DNA of 64,000 bases from Octopus bimaculoides. Its lineage: Eukaryota. The stretch lies in assembly GCF_001194135.2 (NCBI RefSeq), contig NC_068990.1:16471103-16535102 (forward strand). Reading direction: 5' to 3'. Shown here piece by piece: positions 1-64,000 of this stretch. Made by a program: the position numbers and the translations under genes. Numbering within the stretch: the first letter of the stretch is position 1; each line of letters starts with the position of its first letter. A model generated the notes under the pieces. It saw nothing but the letters and a program-made list of their open reading frames with translations, was not told the DNA's origin and searched no databases.

Positions 1-573
1 CAAAATAATCATGTGGTGAAATTGCAGTAATTTAGGGCATTTTTCAGGAAAGTTACATTATCTTATGTTATTTTTTCACTTAAACTAGCAGTCAGCACAT
101 CTTTTCATATCTCCATGACTGTGTTGTTAGATATATCCTTCCTTCTTTAAAGTGCAAGAGTGTAATTTGAGGAGATGTAGTTGCAATTTCTAACAGGTTG
201 TGATGTCATAGACACTGCCTCATTGGCCTTATAGTTCTGGTAGGTTGTTGGGATGGGTATTTAAGATGATTATTGGTATTTCTTTAGGAATAACACCCAC
301 CAATAAATTACCTACTTCCAAATGAGTGGCAAACTCAGATTAAACAACTTCACTATGCTACAGTGAACCAGGTTAAACTACACCAAAAAGGTTTTATTGA
401 ATTTAGTGTGAACAATGGATTAACAACTCATTACATTCATTAATTATTCCAGGCTTACAGCCTAGGATTTCAGGTGTTTCTCTGCAGCATAAATTACAAC
501 TGCCTCCACCCCTTTATATGGAAATGCTGTCCATATAATTGACTACAAAATCTGACACAGAAATTAGAAATTA

Positions 574-670
574 GGCGAGGAGCTTGCGACGACGACGGCG
601 GCAGCGGAACAGCGCGCGACTGCCGAAGCCCGTCTTCTGCGGTTAGGGTTAGGGTTAGGGTTAGGGTTAG
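574..670. repeat. GC/CpG-rich 67-bp segment directly fused to interstitial telomeric repeat (GGTTAG)5
   Basis: 574-640 is 48/67 G+C in an AT-rich background; 641-670 is five perfect GGTTAG units. Confidence 0.9.
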
Positions 671-973
671 TATTCTTTATTGGGTGTTTGGTATTGGTAA
701 CTCAAAAAGTAATTACACATATAGTTACACATACTTGGTTCATTGGGTAATGAAGAATTATTGGTTATATTGTTACTAAAGCTATTAGTAAGAAGAGGCA
801 CAAAACCAGTTGTAATATTCATGTTAGATCAAGTTATATTATAAAAGATGAGTAAAAAACGGACAAGCTATTAGATAATTAGAATCCTGCATGTAATTCC
901 TAATGTTGTTTAATAATTAATTAATTATTAATAGTAACTATATTACCACCTACATTAGGAATGATAGGGTACT

Positions 974-2075
974 CATCATCATCATCATCATCATCGTTTA
1001 ACGTCCGCTTTCCATGCCAGCATGGGTTGGACGATTTGACTGAGGACTGGTGAAACCGGATGGCAACACCAGGCTCCAGTCTGATTTGGCAGAGTTTCTA
1101 CAGCTGGATGCCCTTCCTAACGCCAACCACTCAGAGAGTGTAGTGGGTGCTTTTACGTGTCACCCGCACGAAAACGGCCACGCTCGAAATGGTGTTTTTT
1201 ATGTGCCNNNNNNNNNNNNNNNNNNNNNNNNNNNNNNNNNNNNNNNNNNNNNNNNNNNNNNNNNNNNNNNNNNNNNNNNNNNNNNNNNNNNNNNNNNNNN
1301 NNNNNNNNNNNNNNNNNNNNNNNNNNNNNNNNNNNNNNNNNNNNNNNNNNNNNNNNNNNNNNNNNNNNNNNNNNNNNNNNNNNNNNNNNNNNNNNNNNNN
1401 NNNNNNNNNNNNNNNNNNNNNNNNNNNNNNNNNNNNNNNNNNNNNNNNNNNNNNNNNNNNNNNNNNNNNNNNNNNNNNNNNNNNNNNNNNNNNNNNNNNN
1501 NNNNNNNNNNNNNNNNNNNNNNNNNNNNNNNNNNNNNNNNNNNNNNNNNNNNNNNNNNNNNNNNNNNNNNNNNNNNNNNNNNNNNNNNNNNNNNNNNNNN
1601 NNNNNNNNNNNNNNNNNNNNNNNNNNNNNNNNNNNNNNNNNNNNNNNNNNNNNNNNNNNNNNNNNNNNNNNNNNNNNNNNNNNNNNNNNNNNNNNNNNNN
1701 NNNNNNNNNNNNNNNNNNNNNNNNNNNNNNNNNNNNNNNNNNCCTTGTGAGCTTACGTATGTCCTCAGCAGTTACAGCCCATGTTTCACTGCCATGTAGC
1801 ATGGTTGTTCGTACGCATGCGTCATACAGTCTGCCTTTTACTCTGAGTGAGAGTCCCTTTGTCGCCAGCAGGGGTAAGAGCTCTCTAAACTTTGCCCAGG
1901 CTATTCTTATTCTAGCAGCTACACTTTCAGCGCACCCACCCCCACTACTAACTTGGTCGCCCAGATAGCGGAAGCTATCGACTACCTCTAGTTTTTCACC
2001 CTGGAATGAGATAGAAGTTGTTTCCTGTTTGTTTGCAGTCTTTATTGCACCTGAACATCTGCTCATGAAGATAAA
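974..2075 (-). mobile_element. 5'-truncated RTE-clade LINE (RT C-terminal part, 3' UTR, (GAT)n tail); N gap inside
   Basis: ORF 1131-2066 encodes LEVVDSFRYLG...SLRVKGRLYDACVRTTMLHGSETW; (CAT)7 at 974-994 followed by the same 3' UTR seen at 26128, 32144 and 52975. Confidence 0.85.
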
Positions 2076-2399
2076 GATACACTTCCTTAGTTACCCATCA
2101 TCAGACCAATGATGTCTGGTAACTTGAAACTTCAAAGTCATTGTCACCCTTTTCTCTCTAAAATTAATAATTATGTACCCTGTTAAAAAGTATTGAGTAA
2201 TCCTTACAATTAATGTTAAATTGTTTTTGTATATAACTGGATATAAAAACCAATATTAACGTGTGTGTGTCTGTGTGTATGTGTGTGTAAACGGAGATGC
2301 TTCATTGTCTGGGACGTGTATTAAAAAGATATGATCACCTTAGAAAATGAAGATGGTGCGAAAGAAAGAAAATAATACATGAAGAAATCGAAAATGGTC

Positions 2400-3170
2400 A
2401 TGATATAGAGGTGTGTAAAGGAGAAAAAGTCAATGAAAAAGACAGACTGTATGAAGATGGGGTGGAGCTGATAGTATTGGCAGTGGGAAGGATAAACAAG
2501 ATAGAACTAAAAAGAAGAAAGGCCAAAAAAACAAACGTGAATGAATGTAAGAATGAGGATAAAGAAGAAAGTTTGAGGAGAAAAGCGACAAGAGGGAAAA
2601 AGTAGGAGTAGCAAGATAGTAATAAGAAAGTTATAAAAACAAATATGAAGAAGAAAATAAGATTATAGAAAAGTTAGGGAGGAGAGAGAAAGAACAGAGA
2701 TGGAGTTTGAGGAGACAGGCGAGAAAATGGAGAAATAATGGAGAGTGGGAGACAGAATGAGTGAAGTGAGAGGCAAAAGAGAGAAGAAGAGAATAGAATT
2801 AACAGAGAACTGAAAGAATAGGAGGAAAGAAAGAGTAAGAGAGACTGAGAAGGATGTAGAGGAGAGGAAAGAGGGGTGGAAGAGGAAGGAGAGGTGGAAG
2901 AGGAAGGAGAGGTGGAAGAGGAAGGAGAGGTGGAAGAGGGAGAGAGGAGGACTGAGAAAGACGGAGAAAACAAGATTAGTTCAGAAATGGTAGAATATGA
3001 GAAAATAAAAGAGAGAGGAGGAAGAAAAGGAGGAGTGAGAAAGGTGAAGAAAAGAAAGGAAAGAAACGAAAGAGAAGAGTAAACCTAGAAGAGAATATTA
3101 AGGAAGATGGACAGCGAAGATAGAAAGAGAGAAAGAAGTAGGCAACAGATTGAGACATGAAGAGTTGCTG
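2400..3170. repeat. Purine-rich (GA) low-complexity tract with an 18-bp tandem repeat (GTGGAAGAGGAAGGAGAG, ~3.6 copies, 2876-2940)
   Basis: Read directly from the sequence; explains the E/G/K-rich and S-rich spurious ORFs here. Confidence 0.85.
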
Positions 3171-3588
3171 TTTTGCTCCAAGTCGACCCAAACAGAGAAG
3201 ACTTATTAGTTAAAAGGGTATCAGCTGTAATCGTATATTCCTTTATTTTTCTACTTCAGACATAGTTTATCTAAGACGACATTAAACAACATGTTCTGTT
3301 TTTAAAACCGTAGAATTTCATTTGAGAGGGATTTGGCTACTACTTTTAGGAAATCGATCGACCATATAGCGATTCCACTCCTTTGTATCAGAGGAAGTTA
3401 AAAGTTTGTTGTTGTTTGTTTACTCTCCAAGTCGACCCTCATCGAAGATTCACTGGGCGTGCCATCCTCGTCTTGGATTCCACATCATTCTTCCTTTACT
3501 CAAACAATAATGTGGTTCGAAATAGATTTGGTTGTTATTTCTAGCAGGTGTCATCGACTGTATAGACCCACTTGTTGGTACATAAAAG

Positions 3589-3876
3589 GGTAAATTTTTT
3601 GAGTAACACCCGCACGATTTTCACTAAGGAAAAAAAAAAGAACGCGGATTTTTTGCGTAGAATCAAGTACCCTGACCTCCTAATATGCTGCAAATCCCTT
3701 ATTTTGGTTCGGAAAAAAGTGGGGACGGGAGTCCACCCTCGACCCCCTTTTTTCCGAACCAAAATAAGGGATTTGCAGCATATTAGGAGGTCAGGGTACT
3801 TGATTCCACGCAAAAAATCCGCGTTCTTTTTTTTTCCTTAGTGAAAATCGTGCGGGTATTACTCAAAAAATTTACC
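3589..3876. mobile_element. Fold-back MITE, Merlin-like (288 bp, ~131-bp TIRs, 8-bp TSD)
   Basis: Arms 3589-3719 and 3747-3876 are near-perfect reverse complements; termini GGTAA...TTACC; CATAAAAG is duplicated at 3581-3588 and 3877-3884. Confidence 0.85.
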
Positions 3877-4439
3877 CATAAAAGCATTCAGCTGTTGCTG
3901 TAATTGTTTTTGTTTAGTACTGGGTCAACTCTAATCAATTCNNNNNNNNNNTAGGGATACATTATTTAATATAACCTTTTTGAAGACGGTTGTGATATGA
4001 GGAAGATTGTGACTGCTATTTCCAAACCAATCGAACGGCCTCGGTGGTTCCTACGTGCACAAGATGCAAAGGAAACGAATTAGGTGAGGGCGGGAGACGA
4101 TGAAATATAAAAGAAACGACTGCAGGAACAGTGTGAGAAAGCAAGTTGACATGTAAGAGGTATATTTATGAGCAGAAAAGTAAACGAGGAAACAATAAAA
4201 CAGCAGCAGAAACGCTGTACGTGTGTCAGTATATCATGTCGAACAGCAGTTCTTGTTGAAGTTAGGAATTTAAAACAGCAACTTACTTAAATTGCACACG
4301 TGGGTTTATAATATATGTACGTGGATCAATTATATACAATTTATATACGCACTGGGAGAAAAGATAGGCCGAGACTTAACCTGCCTGAAACGCCTGGATA
4401 AATACTTCATGAAATAATTCGTTAAAAAAATTCCGATTT

Positions 4440-4849
4440 AAACAAATAATGGTTAAAAATAATTCATCGGAAATAGTAAACATTTCTCCATTATTTAAAC
4501 TTCATTAATCAGGGAACAAATTCGGCACCTGGCAATATTCTAAAATCGCTTTATTTAAAAACACAGCTGGTTCTTGTGAAATAGTTTGCAATAATAATAG
4601 AGAAAAGGAAAGAAAATACATATTTCAGTTAGTAATGATTACAAAATTAATTTATCGGAAATATTAAAACATTCTGTTTAATTATTTAATTTGCACTTAA
4701 TTACAAGCTGGTTGTGTAAAAAAAAAAAAAAAATTGTGTTATCGACTTAAACAGGGAACGAACTCGGCACCTGGCAGCTAACTAAATTTGCTTCATTACA
4801 TGATATGGCTGGTTATCTTTAACGCTTTCATTTATCTAATTTTTGAACT
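4440..4849 (+). promoter_or_regulatory. Candidate promoter / non-coding first exon of the MFS transporter gene
   Basis: Degenerate ~240-bp duplication with a conserved 25-mer (4510-4534, 4752-4776), followed by a consensus donor GTGAGT at 4850-4855. No transcript evidence available. Confidence 0.3.
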
Positions 4850-6146
4850 GTGAGTATTTATTTTTTATTTATATTATTTTTAAAGTGTTTTCGATAGTTG
4901 CTGCTGCTTGTGGTTAATACTGAAATCGTAGTGGTCGGTCACGTTTATTTGACAATGAGCTTTAAAAATAGGAAAGAAAGAAAATGCTACTTGAAGTAGA
5001 GAGAAAAACGGTAAAATGTGCTTGTGGTTAAAAACTTAACTATATATTTTCTCTAACATATTTTTTCTACCATATTGCGAACTTATTATACAATACGGAT
5101 TAAACATTTCTCAGTGAAGGTATGGAATTTAGTTAAGTATATCTTCGTGTATTTATTTATCAAGAGATATTTTTTGGAGTTAGATGTTTACATTTAATGG
5201 TTTATGGATTTTAAAACTGGAGGAGAAAGAGTTTACACGTAATTGGACATTCTCAGTGGCAAGTACTTGTTACGTTTACCGTTTGCTCTTTCGTTCCCAT
5301 CAAACTATTTTTCTCTTTCGTTTCTTGTATATGAAATCTCCCAGTTTACACTTAGATCCGCTTCGATTTCTTCGCAGCATTTTTTTTTTATCAACACATA
5401 CAAATAAACAAACAGTTAATAAGTAGGAAGTGGTTGTTATTTTGTGTTCGTTATAGAATGCTAGAAACACACCCACGAATTGTATGTGTGTGTGTGTACA
5501 TGTTTTCACACACACACACACACACACTGGCACACACATACTCCCGCTCTATTATGTGTACTGAAGCACAAATATATATNNNNNNNNNNTGTGTGTGTTT
5601 TGAGAGAGCTTTTTTTTATCTAGCAATTACAAAGTTATTTTAAGAGCAAAACAGGCAATATTAACCAGCTATTCTTTTCTAACAACTTTTCATTTGTCTA
5701 TCTCGTAAACATCTAGCGTGTTACTCAGTTGAGAACACAGATTTAGTGGTAAGACGGTTTGACGTCTATTTTTAGCATACAAGGGATCCATATAGTGATC
5801 TTTCATACGTTGTATCATATAGATATTGTGATACGTGTGTCAATGAATTACAGTGACTCGAGGACTCAGAGTTTCGCGCCAAGATACCAAAGTCTTCAGA
5901 ATAAAAAAAACTTTTCCTCGTTTGTAAAATCGAACTTGCGTATAATTTTACACTCAAATACACATTCATTCACACATATAAATACGCGTACATGCTCACA
6001 GAATCGCACACATGCATACACACGTACAAACACACACACATATACGTACGCACATGCACACAAATGCTCTCTTATACCTCTACATATCCATAACTTCAAC
6101 AGTCAGCTGTGGGACAACTTTCGATACTGCACATCAAAGTAGGGAG

Positions 6147-6272
6147 GGGCAATCCTTCGGTATTGGTGGACACTTTCATCCACACAACTTTTCTTCGTGA
6201 CATAAAAAGGTTAGGCTGAAAAAGAAGTGAATGCCCTCGTTTTCTCTGTATAATAATACCGAAGGATCGCCC
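6147..6272. repeat. 18-bp inverted repeat (17/18 match) separated by 90 nt
   Basis: GGGCAATCCTTCGGTATT at 6147-6164 versus AATACCGAAGGATCGCCC at 6255-6272. Confidence 0.7.
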
Positions 6273-7029
6273 TGTGAACGGTAACGGCTTACGATTTTCT
6301 TTTTGGGGAGTGGGCACTTACTCGGTGCCGCCCAAAAGCATGGGCACAGTAGTTACTAGGGAGGAAGAGGAATGGGTCACAGGGCCTTGCGCTAGTCAAT
6401 GCTGTAACTTACTGTCAGTAAGTAAATACTATAGGCTTCCTGGGCATTGCTTTGTCCATTAGGTTATATTACAGTAGAAACGGTCCTGGGGTTGCTCACC
6501 AACTTCTTACAGGCTCATACCATTCCACGGATCTCACTTTAAATGTGAAATCCATGGTTTTCGTGGGTTTTTTTTTAATGTGTTTTTGATCAAAACCGTC
6601 AGAAATCTCTGCTGTGTGTGTGTTGGGGGGGGGGGAGTAAATAACAATAACAACTAAGGTTAATGTCATCATTTATAACTTTTATAGAGCAATCTCACTG
6701 AAATGAAATTTTGTAATAGCAGTATCCCATCGTTCAGTCTAAATATCGATTATTTTAATTATTCCCAAATTGAATGTAGCTAATTTAATTGGAATTTGAA
6801 TGAGCAGATGTTTTTGATTGAATTTCATTTTACTGTATCACTTAATGAACTTAGGAATTAGATGTGTCAGGAATTGAACATAACGTATTTGCCGGCGTAT
6901 AAGAGGCTCCCCTATTTTATGTCTAAGTTATTGAAAAAACAAATTTAGTATGTTTCATCATAGACTCACTATACGAAGTTGAACCAAAAGTTTTTTCGTA
7001 TTTCAAGCTGTAATTAATAGTTCAGACAA

Positions 7030-8160
7030 ATTCCATACGAATAGCGTTTATTCATCAAAATATATCCCATCATATTCTTTTCTAATCTAGGCATAAGGCC
7101 CGGAATTTTGGGGGAGGGGGGGCAGTCGATTAGATCTACCAGAGTACGTAACTGGTACTTAATTTAACGACCCCGAAAAGATGAAAGGCAAAGTCGACTT
7201 CGGCGGAATTTGAACTCAGAACGTAAAGACAGACGAAATACCGCTAAGCCTTTCGCCCGGCGTGCTAACGTTTCTGCCAGCTCGCCGCCTTTATATCCCA
7301 TCTTATTCTATTGTTTATTGCCATCGTTGTGTCCAAACAGAAACTCAATTCCATTTTGCTGGTTTAACGGCAAAAAAACTCTCTACATCAATTTTGACCT
7401 CACCCACATTGTTAAACCTCCGTCCGTCCAGGAAAGAGCCATGGCTCGGAAAAGATTGTAATCTGATGGTGCAAGGTCTGAACTGTAAGCAAGGCGAGGC
7501 AGCACTTCCCAACCCCTCAAGTTTGCGCTTGGTTTCATTTGCAGTGTGCGCTGAGGCACCTAACACCCAACATGACCTTCTGTTCAAACTGCCCTTGTTT
7601 GACAACAGGTTCTAAAGCCCGACCGAAACGAAGTCACCGATTTCTCTTATTAGGATTACGAAAATATTCATTTTCATCCTCAGTTACAATGTGACGTCCA
7701 AAATGGGCGTCTCGTGAATTTGTCAGCACTTGCTTGCAAATGTTCACACATCGTTGAACATGTCATTGATCAGTTCATGAGGAGTCTCGACAGCGTGTGT
7801 TCACCAGACCAAGCTTATGGAGGTTGTCGATTGATAGTGTTTTGTAAAAGGACTAAGCTCTGTACGAGTGTTTGTGCTTGGCTGTTGTTCAACTATTTCA
7901 AGCAAGACCTCGCCTTCCATAAGTTTTCTCTGGCCTTGGTTTGTCTTCGAGGCTGGTGTCACACGTTTGTTGGTAGTACTTGGGCCTTCCATATTAATTT
8001 CTTTTGCCACTACCCTTGCATTCAGTCCTTTTTTCCCTCATATACAGCGTAAAATGGTTCTAATTGAAATTTTTTCATCATTCATTATCAAAGCTGTAAA
8101 ATAAATAATGCTTATGTTATATATGAAAATAAAGAATAAACAATTCTGCAACGATTGGAC
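7030..8160 (-). mobile_element. Degenerate mariner (Tc1/mariner) transposon, interrupted by a SINE
   Basis: Frameshifted - strand translation gives MNDEKISIRTILRC, DTSLEDKPRP, PHEL, IVTEDE, HTANETKRKLE and EVLPRLAYSSDLAPSDYNLFRAM (mariner YSPDLAPSD motif), then RRFNNVGEVKIDVESFF. TIR pair not resolved. Confidence 0.85.
7085..7290 (-). mobile_element. tRNA-derived SINE (family with the ...GAGGTCGACTTTGCCTTTCATCCTTTCGGGGTCG... core)
   Basis: Reverse complement of the copies at 8873-9400. Confidence 0.75.
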
Positions 8161-8872
8161 AAGTTGTATCAAATTAATGATATAACATGGAGATACAAGT
8201 TGCCAAAAATCCTCAGTGAAAATTCGAAAAAACTTTTGACTCAACCTGGTGAGATAATTTGAAGTGGATTTTCTTGGTGGAAATACATGCTCCTGTACAT
8301 GTAAATACACAGATTATTGTGACGATATACTGGAATAAAGTATGAAACCATAAATTTATAATAAACTTATTTCAGATCGAGTGTATAGTTCATACTTTGG
8401 TCAAGAGGGTTGCTATCCTGTAAATCTAAGGCTGTGATCTGGGTAACCGCGGTAGGCTGAGTGGCGTATCTCCGCACTTTTGCTGAAAATTTAACGTCTT
8501 TCATCCTTCTAGAAGAATTGATTTAAATAATTAAAAAAAAATTTGTTTCTTAAAGATAACATAAGACATTTTAGTAGTGAATTATGTATGCTGAGGAGGG
8601 AGGTATAATTGGGATGATGCCCCCCCCCCCGCTGTCACTGCCAACACACCGTTAGCAATTTCTCGCAAGTTTGTGCAATGAGACTACGATAATTTGGTCT
8701 GTTTTCAATATTTTATTATTTGTAANNNNNNNNNNNNNNNNNNNNNNNNNNNNNNNNNNNNNNNNNNNNNNNNNNNNNNNNNNNNNNNNNNNNNNNNNNN
8801 NNNNNNNNNNNNNNNNNNNNNNNNNNNNNNNNNNNNNNNNNNNNNNNNNNNNNNNNNNNNNNNNNNNNNNNN

Positions 8873-9400
8873 TGCCGTTACGTTCTGAGTTCAAATTCCG
8901 CCGAGGTCGACTTTGCCTTTCATCCTTTCGGGGTCGATAAATTAAGTACCAGTTACGCACTGGGGTCGATGTAATCGACTTAATCCGTTCGTCTGTTCTT
9001 GGTTGTTCCCTCTATGTTTAGCCTCTTGTGGGCAATAACGAAATAGGTATTTCCTTCTGAGTTCAAATTCCGCCGAGGTCGACTTCGCCTTTCATCCTTT
9101 CGGGGGTCGATTAAATAAGTACCAGTTACGTACTGAGGTCGGTGCAATTGACTTAATCCCTTTGTCTGTTCTTGTTTGTCCCCTTTACGTTTAGCCCCTT
9201 GTGGGCAATAAAGAAATATTTTGTTATTAGTAAGGTGGCGTGCTGGCAGCATCGTCAACGCGTTGGATAAAATGCTTAGCGGCATTTCTTTCAATTTTAC
9301 GTTCTGAGTTGAAATGCTGCCGGTGTCGACTTTGCCTCCCATAATTTTGGGGTCCATAAAATAAGTACCAGTTGAGCACTGGGATCGGTGTAATCGACCC
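8873..9400 (+). mobile_element. Three tandem/adjacent copies of the same SINE family
   Basis: The block GTTCTGAGTTCAAATTCCGCCGAGGTCGACT...AAGTACCAG recurs at ~8880, ~9050 and ~9300. Confidence 0.8.
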
Positions 9401-10242
9401 CCCCCCCTCTATCCTACGTCACTTGGTTTCCTATCCACGATATGGCTGCATTGGACATAGGGCAATTTTTGTACCCATATCCAAATGTACCAATTAAAAA
9501 ATAAATAAATCATAAAACGCCCTATATGCCAGGAAATGTAGCAGGCCAAAACTAAAAGTTAGATTGTAGTTGTTTGATATTGATCTTAGCCATAAGGCTG
9601 AGAAGCATTAGATTGTAGTTGTTTAACCTCATTAATACATTGATAAACATTTTATGTAAAACATTGCAATGAGGGTGGGGAGAGCTAAACTACAATACCT
9701 TAAAAAAGAAGACACCCTATTGATCTCACGACTCCAGAGGTATGAAATAAAAAGAACCTGACATGATTTGAATTCAAAATTAATAAAGCAGCTACTATAT
9801 ATGCCAGTTTTTCTTTGGCCCTTTGCAATAAATTAGTTTTTGCTTTTTATTTTACTTTTTTTTAAGGGATCGGGGTTTTTTTTTTTTTTTTTTTTTTTTT
9901 TTCTGCAGGAAATGGCTAAAATAATTTGAAACAACCCAAATCTTAGATGTTTCAACCAAAGTTGGCCCACGCTGTCTTAGTCACGCCACCTGACAGTCAT
10001 TTTTAAGCTAAATTTTGTTGTTGCATAGTCCATCCAAATAGGGATGTATCTAGATATAGGCGATTTGGTTGATATCCTTCAAAGAAATTTAGCTAGTTAT
10101 TGTTTGAAGGTTATAGGATGTCTTTCTTTGATTTGTTTTGATGCCATTAAATAGAACAGCCTGTTGAGGAAGAGTAATTGTGTGGCAATGTGATTATGTG
10201 TTAGCACTGTTTTTCTTTTTTATATATAATTTTGTCCTGATA

Positions 10243-10565
10243 AAACTGGCACTCCATCTGCATCAGTTACGATGATGAGTGTTCTAGTTGCTATGATCGA
10301 TGGAACAGCCTGCTCGTGAAATTAACGTGTAAGTGGCTGAACACTCCACAGACACTTAACTTAGTTCTCAGGAAGGTTCAGTGTAACACAGAATGTGACA
10401 AGGCTGACCCTTGAAAATACAGGTACCATTCATTTCTGCCACCTGAATGGACTGAAGCAATGTGAAATGAAGTGCCTTGCTCAAGGACACAATGTGCCAC
10501 TGGGGATTGAACTCACAACTTTACGATTGTGAGCTGAATACCCCAACCACTAAGACCTGCACCTT
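10243..10565 (-). mobile_element. tRNA-derived SINE, CORE-like family
   Basis: On the - strand: A-box-like head, GTTCAATCC B-box-like motif, then GTGTCCTTGAGCAAGGCAC; related copies at 22765-23085 and 40640-40890. Confidence 0.7.
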
Positions 10566-10859
10566 CACAAACCACTTATAAAAGGGGTGGGGGAAGATCC
10601 AAACTTCATTTAAATTCATTTATCTATATCATCTATACATATATTCTGAATCTATAAAGCAATTAGTCTGATTCACTAAAGTTGGCTCCAGTTCTCTTGC
10701 CATTTACAATATTAATTTTTTAAGGCATACACATTTACAAGGAAATAGGAAAAGAAATTAGTGACCTGTTAATTTAATTTGTAGATAAAGTTATCAGTAT
10801 GTTTCACTGCACATCCTAGTACCTTCCACTCCATGTTGTATCTTTTGATATTGATTTTT

Positions 10860-11850
10860 TTTTTCATTACTAACTAACCCATCAGTGATATCAAATTTCC
10901 CGGAAATATCATGTCCAAACCCTTTCTAGCATACCTCTGCAACTTTTCATGATTTCTTCAAGCTATTTTGAAATTTTAACTTCTGTCATATATTGCTTTC
11001 TTCTATCTTGCCGATTAGTTGCAGTTTCATCTCAGTCCTTTTCTGACATGTTTCTATGTAATCTTTGAACCTCAGCTTAGGTTTATGAGGTGGATGCTTG
11101 CCATTCCTCAGCTCACCACACTGGAGTTACTTCAGTGTCTTACTGTCCTCCATTCTCACTAAGTGACCTATTCATTGGAGCTGCAAAATGATTGACTCAC
11201 TACTTCTTTCAAGGACCTCAACATCACTCACATACATTTTCCAGCATAGGTTCAAGATATGACATACACACTACTGCTGGAAGTGCTCCAGTCGTTTCAG
11301 GTGCTTTCTATGTCTCACAAATGTACAACAGGGAGGACAAAACCCATGTTATATAAATCTTCACTTTAGTATCAGGAGAGCTATGATGTTGAAACCACAG
11401 GTGCTTTTCCAACTTTCTGAAAGTGTCACTTTCGCTGATTCTTAGCAAGATTTCATTTTCAAGGGTGCATTGTAAACTAAGGGCACTGCCTAGATACACA
11501 AGCTTGTTGACAACTTCTAATCATACATTCTTATATCTGGTTCTAAGTATGTCCCTCCTGGTGCAGGCTGATATAAGACAAGTCTTTTTAAGACTTATTG
11601 TCGGGCCTAGTATAGAATAAGCATTGGAGAAAGTTTCCATATGTTGCATGGTTTCTTGAATGTGAGTAAAGAGATCAGTCATCTGCATTGAGAAATTCTC
11701 TTACAATGAGGGCATGACTTTTGAGTTTGTACTGATGCATCTTGTGTTGAAAAGTTTCCCAGATTTATGAAACCTGATATATATTCTATATGGACACTCA
11801 CTAAAAGCCACATATGCATGCGATGGCTTTCATGCAGTTTACCTCGACCA
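10860..11850 (-). mobile_element. Decayed RTE/BovB-like LINE, RT C-terminal half
   Basis: - strand translation includes EFLNADD (YADD equivalent), GPTISLKKT and YLGSALSLQCTLENEILLRI...TKVKIY...VLSSLLYICET. Confidence 0.75.
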
Positions 11851-11857
11851 GATCCCC

Positions 11858-12296
11858 GGATCTTTCTGATTTGGCGGACACCATTTGTTTTCTAATGAAA
11901 CACTTTCAAACTTGGGACACTGGTAGAATGTGTCATATAAAACATCTTTTACTCTTAGTGTTGTTGAGAAAATTTTAGATTTTTAAAGTTATTTTGTGTT
12001 AAAGTTGTCGTATTTTGGTAATTTCAACCAATCACTGACGTCTATTGAGGTGAAGACAATTACTGCTGTGGTTTGTCAACAACATATTGTGGCAGTGTAA
12101 TGAGATCTTTTCCCTTGAATAAAATTAATGCCGTTGTTTGTCAACAACAACTATCGGTGGTACTGTGATTTATGACATCGTTCGTGCATTTTTACTGGTT
12201 TTAGCTTTGGGGTTTTAGGGTTAGGGTTAGGGTTTTAGGGTTAGGGTTCTGGTTTTAGGGTTAGGGTTTGGGTTTTAGAGTTAGGGTTAGGGTTAT
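11858..12296. mobile_element. One-armed copy of the MULE-like MITE, ending in a degenerate TTAGGG array
   Basis: Begins GGATCT; ~11890-12040 matches the left arm of the 14230 element; 12210-12296 is a TTAGGG/TTTTAGGG array; no right arm seen. Confidence 0.75.
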
Positions 12297-12789
12297 GAGT
12301 ATTTTTGCCAAATTTGGTGAAAAATCTGTGGTTATATAAGATATAAAAAATGCTGTTCTGAATTAATATGAGGTTCTAAAGAAGACCTGTCCACAAAACT
12401 GAGTGCTTGAAGAGTTGTGTCCCACCCATATGTAGCAACACACTTTTCACCCACCCTACCTTCAGAAAGCAAACTATATCTCCTCTTCTAAACAGCATCT
12501 TTCTCTTCCTCACATTTGCTCTTCATAAATTATTATTGTTTCCCAATCCCCTTTCTTGCCCTCACTGGCCTGCTCACTGTATTGCTGCCACCTGCCATAC
12601 CTAAAATTTCTACCCTGATTTATGCTCAGATCTTTGTTACTTGAGAGTATACCCTAGCCCTACACCATCTCTCTTCTGCTCTCTCTTACACTTTTGCTGT
12701 CTCCTACTCTCTTTCCCTTTCACTTGGTTACTCTCTCTTGCTTTCCCTGTGACTAGGTAACCAAATGTCTCCTTTACATCAGCACACTT

Positions 12790-13300
12790 TCTTCTGGCCT
12801 CTTGTATCTCCTCTCTCTCTTCCCTGTCTCCTCTCTCTCTCTTCCCTGTCTCCTCTCTCTCTCTTCCCTGTCTCCTCTCTCTCTCTTCCCTGTCTCCTCT
12901 CTCTCTTCCCTGTCTCCTCTCTCTCTCTTCCCTGTCTCCTCTCTCTCTCTTCCCTGTCTCCTCTCTCTCTCTTCCCTGTCTCCTCNNNNNNNNNNNNNNN
13001 NNNNNNNNNNNNNNNNNNNNNNNNNNNNNNNNNNNNNNNNNNNNNNNNNNNNNNNNNNNNNNNNNNNNNNNNNNNNNNNNNNNNNNNNNNNNNNNNNNNN
13101 NNNNNNNNNNNNNNNNNNNNNNNNNNNNNNNNNNNNNNNNNNNNNNNNNNNNNNNNNNNNNNNNNNNNNNNNNNNNTCTCTCTCTCTCTCTCTTCCCTAT
13201 CTCCTCTCTCTCTCTCTTCCCTATCTCCTCTCTCTCTTCCCTATCTCCTCTCTCTCTTCCCTATCTCCTCTCTCTCTTCCCTATCTCCTCTCTCTCCTCT
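12790..13300. repeat. Pyrimidine-rich minisatellite (CT)n-TCCCT(G/A)TCTC, with N gap
   Basis: Tandem 20-24 bp units read directly. Confidence 0.9.
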
Positions 13301-13309
13301 GAATACAAT

Positions 13310-13592
13310 AATCCCTCTTCCTCGGAACTTTCTAGGAAGTAATTCATCCCCTCCTCCCCTTCCTTAGAACTTTCCAAGAAGTAATTCATCCCCCTCCTCC
13401 CCTTCCACCGAACTTATTCATCCCCTTCTTCGGAACTTTCCATGAATTAATTTATCCCCTTCCTCAAAACTTTCTAGGAAGTAAATCATCCCCTTCCTCG
13501 GAACTTTCCAGGAAGTAATTCATCCCCCTCCTCTCCTTCCTCGGAACTTTCCCGAAAGTAATTCATCCACCTCCTCCCCTTCCTCGGGGAAG
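13310..13592. repeat. Minisatellite of ~5-6 units of TTCCTCGGAACTTTCTAGGAAGTAATTCATCCCC(CTCCTCCCC)
   Basis: Tandem imperfect units read directly. Confidence 0.85.
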
Positions 13593-14058
13593 TTGACCCT
13601 GGTGGAATTTGAATTCGGAAATTGATGAATCAGAAGAAATACCACTAGGCATTTATTTTGATGCTCTAATGATTCTGCCTGCTCACCACCTTAAATAAAA
13701 ATAGTAATAGTTTCAAATTTTGGCACAAGGCCAGCAATTTTAGGGAAGGTGGGTAAATTAATTACATCAACCTCAGTGCTCAACTATTATTTTATCAACT
13801 CCAAAAGGTGAAAGGTAAAGTTAATCTATGCAAGCTTTGAACTCAGAATGTAAAGAACTAAAAGAAATGCTAGTAATCATTTTGTTCAATGCTCTAACAA
13901 TTCTGCCAGCTCAATGCCTTAAATATTGATGATGATATTATTTCTATTTCAGAATTATTTTATCTGTTCAGTCTGAACAGTTACCATATTCCAAACACCA
14001 AAAAGAATAACAGGGATGGAGTGCCACTAGCCTTATTGTTTATCTCTTCAGCTTTACT

Positions 14059-14164
14059 ATGCCTCTTTCACATTTTAACTTCAAATACTCAACATGGCGT
14101 GGAATTTCCGTTATTTTAGGCGGTATAATTGTACATTTGGCTCTGGGAAGCAGCTATATTATCG
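14059..14164 (+). CDS. OFA/OxlT-like MFS transporter, coding exon 1 (MPLSHFNFKYSTWRGISVILGGIIVHLALGSSYII)
   Basis: ATG at 14059; acceptor TCTCTTCAG ending 14051; donor GTAAGT at 14165 (phase 1); TM1 with GGxxxHLxLG motif. Confidence 0.85.
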
Positions 14165-14229
14165 GTAAGTGTTACATTATTTTTCCTTAGGTTTGTTCTA
14201 TTCCAGTTGACCTATGATCAAAAAGGTCT

Positions 14230-14795
14230 GATCTTTTTTAAAACGGGGGCCACATTTTTCATTAACGAAACACTTTGAAACTTGGAACACTGGTAGAATG
14301 TGTCATATAAAACATCTTTTTCTCTTAGTCTTCTTTAAAAAAAAAGAAATCCATAAGTTATTCCATGTTAAAGTTGTCGTATTTCTGTAATTTCAACCAA
14401 TCACTGACGTCCATTCAGCCGATATACATTAAGTGCCGACTACATAAACAAACGATTCTGAAACAATTAACCCTAACCCTAACCCTAACCCTAGGGTTAG
14501 GGTTAAAGCAAATTTAAAATGAAAAAAGCAAATAAAACGAAGGTATGGAGATTAAATACGCTTTACATCGCTTAATCAGCCAAAGGAGTAAATGTAAACA
14601 ACTGAATACTTGTCAGTGATTGGTTGAAATTATCGAAATAAGACAATTTTTTACATGAAATAAATTCGAATACAAAAATATTTTTCTGTTCTATAACACA
14701 AAATAGATAAGTATACGAAGTTTGAAAGTTTTCCGTACCAAAAACACTACGTAAAACATTAATGAAAAATGTGGCCCCCGTTTTAAAATAGATCC
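14230..14795. mobile_element. MULE-like fold-back MITE with a central telomeric-repeat palindrome
   Basis: 36-bp terminal IR with 1 mismatch (14230-14265 vs 14759-14794), longer imperfect arms, 9-bp TSD AAAAGGTCT (14221-14229, 14796-14804); TTAA(CCCTAA)3CCCTAGGGTTAGGGTTAA at 14467-14506. Confidence 0.85.
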
Positions 14796-16865
14796 AAAAG
14801 GTCTTCTAAACAGGGTTTTTTTCTACTATTCCATGTTATTTTCAGACATAGTATATCCAGGACTATATTAATGTAGCATTTCTTGAAGATGCTTGGATAT
14901 AATTTAATAGATTTAGCTTTCATTTATGGCTGATCATGTAACCATGTAGAAGCTTCCTCATTGGTTCAAAACAATATTGATTTTGCAGTCTTGTGTCAGC
15001 TCTGATTGTGCAGAATGTTGTTATTTCTCTTTTGCAGTGTAGGCATAGCCAAATAGTTAACAAGCTTTGTACTTATGAAGTCTTGAACTCTGTCTCACTG
15101 TGTAATGCTTTGGGAAAATGTTTTCCGCCACAGTCTCAATTTGACCCTGGCCCTTATGATGGAAATTATGAGACAGTCTGTGTGAAACTTAGTCAGATGG
15201 ACTGTTCTTGTAATTCAAAATTGTTCTTTCTTGGACACTAATTTCAAAATTAATAATATAGAGTAATGCCTCACTTTACAAGGACCCACTTTACTAGACT
15301 CTGGGTTTAGGAGTTTAGTTTTATAATGAAAATAAAAAAAATTAAATAGCCATTTTGTGGAGTAAGACAACAGCATAAAATTTCTTTGTCTTAGTTTGCA
15401 TGTGCACTTAGTCGAGAGAAATTATCATAAGCTAATTCTTCATGCCACATATTTTATATGGTGTGGTTGAAGGGTAATTGACTGGAAGGGAGAAAGAGAG
15501 ATGTTGCAAGAGGATCGGTAGTGAACAAGATGACATCACATCGGTGAGTGACACTTTTTTTACTGTGTCTGTAGAAGAGGCAAGTCGTGTTGCTATCAGT
15601 AATGTGAAGGGATCCAAGCTAGCAAGAGATTTTAAAACCCACCCAATATATCTAAACAAAAGTGTATAACAGACACTGAAAGGATAAAAGGTAAATTTGA
15701 CCTTGGTGGGAATTGAAATCAAAATGTAAAGAACCAGAGGAAAAGCACTTACTCTGCTGTGCTAATAATTCTGTCAATCTATCACTTTAAATGTTGTTAT
15801 TGTTTAACTACTGGTCAACCATGAACAAGTAGACCCATTATTAATGGAATTCCAGCTATGACCATCTTGTCTCTTTCCAGGTAGTATGTACCTTTAGATT
15901 ACATTATCCAATGATTTCATTTTTTCTTTGTTTTAGCTAGTGTTGATGAGGGGGTAATTTAAGAAAGATTTGGTTCTTATTTCTAGAAGTTCAAACCACC
16001 ATGTTGGGGCTCTCTTATTGGCCTCTATTATAAACATTACTGTTTCGATTGCAGGAAAAGGTAAGCAAAATACCTCACTGTATTTTATTGGCCATTTATG
16101 TTGATGAAATCCCACCTTTCATCGTTTTGGGAATCGATAAACACTTATTCCTTTCTCAAAAAAATTTCTTGCCTTCTTTCTATGTGAGAAATCAACCTTT
16201 ACTGCTTTGTGAGAGGAATGATTAGGAGTATCAATGTCTTCCCATCACCAATTTTTTAGACAGTGGGATCGGTCAGTATTTTTGAGGGAAGGATTAGTCA
16301 ATACCATTGACCTCAGTGCTTAAGTGATGCTTCATATTATTCTGAAAGGAGAGAGGCAAAGTTGATCCCAGCAGAATTTGACCTCAGAACAACATAAAAT
16401 GCTAGAAGAAATATTGCTAAGTATTATTTTTGGTGGTCTTATGATTTTTACCAATCCACTGCCCTTAATGGTTTCGGATTTAATTTCAAGACCAGCAGTT
16501 TTGAAAAGAGAGCTTAGTTAATCCTACTTTAGTCTATTGACCCCAAAAGGAAGAAAGACAAAGTTGACCTATGTGGGATGAGAGTTCAGGCTGTAAAAAA
16601 CCAGAAGAAATACTACAAAGTATTTCTTCTAATGCTCTATTGATTTTGGTATAAGGCCATCCATTTTCAAAAGGGATAGTTGATGCCATCGACTCTAATA
16701 TTTGACTAGTATTTTATTTTATTGACTCCAGAAGAGTAAAATGCAATGTTGACCTTGTTGGAATTTGAATTCAGAATGTAAAGGTTTTCTTTTTCTTTTT
16801 AACAATAACAATAATATTATTGATGCGCATGGTGTCTTACTAAAGTCTTTTTTCTGCAATTTTAG

Positions 16866-17055
16866 GAAATTTTTCCACCTATTTCATTTCATATATGCGT
16901 ATGCGTAAAATCTCCCCGGACATTCAGTATACTGATACCATCTGGATTGTGTCAGTTGGCACTATTACTACTGGGTTCACAATGTTTTTGTCTGGGATCT
17001 TGGAGAAGCGACTTGGTTCCAGAATTACCATACTATTAGCAGGTTGGCTCATGAG
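16866..17055 (+). CDS. MFS transporter exon 2 (GNFSTYFISYMR...SGILEKRLGSRITILLAGWLM)
   Basis: TTTAG acceptor, GTAAT donor, phase 1 to 2; MFS motif-A-like GxxEKRLGxR. Confidence 0.9.
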
Positions 17056-17816
17056 GTAATATCTTAATTTATATCACTTTTTTTCTTTGAAATAATGAAA
17101 GTGATTTTCAGAAGAAATTACCAACAAAAACCATGATTAAAAGAAATAAGGGCATCTGCTTCAACATACTCTCATCTGACCCACGCAAGTATGAAAATGT
17201 AGATGTGGAAACAGGAAACAAAGCTGATGATGGTTCAATTGTGAATTTGAAATATGAACTATTTTGTTACGATATTTATGTTAAACTACACTAACTTTCC
17301 TTCAGCTAATTTTGAAAATAAAGAGTTTAATAAAATAACTTTACTATTAGTAAACTGGTATTTAGAACATAAATTAACATAAAATTTCAATGGAAGGTTT
17401 AATTTAGATCTCTTGAAAAGTTTGTACAATAGAACTAAGTGAACTAAGTGCAGTCTAGGGTGAGGCAGTGTCAAAAAAAGGGTTAAATATCATCATCGTC
17501 ATATAATGTCTGTGCTCCATGCTAGCATGGGTGGGACAGTATGTATATATTTGTATAGGCAATTAAGTAAGTATATTCCTATATGTATATGTATATATAT
17601 TGGTATATGAATACTAATATATGTATGTTAAGATAAACATATGTATGTGATTGTTTTATGCTGATATTTTTGTGTATGAGGATATGTGTAGGTAAGTAGG
17701 TATGTATATATATATGTGTGTGTATGTATGTAGTTGGTTGTATAGGTGTGTGTGTATATATATGTGTATGTATGTATATAGATGACTGTATATATGAGGG
17801 TGTGCATGTAGATATG

Positions 17817-17865
<49 letters not shown>

Positions 17866-18829
17866 TATATATGCATGGGTATGTATTTGGTTATGGACTC
17901 TGGTATGTAACGCTATTTTTAACCAGGGTTTGGATTGATTGATTGAATGGTCAATTAGTTATTTAGTTAATTGATTGATTGGCTGATTGATTGGTGGACT
18001 GATGGATTGGTTAATTAGTCGTTAGATTAAGACGTTATTGAGGATACTCAAATCTAGGGTTACCTCCCTTCACTCTTATTTGGAAAATAAAAATGTCTCG
18101 AATATAAATATAACAGAAGTAATTAGATATATAAATAGACGAATCGCTAATTTTATAACTACCTTAGGAGTTTATTAGTTAAGTGACTCAACTATATAGG
18201 GAATCCTGCTGTCAGACATAATAAATTTTAAATATAATTTGAGGCAATTTGTCGAGTGCAATAGCTTTCGATCGTAATTTTACCGATAATAACTACAATT
18301 TGAAAATATGTAGGTATAACTTATATATGAAGGAGTGGTCCAGATGGAGTATATGTAATCTGAACCTTTACCCCCCCCCCTTTTTTTTTTTTTTTACGGA
18401 ATCCCACGTTTTAGGCTATGGAGATTCAGATTCTGAAAAAAAAAATTTCGAAAATCTCAAATTCAAAATTTCGATTTGGCTGTTATTTCTAGCATGTAAA
18501 TAGACTGCTTGGGGGTGGGGGGATTGAAATTTTTCAAACAATTTTTTTTCAGAATCATAANNNNNNNNNNNNNNNNNNNNNNNNNNNNNNNNNNNNNNNN
18601 NNNNNNNNNNNNNNNNNNNNNNNNNNNNNNNNNNNNNNNNNNNNNNNNNNNNNNNNNNNNNNNNNNNNNNNNNNNNNNNNNNNNNNNNNNNCTGCATGTG
18701 CGACCCTACAGAATTAAAGAGACATATACAACATTTTATTCACCGCATGCAGTTCTCAGGTTACAGCCATAAAGAAAGGATCAGAGTATACAAAGGAGCC
18801 ATGAGGAAATTTGAAACTATCATACATAA

Positions 18830-19490
18830 CCTTCAGGTAGATGGCCCTGCTCAATCAGTAGAAAAGGTGTAGGTAGAAACTCTATAAGATGTACCCAGTG
18901 CAAGCTATGGACACATAAGAGGTGCAGCAATATCAAAGGACGGCTAACTAGCAAGATAGTTTTTGTATGTGGCAGATGCTCAGGAGCAATAAACACTGAG
19001 AATGGGCAGAAAACAACCTTTACCACACTCCAGGGTGAAAAACTAGAAGTAGTTGATAGCTTCTGCTACCTAGGTGACCAAGTTTGTAGCCGGGGAGGGT
19101 GCACTGAAAATGTAGCTGCTGGAATAAGAATAGCCTGGGCAAAGTTTAGAGAGTTCTTACCTCTGCTGGTGACAAAGGGCCTCTCCACTCAGAGTAAAAG
19201 GCAGACTGTATGACGCATGTGTACGAACAGCCATGCTACATGGCAGTGAAACATGGGCCGTGACTGCTGAGGATATGCGTAAGCTTGCAAGAAACGAAGC
19301 CAGTATGCTCCAATTGATGTGTAATATAGGTGTGCATACTCGACAGAGTGTAAGTGCCTTGAGAGAAAAATTAGACATAAGAGGCATCAGTTGTGGTGTG
19401 CAAGAGAGACGATTGCGCTGGTATGGACATGTGGCAAGAATGGATGAGGATAGCTGTGTGAAAAAGTGCCACACCTTACTCTTTCAAACA
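18830..19490 (+). mobile_element. RTE LINE fragment with a PHD-like Cys/His finger preceding the YLG motif
   Basis: Open frame from 18830: PSGRWPCSISRKGVGRNSIRCTQCKLWTHKRCSNIKGRLTSKIVFVCGRCSG...LEVVDSFCYLGDQV; after a frameshift MLHGSETW...RRLRWYGHVARM. Confidence 0.85.
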
Positions 19491-20013
19491 ATATTTCCTG
19501 GAACATTGTAAACATATGACAGTGACATACATTTACCACAAGCATTCAATGTCAAGAGAAGGAGACATGAACACACACACAAACAACAACTGACTTCTGT
19601 CAGTGTCTATCTACCAAATCCACTAACAAGGCTTTAGTTGGCTAAAAGTTATAGAATACACTAATCGAAGACACCATGTAGTGGAACCCAAAACCATGCG
19701 GTTGAGTAGTGAACCTCTTAGTCACACAGCCATGCCTGCTTTATTTCTTTAATTTTTACAATTACTTTTCATTGATTTTTGTTTTTGTTCATTCAGTTTC
19801 TTTTCTGTTCTCTATCGTTACCTTTTTATTTTTATTTCTGTTCTTTGTGTTTTCTTTTTTCACCTCTTCTTTCTTTGCCTCCTTGTTCATGCCCTCCTCA
19901 TCTGTCTCTCCCACTTTCTACTCCTTGTCTGCCTCTCTCTTTCTCCCTCTCTTCTCTCCCTTATATTACAGTGCTATTGTAACAAAGTTATCATATATGC
20001 CATTCTATTTCAG

Positions 20014-20140
20014 TGGTGGCTTGGCTCTGACGTATTTGAGCATCAAGAAGTCCTTCCTGATGCTGCTATTTTCTTATGGATTTCTCTATGGAATCGGTAA
20101 TTCTATAGCTTATCCTGTCAGCATCAACTGTGTCATGAAG
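20014..20140 (+). CDS. MFS transporter exon 3 (GGLALTYLSIKKSFLMLLFSYGFLYGIGNSIAYPVSINCVMK)
   Basis: TTTCAG acceptor, GTAAGA donor, phase 2 to 0; TM4 YGxxxGxG motif. Confidence 0.92.
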
Positions 20141-20599
20141 GTAAGACATCTATTTGTGGAAAATTTTTCATTTCCTTAAGTTTTACTTAAATTCATTTTC
20201 TTTTTCTATAGTTTACATTCATAAAATCTTTTTTTTTTTTGATCATGACATACTGTTTCATCATAAATTCCTTCTAGGAAGAAGTAAAATGCTACAGGGT
20301 AAATACAACATTGGGCTACTAGGTACATGAGTAGATATAGTGTTGGACTTTTGAGTGAGGTAAGATTTAGTATTGGGCTACTGGTTATGTGGATAAGCAT
20401 AGTATTGGACTGCTGAGTGTATTGATATATATACTATAGTCTATTGATTGTGTGGGTAAATATTGTATTGGGTTACTGGATATGTGGATAAGCATAGTAT
20501 TGGGTGATTGGTTATGAGTTGATTGGTATTGAGCTTTTGGGTGAGTGGGTAAATATAGCATTGGGCTGCTGGGTGTGTGGGTAAATTCAGTCTTCTCTA

Positions 20600-21162
20600 G
20601 CTTTCTTTTCTTTCTCTCCTTTTCTCTCTCTCCCCTACTTCTCTCTACTTTTCTCTCTCTTTCTCATCCTCTCCCATTTTTGCTCTTCCATCTCTGGACC
20701 CTATCTGTCTCCTCTCCCTCTTTCTGTCCCCTATCTGCCCCACTTTTCCCAACAAATGAATATAAGTAATTTTAATTCTTCTTTCTCTTTCCCCTCTACA
20801 CTATCTCTTCTCACTCTCTCCCTTCCACCCCCGTCTCTCTCTCCCTTCCCCTGTCTCTCTCCCTTCTGACCCCATCTCTCCTTCCGCTCCCCAGTCTCTC
20901 CCTTCCACTCCCCATCTCTCTCCCTTCCTCCCTTACTGTCTTTCTCCCTTCTGCCCCCCCCCGTCTCTCTTCCTTCTCCCCCCCGTCTTTCACCCTTCTG
21001 CCCCCATCTCNNNNNNNNNNNNNNNNNNNNNNNNNNNNNNNNNNNNNNNNNNNNNNNNNNNNNNNNNNNNNNNNNNNNNNNNNNNNNNNNNNNNNNNNNN
21101 NNNNNNNNNNNNNNNNNNNNNNNNNNNNNNNNNNNNNNNNNNNNNNNNNNNNNNNNNNNNNN

Positions 21163-21224
<62 letters not shown>

Positions 21225-21245
21225 ATACTCTCTCTATCTGTCTCT
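20600..21245. repeat. Pyrimidine-rich low-complexity / (CT)n tract with N gap
   Basis: Read directly. Confidence 0.85.
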
Positions 21246-21314
21246 CCCACTATCTATTTCTTCAGATACATTGTAAATAATTTTAATTCCTGTACCTTTC
21301 TCTCATTATTCTAG

Positions 21315-21454
21315 TGGTTCCCCAAAAAAGAGGGCACTGTTGCTGGAATCGTACTGACAGGTTATGGAGTAGCTTCATTTATCTGGAATCCTTTTATTAC
21401 CCTTTACATCAATCCTGAAAACGAAATCCCTGACTTCCATATTGATGGAGAAGA
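21315..21454 (+). CDS. MFS transporter exon 4 (WFPKKEGTVAGIVLTGYGVASFIWNPFITLYINPENEIPDFHIDGE)
   Basis: CTAG acceptor, GTAAAT donor, phase 0 to 2; WFPxxxGxxxG motif. Confidence 0.92.
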
Positions 21455-22764
21455 GTAAATATATTTATACTATGTATCTAATATATAAATCATAAGTTAT
21501 CAATAATATTAATACGCTTAGTTTTTTGTGTTTTTGTACATACCTGTGGTGTGTGTCACACTTCAAAGGAAGAGGTAAAAAGGTTGAAGGGAGAAGTACA
21601 AAGAAAAAGAGAAATAAAAGATGTTAAGCAGAGGAGATATACTTGGAGTGGCAAAGCGGGAGAGAGGGGAGGGACAGAAGCAGAGGAGGTATAGTTGAAG
21701 TGAGAGGCAAAGTAGAAAAGATGAAGTAAGAGGGAGTGAGAGAGATAGGGGAGATTGATAGCACTGAGTGGTAAGAGAAATATAACATTAAACGCAGGAG
21801 GACAGTTAGACAAGGAGACATAGAGGAGGGGAGGGAGGGTTAAAGAGAGAGATAGATTGAGTGAAGGAAGGGAGTAGATAGAGAATAATAGTAAAAGAGA
21901 ATAGAACCATTCTCATACAGAAAACACCAGAAAATTTTTCATTTTCAATGATTATGATAAAGCTGTTGAAAATATGGAAATTGCAAAAAGAAATGTTGCC
22001 TATCTATCTGTCTGCCTCTCTCTCCCTCTGTTTGTCTGTCTCTCTCTCTCAGCAAATAGCTGTGGATGTTACTGTTATTTTTCTACAGTTGAAGGGAGGG
22101 GTAAAATGTTTATCAGTATTTTCAGAGTAGACTGATGCATACATTGAAAGAAAAGTAGATACATACACACATTGTTAAATTAAAAGCAGGAGAGAGGAGG
22201 TACACAGAGGAAGTGAGAGAGACAGTAGATACATAGAAACAGATACATTGATACATAGACATAGATACATTGATGCATAGATACATAGACAATCAAAGAC
22301 AAATAACTACAGCAAATATTGGATGTTACTTTCATTTTTCATTATCACACGAGGATAAATTTAACTCACAAGTGGCTGAATACTCTACAGATATGCATAC
22401 CATTAACGTAGTTCTCAGAGAGATTCAGTCTCAGAATATGAAAAGACTAGCCCCTTTCAATTACAGCTACAACTCATTTTGGCCAGCTGAGTGGACTGGA
22501 GCAAGATAAACCTCCAAGCAGTTGGAAGAAAATGAAAAAAAGATCCTCTATAGGGGCAGGAAAATCTTTTTAGCCATTATGGTCTCTATGGGTGTTAATC
22601 CAGTCCTAACAGTGGTATTTGTGGGTCTCCCAGATCTGGAGGTCAAGCGCATGCTGTAGTTATCAAACTGAGCAAGAGTCCAGGGCGAAGTCACTACATG
22701 ACAGAATAGCAAATATTTTGTCTTAATGAAAAATTTCCTTTTCTTTCACTCTTTTTAAAAAATG

Positions 22765-23085
22765 GCACTCCATCACTTACAATGATGAGATTCCTGTTTA
22801 CTTGATCAACGGAACAGTCTGCTCATAAAATTAACGCACAAGTGGCTGAGCACTCCACAGACATGCATACCATAACGTAGTTCTCAAGGAGATTCAGCTT
22901 CACACAGAATGTGACAAGGCTGGCTCCTTTGAATTACAGCTACAGCTCATTTTTGTCAGCTGAGTGGACTGCAGCAAGATTACAGTACCTTGCTCAAGAA
23001 TACAGCATCCTGCCAGGAATCGTACTCATGACTTTATGATCATGGGCCGAATACCCCTAACCACTTAGCCACGCACCTTTACTCT
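22765..23085 (-). mobile_element. SINE, same family as 10243-10565
   Basis: Colinear similarity by eye (GGAACAGTCTGCTC...AATTAACG...GTGGCTGAGCACTCCACAGAC). Confidence 0.7.
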
Positions 23086-24224
23086 CTTAACCATTGAGAA
23101 AAGAAGTGAAGCGATAGAGACTGAGAAAGGAAAGCCTCAGTCATTTAAAATGACAATTAGACTGNNNNNNNNNNNNNNNNNNNNNNNNNNNNNNNNNNNN
23201 NNNNNNNNNNNNNNNNNNNNNNNNNNNNNNNNNNNNNNNNNNNNNNNNNNNNNNNNNNNNNNNNNNNNNNNNNNNNNNNNNNNNNNNNNNNNNNNNNNNN
23301 NNNNNNNNNNNNNNNNNNNNNNNNNNNNNNNNNNNNNNNNNNNNNNNNNNNNNNNNNNNNNNNNNNNNNNNNNNNNNNNNNNNNNNNNNNNNNNNNNNNN
23401 NNNNNNNNNNNNNNNNNNNNNNNNNNNNNNNNNNNNNNNNNNNNNNNNNNNNNNNNNNNNNNNNNNNNNNNNNNNNNNNNNNNNNNNNNNNNNNNNNNNN
23501 NNNNNNNNNNNNNNNNNNNNNNNNNNNNNNNNNNNNNNNNNNNNNNNNNNNNNNNNNNNNNNNNNNNNNNNNNNNNNNNNNNNNNNNNNNNNNNNNNNNN
23601 NNNNNNNNNNNNNNNNNNNNNNNNNNNNNNNNNNNNNNNNNNNNNNNNNNNNNNNNNNNNNNNNNNNNNNNNNNNNNNNNNNNNNNNNNNNNNNNNNNNN
23701 NNNNNNNNNNNNNNNNNNNNNNNNNNNNNNNNNNNNNNNNNNNNNNNNNNNNNNNNNNNNNNNNNNNNNNNNNNNNNNNNNNNNNNNNNNNNNNNNNNNN
23801 NNNNNNNNNNNNNNNNNNNNNNNNNNNNNNNNNNNNNNNNNNNNNNNNNNNNNNNNNNNNNNNNNNNNNNNNNNNNNNNNNNNNNNNTATATATATATAT
23901 ATATATATATTTTGTCCAACCCATGCTAGCATGGAAAGCAGACGTTAAACGATGATGATATATATAAAACTATATATACGTATAAATATACGTACACTGG
24001 CAAACATTTTCCAAAGATTTTTAGTTATATTGCTTTTTACAGTTCATCCTAACATGCTGAGTTCAGAAATGCCCTGATTAAATTTTTTTTTTTTTTCCGT
24101 CCTTACAAAAATATGTCAATTTTGCCTTTAAATGCAATTTTGAAATAAGAAACTGACGCAAATCAAATAGTACTTTTTATTGTTTAATAAACATATTACA
24201 TAAAATGTTCAATTATACATCTTA

Positions 24225-26075
24225 GGATTTTTGTTAGCCCATTTGTAGGTTTCATTCAGGTCATTTTGCAGTTTTATATCCTCTGGATTCCTAACTACCT
24301 GTAATACTTTTGTCTTCAGCATAACTGGTCAGGTTGGCTGACTGTTTGGCAGAGGGCATGTCTGAGAGGGTCACCACAAATAGTAGTGGCCCCAGTACAG
24401 TTCCCTGTGGAACTCTGCTGAGAATTGGTGTCTCTTCAGAGGGAGCACCATTGGCTACAACCATCTGACTCCTGCCCTTCAGAAAATCATGCAGCCATTC
24501 TTCCAGTTTCTCGGTAATACCAAGGTTTCAAAGCTTGTGACATATCATGCCATGATCAACCTTGTCAAAAGCCTTGGCAAAGTCAAGGTATATCATGTCT
24601 ACAGTTGACTGGTTTAGCTGCTGCTTCAGTACCCAATCAAAGTGCTGCAGCAACTATGTGAGGCAGCTCCTCCCTGGACAGAAGCCATGTTGCATTTTGT
24701 GAGAAGGTTGTTTTCTAGGATCGTCATCAGCATTTTTCTGACAATGCTTTCCATTGTCTTGCTAACATGTGAGGTCAGAAAGATGGGCCTGTAATTTTTG
24801 ACATCTGCTCTGCTCCCTCCTTTATGGATAGGGCATATTATACCCTCTTTTAGCATGTTGGGAAGTTTACCACATGCAAGGAAACTCTGAAAGAGTATCT
24901 GCAGTGGTTTTGCAAGAGCCTTTTTACATGTCTTTAAGAGAACAGCCAGGAGTCCATCTGGGCTTGTTGCTTAGTTTGATCTGATCTCATCAATGGCTGA
25001 TATGACATCCTCTTCTGTCATGTTGATGTAATCGATGGTTGCCTCTTTTCTGAATAGATTTGTTACATTGAAAAACTCCTTCAGCTTGTTTGTTTGCATA
25101 TTCTCCAGTAGAGAAATGAAAACACTTTGGAATTGTTTATTAGTGCTTCACTTATCTTCCTCGGGTCTGCAGTTAGTGAGCCATTTTTATCAAATAGTGG
25201 CCCTATCTTATAACATACTGAGGCAGACTTCTTTGCCAATATGTAGAAGGCTTTAGGATTTCTTTTTATATTTTTGACTGCCCAGGTTTCTCTTTCTTCT
25301 TTTTCTTTTTCATGGGAAATTTTGAGCTTATTTTCTATCTCAGAGTTCCTCTGTCTGGTGGGATTTCACATTGTCATTAAAGTGTTTGTTTAAATGATTT
25401 GAGATCTTTATTCTCCACCACATGAGTATTCTCCAGTCTTGGAGAATGTTTTTGTATGTGTTGGCTCCCTTCTCTGGGACATATTTAATGCATATAGCTC
25501 ACATTATTGACATGAATTTATTGAGTTTCATATCTATGTGTTTCACAGAGAAGCTGGAGTATCTGTTTTTCAAGTGACTTCCAGTCAACCTTATAGAAAT
25601 TTAGGCTGGATAGGGTTTGAGCGCCATCTGTGCAGAGTCTATCTTTAGTTAATTCCGGGCCATACATTGTCAGTTCAATCATGTTATGGTCTGAGAATAT
25701 TGTTGGTGATATATTTACGTTGTGGATAATTTCCACATTGTTTGTAAAACAGAGGTCCAAGATATTTTTGTGCCTGGTTAGAGAGAGTAATGTTTTGCTT
25801 CGTGAATAGCATTTTTGTAAGATAAAGTAGAGATTCTGCTTGATTTCATTCTTTGTGTGTCATTCCTGGGGTTATATTGCCCTCAGGCCACCTGATGTTA
25901 GGGAAGTTGAAGTCACCCTTCAGGAATATAGTAGTACGATGATCCAATTGTGTTAGTATTTCCTTTATTGCACTGAAGCTTTCCTCAAATTCATGTTAAA
26001 TTTCCTTTAGAAATCTTCCCTGAGGATATACACAATTCACTGGTATCATATATGGAATTTTATTTCTGAAATTAA
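24225..26075 (-). mobile_element. Decayed CR1/L2/Jockey-group LINE ORF2 (AP endonuclease + RT)
   Basis: - strand motifs GDFNFPNIRW, LDLCFTN, SDHNMI (APE); NYRPIFLTSHVSK, YLDFAKAFDKVDH, VPQGTVLGPLLF, YAED, LQNDL (RT), with stops and frameshifts. Confidence 0.85.
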
Positions 26076-26127
26076 AGAATTGTGTAGGAAAACAGCTGTA
26101 TGTAGGATTTTCTATATATAATTTTGA

Positions 26128-26980
26128 ATCATCATCTTCATTTAACGTCCACTTTCCATGCTGGCATGGGTTAGATGGTTTGACTGAGGGCTGGCAAGCC
26201 AGAAGGTTGCACCAGGCTTCAATCCAATCTAGCAATGTTTCTACAACTGGGGGCCCTTCCTAACACCAACCACTCCAAGAGTGTAGTGGGTGCTTTTTAC
26301 ATGCCACTGGCACAAGGGCCAACCAAGCAGTACTGGCATTGGCCACACTCGAATGGTTCTTTTTACGTGCCACCGGCATGGGGGCCAGTCAGGCAGCACT
26401 GGCAATGACCACACTTGAATGATGCTTATTATGTTTCACCAGCACGGGACCAGTCAGCCAGCACTGGCATTGACCATGTTCGAATGATGCTTTATACGTG
26501 CCAATCGGCCACGACAAAGACTTACTTCAACAGGTCTTCGCAAGCACAGTTTATTGCCCAATGATTGAAGGGTCCTCTTAAATGGGCTGGTTATGTTGCA
26601 CTGGCATAGGCCATGGTTACGGTCTCACTTGGCTTGCTGAGTCTTCTCAAGCACAGCATATCTCCAAAGGTCTCAATCACTTGTCATCGCTTCGGTGAGG
26701 CCCAATGTTTGAAGGTCATACTTCACCACCTCATCCCAGGCCTTCTTGGGTCTACCTACCTCTTCCACAGGTTCCCTCTGCTGCTAGGATGTGGCACTTT
26801 TGCATCCAGCTGTCCTTATCCATATGCAACACATGACCATAACTGTGCAGTCATTTCCCTTGCACACAACATCTGATGTATCTTATGTCCAACTTTTCTC
26901 TCAGGGTGCTTACACACTGTCGTGTATGCACACTGACATTACATATCCAGCGGAGCATACTAGCTTCATTCCTTGCAAGT
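26128..26980 (-). mobile_element. RTE LINE 3' fragment with tandemly repeated 3' UTR
   Basis: CAT-repeat tail, shared 3' UTR, three ~65-bp subrepeats (26285-26510), then antisense RT C-terminus. Confidence 0.8.
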
Positions 26981-27265
26981 GACTATGGTGCTGCTACACC
27001 CCAGTCATTGCGTATGACTCTTTCATGTATTCAGCACACTCTCTTTCTCCCATTGATTCTCTTCGTTTTGCAACCTTTCATAGTGGTGTCTCCAAGTCTC
27101 TCTCCGTGCTGCCTCATTAAATGCAAGTGAGCCATCATCCATGCGGATACTTTTTTTTCCTATGACATCATGATACTCTCTCACATACTATCTTGCAACA
27201 TGAAACATGTCTTTAGATAAAAACATCTGTATGTAAATTTTTTTCATTTTATTATTTTAAAGTGT

Positions 27266-27336
<71 letters not shown>

Positions 27337-29810
27337 CGTGCATGCGTGTTTTACACTATTGTTACACTATGAATGATATACCTTCCTTATTCCAGCTTCT
27401 CTAAAGTTAAAAATTTAATTTAATGTAATGAAACAGACTCTTGTGTCTTGACTATGTCATAATGATAAGATCCAACCAGATTAAATTAGCAGCTACATAT
27501 GAATGTTAAGCATTCTTTGATTAAAGGAAAGAAAATTTAATCAATTAAATAATTGCTTAAGATAATATTCTGTATTCCTTTTCACTTCACTAATCAGGGA
27601 GGAGATATAAGATTTGGATTTCTGGCCAGATGAGTCTCCCGTCGAGCATGGAGATGAACAATCAGTCAATCAAGAGATAACATTTGGATAATATTCATCA
27701 ATTTAAAGATAGTACAATATAATGGTAATCCTGTTCAGTTGTCTGGGGTAGTCTGCAAGGCTGACAGTATCACTTACAGGATGAGTAGACTAGCAAACCT
27801 GAAATTCTTGTACTGTGGCCAGCATAGGCCCAAGCTGACCAAAGCCTTGTGAATGGATTTGATAGACAGAAGACTGAAAGAAGCTCGTGTGAGTGAGAGA
27901 GAGTTTGCATTTCTCATCTGTATGTGTGATCATTCATTGATTATAAATAGTTTGCTTGCAGTTCACCATGGAAACATGCTTAAGCTTTCTAACAGGTCTT
28001 GACATGTTGTAAATAGTGAAAAAAAAAAGAAAGCTCATTCAAAAACAGTGTCATATTTGTTTCAACATGTCCAGGCTGTTTTTTGATGGACTAGGAGATT
28101 ATTACTTCCCTTGAAACAAATGAGGTTTGGTGACAGGAAGGGTCTCTGGCCTCAGAAATCTCTGCTTGAACATGCTCTCATTTGACCCATGCAAGCATGA
28201 AAAAGTTGACAGTAAAACAATGGTGATGTTGATATTTTATGGTAGCATTGAAAATATCATATGAGAGTGAATAAATATATGTCAACTTGCCTACATGTTC
28301 TCAAATTACTGATATTCGTGAAGAATTCTTACAAAGCAGAAACTCGTGTTTGTAATATGAAAGTACTTTACATGCTAGTTCTGTTTACACAGCTACAGCT
28401 GTATATGTAAATACACACACACACACACACACCTGCAGAAATGTAGGCAGGGACACTCATTCAGATCTCCTTTTGGCTTGTACACTTTGAAAAATATATA
28501 ACTATTTCAGTTATTAAGACTTTTGTTACTATATTTCTGTTGAAATACACTTTTATTTCAGTTAATTTTTAAAATAATGAATTTGGTAAAATAATTTGAT
28601 CATTATCAAGCTGATATTTGGAATATAAATTAACCTAGAATTTTGAAGGAGGGTTATATTTTAGTTCACTTTAAAGCAAGAAGTATGTATCATTGAATCT
28701 GGAGCAGTGTGTTGGTATCAAAATGGAAGTCATGTCCTACCATCATTGGATGATGTAGTCTGTGATTTACAATGATTAAATGAAAAAATAACTGAATTGT
28801 TTTGGCTGAGATGTCTTTGATATTATATATCCCTTTGATATTATATATCTGTAGGAGTATTGTGGTTTTGTTACAATTAATTTTTTTAAATAATAAATTT
28901 AGTTAAATACCTTTGTCATTACTAAGCTGGTGTTTGGAACATAAATTAGGAGGATGGTTTTTAGATTGTATGAACATATAAGTCAAGTAAAGAAAGACAA
29001 CATGCATAATACACAGAATTAAAGACAGAAAGATAGAAAAGTGAACAGTGAAAAAGCCATAAAAAGGAAAAGGTGCATAGGCACATTAGGAATAGTAGTG
29101 GTGAATTTCAAGAAGTATGGAATTTTTGAAGAATACTATGTCCCAACAGTTAATAATCGATGGGGGTAGTGTTTTTCATGCTCAAGAATCCTGAGTGTGA
29201 AAACACATTTCCAGAAGTCATGTGTGTTGCACTGTTCTTTGATTTTAGAAGCTTGTCCATAAAATGGTAGAAGTACTTAATTCAAAAAGGTGGCCAAAGT
29301 TGTTTTTGGAAAGTGAGTGGATAATCTTGTGGGCTTCTATCAAGTCAGCTGCTTGATGTCAAAACTTTAATATGTCAATGCTCAAAGAAGCGATATGTTG
29401 AAGGTATGGTAAGTGACTGATGGGGTATTTGGCTGTATGTTTCTCGATAGCTTTCAACAGATCTATTCTCTGGACAAAATGACAGTTCTGGGCTGAAGAT
29501 GCACCCTATGTGAATGTATTATAACTATAATTGGAAAGGTCAGAATTACTACCTTCTTTAGCAGTCACATCAGTGAATGATCTTTGGTGACATCCATGAC
29601 AAGAATTGTTTGCTTCAAATTTTTATGGGAAAATACAAAGGTGGTTTTTATGCAACATTCTTTCAGATGTTTTGTTTATCTTTATTCCATTTCCCTACCA
29701 CATGGTTTTAGGTTCAGTCACATTACATGCCACCTTGAGCAAGGCTCTTCTACTATAGTCCTGGGCCAACCAAATCCTTGATTTGGAAGACAGCAACTGA
29801 AGGAAGCCTA

Positions 29811-29851
<41 letters not shown>

Positions 29852-31785
29852 CAGATAGTTGTCCATAAGTCAGGAAAAAATAACCACTCTAAAAGAGAAG
29901 CAGAGCAGTTATATATTTAAATTGCTGAGCAGGATATGACTAGTTATGGTATATAACTGGTTAGAATTTTACTGACAATTTCACAGAAACTATTGTACTT
30001 GGCAATAGTGACAACTTCTCAGACATGTCAACTGAAAGTGCAAAGCCTCTTTCATGCTGGAGGTAAATATATAGTCTTGGTTGGCTCAGTGTTGATAAAA
30101 AGAACTGTAATGATAAATTGTGTTTACAGGCAGGAAGGTAAAATTGCCTCCCATGGATCAATGGGTGAAGAGTCATGGCTGAAGAGTATCAGCTATATGT
30201 GTGTACATGTCTGTTCTCTAGTTTAAAAATGAGGATGACCATTTTGCCAAAACACATTTCCATTCATGAGGGAAGCATTCAAATATTTCACTTTTTGAGT
30301 TCGGGAAGCATCTAGATTGTGTGATTTTTTTCTATTATTTTTTTAAAAAATGATTCTCTCATCTGTCAAGCAAAGTTTGCAATGTCTACTTCCATTCAGA
30401 AATAGTCTAAGCCATTCTAGCAGTTTTTTGTTGGTTTTGTAATGTTCCTTCTTTTAATTGCCACAATATAATTGATTAACTTTGTAACAATGCACCTCTC
30501 CTGGATTCTAAGTGTATCTGTGATTATTTAGCCTGCCCCATCATGTGTGTGTTTGTGGGTTGTTGGATGACATCACTTTTGCTTTATGTTGCTTTGACAT
30601 TCACTATCAACCCCACATGAACATCCTGCCTCTGCTCAGGACCTTGGGTCATTCTGTGATAGTTTTTTTACATTAGATGTACAACTGAATGAGATCCTTA
30701 AATTATACCTTTTGAATATTTTCCTATACATATGGCCCTGTGTAAAATGCTTATCCACTAATTTAGGGAAGGCACTTCCCATGCTAGTTTTCACATTGCA
30801 TGAGAAAGGTGGATAAACTAGAAGCCCTTATGGCAGTGTTCTCTTGTGAGTGTTATGAATTCTGTCTGATTCATTCAAGCATGGAAAAGTGGATGTTAAA
30901 AACAATGATGATGAGATATATATAGGGGGGGGGGGATTTATATACATGTAAGTTTACATGTGTATGTTTGTGGCTAATTGGCTGAGTTGTTAGAGCATAA
31001 GGTAGTGATTGTAGTAATTCTTCCAGCTCTCTGTGCACTGAGTTCAAATACCATCAACTTCATCTTTCTAATTGGGGGTCAGTAAATAAAATACCTGATG
31101 TTGTTTTGTCACTTTCTTTTTTTTTTATCCTTCTGGAAGAAATTAACAAGGATTTGAAGAGGAACAAGTTCTGCAAGATTTAAAATGTCCCTATGACTCC
31201 ATCAATGTGTTAAAAGCCCATGGCATGAAATGGCATACATGAATTTCCAAGATACATTGAGTGCATTTGTGTATTTTTATGCATACATACATGCATACAT
31301 AACTGCAGCTGTGTAAAGAGAACTGTCCAGTTTTATATTAATGCTTTATATAATCTAAATCCATATGTATAAATATAATTGTTCAAACTGACCTCATCTT
31401 ACTCAGCTCAAGTTACATCAATTGACTGTTGTGGTCATTAATTGTATTTTGTTAAATGAGTGTTTAGTTGATGATGATGGTTTTGTGTGAAAAAAATGCA
31501 ATCTGTATGATAAGAGGTGATGATTATGATAATGATGATGGTTATGACTGACGGTATGTGTTGATAGTGGAAGTTACGGTGATGATGATAGCATTGGTTG
31601 TTGTGATAATGGTAGTCGTGATGGCAATGATGGTTGTTTTAGTGATGAAGATAATTATGATATATTGATGAAGTTTATGTGAAGAATATCTTTAATTCTG
31701 ATGGATTGCAATGATGATGGGGTGTATCTCCTGTTATATTCTTGCTTCATGTTACTTTATCTATGCTTTTTCACTTCCTTTTCAG

Positions 31786-31909
31786 TTATTTCTCTCAGAA
31801 AGAGCTCCTTGATCGGATACCAAACTGCTTCTTAGTTCTGGGAATTATTTTCTCCATTTTCACCTTTGTTGGTGGCATGTTAAACTGCACACCACCCTCA
31901 GAAGAGAAG
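31786..31909 (+). CDS. MFS transporter exon 5 (YFSQKELLDRIPNCFLVLGIIFSIFTFVGGMLNCTPPSEEK)
   Basis: TTTCAG acceptor, GTATTT donor, phase 2 to 0. Confidence 0.9.
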
Positions 31910-32143
31910 GTATTTGTCTTCTTTTGTTCTTTAACTTTTCAGTGTTTAGTTTGACTTAACCGTTTTTACCAGAGGCAAGGCTGTGTGATTAAGAAATTCA
32001 CTACTTTCCAACCATGTGGTTTCAGGTTCAGTCCGACAGTACAGCACCTTGGGCAAGTGTCTTCTACTATTGCTTCAGGCCAACCAAAGCTTTAAGAGTG
32101 GATTTGTTTGACAGAAACTGAAAGTTTGTTGTGTGTGTAATGC

Positions 32144-32856
32144 CATCATCATCATTTAGCATCTGTTGTCTATGCTGGCATGGGTTGGACGGTTTGACCA
32201 GAGCTGGAAAGCTGCATCAGGCTCCAGTCTGATTTGGCATGGTTTCTACAGCTGAGTACCCTTCCTAATGCCAACTACTCCAAGAGTGTAATAGGTGCTT
32301 TTACATACCACTGGCATGGGTGCCATTTGTGTGGCACCAGTATCCGCCATGACTGTGATTTTACTTGGTTTGATGGGTCTTCTTCTGAAGCACAGCATAA
32401 TGCCAAAGATCTCAGACATTTGTCATTTCCTCCGTAAAGCCCAACACATGAAAAGTGCTTTTCACATACCACTGGCATTGGCCACTTTGCCTCCATGGGG
32501 CCCAATGCCCAAAAAGTGCTTTTTTACATGCCACCAGCATGGATGCCAATTATGTGACACCAGCATCAGCCACAACTACAATTTCACTTGGCTTGATGGG
32601 TTTCAAGCACAGCATATCGCCAAAGATCTCAATCACTAGTCATTGTCTCTGTGAAGCCCAAAGTTTGAAGATCATGCCTCACTACCTCGTTCCATGTCTT
32701 GCTGGGTTTACCTCTACCACAGGTTCCCTCCATAGCTAGAGATCAGCACTTCTTTACACAGCTGTCCTTGTCCATACACATCACATGACCATACCAGCGC
32801 AGTCGTCTCTCTTGCACACCACATCTGATGCCTCTTATGCCCAACTTTTGTCTCAA
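32144..32856 (-). mobile_element. Older RTE LINE 3' fragment
   Basis: Same tail, UTR and RT C-terminus, more diverged. Confidence 0.75.
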
Positions 32857-33486
32857 GTGTGTGCGTGTGTATGTATATATATATATTGTGTGTATGTGTA
32901 TATATTTATATATATGAAACCATACATTTGTGTTTGTGTATTTTAGATTTGTGCTCTACAAAAGTTGCAGGCTACAAGTTGTTATCCCTTCTGTCGTCAA
33001 ATTGTTCCCATGCTTCATCATACCTTTGAAGACATGTGAAATAAGAAATCCATTACTTGAAAAACAGGTTAGGGTTAGCAAAGAAATTGGCATCCAGTAG
33101 TAAAACAATACTTCAATAATATATCCTTCTAACCATGGAAAAAAAACAAATGGAAAAAAAACTAATGAAATATTGAGTGAAAATAACTGTGCAGCTACCT
33201 AGACTTATTTAATTTTGCTTTTAGAATTCTGTTAATGTATTACTGAGTTTGAAGGGTTTCTGAGCTATAAATAAAATGACATGTATTAAGTGGCAGAAAA
33301 AATTAATCATAAAACTCAATTTCTGAACAGCTACTTTCATAACAGATTTTGATGCCTATTATACCTGCATCTAAAAAGATGTCCTATCTTACTTGGCATA
33401 GGCTTAGTCTCTTCTTCAAGGGAACAGGGGTATTTATTTTTCTGCTTAATACCATTATACTAGAACCAACTAGAAGTTATTTCCCA

Positions 33487-33739
33487 TTAATTCTCTTGTT
33501 ACCAGATTTCTGTTGAAATACACTGCTTTTGTGTGTCATTTAATTTTTAGAATAACAAAGAATTTAGTAAAATAATTTTGTCATCATTAAATTGATGTTT
33601 GGAACATAAATTAACGTGAAATTCTGATGGAAGAAAAATATTTACTTTTGATTACTTTGGAATCAGAAGTTTGTGTTAAAGAACCAAAAGCAATCTCAGG
33701 TGGGTTGGTATCATCATTTAACATCTGTAAAAGGGTTAA
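33487..33739. mobile_element. piggyBac-like MITE (TTAA-flanked, ...AAAAGGG-TTAA end)
   Basis: Shares the body TTTCTGTTGAAATACAC...GGAACATAAATTAAC with copies at 33784, 34229, ~17290, ~28520 and ~63340. Confidence 0.65.
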
Positions 33740-33783
33740 ATTGTTTTGACAACAGTCTGGGATGCTTTTGAATATAGGTTTCT

Positions 33784-33992
33784 TTAAACCCTTTTCTTAC
33801 CATGTTTCTGTCAAAATACACTACTTTGCTTCAATTAATTTTGAACATTTACTAAAATAACTTTGTTATCATTAAGTTTGTGTTTATAAAATAACATGAA
33901 ATTTTGACTGAGGGTTTTAATTTAGAACTTTAAAACATGAAATTTATATCATAGTTCCAGTCTTGGACCTTTTGGTATTAAAAGTCATTAAT
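33784..33992. mobile_element. piggyBac-like MITE, second adjacent copy
   Basis: CCCTTTTCTTACC start, same body, degenerate right end. Confidence 0.6.
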
Positions 33993-34228
33993 ATGTCTGT
34001 AAAAACAGATACAGTTAACATGAACATATATAGTGTTCATCTATATTTTACATTCTCCTGAACATGAGAGACATTCATTGCTCAGAGGAAAATTTCTCAA
34101 TAGACTTTTTGTGTAAAAGCACACATCAATTCAGGCTCTGAATGATGTCAGCAGACAGCCATTGCTTTAGTCATCATTGGTTTGTGTGCTTGACATAAAT
34201 ATATTGCATTACTTCAAATGTTAAGGGG

Positions 34229-34702
34229 TTAACCCTTTTGTTACCAAATTTGCCTTGGATTCAATTAATTTTGAAAATAATATGGAATTTAGTAAAATGA
34301 CATTGTCAGCATTAAGATGATATTTGGAACATAAGTTAACATGAAACTTTGGTAGAAAATTTAAATTTCTGACTGGCTTCCATGCTGGTGGCATGTAAAA
34401 AGTACCATTTGGGCATGGTCGATGCCAGTGCCACCTGACTGGCCCCCATGCTGGTGGCACGTAAAAGGCACCCACTATACTCTCTGAGTGGTTGGCGTTA
34501 GTAAGGGTATCCAGCTGTAGAAACTTTACCAGATCAGATTGGAGCTTGTGCAGCCTCCTGGTTTGCCAGTCCTCAGTCAAACTGTCCAACCCATGCCAGC
34601 ATGGAAAGCAGATGTTAAATGATGATGATGATCACTTTAAAACAGAAAGTTTGTATCATAGAACCAAGAGAAGTCTCAAATGGATTGGTATCAAAAGAGT
34701 AA
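34229..34702. mobile_element. piggyBac-like MITE interrupted by an RTE 3' end (~34370-34632, + strand, (GAT)n tail)
   Basis: TTAACCCTTTTGTTACC at 34229; the MITE body resumes at ~34633 (CACTTTAAAACAGAAAGTTTGTATCATAG) and ends GGTATCAAAAGAGTAA. Confidence 0.7.
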
Positions 34703-35667
34703 AACAGTTGGACATCTTTTGCCCAAGGCAAAAATTCTAAATTTAGTGATAGTTGATTGTACTGCTAAACTCTACCAGTAATTGAGGGATTATGAACAAC
34801 TTATCAATTTAATGAGTTAATAGTATGACTGATTACTAGCCAAAGGGAAATGGGTGGTAGCTCATGTGTTGTCATTAGTATTACATGTGATTGTGATCAA
34901 GATATAACTTTTGGTGTTTCAGTTCACATAACTGCAAATATGTAAATGCCACAAGATGATACATCTATATCTACAATTCTAGTCACAACTAGAATCTTTT
35001 ATAAAAAATATTAAATTGACTTAATATTTGGTTTGTACTTTACTTACTCAACTTCTATAAAGTTGATTTTAATTTGGAACATAAAAGGAAACAATTAAAT
35101 ATTATAGTCATTTTATCTGACTTGCTAACAATTCTGTTAATCTACTCATTAAGTTGAGACCCTTGTTGACTTAGTATTTCATTCATGTGTGATACTGAGT
35201 CAATCTACTCTCATGTATAGTATGATAAGGAAACTTTCAAATTTTGACACAGAGCCTGCAGTTTTAGGGGAAGTGGATTTGTCAGTTAATGACCCCAGCA
35301 TTTGACCAGCAAAGTTGATGTGAGCAAAATTTGAATTCGGAACAATGAATTGGAGGAAACAGTTCTAGACATTTTGTTCAATGCCCTAACAATTCTGCCA
35401 GCACATCACCTTAAAATTGTTCCTAATATAGGCACAAAGCCTGGATCTTGGGGAGAAAGGGTTAATAGGTACCATCATTCACAGAGGGATAAAGGGCTTA
35501 TTGTATACAGTACTCAGATACACTATAACATGGGGAGGGATGGAGTTCACTGGCCTGGTTTATCTCAGATGCATAACACAGCTACTAAGTCTTTGGTGGT
35601 GGTCGCACAAACCAATAATTTAAGGGTTTACAAAATGCAATGAAGATATATATTTTTTTCAATTTAG

Positions 35668-35795
35668 ATCCCTGATACCATCTTGCTACCATTAACCAAA
35701 AATGCTAATTATGATGAAAATGAAGAGGAAGAAGATGAGGATGAAGAGCATATAGAATACGACCGGCAGTTAATTCAGAAGCCTGAAACTAAGAA
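35668..35795 (+). CDS. MFS transporter exon 6, acidic central loop (IPDTILLPLTKNANYDENEEEEDEDEEHIEYDRQLIQKPETK)
   Basis: TTTAG acceptor, GTAAGT donor, phase 0 to 2, which is the phase change required between exons 5 and 7. Confidence 0.8.
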
Positions 35796-36790
35796 GTAAG
35801 TAATGAAGATATATTTATTATTTATAATATTTTCTATGTGGTAGAGTATGTTTCTAGAAATACCTTGCACTACTATATATTTTATATATTTCCAATGAGG
35901 TATGGTATGCATTCAGAAACACACTACACTATCATCATCATCTTCATTAATTAATGCCCATTTTCCATGCTGGCATAGGTTGCATGATTCAACAGGAGCT
36001 GGTATGGCCAGGGTACTACACCAGGCTCCATTTTCTGTTTTGACATGGTTTCTATAGCTTGATGACCTTCATAAGACCAACCACTTTGCAGAGTGTACTG
36101 AGTGTTTTTTATGTGGCAATTAATTTCTCAAGAACCCTCTCTTTGTCTCTTTGCTCTCCATCTCTAAAACCTTTATCTGCAGAATTTCAGATTGGAAAAT
36201 CTGACATATTAAGTATGGCAACTTGACTATGCTAACCTAATCCACCCAGTTTGGGTAGAACTAATATGTCTGTGATCATTGTTGTTCTTCCTCTGATTAA
36301 ATGATAAAGAAAGAAAAAACACTTTGCTTCTTCATTGTTGTTGTCAGCATTATGACTAAATGCGTTCCAACCATGGCCATATCCTAGGGCTACATTGTTG
36401 AAGGTATCCTTATTTTTTAAAGTGGTAATGTGATTTGTGGGAGATTTAGGGGCCACATAGAAAGCCCATTGTTAGCTCATTAACTGTTGAATCCATTAGT
36501 AACTATTACAACCACCACAATCACCATACTATTATCACTACTTCTAGGACTACTTTTACAACAACTATTACTATATTGCCCATTACGACCATCACCATAT
36601 ATACTATTACAACTATAATCATAGTACTGACACTACCCTGGCAATCACCACTGCTGTACTATGCTACCATCACACAATCATCACCTCTACTATACCATTT
36701 CCATTTTGATACAATAGCCACAAACACCACCACCATTGATGCTGCTGCTGTTACTACTACTACTATCATTACTATTACTTCTTTCTCAAG

Positions 36791-36911
36791 GGAATCAGAA
36801 GAGAGAGAAATAACACCAAAAATGGCATTAAAGACACGGCAGTTCTACCTCCTCTGGTTGATATTGCTCTTCTTAAACCAAAGCACAGATTTCTTCTCAT
36901 CATTATACAAG
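36791..36911 (+). CDS. MFS transporter exon 7 (ESEEREITPKMALKTRQFYLLWLILLFLNQSTDFFSSLYK)
   Basis: CTTTCTCAAG acceptor, GTAATG donor, phase 2 to 0; TPxxxLKTxxFYxLW motif before TM7. Confidence 0.92.
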
Positions 36912-37869
36912 GTAATGTAATAAGGCTTTCACATATTTTGTATTCTCATGATGCTCTGATTCCTAGAAATATCTTCATCTATAAATTGTTGTTTTGTTCT
37001 AAGATGCTCTGATTGAAGAGATCCATGATTAAAAGCATTTCATTTGTGAGCATCTCCACTGCTTCTTTTTGTCATAGTATATCCAGAGGTGTAGGGATGT
37101 AATGGCTGAATGGTTAAGAAGTTTGTTAGTCTTGTTTAGCTTCGTAGCTGTCACATCGTATTTTTAACCCCATGTGTAGAGTATGACTTGAAGATTTGAC
37201 TGTTATTTTTAGCAGCCAAGTGAACATATAAATTCTCTTAGGTCATTTTTGAAGTTTTTATTTCTATTTGTTACATGCAGTTAGGCTTTATGATGTAAAC
37301 TGAGGTGAGAACAATGTTTTTTTAACAGAAAGAAATAAGACATGACTAGTGAGAGGTGGCTGTCATCTCAACCAACCACATATGTACGCATACTAAAATA
37401 CACAAGCAAGGCTGTAATTAAAAAATTTGCTTCCCAACCACACTGTTTCAATTTCAGACCCACAGTGCAGCACATTAAGCAAGTACCTCCTATTATAGGC
37501 CCAAGCATCTAAAACCTTACAAGTGAGTTTGGTAAATGGAGACAAAGAAGTCCATCATATATTTTATAAATGTGTGTGTATACAATTGTGCTAAATGACA
37601 GATGCAAGCAGTGTTATAATTATTGTCATTTCTCCTGTCAACAACACATTCACTTGCTTTGCACCTTCAAAACCTGAAACGCAGGTAATATTTAAGGACC
37701 AGAAGATCATTGATCCAGCTGTAAGATCTAACTCTGCTAGAGTGTGGAAAAACAGACATAAAACAAACAAGCACATTCACTCATTATGCATGATTTGACA
37801 AATTAAACAAAAGCAATAAAGGACTTTCTACTTAATATTTCCTTAACCAATATCTGTGTTAATTTTCAG

Positions 37870-37992
37870 GCCTATGGTCAGACATTTATTCACGATGATT
37901 ATTTTCTCGCTATGACTGGTGCTCTGGGAAGCGTTGGTAATGCTATCTCCAGACTAATGTGGGGATTTATTGGTGATAAAATATCTTTCAAG
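37870..37992 (+). CDS. MFS transporter exon 8 (AYGQTFIHDDYFLAMTGALGSVGNAISRLMWGFIGDKISFK)
   Basis: TTTTCAG acceptor, GTAATT donor, phase 0; NxxxRxxWGxxxDK OFA-type motif. Confidence 0.93.
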
Positions 37993-39566
37993 GTAATTAC
38001 TTTCATTAATAATGACAAAATCTGTCTCCTCTTTGTCTTTTTGTGCTCTCTTTTATCTCTGTTGCTACTACTTCCAGGATCTCAAGTTTCATCAAAGTGG
38101 GTGGGTCTTATTAAGAACTGCATATTGTCAGTCTTTCCAGTCCTTTGTCATTTCCTCCATGATGTTCAATGTGTCGAGATCAGCCTTCCCCACTTCATCC
38201 CATGTTTTCCTGAGTCTCCCTTTTCTGCAAGCTCCATCCACATTAAGTGATCAGCACTTTAAACAGTTCTCATCCATGTGTATCATATGTCCATACCTAT
38301 TGTAAGAGGTTTACAAAGCAGTGTTTTGTTCACTGATAGTATGATGGCTAGAAATGGTCCTTCTTAGTTATGCAGTTGTGTGCACACACCCACACATTTT
38401 ATGAATAGCATACAAAGGTAAAACTGTGTGCAACACAAAGTTTGCAATACGAAATTGTTTGTTTTGTTTTTTTTTAATTGAAGACACTTACTTGCATGGA
38501 TGTGCTCATACTTTCAAAGAAAGGACAAAATTTTCATACACCCATTAGAAAAAAAATTAGAAGAAGTAATTATAGCACAGTATTAAGGTGATATGTGTCT
38601 CAAATTATGAGCAGTGCCATCTACATAGGAAACTCTGTAGTGAGTTGATTCATGAATAAAGATAAGAAGAGAAAGATGACCAAGATTCACAAAACACCTG
38701 CATTGATAAAGATGAAGTGAGAAAGAGCTTTGTGTAAACACTATGGATATGATAGAATGACCCGTTAGGAAAGATCTGATTTTAGGCAATGACTGATTGT
38801 TGAAAAGCTTGTTAGATCTTCAGCACATATGATCTAAAGCAGGGCTGGCCAACTTAAGGCCCATAGGCTGCATGCGGCCCACTTGATAATTTCTTGAAAT
38901 GGGTTTATTTAAACAAACATTTTAAAACTTTTATCAAAAATTAAAGATTGTAATGAAAAGTAAAAAAGAAAGATACTACTGTTTTTGCAATGATAATATT
39001 TCATGTTGAATCAATGATCGATCATTCATTCATTATTGTAATAATAGCATGAGAAAGCAAAATGCTTTCAATTTTAAGCAAACGAAAAGTATGAAAAACT
39101 CTTAATTCTGTAATTTGATTATTTGACTATTAGTGCATAAAGTATACAAGCAGCTCTCAAAAAGCTTTGTGATTAAAGTGACCCGCAATGTAATTCAAGT
39201 TGGCCAGGCCTGGTCTAAAGCTTTATTGATAACATAGGCAACTGCATTGCTTTTGCCAGTGTTCTCAAGAACTAGAGCATTGATGTGTGATATAGGATAA
39301 GATCTTCACTGGAACTGGCTCTACAGACATTCTACTAAAAGGCTGTTCAGAGAGATGAAAATCCACAGTGATAATAACAATAGTTAACAACTGATTCCAT
39401 ATTAGACAGAAAGAACTACAGACCAGTCATTCAGAAGACCAGAGAGCTTTTCTTTCTTTTGTATGGAACCTGACTAAGGAGTTATCATAGATTATATAAA
39501 GATTGCGTGTGTGTATATGTGTAGACAGGTGTATATATTAATTGTTTATAAACTTTTTTATTTTAG

Positions 39567-39776
39567 TGGGCCATGCTGATCTTGTCAATTATTCTCGCAG
39601 TTTTGCTGTGTAGTTTAAGCCTGACTGAACTGGGAGGCAAGTATATGTACAGTCTATGGGTCGTTCTTTTATACCTCACATTTCCTGGTACCTTTGCTCT
39701 ATTACCAGCAGCAACACATCGCTATTTTGGAAAGAGATATTATTTAATCATTTATGGAATGCTGTTCTCTACACAT
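39567..39776 (+). CDS. MFS transporter exon 9 (WAMLILSIILAVLL...FPGTFALLPAATHRYFGKRYYLIIYGMLFSTH)
   Basis: TTTTAG acceptor, GTAAGT donor, 210 nt in phase 0; GxFxxxPxxxxxxFG...YG motif. Confidence 0.93.
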
Positions 39777-40639
39777 GTAAGTAATTCTTTCATTTCTTTG
39801 ATGTAGTTCATGTTTACAAAGTTTCTCTCATTTCAGCTTGTGGCTTATAGTTTCATTTACATGCTGTCCTCCTGGAAATGAACATTGCTTGAATATGGCG
39901 ACAAGTTTACAACTATCCCATGATGTCAAGACAAGGATACATACAAACATATATTTACACACACATATATATATATATATATACAACGGGCTTCTTTCAA
40001 CTTTTTTTTTGTCAAATCCCTCTCACAAGACTTTGATCACCCTGGGGCTAGAGTAGAAGACACATGTCCAAAGTGTCATGCAAATAGTTGAGGAGAAAGA
40101 ATTTCAAACACACAGTCATGCCTGCACCCTAGCATAGGACAAAGTACCTTATGATATTTATTCCAAACAACATGGCTTGAGAGAGTTCTTTAGTCTTGCT
40201 GACACCCAAACAACGTCTGTAGTGTTAGTGCAATGAAAAATATACCCAGTACACTTTGCAAGTGGTTGGTGTTAGGAAATGCATCCAATTGTAGAAACCA
40301 TACCAAAACTGAGATATTGGAGCAAGACATGGTTCTCTGGCCTGTTGGATTCTATCAAATCACCCAACTTATACCAGCATAGAAAAATAGATGTAAAATG
40401 ACGGTGATTGTACACAGGTGTGTGTGTGTATGTGTGCTTCCTTGCTTAAGAAATTTTCTTCACAATTGTGTCTTTGACTGTAGTCTCAAATTGATGCAAA
40501 TCTTGTAAGCAGAACTGGATAGAATTGAAACTGTGGTACTGTGATGAATGCTTTCTACATGATCTTGAGTATTAGCTTTAAACCATTGTTTTATTTAATA
40601 CTACCACCTGGCCCTTGATACTTTTCACATGATCATGTG

Positions 40640-40890
40640 ACCGACCAGACTATTACATGTTGGTACATATTGCTGGTCAAAATGCACTTTGCATCATTTG
40701 AAAGATACCACCCCACTGGCTAGGCACGCAGGCCAACATTCGCCACTAATTGAAAGGGGAACTGGAGCAATGTGAAATGAGGTGTTTTGCTCAAGAACAT
40801 AATGTGCTGCCTGATCTTGGTGGCATGTTGGGAATTGAACCTACAATCTAGCAATCATGACTACAACACCTTAACCACTAAGCCATGTAC
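40640..40890 (-). mobile_element. SINE, CORE-like family
   Basis: GGAGCAATGTGAAATGAGGTGTTTTGCTCAAGAACA...GAATTGAACC...AACCACTAAG, colinear with 10440-10560. Confidence 0.6.
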
Positions 40891-41376
40891 CTTTGCTGAT
40901 GCTTTTAGTGAAGTCAAATCACACACACACACACCTACTGAGTATCACTTAGTTAAGGGAGCTTCTTTTTCTTTGTCTTGCAAGTTACTCAGCAACCACA
41001 AGTGCTGGTGACATGAAAAGAGTACCCAGTACACACTGTAAAGCATTAGGAAAGCCACCCAGCCATAGAAACCATGCCTAGGTTGATACAGGAACTCAAT
41101 GTAATTTCATTGGTTTGGATCTTGTTACACCATCTAATCCATACCAATATGGAAGATGGATGTTACATGATGTTGATGAAGAACTCAAGTATCCTAAAAG
41201 GTTTCTTGTCTAAAGACAACCTATAACTTTACTTTTTTTTTCTCCCCCAACCTACTAGTCTTGCAAAATTTTAATATTTCCTTTTTAACTTCTATGCCAT
41301 TAAAATGTATAAAATAATTAAAAATGAATAATAATCTGGATGAGGTTTATAATGATTCTCTTGCTTCTTTCTACAG

Positions 41377-41476
41377 ATAGTTAGTGGTTCAGTTGGATGT
41401 TTACTTGCAATCAAACTGAAACCAATTCTTGAATGGCATGGAATGTTCCTTCTCTCTGGTGCTATGGCAGCTGTTT
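41377..41476 (+). CDS. MFS transporter exon 10 (IVSGSVGCLLAIKLKPILEWHGMFLLSGAMAAV)
   Basis: CTACAG acceptor, GTAAGT donor, phase 0 to 1. Confidence 0.9.
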
Positions 41477-43361
41477 GTAAGTTTATCTATTCTCTATTGA
41501 TTCTTTTAAACCTTACACACAACAAAGAAAGCTTTACAATCATTACCATTTTAATTTCTTTTTCCCATGGCATCATGAAATTGAATGAGTCCACTGTATG
41601 AGATATCACCATTTGATATTGTATCATCTCATCAGTGAACACCTATCTTTGAAACCCAGTCTTTGGATACGAACAATGCACATATTATAACACTGATTTT
41701 TGTTTTCTTCATCTTGGCATGTGTGGATTGTTTCTATATACAACACTTTTTTATGTGTCTCAATATTTTATGTAATCTCATTCAAAGATGTGCAAATCAT
41801 ATCATTATGTAAAAATACATACACATTATTATTGTTTTAATGTCCACTTTTCCATGCTCGTATGAGTCGAATGATGTTTATTGAGTTAACCCTCAAATTT
41901 TCTATGAGAGATAACATTTCCCCATGGCCAGACATGTTTACACAGATATTAGAAATGAATGACAGGGATACTCATTTACAACAATTGTGTGGTGTCAAGA
42001 GAAGGAAACGCACGCACACATTCTCATAAATGATTAGTTTTTCAGTTTCTGTTTATGAAATCCACTCGAAATGCTTTGGTCAAGCTGGGACAATAGTAGA
42101 TGACACTTGCCTAAGGTGCTGTGCAGAGGGACTGACCCCCAAATCATGTGGTTGGAAAGCAAACTTCTTAACCACAAAGCTATACCTGCACCACATGGTT
42201 AGAAATTCCAACTTGGATAGCCATTGTATTTTCTCTCTCTACTTGGCTCAGTCTGTTCAGCTGACATCAAGTTCACTCTAATATCATGTTGGCAATTTAG
42301 AGAGATCCTATTGGTTTCCTCCAAATGAAGGTTCCAATTGTCCAATGCAAATATGCTCCATATGTTATAGTGTAAAGTGGCTGAGTATTCCACAGACACT
42401 TGTAAACTTATTGCAGTCTTTCAGTGTACTCACTGCAAAGAGAGAGGATGGAACACTTCAGTAGTGTAACATAGGTTTTGACTGCCCTATGTGGTTTGTA
42501 CACCCTATGCTATGCCACACCAATTGTCCAGTCATATAGCATGGATTTTTTCTATACCTACTTCCTTAAATGTAACATATTGTTGATCACAGCAAACATA
42601 AACTGGCTGTGTTGTGTGGTTCACATACCACAAGCCATGCCACTGGAATTCATTTTAGATGTAATGATGAATATACAACTTGTCTGGTAAATAGGATTGC
42701 CTACTGGATTATAGTGTGAGTAGTTGAGTATTCCACAGACATACAAGGCTGAGTCCTTTCAATTATACCTTCTCTCCCAAATACTTACAACGTTGCTTAA
42801 TGTGCCATATGTTAAACTGGGTGAAGGGTTACATCTACCACCTAAGGGTTTTTTAGTTTGATACCTTAGTTAAGCTTACCACTAAGAATATGGAAATTTA
42901 CGGTTAAAAAGTTAACTTCTTAACCTCTTTGCCATACACCCACATAATAGCAGAATGAAATCCTGCAGTAAAATGGCTTCCCCAGTTGCATGCAGATAAT
43001 CAAATCTGTAATAACCATCTGATTCAGGTTACACTAAAGAACTAACCATTGCCCATGAATGAGATTGGCTTGGTAACATGTACCTTGTTTTTGCTGGAAG
43101 AAGAGAGGTTCTCAAACTAGAAACCTGGCCTGAAAGCTTGCAATGGAGTGGATTCTGCTAAAAGTACCTATGTTGCCAGGTGTTAACAGATAACTGGTTA
43201 AGTATACAACCAAGTTAAATCTACCAATCATAATTATTGTTTTAACATCCACTTTTCCATGTTTGCATATGTTAAACAGAATTCATTGAGCCAGATTTAC
43301 TGCAGCAAGACATCCTTCCTGATACTAGGCCTCACCTTTCTGAACAAGGAAATATTTCCCC

Positions 43362-44060
43362 ATGACATATAAGAGGTGCAGCAGTATCAAAGAAAGGTTA
43401 ACAGGGAAGATAGATTTTGTGTGTGGAAGGTGCACTGGTATAATAAATACCAAAAACGTACAGAAAATACATTCCATCACATGCCAGAGGAGAAAACTAG
43501 AAGTAGTTGATAGCTTCAGTTACCTAGGTGACCAAATCAGCAGCAGGGGTGGATGCTCTGAGAGCATAGCTGCTAGAATAAGTTCAGAGAGCTCCTACCT
43601 CTGTTGGTAACAAAGGGCTCTTGCTAAATAAAAGGCAGACTGTATGATGCCTGTGTGCAAACAGCCATGCTACATGGCAGTGAAACATGAGCTGTAACTG
43701 CTGAGGACATGTGTAGGCTTGTAAGAAATGAAGCTAGTATGCTCTGCTGGATGTGTAATGTCAGTGTTCATGCACGACAGAGTATAAGTGTCTTGAGAGA
43801 AAAGTTGATATAAGAAGCATCAGATGTGGTGTGCAAGAGAGATGACTGCGTTGGTATGATCATGTGCTGCATATGGAAAAGGACAGCTGTGTGAAGTGTC
43901 ACACTCTAATGGTAGAGGGAACCTGTGGAAGAGGTAGACCTAGAAAGACATGGGATGAGGTGGTGAAGCATTTCAAATGTTGGGCCTCATAGAGGCAATG
44001 ACAAGCGACCGAGACCTTTGGAGATATGTCATGCTTGAGAAGACCCATCAAACCAAGTTA
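43362..44060 (+). mobile_element. RTE LINE fragment (second half of the PHD-like finger to the end of the ORF)
   Basis: YKRCSSIKERLTGKIDFVCGRCTG...KLEVVDSFSYLG; later GRGRPRKTWDEVVK. Confidence 0.8.
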
Positions 44061-44275
44061 GATCACAGTCATGGCCAATGCCAGTGTTGTTTTTCCTTGG
44101 TACACACTACCAGTGGAGCAGCCATGTTTACTCTGTCTGTAACACAAAGAAAACTGGAGCAATCATGGTCAAACCTCAGTTATTGTAACCACGAGTACCA
44201 CTTTTAGCACTGAAGGCAGTGTGGCCAACCTAAAGAAAGTTTTGGTGAAAGTGGGGGTAGTTTTCAACTTTGCCT

Positions 44276-44318
<43 letters not shown>

Positions 44319-45293
44319 NNNNNNNNNNNNNNNNNNNNNNNNNNNNNNNNNNNNNNNNNNNNNNNNNNNNNNNNNNNNNNNNNNNNNNNNNNNNNNNNNN
44401 NNNNNNNNNNNNNNNNNNNNNNNNNNNNNNNNNNNNNNNNNNNNNNNNNNNNNNNNNNNNNNNNNNNNNNNNNNNNNNNNNNNNNNNNNNNNNNNNNNNN
44501 NNNNNNNNNNNNNNNNNNNNNNNNNNNNNNNNNNNNNNNNNNNNNNNNNNNNNNNNNNNNNNNNNNNNNNNNNNNNNNNNNNNNNNNNNNNNNNNNNNNN
44601 NNNNNNNNNNNNNNNNNNNNNNNNNNNNNNNNNNNNNNNNNNNNNNNNNNNNNNNNNNNNNNNNNNNNNNNNNNNNNNNNNNNNNNNNNNNNNNNNNNNN
44701 NNNNNNNNNNNNNNNNNNNNNNNNNNNNNNNNNNNNNNNNNNNNNNNNNNNNNNNNNNNNNNNNNNNNNNNNNNNNNNNNNNNNNNNNNNNNNNNNNNNN
44801 NNNNNNNNNNNNNNNNNNNNNNNNNNNNNNNNNNNNNNNNNNNNNNNNNNNNNNNNNNNNNNNNNNNNNNNNNNNNNNNNNNNNNNNNNNNNNNNNNNNN
44901 NNNNNNNNNNNNNNNNNNNNNNNNNNNNNNNNNNNNNNNNNNNNNNNNNNNNNNNNNNNNNNNNNNNNNNNNNNNNNNNNNNNNNNNNNNNNNNNNNNNN
45001 NNNNNNNNNNNNNNNNNNNNNNNNNNNNNNNNNNNNNNNNNNNNNNNNNNNNNNNNNNNNNNNNNNNATAGTAAAGTAAGATACATCTAGGCCAGATTTT
45101 CTCTTATTGTTTCTTAGATTACGTTCCAAAATCTCCCATATAAATAATTAAAATCTAAAAAAATATAAACACCTATTGGCCACAGACACCCACGATATAC
45201 TGAGGAGTCTATGATATAAATTTACTTATATTAGCCAGAAAAATCTGTGATGTACTGAGTGCGCAATAGGTGAATCGCGATATGGCAAGGGAT

Positions 45294-45332
<39 letters not shown>

Positions 45333-46073
45333 CATGCAGTGAGACTGAATTTGAAACTACATGGTTGAGAAGCGAGATTCTTAGTCACACAGCTACGTAA
45401 CACACACATAACTCCATTATGTATCTATTACTGATAGGGCACATGTTTAATTGAAGTATGAGATAAAATGGTTGAAAAACACTTGTTTAAATCTATTGGA
45501 AGAGTAAGTAGAAGGGATAGTGAATATGTTCCTTATCATAACATTCCTTTTACGATAGTAGCACGAGTTAGATAAATCTGTAGTATGGCATTTCATCATT
45601 AGTCACCATACTTTATCACTTCTATTATCAACGTACATGCTATTTACATTCAACATTCATTATCTTTTTGCACCCTTGCAGTTGTCTCCCTTGCATATGC
45701 AGGCTGCTGTCTTTAACTCAATTAAATCCCTCAATACTTCACATCTTGTATATTCTACTCACGTTATTTCTTTTCAGCTTTCATGATTTTTTTCCTAGGC
45801 TAATATCTGGGTGTCACTACCATGCAGCATTTTACCATCTTTCTTACTCATGTTTTTGTCTCACAGTTTGCTTGTACAATATGCCTACAGCTATCCATAT
45901 ATTATACTATCTAAATCTGCAAAGGCTTATTTCAAAAGGTGTCAGCTGTTAACCATGATCCAAATTTTCTTGTGCCTGTCCTTACACTGAACAATTGCTT
46001 AAATTAATCCAGTGACATTCTGAAATGTATTTATCTAAGTGTTACTACATATGTATTTTTTCTATTTGTTTAG

Positions 46074-46120
46074 GTATGCTGTTCACTCTATTGTACAATG
46101 AGAAATGCAAAGAGAAGTAA
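46074..46120 (+). CDS. MFS transporter final coding exon 11 (CMLFTLLYNEKCKEK*)
   Basis: TTTGTTTAG acceptor, phase 1, TAA at 46118-46120. The spliced CDS totals 1416 nt = 471 aa + stop, with ~12 hydrophobic segments. Confidence 0.85.
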
Positions 46121-46585
46121 AATTATCAGAAAATTCTCTCCTCATTCCAATCATTCTCTAACATCTGCCAGTATGTTAAAATCTGGTATGCTATATGTAA
46201 CCTAATAATGGATTCCTCGTTAGGGTGATGTAATCATGTATATTGAGGTTATTTAAAAACTGGAAAAAAAAACCCTACTTGAGCCAGGGAAGAGAAAAAT
46301 GGTGAAAATTAAAATTGTGACAATCTCCCATGATATTCATGAGATTATTAAAACATATACAATTGAGAATGAAACTAGACGGTGCACAGAACTGGGATTA
46401 GTTAACACATAACAGGCTGAGACGAATATAATGAAAAAATAAAATATCATGACTAATTTAATCTTAAAGAAGTTTTAATTTTGTGGAGCTGTGATCAGAT
46501 AACCAAAATTACAACTACAATTCAATATTGACTGATAAATCTAATTCCTGTGTTGGTTTCATCTTAGTTTATGAATTGTATGTAC

Positions 46586-46591
46586 AATAAA
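46586..46591 (+). terminator. Probable polyadenylation signal of the MFS gene
   Basis: AATAAA ~470 nt after the stop, followed by U/GU-rich downstream sequence. Confidence 0.6.
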
Positions 46592-48499
46592 CTTCATTAA
46601 ATTTATTTTTTTGAGTTTCAACAGTGTTTGTGGTTTATGGTGGTTTTGTTGTTTATATTATTACAAATATTGATGACAGCATGATTATCTTCATTGGTAA
46701 TCTTTTATTAGGATAATACTTATTTAAAGGTTTCTAGTTCTGGGAGGCAGGTAAGAGACTTGCATGAGGTATCACATAGTAGGACTGAACATGAAATCAT
46801 GTGGTTGGGAAGCAAACTTTTTAACTCAAAAAGTTGTGCTTATGTGTATGACAATGAAGACAATTACTTACAAAAAAAAAAAACCTAAGCAATACTCTTA
46901 CATATTATTTTTTATAAATTTGTAACTTTAAAACAGTTCTTTTAAATTTCCATATAAAGTGTTCAAGTAAATTTTCCTTTTTATCTGTGTTAAGTGAAGT
47001 CAATATGATTCAGAACTACTGATCTGTCTTTTTCATTGTATAATTGCATTGCTAATCAAAATACAAATGTGAAAACTTAGTGAATATTCAAATTCAATTC
47101 ATTTTGTATATCTCAATCAATGTGTTTGGATGTGTTTGTGTGTAGGAGCAACTGAGAGGGAGATTTGTAAGTGTGTGTGGGTAAGCCAAAAATACTGTGA
47201 CATATACATATGTCTATAGGTATGGATTTGCTTGACAGAAAATGGAGCCAGTCATCTGCTTTTCCATGCTTTTGTGGGTATGACAGACTTCTTTCAGGCA
47301 AATTTTCTGCAAGCCAGATGCTGTTTCTATCAATAACCCTAACTTGTTTCTTAGTAAAGTAATATTTCCCAATGTTAGACATGTTTTCATGAGAGACTGG
47401 AAAGAAGGAACTCTGATTGTATGACTACAATACTTGTTTTTAGCTATCCTGTGACGTCAAGATATGGAAGCACAAACACATGCATTATGTATATATGGGC
47501 AATAGACTTCTTTCAGTTTCTGCTTACAAAATGCACTTACAAGGTTCTTGCCCAGAGTGACTAAGTTCCAAACCATATGGTTGAGAAGACAGCCAGATAT
47601 CAATCTAATATAATAAATGCGAAAACTAATTTCTGTGTGTCAGTGTGTCACACTTTGACCGCCTCTCTCACTATTCAATGACACTTCTTCATGCTGGTGT
47701 GAGAGTAATAGTAGGCATAGAGACAGTGAGGACGGTGGCGAAGACAGAGAGAAAGAAAGAAAGAAATTTAAGGAGAGTTGACGATGTTTCATTGAAAGTA
47801 GTAGTGTTTATGGTGGCAATGGGAGTAATAAGAGAGAGAGTGGGTATGTAAGAGAAAGAGGGAGATGATGTACAGCATACTGAACCAACTACTAAACACA
47901 ATCATTTTTGTTTTATTTTTTGCTTTCTTTAATACATGCATATGTGTGTGTGTGTGTGTGTGTGTACACACATACATACACCAGTTTGGAATCAGGCTGA
48001 CTCCCTGAGTAAATTAAAAACATTCTGGACCGAATCCGGACCAGCAATCCTGAAAATTTGGTTTCCTATGTTTTCATTACTGCGATTTTTATTTTTTAAA
48101 AATTTTTTTTTTAACATGATTTTTAGCAACGAATACGATCATCATTGGTATATGACTCTGGAGGAAGCAATTGCAACAATTTCTCCAAAACAAGTCAGAG
48201 GTCTGTTTGCAGATCTTCCCAAGCTACATACTAGCTTAAAAGCCGCCTGATAGGGCAGCTCTTAAGCTAATCCACACCAAAAATATGAGTAAGAATAGCA
48301 GCGAAGTACAGAGAAAAGAGAGTTGGGGCAAGAATGTCACCCTGCTTGACACCATTCTCTACAGGAATGGATCCTGCCATGCCACCACTAACTTTGACCC
48401 AAGCCTCCATCCCATCATGAAACACATTCAATAATTAAGTGCGAGTAAATGAGGCATTAAATTTAATTCAACAACAGAAAAAAAAAAGAATAACATATT

Positions 48500-51320
48500 C
48501 TAAATGGGTTCTATAACCTAAAAATCAGAAATATTCAAATTCCTAAATATTTCTTTTTATATTGTCGTAGTTTAAACGGAAATTAGAAAGAATATTTTAT
48601 CCTGTCTTCCAAATTCGGTAACGCAATAATATTAATTAGGACGAAATTATAGGCTTTTCTGTGTCGTTCAAAGATTATAAAAAGTTTTTAAAATAACTAA
48701 AAATGTAATGACTTCTTTTTTTCGTTAACTCAATATTAGCTAATTGGAAATAATATAATCATCATATACACTTTCAAAAAGTTTATTAAGCAAAGTTTTT
48801 TTAAAAAAATACGAATTATTAAGGAAATTATCAAGAAATGAGAGAATGGGTGTCTCAAACTGTAGTTACGCTTTTAATTATAAGACAAAGTATCAAACAA
48901 TAAACTGAAACCTTCCCAGTTCGGTTAAACCAAATAATACTAGTTACTGGTTTACGTAGTTAATATTAGAGTATTAAATTCAAAGATCGTCTTCGAAAAT
49001 TGGCCTATTCATTTAGATTTTTTTCCGGAACTAAATAACTGACGTAACACATTGGACATTAATTACAATGGACGGATAGGTGTCCTCACCTATCCGTCCA
49101 TTGTAAATAATGTACATAATTCCTTATATCAAAAATATAGAATAGTATAACACATCGGGTATCAATCTTTTTTAGCTTTATAAAGGAACACTGGAACATA
49201 AAATAAAACATCATCCATCCACTTCACACGGAGGAGTTTATTATATTTAAATGTTTTTACAGTTAAAAATATAGAATACTATTGCTTACCTTATATTATT
49301 GTCGTATATTTGCTTGTATATAACAAAATGATGAAAGCATTCAGTGTTGGTGACACTCAGACATTAAATATAGATTTTTTTTCTAAAGTTTTAAATTATT
49401 TTAAAATTCCGCGGTTCACCATTTCAAAATTTCTGAGTTAATGTCGTCTGCTCTTTCCAGTTTGCTCAGAACACGTGACAGTGTTGGAGGCTCGGTCGGT
49501 TCTCTCTCTTTCTCTCTCTTGCCTACAATATGAAAAGTACCGCCCCCACCTCATTCAGCTACGCTAGTAATCAGGCTGGTCACCCAACCTGCTAGAGATA
49601 ATGACCAAATATCTCCCAAATCACTCCCTAAACCGTCTTAAAAACTTGAAGTGGTACACTGGATGATATAGTCTTAGATGCTCTGCCTGAAATAGAGACA
49701 TGATGGTTATAGGGGGTAGGGGATTGCGCGTTATTGTTCGTCTGTTAGTTCAAAGATCTCGCGATGCTAAACCTGTATAAGAAAAGACATTGTTTCCCCA
49801 TCTGTGTGACTACATGTTACCCTGGAGACCAATTACAACATTGCTAGCACATCGCTTGCCAAGATATTACACACTTTATTTTAAAAGTAAATAAGAGTAT
49901 AAATAAAGTATTGAATTTAATTTCATAACAGAAAAAAAAAATGGAAGAATAACAACGTTTTAACTTATTTTAACCTACAAATTGAAAATATTTAAAGTTT
50001 TAAATAGCTGTGTTTTACGTTGTCGTAGGTTAAACGGAAAAGAAAATGTTTTATCGTGTCCTCCAATTTCAGATTGATAATGAAATAATATCAATCAGGA
50101 TAATGTCATAGACATTTCTGCGTTGTTTGTGATTATTAGCAAGTTATTAAAATAGCCAAAATAGTATTGTCTTTTTTTTTTCTGGGGAAAACAAAAAATT
50201 GATTAGAAATAGCATAATTGTCATGTACACCGTCAAAATGTTTCCTCAGAAAATAATTATTTTAAAATACGAATTATAGAGGAAATTATCTGGAAACAAA
50301 GTCGAGAGAATTGGTGTCCCGGACTGTAATTGTGGAGGCACATGGCCAAGTGGTTAGAACAGCGGTGGAGGGATGGTGGGTTCGAATCTCAAACTGGGCG
50401 ATGTGTGTGTTTATAAGCGAAGCACCTAAGATTCACGCAGCTCCGGCACAAGGTAATGGCGAACTTATGAAACCAGCCTTTTTGAGCCAGGCATGGCTCG
50501 AGAAGGAACAAAAAAACACTAATTATGTTTTTAATTACAAGACAAAATATCAAACAATTAAAACCTTCCCTGCCAGGTTTAATCTAATAACACCAGTTAC
50601 TGATTAACGTAGTTAATTGGAGTATTAAATTCAAAGACCGTCTTTGATAATTGGTCTATTGATTTAGATTTCTTCCGGAACTGAATAACTACGACATAAC
50701 ACACTTGGTGTCAATCATTTTAGCTTTATAAAGCAACATAAAATAAAACATCATCCATCCACTTCACGCGGAGGAGTTTATTATATTTAAATGGTTTTAC
50801 AGTTAAAAATATAGAATACCATTGTCATATATTTGCTTGTATATGACAAAATGATGAAATAAGTCAGTGTTGGCGACACTCAGACATTAAATATAGATTT
50901 TTTTCTAAAGTTTTAAATTATTTTCAAATTCCACGGTTCACCATTTCAAAATTTCTGAGTTAATGTCGGAGTCTATCACGTGACGTGTCGTCTGCTCTTT
51001 CCAGTTTGTTCAGAACACGCGATAGTGTTGGACGCTCGGTCGGTTGTCACTCTCTCTCTCTCTCTCTAACACCGCCACCACTACCACCATATTAGTCTGG
51101 ATTGAGCGGAGTCGACTCTTTCTAGCAATCTGAACCACAAGACGAAACTGTAGGAAGCTATTATTTTATTGCTCGATCTGCTGCAAATGGCAGCATATTT
51201 CTCTCAATTTACTCCCTCTCTCTCTCTCTCTGTATGTATACATATATATATATATATAAGGGGTACATTTGATAAGATAGTATGAGATGCACTGCCTGAA
51301 ATAAAAACGAGATTGTCATA
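48500..51320. repeat. ~1.4-kb direct tandem duplication (copy 1 ~48500-49950, copy 2 ~49960-51320)
   Basis: Colinear blocks, e.g. AAAATAAAACATCATCCATCCACTTCAC at ~49200 and ~50738, and GTCGTCTGCTCTTTCCAGTTTG at 49443 and 50987. Confidence 0.85.
50334..50520 (+). mobile_element. tRNA-derived SINE inserted in duplicate copy 2 only
   Basis: A-box TGGCCAAGTGG at 50343-50353, B-box GGTTCGAATC at 50379-50388, A-rich tail, TAATT(G/A)T flanks; absent at the paralogous site near 48870. Confidence 0.8.
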
Positions 51321-52974
51321 ATGAAACGTCTTCTGTCATTGGTTTGTCATTCAGAGCTCTACCGGTACTAAACATCTATGATATAGCACATTGGTTCTCA
51401 ATGATTTTGAATTCGTGACACTGGCGATTAATTACATTGCCTGTAGATTTTGCATGGAAAAACTGTTTTATAAGTAATATATATCTATCTCGTGAATAAC
51501 AAGTTTTTCAAGGGGCACCATTTGTGAACCACTAAAATATATAGTAATATTATATCTCGGAGTACACACATGATGCTATAAATTATAACAAATAAATATT
51601 GAGTTGAAAACCCATTTGGATTGAAAAGGTCGAAGGCTGCTCATAGTACTCGAACACTACATATATAACTCTTGAAAAGCAGTTTTAATTAAAACACTAC
51701 TGCAAGTTTTTATTCACTTCTGACTTGCTTACACTATTCTGAAGTAATCCACGGCCCCGATCTGTGATAGTTTGAGAAACCCTATTCTAAAGCCTTAATC
51801 CATTTCATTCTGATCTGCAGGAAACTGCCTCTAATCTTATGATAAATATTTAGTTTTAACGTGATCTGAAGCAAGATTTTCCATCAAAATTTCGTATTTA
51901 TTGTAAACATTAGCTTAATAATTATTACAATCTCCATGGCATATAAGTAACCAAGATCACTTTCCTCCTGATCTGGACGCAGCTCCGTTACAGGGTTCTA
52001 GGCGAGCAATTTCGGGTGTGGAAGGGAACAAGTCAATTGCACCGATCCTAACACTTGACTGGTACTTTATTTTATTGACCTTAAAGGGATGAGAAGCAAA
52101 GCTGATCTCGGCGGGATTTGAATTCAAAGCGCAAACAGCATTAGTGCCATTTAGAATTTTGTCCGACGTGCTGACCATTCTGCAATCTAGCAGCCTTAAG
52201 ATGACTGGATCTTCCAGAGGTTGTTAACGTATTTTAGACCAGAAATATTAAAGGTATATAACTGAGACTTGTCTATGTTAAGCAACTGGCATTACCAAGT
52301 AATTCTCTCCCTTGAGCGACAGTAACCGCATTTAGTGTTGTAACAAATGGATTTTCCTGAAGAAAATTGTGAGCAATATAGAGTAATGGCATAAAAATGA
52401 AACATTCGTGTCTGTGGGTAAGAAATGCCACAACCTTTAGAAAACCGTTGCTGTTGTGAACAATAACATGGCAGGTTTAATGTAGAAGCACAGCAATGAT
52501 ATATGGACAAAGATTTTAAAAAGTTACAAATGAAGAACATTAAGTTTGACTGAATGGATAAATTCAACTTAATAGACAATGCTTATCTGACTAGAATCTT
52601 AGCACCCCCCACCCAAGTTTCGTCTTATTTTCCTACGCATTTACAGCTCGATGCCCATCCTGTCACCAACCACACCTTTTTTTTTTTTTGGGTTTAAGGA
52701 ATCTTTCACGTTTTTGAAAGCACATAGTAAGTGCACCATTTTCTTTTTAATTAAGTGAAACCATTTGTTAGTAAGTTTTAAAAAAGACAAACATGCACCT
52801 TTGTGTGTAAAAATATATACAAGACTCCTTTCAGTTGCCATCGACCAAATTCACTCATAAGGCATTGGTCAACCTGGGGTTCTGCTAGAAGACAGTTGTC
52901 AAGCATGTCACACAATAGGACTGTAACCTAAACCAGATGGTTGGGATGCAAACTTTAACCACACAGCCATACTT

Positions 52975-53660
52975 CATCATCATCATCGTTTAACGTCCGC
53001 TTTGCATGCTAGCATGGGTTGGATGATTTGACTGAGGACTGGTGAACCAGATGGCTACACCAGGCTCCAATCTGATTTGGCAGAGTTTCTACAGCTGGAT
53101 GCCTTTCCTAACGCCAACTACTCAGAGTGTAGTGGGTGCTTTTACGTGCCACTGGTATGAAGGTACTGGCAATGGCCATGCTCAAAATGGTGTGTTTTAC
53201 GTGCCACCTGCACAGGAGCCAGTCCAGCGGTACTGGCAATGAACCTGCTCGAATGTCTTTTCACGTGCCCAAGTGCCAGGAAGGCGACGTTGGTAATGAT
53301 CACGCTCAAATGGTGCTNNNNNNNNNNGGATTTTGGTCTCACTTGGCTTGCCGGGTCTTCTCAGACACAGCATATTTCCAAAGGTCTCGGTCACAAGTCA
53401 TTGCCTCGGTGAGGCCTAATGCTTGGAGGTTGTGCTTCACCACCTCATCCGAGGTCTTCCTGGGCCTGCCTCTTCCACGGGTTCCCTCAACCGCTAACGT
53501 GTGGCACTGTTTCACACAGCTATCCTCATCCATTCTCGCCACATGTCCATACCAGCACAATCGTCTTTCTTGCACACCACAACTGATGCTTCTTAGGTTC
53601 AACTTTTCTCTCAAGATACTTACACTCTGTAGGATATGCACACTAACATTACTCATCCAT
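52975..53660 (-). mobile_element. RTE LINE 3' fragment
   Basis: (CAT)n tail, 3' UTR subrepeats, and ORF 53339-53656 RRLCWYGHVARMDED...RGRGRPRKT. Confidence 0.85.
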
Positions 53661-55146
53661 AATTTTTTTCATATAATGCATTGACATGTAGAAGATAGCA
53701 CGCACACACACAAACATGGTTGCATGGGTGAGAAGTTAGTTTTGAAACTATATGCTTCTGAGTAATCTCACATGGCCCCAAGGATGGGTATCTCCTCATA
53801 TAATTTCGTATCAACAAAAGCAAAGTTTAGCAAATGGAAACTGAGGCTGATTCATTCTGTATGCTATGCAATATATCTAGTCATATATATATATCTTTTG
53901 TATCTACTCATATATATCGCTTTTCCACAACAGAATTTGAAGCATATTTTCTATGGCTGAATGCTTCCTGTTGCCAATTCTCATCCATTTCCAAGCAAGT
54001 TATTTCTCCATGGCCAAACAATATTTCCATGTAAAATGGGAAATGATCACTTGTATGATGGCAATGCTCACTTACAACCATCAAGTATCAAGACAAGTGT
54101 AACATACAAATGCAAACGAGGTTTCTTCCAGTTTGTCCTCTGGCCCTACTGGACTAGTCCAATGAGTGAAAAAGTCTAATGAAATGCTGTTGTATAGCAA
54201 GGGGGGGAAAAAAAAAAAAAAAGAAAAAAAAAAAGAACCTGACTAAACTATCTAAGACTAATAAAAAACAAGTCAACTGTTAACTGTCCTGCCTTTTATT
54301 ATTCAGAATAATGTATTTATACACTTGCCCCCTTTTTTTAAGGCTAAGTATTTGAAGGAAATTTGGTTACTACTTATAGCATTTTAGACAACCATGTACA
54401 GGCTCCTTGTAGTGAACTGTTCTATAAATTGGTAGCATGAGCAAGTGCAATAATAGACCGATATGGAAACAGTTGAATAAAAATATTTGTTTTGTTCATT
54501 ACATCCCCCCATCAATTCTAGGAAGTGTTAGTGAAACATTGTTTTACAGTAAGATACCCCTACTTGTCACTGGCCCACACCTATTTTTCAAGTAAGGAAT
54601 CTGTTCACACAGCTTTAATGACACGAAGCAAACAGTGTTGATAAAAGCAATGCTACCATCATCACTTGAAGCTAAGATTTAGGGAAATGCCAGAGAATCC
54701 CTTTTTCTTTGTGTGTGCATATGCTATTTCCACTGTGACTGCTCTTCTTAGACATGCATACTGCCAACATTATTTGATTGCCCCAAGCACATAATTCAGT
54801 TACAATCTTTGTCAAATGAAACTGACTTAAAACCCTGCTTTAACCTGATTTACCATATGGAATTTACACTTAAGCAACACAAACTTCCATGGATTTTGTC
54901 CAACCAAATTTCACCCTAAAAAGCAGTAGTCAAAAAGTGATGTGCATTGGAATCACACCTAGAACCACATGGTCCTAGATTTTACCCATGTGATCATGAC
55001 TGCAGCATAAAGAAAATTCATCAAATAGTAAAATAATGTTTCAAACAAAGAGTTGGCTAAAACCCCCAAAAACATTTCTAATAATGCAACATAAAAATAA
55101 GAACAACGAGGTTATCTTTGAGAAAGTCTGACAACTTTCTCAGCTA

Positions 55147-55152
55147 TTTATT
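55147..55152 (-). terminator. Candidate calreticulin polyadenylation signal
   Basis: AATAAA on the - strand ~490 nt after the stop; another candidate lies at ~54295. Confidence 0.45.
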
Positions 55153-55640
55153 TGTAAATTTACATATATTACATCCTTTTGTTTTAAATTAAAAAAAATA
55201 TATATAATAAAAAACAAAAAAGAAAAACAAAGTGACAACAGGACAAAAAACAGCAAACAGACCATGTCAGTTCATGTCATGCTTGTAAAAACGAAGTACA
55301 TTTCAAACACAGGCGGTTTTGATGTGCACATGAAAATGGAATTGACAAGATTTTTCAATAGCTTTGAAGACATTTTAGGTTCCAATCCTGTTGCCATTCT
55401 TCCAACAGACCATTGCTGCTGCTGCTGCAGGGGAACCCAACATCCTGCTTAGCATCAATATTTTCTCAAACAGATATTTTAACTGTGAGCCACAACTGAT
55501 GTAATTTCGGTCATCTTCAAATTAAAAGAGAGTCTTGTCACATGAATGATGAATTGACCCATCCCAGCCCATGGAGTCAGCCCAAACCCTCCCCCTCCCA
55601 AAGAAACAAGAAAGTTACTGGTGATGTAACTCAAGCAGCT

Positions 55641-55664
55641 TTACAATTCTCCACCGTGGGAATC
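55641..55664 (-). CDS. CALR: Calreticulin terminal coding exon (DSHGGEL*)
   Basis: Strong acceptor TTTCTTTTTGTTTCAG, phase 0, ending -EL-TAA; no other xxEL-stop exon was found by eye between 55680 and 56688. Confidence 0.75.
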   Translation of the reverse strand, partial: DSHGGEL

Positions 55665-56688
55665 CTGAAACAAAAAGAAAAACAGTAAGTTTTGTTGAAG
55701 CATTTTCTTGACAAATAAGTAGTTAATTATCTCCCCTGAAGCTTTTTTTTCTTTTCTAACTTTAGATATTGCATTCGATTGCTGTCATACAGAAGCACTT
55801 CCTACCAAAAGCTATGCTGGCAGGAGTTTTTGATAGACCCACTCAGGTTGGACAGATCAACTATTAAAGGCCAAATACAAAGCAATCCACTGGTCCTGTA
55901 AGTTGAGATCAAGGGCACAGTGATACAGCCCAGTCCCATAAAAATAGTTTTTAAGCAGAAATAGCACCAAAAAGCTATTTGATACAACTGCTAAGCTTTC
56001 AAGCTAACCAAAATCTGGCCCTAACTCAGGATTGATGAATCTTCACTACAGACCAACATACTAGTAGGCACAGCAGGAGCAAGAGTAAGTGACTAAATCT
56101 ACCCCAGTACAACACAAAGAGATTCCACAGATTCCTCTTCCAACCTATTGATCAATATGTACAATATCTTGTACTGTTTTGTTTTCAGCTCTGGTCCTAT
56201 TCCTGGATATATGTATAAGTCAGAATTCAAACCAGGAACTTAAATTTCTGAACTAAAGTACTAAGCACAGGTTTAATCTGGATACCAAAAGTTTGGTGAA
56301 TAAGGAAATCATCCATTTAGAAATAAAAGTTTCTACTTCCACACACAGGATACACCAAAACTGTCTCAAAATCCTCTTCACAACTGTAGTTGATAAAATT
56401 CATCATCATTAAACTTTTGGAAATCAGTAAAAGTGCTCCTGAATCTGAATTATTTTAGATTATATTTAATAATCTTACTTTCTTTATCACAATCTTGCAA
56501 GCACAGATCCCAAGAAAATGAGTTTAATTTTAAAACTAGATTATCATGGGCAAACATATTAAGTCATAAGTCTCAGTAGAATACAAACATGACAAAATGT
56601 TTGAAATTCACATAACTTGGAAAACTTCACTTAGGCTCAATAAATCCATGTATTCACCAAGTTCACAAAAGTAAAAAAAAAACCTTAC

Positions 56689-56768
56689 CTTTTTGGGTTC
56701 TTCTTCCTCTTCTTCATCCTCATCTTCATCTTCGTCTTCCTCCTCCTCATCTTTTTTCTTATCAGCTT
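56689..56768 (-). CDS. CALR: Calreticulin acidic C-tail exon (EADKKKDEEEEDEDEDEDEEEEEEPKK)
   Basis: AAG acceptor (NAGNAG), GTAAGG donor, phase 1 to 0. Confidence 0.85.
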
Positions 56769-57622
56769 CTTCAAAATTAAAGATTAAAAACCATGTTAAA
56801 AGACAAAAATAAGACATTAACTGAAGATAAAATTGGAAGAAAACTTGCTTACACCTAATTAGACAATGCACTCAATGAGTCCAGCTGTAAAAAGTGCCCA
56901 ACCATATTCACTCCTTCATAAGTCTTATATCATATCTACAGCTGTCACAAAATAACCTACAGTTCAATTGTTCAGAGAACAAAAACAAAAACTAAGCATT
57001 CTTCTCTTTGAGTAAGAATGATTAGCTTCATTTTAAGAACTTCATGTTTGTACCAGGTGTTTATTTTTTGCATTTTATCAAGTGAATTTCTCTGGATTCA
57101 TTTCTCCTTTCAATTCATGAGCTTGGTGGTGGTTGGTGAGTTAGAATCCAGTGACAATGATTTATAAACTGGATGCCCTTTCAAATGCCAACTACTTTAT
57201 GGAATGTACTGTGTGCTTTTCATAGTACCAGCACTTATGAGGTACCCAAGTAAATTCCAAGTCAAAGAAAAAGCTCCTGCAACTGAGTGGGAATGTATTT
57301 TGCAATGGGTAGGGAGGAATCTTTATGGTAGGTGTTGAGAGTAAAGTATGATAGAGAGACAAACACAGGCGTTGTATCAGCAAATTTCAAATTCCTGCAG
57401 TACTTATGAGAAATTACTACAGGACTAAGAGAGTAACTAAATTACCGAACAATTTGGCCAAATGAATGCAGCACAGTTCTTAATCGTTACACTCCTTTTG
57501 GGTGCAACTCCTCTTGTTGCCGTCATCATTACTGTTGAGGTGAAAATTAAATAGGATTCAGATCTGCATTGAAACATTTGCTACATGAAAGATAAATTTA
57601 AAATTGAAAAATAGAAACCAAC

Positions 57623-57707
57623 CATCCTCTTTCATTTTCTTTTCTTCTTCTTCTCGGACTTTTCGTTCTTCCTCTTCCTGTTGGTCTTTCATTTTCTTTT
57701 CAGGATC
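57623..57707 (-). CDS. CALR: Calreticulin C-domain exon (DPEKKMKDQQEEEERKVREEEEKKMKED)
   Basis: TTTAG acceptor, GTTGGT donor, phase 0 to 1. Confidence 0.85.
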
Positions 57708-58051
57708 CTAAAGTAATAAAAGAATAAAAATTAGGAAATATATCTACCTAACTCGTAGCTACAGGTTTGAACAACCATCACCACCACAATCTTACCAGTA
57801 AGTACCAACAGTCTCAAGTTAATGACATCATTTAACATACACATTTCATTTCTTAAACGAGTTACTATCAAAACCTGTTTACAAAAGTCAGATTTCACAC
57901 CCAAGATGAAGGGGGTCACAAAAAACATTGTAAGCTTCTTGTGATATTCATGTTATATAACTAATCTTTGGCAACTGTCGCCAAATAAGCATCATCTATC
58001 AACACTACCAAATATCAGTAAATAACTTTGGTAAAATGAAATCAACATTAC

Positions 58052-58144
58052 CTTAGTTTTTGCCCATGTCTCTTTGGCATGTTCTTGTGCATCTGCAACA
58101 CTGTTACTAACATGTATGTTATCAAAGATGGTTCCAGATTTAAC
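58052..58144 (-). CDS. CALR: Calreticulin exon (VKSGTIFDNIHVSNSVADAQEHAKETWAKTK)
   Basis: VKSGTIFDN signature; 93 nt; CATTAG acceptor and GTAATG donor. Confidence 0.95.
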
Positions 58145-59142
58145 CTAATGAAATAAAAAAAATTTTAAAATCAAAATGCCAGAATATGTGCCCAATAAAA
58201 TATTTCAACCAATACCTTATCAGTATAAAAGCTGTACAGAAGCCAGTTGTGTGTGTGTGTGTNNNNNNNNNNNNNNNNNNNNNNNNNNNNNNNNNNNNNN
58301 NNNNNNNNNNNNNNNNNNNNNNNNNNNNNNNNNNNNNNNNNNNNNNNNNNNNNNNNNNNNNNNAAAAAAAAAAAAAAAAAAAAAAAAAAATTATTTGATA
58401 AACAAGGAGGGAGGCTTGGCAACAGAAAGAAAATCAGCAAGCCTCACCCACTCTATGCTAGCATGGAAAGCAACACCAATTTCATGTGTTTGATTTATAT
58501 CAAGCAAACATACCTACATAATATTCCTATAGTGCATGTGCACACAGAGTTATATGTAAATATATCTATAAAGACACTTGTCCACGATGTCACTCAGTGG
58601 GACTGTACTTCATGTGATTAACAATTGTATAGGTAAACCTGAACACAAGGAGTAATAAAACAAGAACCTCAATCCTATCAACATGGTTTACAAACCAGAA
58701 AATGAACATGTGTAGATATGAGAAATACAAACTCACAAACACACATTATACAACAACCTTTTTTCAGTTCCCATTTACCTAAATACATAAATACCAGGCA
58801 CAAACACAAAAAATGCTGCTGAAAAGGAATGAGCAGTAATTAGAAAGACTGATAAACCAGTCAATCAATATTAAAAAAAGTGAACTACATTCCTAAAATC
58901 CAACATTGTCTAATTCTCTGACCATTATTTGCACAGCTCATTATAATTAGAGTCAATTCTTACTCAGAATCATAGCCCTCCAAGACAGGTTGGCAAATAC
59001 ACCTCATTTGGCTTTTGGTATGATTTCTTCAGCTTCAACCTAACAACCAGTCCTCCACTACCACACAGTGTATATGCCATAAAAAATAGGTTTTATATCA
59101 GAGAATAGAGCATCCTTTCAAAAGTGCCTCTCTCTCTCTCTC

Positions 59143-59180
<38 letters not shown>

Positions 59181-59183
<3 letters not shown>

Positions 59184-59586
59184 CACAGATGTGGCTGTGT
59201 GGTAAGAAGCTTGCTTACCAACCACAAGGTTCTGAGTTCAGTCCCACTGCGTGGCACCTTGGGCAAGTGTCTTCTACTATAGCCTCAGGCTGACCAAAGC
59301 CTTGTGAGTGGATTTGGTAGACGGAAACTGAAAGAAGCCTGTCGTATGTATGTATATATATATATATATGTATATGTGTGTGTGTGTCTGTGCTTGTCCC
59401 TTCAACATCACTTGACAACCAATGCTGGCGTGTTTACATCCCTGTAATCTAGCGGTTCGGCAAAAGTGACCGATAGAACAAGTACTAGGCTTACAAAGAA
59501 TAAGTCCTGGGGTCAATTTGCTCGACTAAAGGCGGTGCTCCAGCATGGCTGCAGTCAAATGACAAACAATTAAAAGAATAAAAGAG
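59181..59586 (+). mobile_element. Full-length ~400-bp tRNA-derived SINE with an internal (TA/TG)n tract
   Basis: TGGCTGTGTGGT A-box-like, GTTCAGTCC B-box-like, CCTTGGGCAAGTG core; near-identical neighbour at 59839. Confidence 0.8.
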
Positions 59587-59838
59587 TATATAAGTTATAC
59601 TATATAAATATGCGCGTGCATGTGCATATGACTTAGCTAAGATGTCTAATTTAATAATTGTCCCTAATCAAACTGGCGATTGACGGTATTCCAGCCATGA
59701 CCATCTCATCTTTTTGTGTTTAGAAAACCAGGACCACATTCAGTGTACCCAATCATCTAATTGGCTAGGATTTGGGAAAGACTCGTTTTCTATTTGTGTA
59801 ACCACATACAAGCACCCTCCATACACACACGCATATAT

Positions 59839-60228
59839 AGGCACAGATATGGCTGTGTGGTAAGAAGCTTGCTTCCCAACCACATGGTTCAAGTTCAGTC
59901 CCACTGCATGGCACCCTGGGTAAGTATCTTCTATTACAACCTCAGGCTGACCAAAGCCTTGAGTGGATTTGGTAAGCGGAAACTGAAAGAAGCCTGCCAT
60001 GTGTGTATGTATGTATATGTCCCCCCACCATTGCCTGGCAACCAATGTTGGTGTGTTTACGTCCCCAAAACTTAGCAGTTTGGCAAAAGAGACTGATAGA
60101 ATAAGTACTAGGCTTACAAAGAATAAGTACTAGGCTTACGAAGAATAAGTCCTAGGGTCGATTTGTTCAACTAAAGGCAGTGCTCCAGCATTGCCGCAGT
60201 CAAAATGACTTGAAACAAATAAAAGAAT
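59839..60228 (+). mobile_element. Second full-length copy of the same SINE
   Basis: Colinear with 59181-59586; carries a 22-bp internal tandem duplication (GAATAAGTACTAGGCTTACAAA). Confidence 0.8.
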
Positions 60229-60495
60229 ACACCGTTTTACATACATTTTCCCCACATACATCAGCATTGTAAAGATGTGTCAAGTGCAAACACTTCTGTA
60301 CTGGATATTCTTATAGTAAGCCACTTGCCTAGTATCTAGAAGGACTTACCAGTCTTGGTTATGACCCTTTGATCACTAGACATAACAGTTATATGGAAGG
60401 TTTGAATGTACAGCTACGAGACTGCTCAGGGCAGATATTGTGCCTTGTTGTTATCATTAATTTGTTGTTGACCATAAGTGCTAAAAGATATTTAC

Positions 60496-60639
60496 CTGCC
60501 ATAAGTCAAAGCCTACAGCACCAATGCTAGTGTATTTGTAGAGATTTGTGTCAGGAGAATAGTCTGGGTTATCAATTTCTGGGTGGATCCATTCGCCCTT
60601 GTAGCTGGGATTATCAATCTGCTTGGGTTTCCATTCACC
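60496..60639 (-). CDS. CALR: Calreticulin P-domain exon (GEWKPKQIDNPSYKGEWIHPEIDNPDYSPDTNLYKYTSIGAVGFDLWQ)
   Basis: Type-2 P-domain repeats and GxDLWQ; 144 nt; canonical splice sites. Confidence 0.96.
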
Positions 60640-60742
60640 CTGTAAAGAACAATATCAGTCACCATGTCAAAAACTGAAAGGTTATCAAGCTGAGATATCA
60701 AAGTGTACATTTACACAATCTGAACTCTTAATGACAACTTAC

Positions 60743-60931
60743 TTTGTAAGCTGGGTTATCAATCATAGGGGGTTCCCATTCTCCATCCATATCATCATCC
60801 CAATCATCAGGTTTCTTGGCATCGGGGTCAGGAATGTGTTCAGGTTGATCCCAATCATCAGGTTTTTTGTCATCAGGGTCATCCATTTTCTCACGATCAT
60901 CCCAATCTTCTGGTTTCTTTGCACTGGGATC
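60743..60931 (-). CDS. CALR: Calreticulin P-domain exon ([12 protein letters not shown]...KKPDDWD...[14 protein letters not shown])
   Basis: Three KPEDWD-type repeats; 189 nt; canonical splice sites. Confidence 0.96.
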
Positions 60932-61789
60932 CTAAGTGGAAAAATAAATAAATGCCCTGAGCAATCAGAGATGCAGCTCATATTGATATACAAAGTAACA
61001 GTGGAAACATAAGTAGGGTTTATATTTTAAAGGTTGTCACCAGTGGTGTAAAATTAGATTCAAGAAAGGTATTTAAAGTCCTAAACATTTCAACATGCTG
61101 TCAATCCAGTACTTCAACATCAAGAGGGAACCAGTAGAGAAAATTGATAACATTTTCCAAGTCAACATAGTAAAGAATCTTAAAAGTACTTTTAGAGAGA
61201 AATTGAAAGCCTTGTTATCTTGTACAGCAAAGCATTTGATTAACAAGTTACAAACATTCATCGAATTCACCTAACATTCAACAGAAGCACTGACCATTCT
61301 TTTCAACTGAATCATCCAGTTGTATCAAGATAAATGGATGAAATAACATTCAAAATACCTAAGTAGTGTGATCCTGACTTCTGGTCGTAGCTATGCACTA
61401 AAACACTTAGTCAAAACCTGTACCAAGTCAAACAATCAGAAGGAGCCATAAGGAATTTCTACACAATGCTCTAAAACTGATAAACATCTCTTTTCACTAA
61501 ATCTGGCTGGGTGAGTTTACACATAACATATATAAATAATGGGCAGTAAACTAGCAGAATTGACACAAAGTTTACCTTTCACCCATTTGGAATTGATAAA
61601 ATAAGTACCAGTTGAGCACTAAGGTTGATGTAATCGACTTAACCATTCCCCCATAATTGCTAGCCTTTTCAAAAATTTGAAACAGATGATGCCCTGGCTG
61701 CCTCTAAGAGCCAACAGGCACACACATAACAGGCTTAGAAAGGACCCGATTAGTGCCCTAGGCTGCCTGGGAGTCAACTATTGAGATCA

Positions 61790-62310
61790 ACCTCACCAGC
61801 ATGGACTTCCCAGATGTCACTCTAGACTTGGGCTCCAGTACACACAGGCCCTACTGCACACCAAACGAGAAGCTGTCCTACATCAACACAGCCTCCTGCC
61901 AACCCCACTATCATATTCAAGAATTTAGTGAAGGGAGTCAGCAAGAGGATCTCGAACTTATCCTCAAGCCAAGAAATGTTTGACACCACAGCCACCTATT
62001 ACGAGGCACTGACGTCCAGTAGGTTTAAGGACTGCATCTCTGCAACATCGTTTGGTTTGCCCCACCCTTCTCAGTCAATGTAAAGACTCATGTGGGAAGA
62101 ATATTCCTCAGGATAGTAGGCAAACACTTCAGACATACAGGAATGGAGCTTTTATTGCACACCCACCATGAAAAGTATATTAGCAAACATCCATAAAACG
62201 CGGGNNNNNNNNNNNNNGGGGGGGGGGGAGGTTGCTCATGTAGGGAGTACAATGACTGCCCAGTGGGGGACCAATGCAAGGCCGAGGAAATCATTTATAA
62301 GGTTGTGATG
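61790..62310 (+). mobile_element. Penelope-like retroelement relic (RT thumb and linker before GIY-YIG)
   Basis: Frameshifted translation: DFPDVTLDL..STHRPYCTPNEKLSYINTAS, IFKNLVKGVSKRISNLSSSQEMF, NIVWFAPPFSVNVKTHVGRIFLRIVGKHF, CSCREYNDCPVGDQCKAEEIIYKV. Confidence 0.7.
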
Positions 62311-62721
62311 GTACCCAGACCTAGCAACCATAGTAATAGCAGCAATGGCTCATCCAACAACACTGACAGAAACACCAGCATGGACGCCAACACCTGCAAA
62401 GCTACCAGTCCCACACCTAGTATTACCAATGACAGCAACCACATGACCATCGGCAACAGCAGCAGCAACCATGGCACAAGCTAGAAGCAACCTAAAGGCA
62501 GAATTGCACATTCACCATTTTAGCCCATATGGACTGCTAATTGAACTAGTCTAAGGTAATCGGTCATCGCTGAACCGAATTGTTTATTAACTGACCGTAA
62601 CAGAATTCTACCTCCACAGTTTGAAAAGCTATATGGCCTTTGCTACTAGAGTCTGACGAGTCGTCCATAATGCATATGCAAAACCATTGTGCCCTCTATG
62701 ATCGGACATACACTCAACTGC

Positions 62722-62756
<35 letters not shown>

Positions 62757-62850
62757 CAGTAACTACAAGTGTTTGTGGTATTGCTATTGAAGAATTCTAA
62801 AACAAAATAACTGTGAAACATACAACTGATCAACAAGAAGAATAAGTTAC

Positions 62851-62985
62851 CTTGATTTTCTTGGGTGGCAAGAAGTCCCAATCAGATTCCAAATCGCCAC
62901 TTTCAACTTTCTCGTTATCAATTTTCACTTCGTAAGTGTTGTCTGGTTTTACTATCAAGGTGTACAAGTGGGTATAAACATCATC
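62851..62985 (-). CDS. CALR: Calreticulin exon (DDVYTHLYTLIVKPDNTYEVKIDNEKVESGDLESDWDFLPPKKIK)
   Basis: Calreticulin signature; 135 nt; TACAG acceptor and GTAAC donor. Confidence 0.96.
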
Positions 62986-63096
62986 CTGTAATAATTTCAA
63001 ATGAATTTGATCAGCAATTTGTACAGATGCCAAATAATCAAAAAAAAAAAAAATTTTCTTGACAAATATAAAAATTATTAAGCTTTGCACCCTCAC

Positions 63097-63191
63097 CTTG
63101 CATCGGATATCTTTTTTAGTCAACAAGTTCTTTCCTTTGTAGTTGAAGATGACATGTACTTTCTTTGTGCCAGGACCGCAGATATCAGGAC
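63097..63191 (-). CDS. CALR: Calreticulin N-domain exon (GPDICGPGTKKVHVIFNYKGKNLLTKKDIRCK); upstream exons outside the window
   Basis: GPDICG signature; 95 nt; CCAG acceptor and GTGAGG donor. Confidence 0.96.
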
Positions 63192-64000
63192 CTGGAGATA
63201 TATAATACATTCATTATTGTTAACAGACATGTTAGTTTCTTGTACAAATTTCTGTCACTAGACCAAGGCAAAGTTAAAGCACCACTATTGAGGAATTTCA
63301 GCAATTATATTAACCCCAGTAATTAGTAATATACTCATCTTTATCTTCTGTTATATTTTTGTTGAAATATACAGTATTTTTTCAACAAATTTTGAAAATA
63401 AGAGTCTATTAAAATTATTCAACTGATGTTTGAAACGGAAATTAACATGAAATTTTGATGGAAGGTTTAAATATCTTAATTTTTTAATACAATTCCTAAT
63501 AACGTTTAGTTATAAAAATAAGCTGGGTTTTTTTAATATATATTAAAAAAAAAAGTGAATGAATATGAGGATTCCATAGAGTAAAATAGGCACCAATGGC
63601 AAAATCATTTGAGAAACACTGCTATAACTAAGCTTCTGCTCTATTTATTAATATACTAGCAGAAATACCAGGCTTTGCCCGGGTTAAAGAGAATAATGAA
63701 ATCTAAAAACGCCGTGTAGACGTTTAGTAGCTACGATACCATATTTCTACATTAATAACTCTCCAATCCATGCCAGCATGGAACATAGACATTAAGTGGA
63801 ATGCCAGTCTCTCATCTAGGAAGGCCTTGAACTCAATGTTACCAACTGGGGACTATGTGTGTCGCAGTGATAATAAAAAGACTCAAAGGAGGTCTGCAAC
63901 GAAATAATTTTACTCAACACTTTGCAAGTGAATCAGTGGAGGCAAAGATGCATCTCATTTACTTGACAATTTATGCACCACATTGCAGAAATCACAATGT

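Follow-up and report, generated by a model that had tools for sequence, protein, structure and literature searches.

Interstitial telomeric sequences that lie next to a piece of telomerase RNA sequence have been described in vertebrate genomes by Nergadze et al. in 2007 (PMC2246262) and by Sola et al. in 2021 (PMC8537989). The latter study covers 41 such TERC-derived loci (TERC-ITS), in line with the statement in the original prediction that loci of this kind are known in vertebrates. For the TERC-ITS of Xenopus laevis, it has been proposed that a template-adjacent fragment was reverse-transcribed first and that the repeats were added after it (PMC8537989). Of 29 TERC-ITS sites that were informative, Sola et al. 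found microhomology, small deletions, and filler described as “random” at 24 and attributed these features to end joining (PMC8537989); added nontemplated or unidentified sequence was present at 16 of the 29 (PMC8537989). We found no report of a TERC-ITS from an invertebrate. As for the telomerase RNAs (TRs) themselves, Logeswaran et al. (2020) described 82 new animal TRs, and the 21 mollusc TRs come from gastropods, bivalves, and one aplacophoran, with no cephalopod represented (PMC8480181). The mollusc TRs were found by structure-guided searches (PMC8480181). We found no description of a cephalopod telomerase RNA in the literature.

Here we describe a locus of Octopus bimaculoides at which telomeric repeats adjoin a GC-rich fragment. 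It lies in a 64-kb (64,000-nt) stretch of assembled DNA, all of which was analyzed and which we refer to as the window. The original prediction had reported a CpG-rich 67-mer of ~72% GC abutting exactly five GGTTAG units; TRF and a composition scan returned the same coordinates, composition, and repeat number, and the minus-strand string quoted for the 67-mer is also correct. The resulting 97-base patch (574 to 670) is real and is foreign in composition to the AT-rich octopus DNA in which it lies, to an extent far beyond chance. On the plus strand, the order is ...ACACAGAAATTAGAAATTAG / GCGAGGAGCTTGCGACGACGACGGCGGCAGCGGAACAGCGCGCGACTGCCGAAGCCCGTCTTCTGC / (GGTTAG)x5 / TATTCTTTATTGGG... (Table 1). 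Read on the minus strand, the 67-mer, which we call the leader, is GCAGAAGACGGGCUUCGGCAGUCGCGCGCUGUUCCGCUGCCGCCGUCGUCGUCGCAAGCUCCUCGCC and stands directly 3′ of the C-strand repeats. For comparison, the whole window has a GC content of 36.7% and a CpG observed/expected (o/e) ratio of 0.35. The leader has the highest GC content of all 60,369 N-free 67-nt segments of the window, just 6 of which reach 70% GC, and 60-nt segments that are CpG-rich and at least 65% GC occur only at 565 to 660. Both flanks are AT-rich, with no CpG in the 400 nt to the left (174 to 573) and a single CpG in the 290 nt to the right (671 to 960). The repeat array abuts the leader directly, and its final unit is a complete GGTTAG, as had been claimed for its end register. 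That the CpGs are still intact and the repeats undecayed in a window otherwise depleted of CpGs suggests that the insertion is young. To the right of the array, four ATTGG motifs lie within 86 nt (679 to 764); these may represent a TTGGT-type repeat that has degenerated, or they may be coincidental.

Table 1. Sequence elements of the GC-rich telomeric patch and its immediate flanks (positions within the window)
Element	Position	Strand	Description
Left flank at junction	559..573	+	AG(AAATTAG)x2, 7-nt tandem duplication ending TTAG; TRF 559-574, period 7, 2.3 copies, 100%
GC-rich leader, 67 nt	574..640	+	71.6% GC, 12 CpG, o/e 1.41
Interstitial telomeric sequence, perfect (GGTTAG)x5, G-strand on +	641..670	+	TRF period 6, 5.0 copies, 100% matches, score 60
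Right flank TATTCTTTATTGGGT, adjoining last GGTTAG	671..685	+	Sequence read

The junctions of the patch resemble those left by end joining. The left and right flanks have no direct repeat in common, and there is no target-site duplication. At the left junction, TTAG (570 to 573) constitutes a microhomology with the telomeric repeat, and a 7-nt tandem duplication (AAATTAG, two copies) abuts the insert. The AG(AAATTAG)x2 sequence as a whole may be a footprint of repair synthesis or a preexisting microsatellite; tandem repeats of small size abound in the window (166 TRF rows), so the presence of this duplication at the junction may be a coincidence. Two features that characterize TERC-ITS loci are found at this site, namely, at least one telomeric hexamer directly adjoining a nontelomeric fragment and junctions of the end-joining type, with microhomology and no target-site duplication. 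Since the G strand lies 3′ of the leader, extension of a 3′ end from left to right would yield the leader before the repeats, and, as read from the sequence, fragment-then-G-strand is the only order that would allow telomerase to add repeats onto the 3′ end of the leader. Telomerase products of vertebrates tend to finish in the GGTTAG register. The octopus array finishes in the same register, an agreement that is expected by chance in one case out of six and that was noticed after the fact.

The leader is unique in the window. A scan of the 64 kb with two sub-patterns of the 67-mer, allowing up to 3 mismatches in each, gave 1 match versus 0 expected, and a blastn-short search of the 67-mer within the window returned only 8- and 9-mers elsewhere. 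Nowhere else in the 61 kb of non-N sequence is there a repeat that resembles the 67-mer, and both flanks are single copy in the 64-kb window. Searches beyond the window were similarly negative. A six-frame protein query with the leader against 5.8 billion proteins returned nothing at an E value of ≤10, a result of little weight given that the open reading frames (ORFs) of the window are themselves absent from the records. Two 25-mers from the leader had no match in an exact scan of the JGI metagenomes, an exact-pattern scan of viral contigs with the leader likewise gave no match, and strings of the leader sequence occurred in none of the papers in the literature search. A single 20-mer match, which did not extend, was found in a Gemmatimonadales metagenome-assembled genome; a search space of 596 Gb should yield ~1 such match by chance alone.

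The window contains several other repeats. About half of the genome of coleoid cephalopods consists of repeats. Two copies of one repeat, ~90% identical, lie at 11893 to 12300 and 14263 to 14655, and each ends in telomere-like arrays. These include a degenerate (TTTTAGGGTTAGGGTTAGGG)x4 at 12210 to 12295 and, at 14468 to 14510, (TAACCC)x4 arranged head to head with (GGGTTA)x2 within a 49-nt inverted repeat (14370 to 14418 and 14602 to 14650). This repeat looks like a foldback or MITE-like element that carries telomeric repeats. On the minus strand at 963 to 2066, there is a C-terminal fragment of a LINE reverse transcriptase with an N gap inside it and a (TGA)n tail at 973 to 995; its ORF (1131 to 2066, minus strand) is 100% identical over 78 amino acids to the O. 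bimaculoides UniRef entry A0A0L8I6X9. This identity assigns the window to O. bimaculoides or a species very closely related to it, in agreement with the cephalopod origin assumed in the original prediction. Related LINE fragments are present at 19157 to 19511 and 53136 to 53684. A 173-nt tRNA-derived SINE-like unit is present in 1.9 tandem copies at 8883 to 9218 and, unlike the LINE copies, has kept its CpGs (o/e 1.2). Among the other ORFs, one at 62830 to 63210 on the minus strand contains what we take, by eye, to be a calreticulin-like exon. Two on the plus strand (19709 to 20179 and 37912 to 38250) resemble transmembrane exons of the major-facilitator or oxalate-formate-antiporter type; a word-based search found no homologue of either, and they may be part of an unannotated gene or of a pseudogene, or the resemblance may be due to chance.

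We consider that the patch is best explained, with a probability of roughly 55%, as a short interstitial telomeric sequence that was laid down when a double-strand break in the germline was repaired, with telomerase RNA or some other fragment as the source of the leader; this figure, like the graded wording that we use for the other explanations, expresses judgment and not computation. According to this explanation, the plus-strand 3′ end ...AAATTAG (559 to 573), presumed to be the broken end, would have primed synthesis and gained the 67-nt GC-rich leader. The 3′ end of the leader (...CTGC) would then have been extended by telomerase with five GGTTAG units, the last one complete, and the new end would have been joined to the other end of the break (TATTC...) by end joining, without producing a target-site duplication. 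We infer the break, the involvement of telomerase, the order of events, and the primer role of 559 to 573 from this arrangement, and we assume that the leader and the repeats were inserted in one step. Because the layout matches the order proposed for the X. laevis locus, it is compatible with a leader that was copied from telomerase RNA. It is equally compatible with capture of another GC-rich fragment followed by addition of repeats by telomerase, and we regard such a captured RNA or DNA fragment as a plausible, if tentative, identity for the leader of a telomerase-made patch. Some considerations count against break repair. The two other telomere-like arrays in the window belong to a repeated, foldback-like element, so transposon-borne telomere repeats do exist in this genome, and some LINE and SINE 3′ ends, too, typically have a hairpin shortly before a microsatellite tail.

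A special case of the break repair explanation is that the leader is cDNA of the octopus telomerase RNA from just 3′ of the template, with synthesis starting at an internal priming site, continuing without interruption across the template, and passing into repeat addition. This would be the most economical account, as one RNA template explains both parts of the patch and their exact continuity. The G-strand repeats follow 3′ of the foreign fragment without a break, TTAG is present at the priming-side junction, and the insert lacks a target-site duplication; the high GC content of the leader agrees with that of the GC-rich template-proximal region of human TERC; and an exact 11-mer, CGCGCGCUGUU, is common to the leader and the start of the human CR2 region. 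No published cephalopod telomerase RNA contradicts this account. We nevertheless consider it rather unlikely, for reasons that concern the sequence similarity, the missing pseudoknot strands, the folding of the leader, and the rarity of the layout.

With respect to similarity, we aligned the leader with a working copy of the human TERC sequence (451 nt, in which the template was located where expected). The highest-scoring local alignment is the exact 11-mer (CGCGCGCTGTT); its p value is 0.029 when the 130 nt that follow the template are considered and 0.12 when the entire RNA is considered (3,000 dinucleotide shuffles). As the likeness was observed post hoc, a p value of ~0.03 to 0.12 is marginal. 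The shared 11-mer falls at the start of CR2, which is among the conserved regions of the pseudoknot. In vertebrates, the 11-mer is followed by a U-run, which is replaced by UUCC in the octopus leader; there is no A-run either, and U or A residues never occur more than two in a row within the 67 nt, so the sequence offers no candidate for the U-rich J2b/3 loop or for the P2b/P3 pseudoknot strands. The caveats that accompanied the original prediction, i.e., that U-rich and A-rich strands were not visible and that the match to TERC was short and made post hoc, hold. In human and mouse TRs, the U-rich J2b/3 loop is located ~45 to 50 nt after the template. The template-pseudoknot domain of the validated apple-snail telomerase RNA measures 146 nt in total (PMC8480181), and, in view of both of these figures, the fact that no U-run occurs in these 67 nt counts against telomerase RNA as the source. 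A longer P2 extension could place the pseudoknot strands beyond the fragment, and we have accordingly treated their absence as making this source less probable. Covariance-model searches did not support a telomerase RNA at this site, either: no telomerase family of Rfam 15 matched at an E value of ≤10 in 1 to 1200 or 560 to 685 or at the gathering score in the whole window, and there was no other credible match, Telomerase-vert and all other Rfam families giving nothing at an E value of ≤10 even when 126 nt was searched. A model for protostome telomerase RNA is perhaps lacking from this collection.

Folding of the leader was no better than that of shuffled sequences. The minimum free energy of the 79-nt minus-strand fragment is −21.6 kcal/mol, compared to −25.0 ± 2.8 kcal/mol for 200 dinucleotide shuffles (z = +1.23), and 181 of the 200 shuffles fold at least as well. 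The leader had been described as structured-RNA-like on account of a cUUCGg hairpin on the minus strand, GACGGGCUUCGGCAGUC. While this hairpin can indeed be drawn, it is weak, amounting to −3.2 kcal/mol on its own and having a pair probability of ~0 in the context of the 79-nt fragment. The complementary hairpin on the plus strand is comparable (−1.1 kcal/mol), so the UUCG hairpin does not indicate which strand would be the RNA. The claim of a structured RNA is therefore not supported. Finally, the layout seen here has been proposed for just 1 of the 41 vertebrate TERC-ITS loci (PMC8537989). Our estimates balance this rarity and the lack of pseudoknot strands against two points in favor, the economy of one continuous template and the unusual GC content of the leader.

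The main alternative to break repair is that the patch is a retroposon copy, i.e., a heavily 5′-truncated LINE or SINE with a 3′ untranslated region ending in ...GCCCGTCTTCTGC and a (GGTTAG)n tail, whose insertion by target-primed reverse transcription would have begun on the right. We consider this possible, although on the unlikely side. Coleoid genomes are rich in repeats and include LINEs that end in microsatellite tails, and the LINE with the (TGA)n tail lies just 300 bp from the patch. In stringent-type LINE and SINE 3′ ends, such as those of the L2 clade, a stem-loop is followed a few bases on by a microsatellite tail. The patch has a small plus-strand hairpin, GACUGCCGAAGCCCGUC, 6 nt before the telomeric tail, as such ends do. 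The window also includes two transposon-borne telomere-like arrays, and the SINE-like repeat at 8883 to 9218 demonstrates that some transposon copies retain their CpGs. Against these points stands the occurrence of a single copy in 61 kb of non-N sequence, with no likeness to other repeats of the window. The GC content of the leader (72%) is far above that of the LINE fragments (45 to 52% GC, CpG o/e of 0.46 to 0.76). The absence of a target-site duplication also argues against a retroposon, though weakly, since some LINE clades insert without duplications. To our knowledge, telomeric tails have not been described for any cephalopod element, and none was encountered in our limited searches.

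The remaining explanations appear much less probable. The patch could be a captured subtelomere-telomere junction, or extrachromosomal telomeric DNA ligated into a break, in which case the 67-mer would derive from a subtelomere. A chromosome end does have this orientation, with G-strand repeats after unique sequence; however, capture of an end would require a cut exactly five repeats into the telomere, and Sola et al. present arguments against an origin of such loci by recombination or from t-circles (PMC8537989), which leaves this origin very improbable in our view. We also considered that the locus might itself be a telomerase RNA gene on the minus strand with CCAAT boxes upstream. The four ATTGG motifs at 679 to 764 read as CCAAT on the minus strand and lie just upstream of the C-strand repeats, four within 86 nt as against ~2 per kb in the window. 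However, five full repeats far exceed the 1.5 to 2 that make up a template (PMC8480181), the minus-strand sequence that follows the 67-mer on its 3′ side is AT-rich and contains no CpG, and neither an H/ACA match nor a telomerase model match was found in 1 to 1200 or in the whole window. We rejected this candidate on the basis of the five repeats, the AT-rich 3′ side, and the lack of H/ACA or model matches, and a telomerase RNA gene at this site seems practically negligible as an explanation. A Penelope-like element was rejected as well, because no hammerhead motif is present (no hammerhead family of Rfam matched at an E value of ≤10); in Athena and Coprina elements, a hammerhead ribozyme motif lies beside reverse-complement telomeric repeats (PMC8557442).

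The consequences differ according to the source of the leader. If it does derive from telomerase RNA, then the minus strand would provide ~78 nt of a cephalopod telomerase RNA (the template and 67 nt downstream of it), and the 67-nt sequence would be a probe leading straight to the cephalopod telomerase RNA gene. The locus would also be the first TERC-ITS reported outside vertebrates and would extend telomerase RNA-templated break repair to molluscs. If the leader is instead a retroposon tail or arbitrary filler, then the patch is one more short interstitial telomeric sequence of the ordinary kind, with little interest beyond this site.

Comparison with known systems places the patch between several of them. 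With endonuclease-deficient Penelope-like elements (Athena and Coprina), which combine a hammerhead with a position at chromosome ends, the octopus locus contrasts in being internal, with unique DNA on both sides. Stringent-type LINE and SINE 3′ ends share with it a hairpin close upstream of a tandem-repeat tail, and an element of this kind would have to be extremely 5′ truncated; the octopus patch differs in the lack of a second copy in the window and of a duplication, in its telomeric tail, and in its very high GC content. Like the template-pseudoknot domain of animal TRs (PMC8480181; RF00024), the minus strand has a CUAACC-type repeat followed by GC-rich sequence, and the 11-mer is found as in human CR2. 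Unlike that domain, it has five repeats rather than 1.5 to 2, and it lacks a U- or A-rich strand, a P1.1 hairpin upstream, an H/ACA domain, and a covariance-model match. The vertebrate TERC-ITS loci are similar in that hexamers directly adjoin a nontelomeric fragment and in that the junctions are of the end-joining type, with microhomology and without a target-site duplication, and the X. laevis locus is similar, moreover, in having the fragment first and the G-strand repeats after it. Most vertebrate TERC-ITS differ in containing pieces of the scaRNA, CR4/5, or J2a/3 regions, and these frequently have the reverse orientation. In the vertebrate cases, the fragment was matched to the TERC gene of the same species, and empty orthologous loci demonstrated insertion in a single step. 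With ordinary short interstitial telomeric sequences at double-strand breaks, the patch has in common a few perfect TTAGGG-type repeats in unique DNA. For the filler that such sequences can carry, Sola et al. quote a length of 17 bp (PMC8537989); compared to that length, the octopus leader, with 67 nt and 72% GC, is long and striking.
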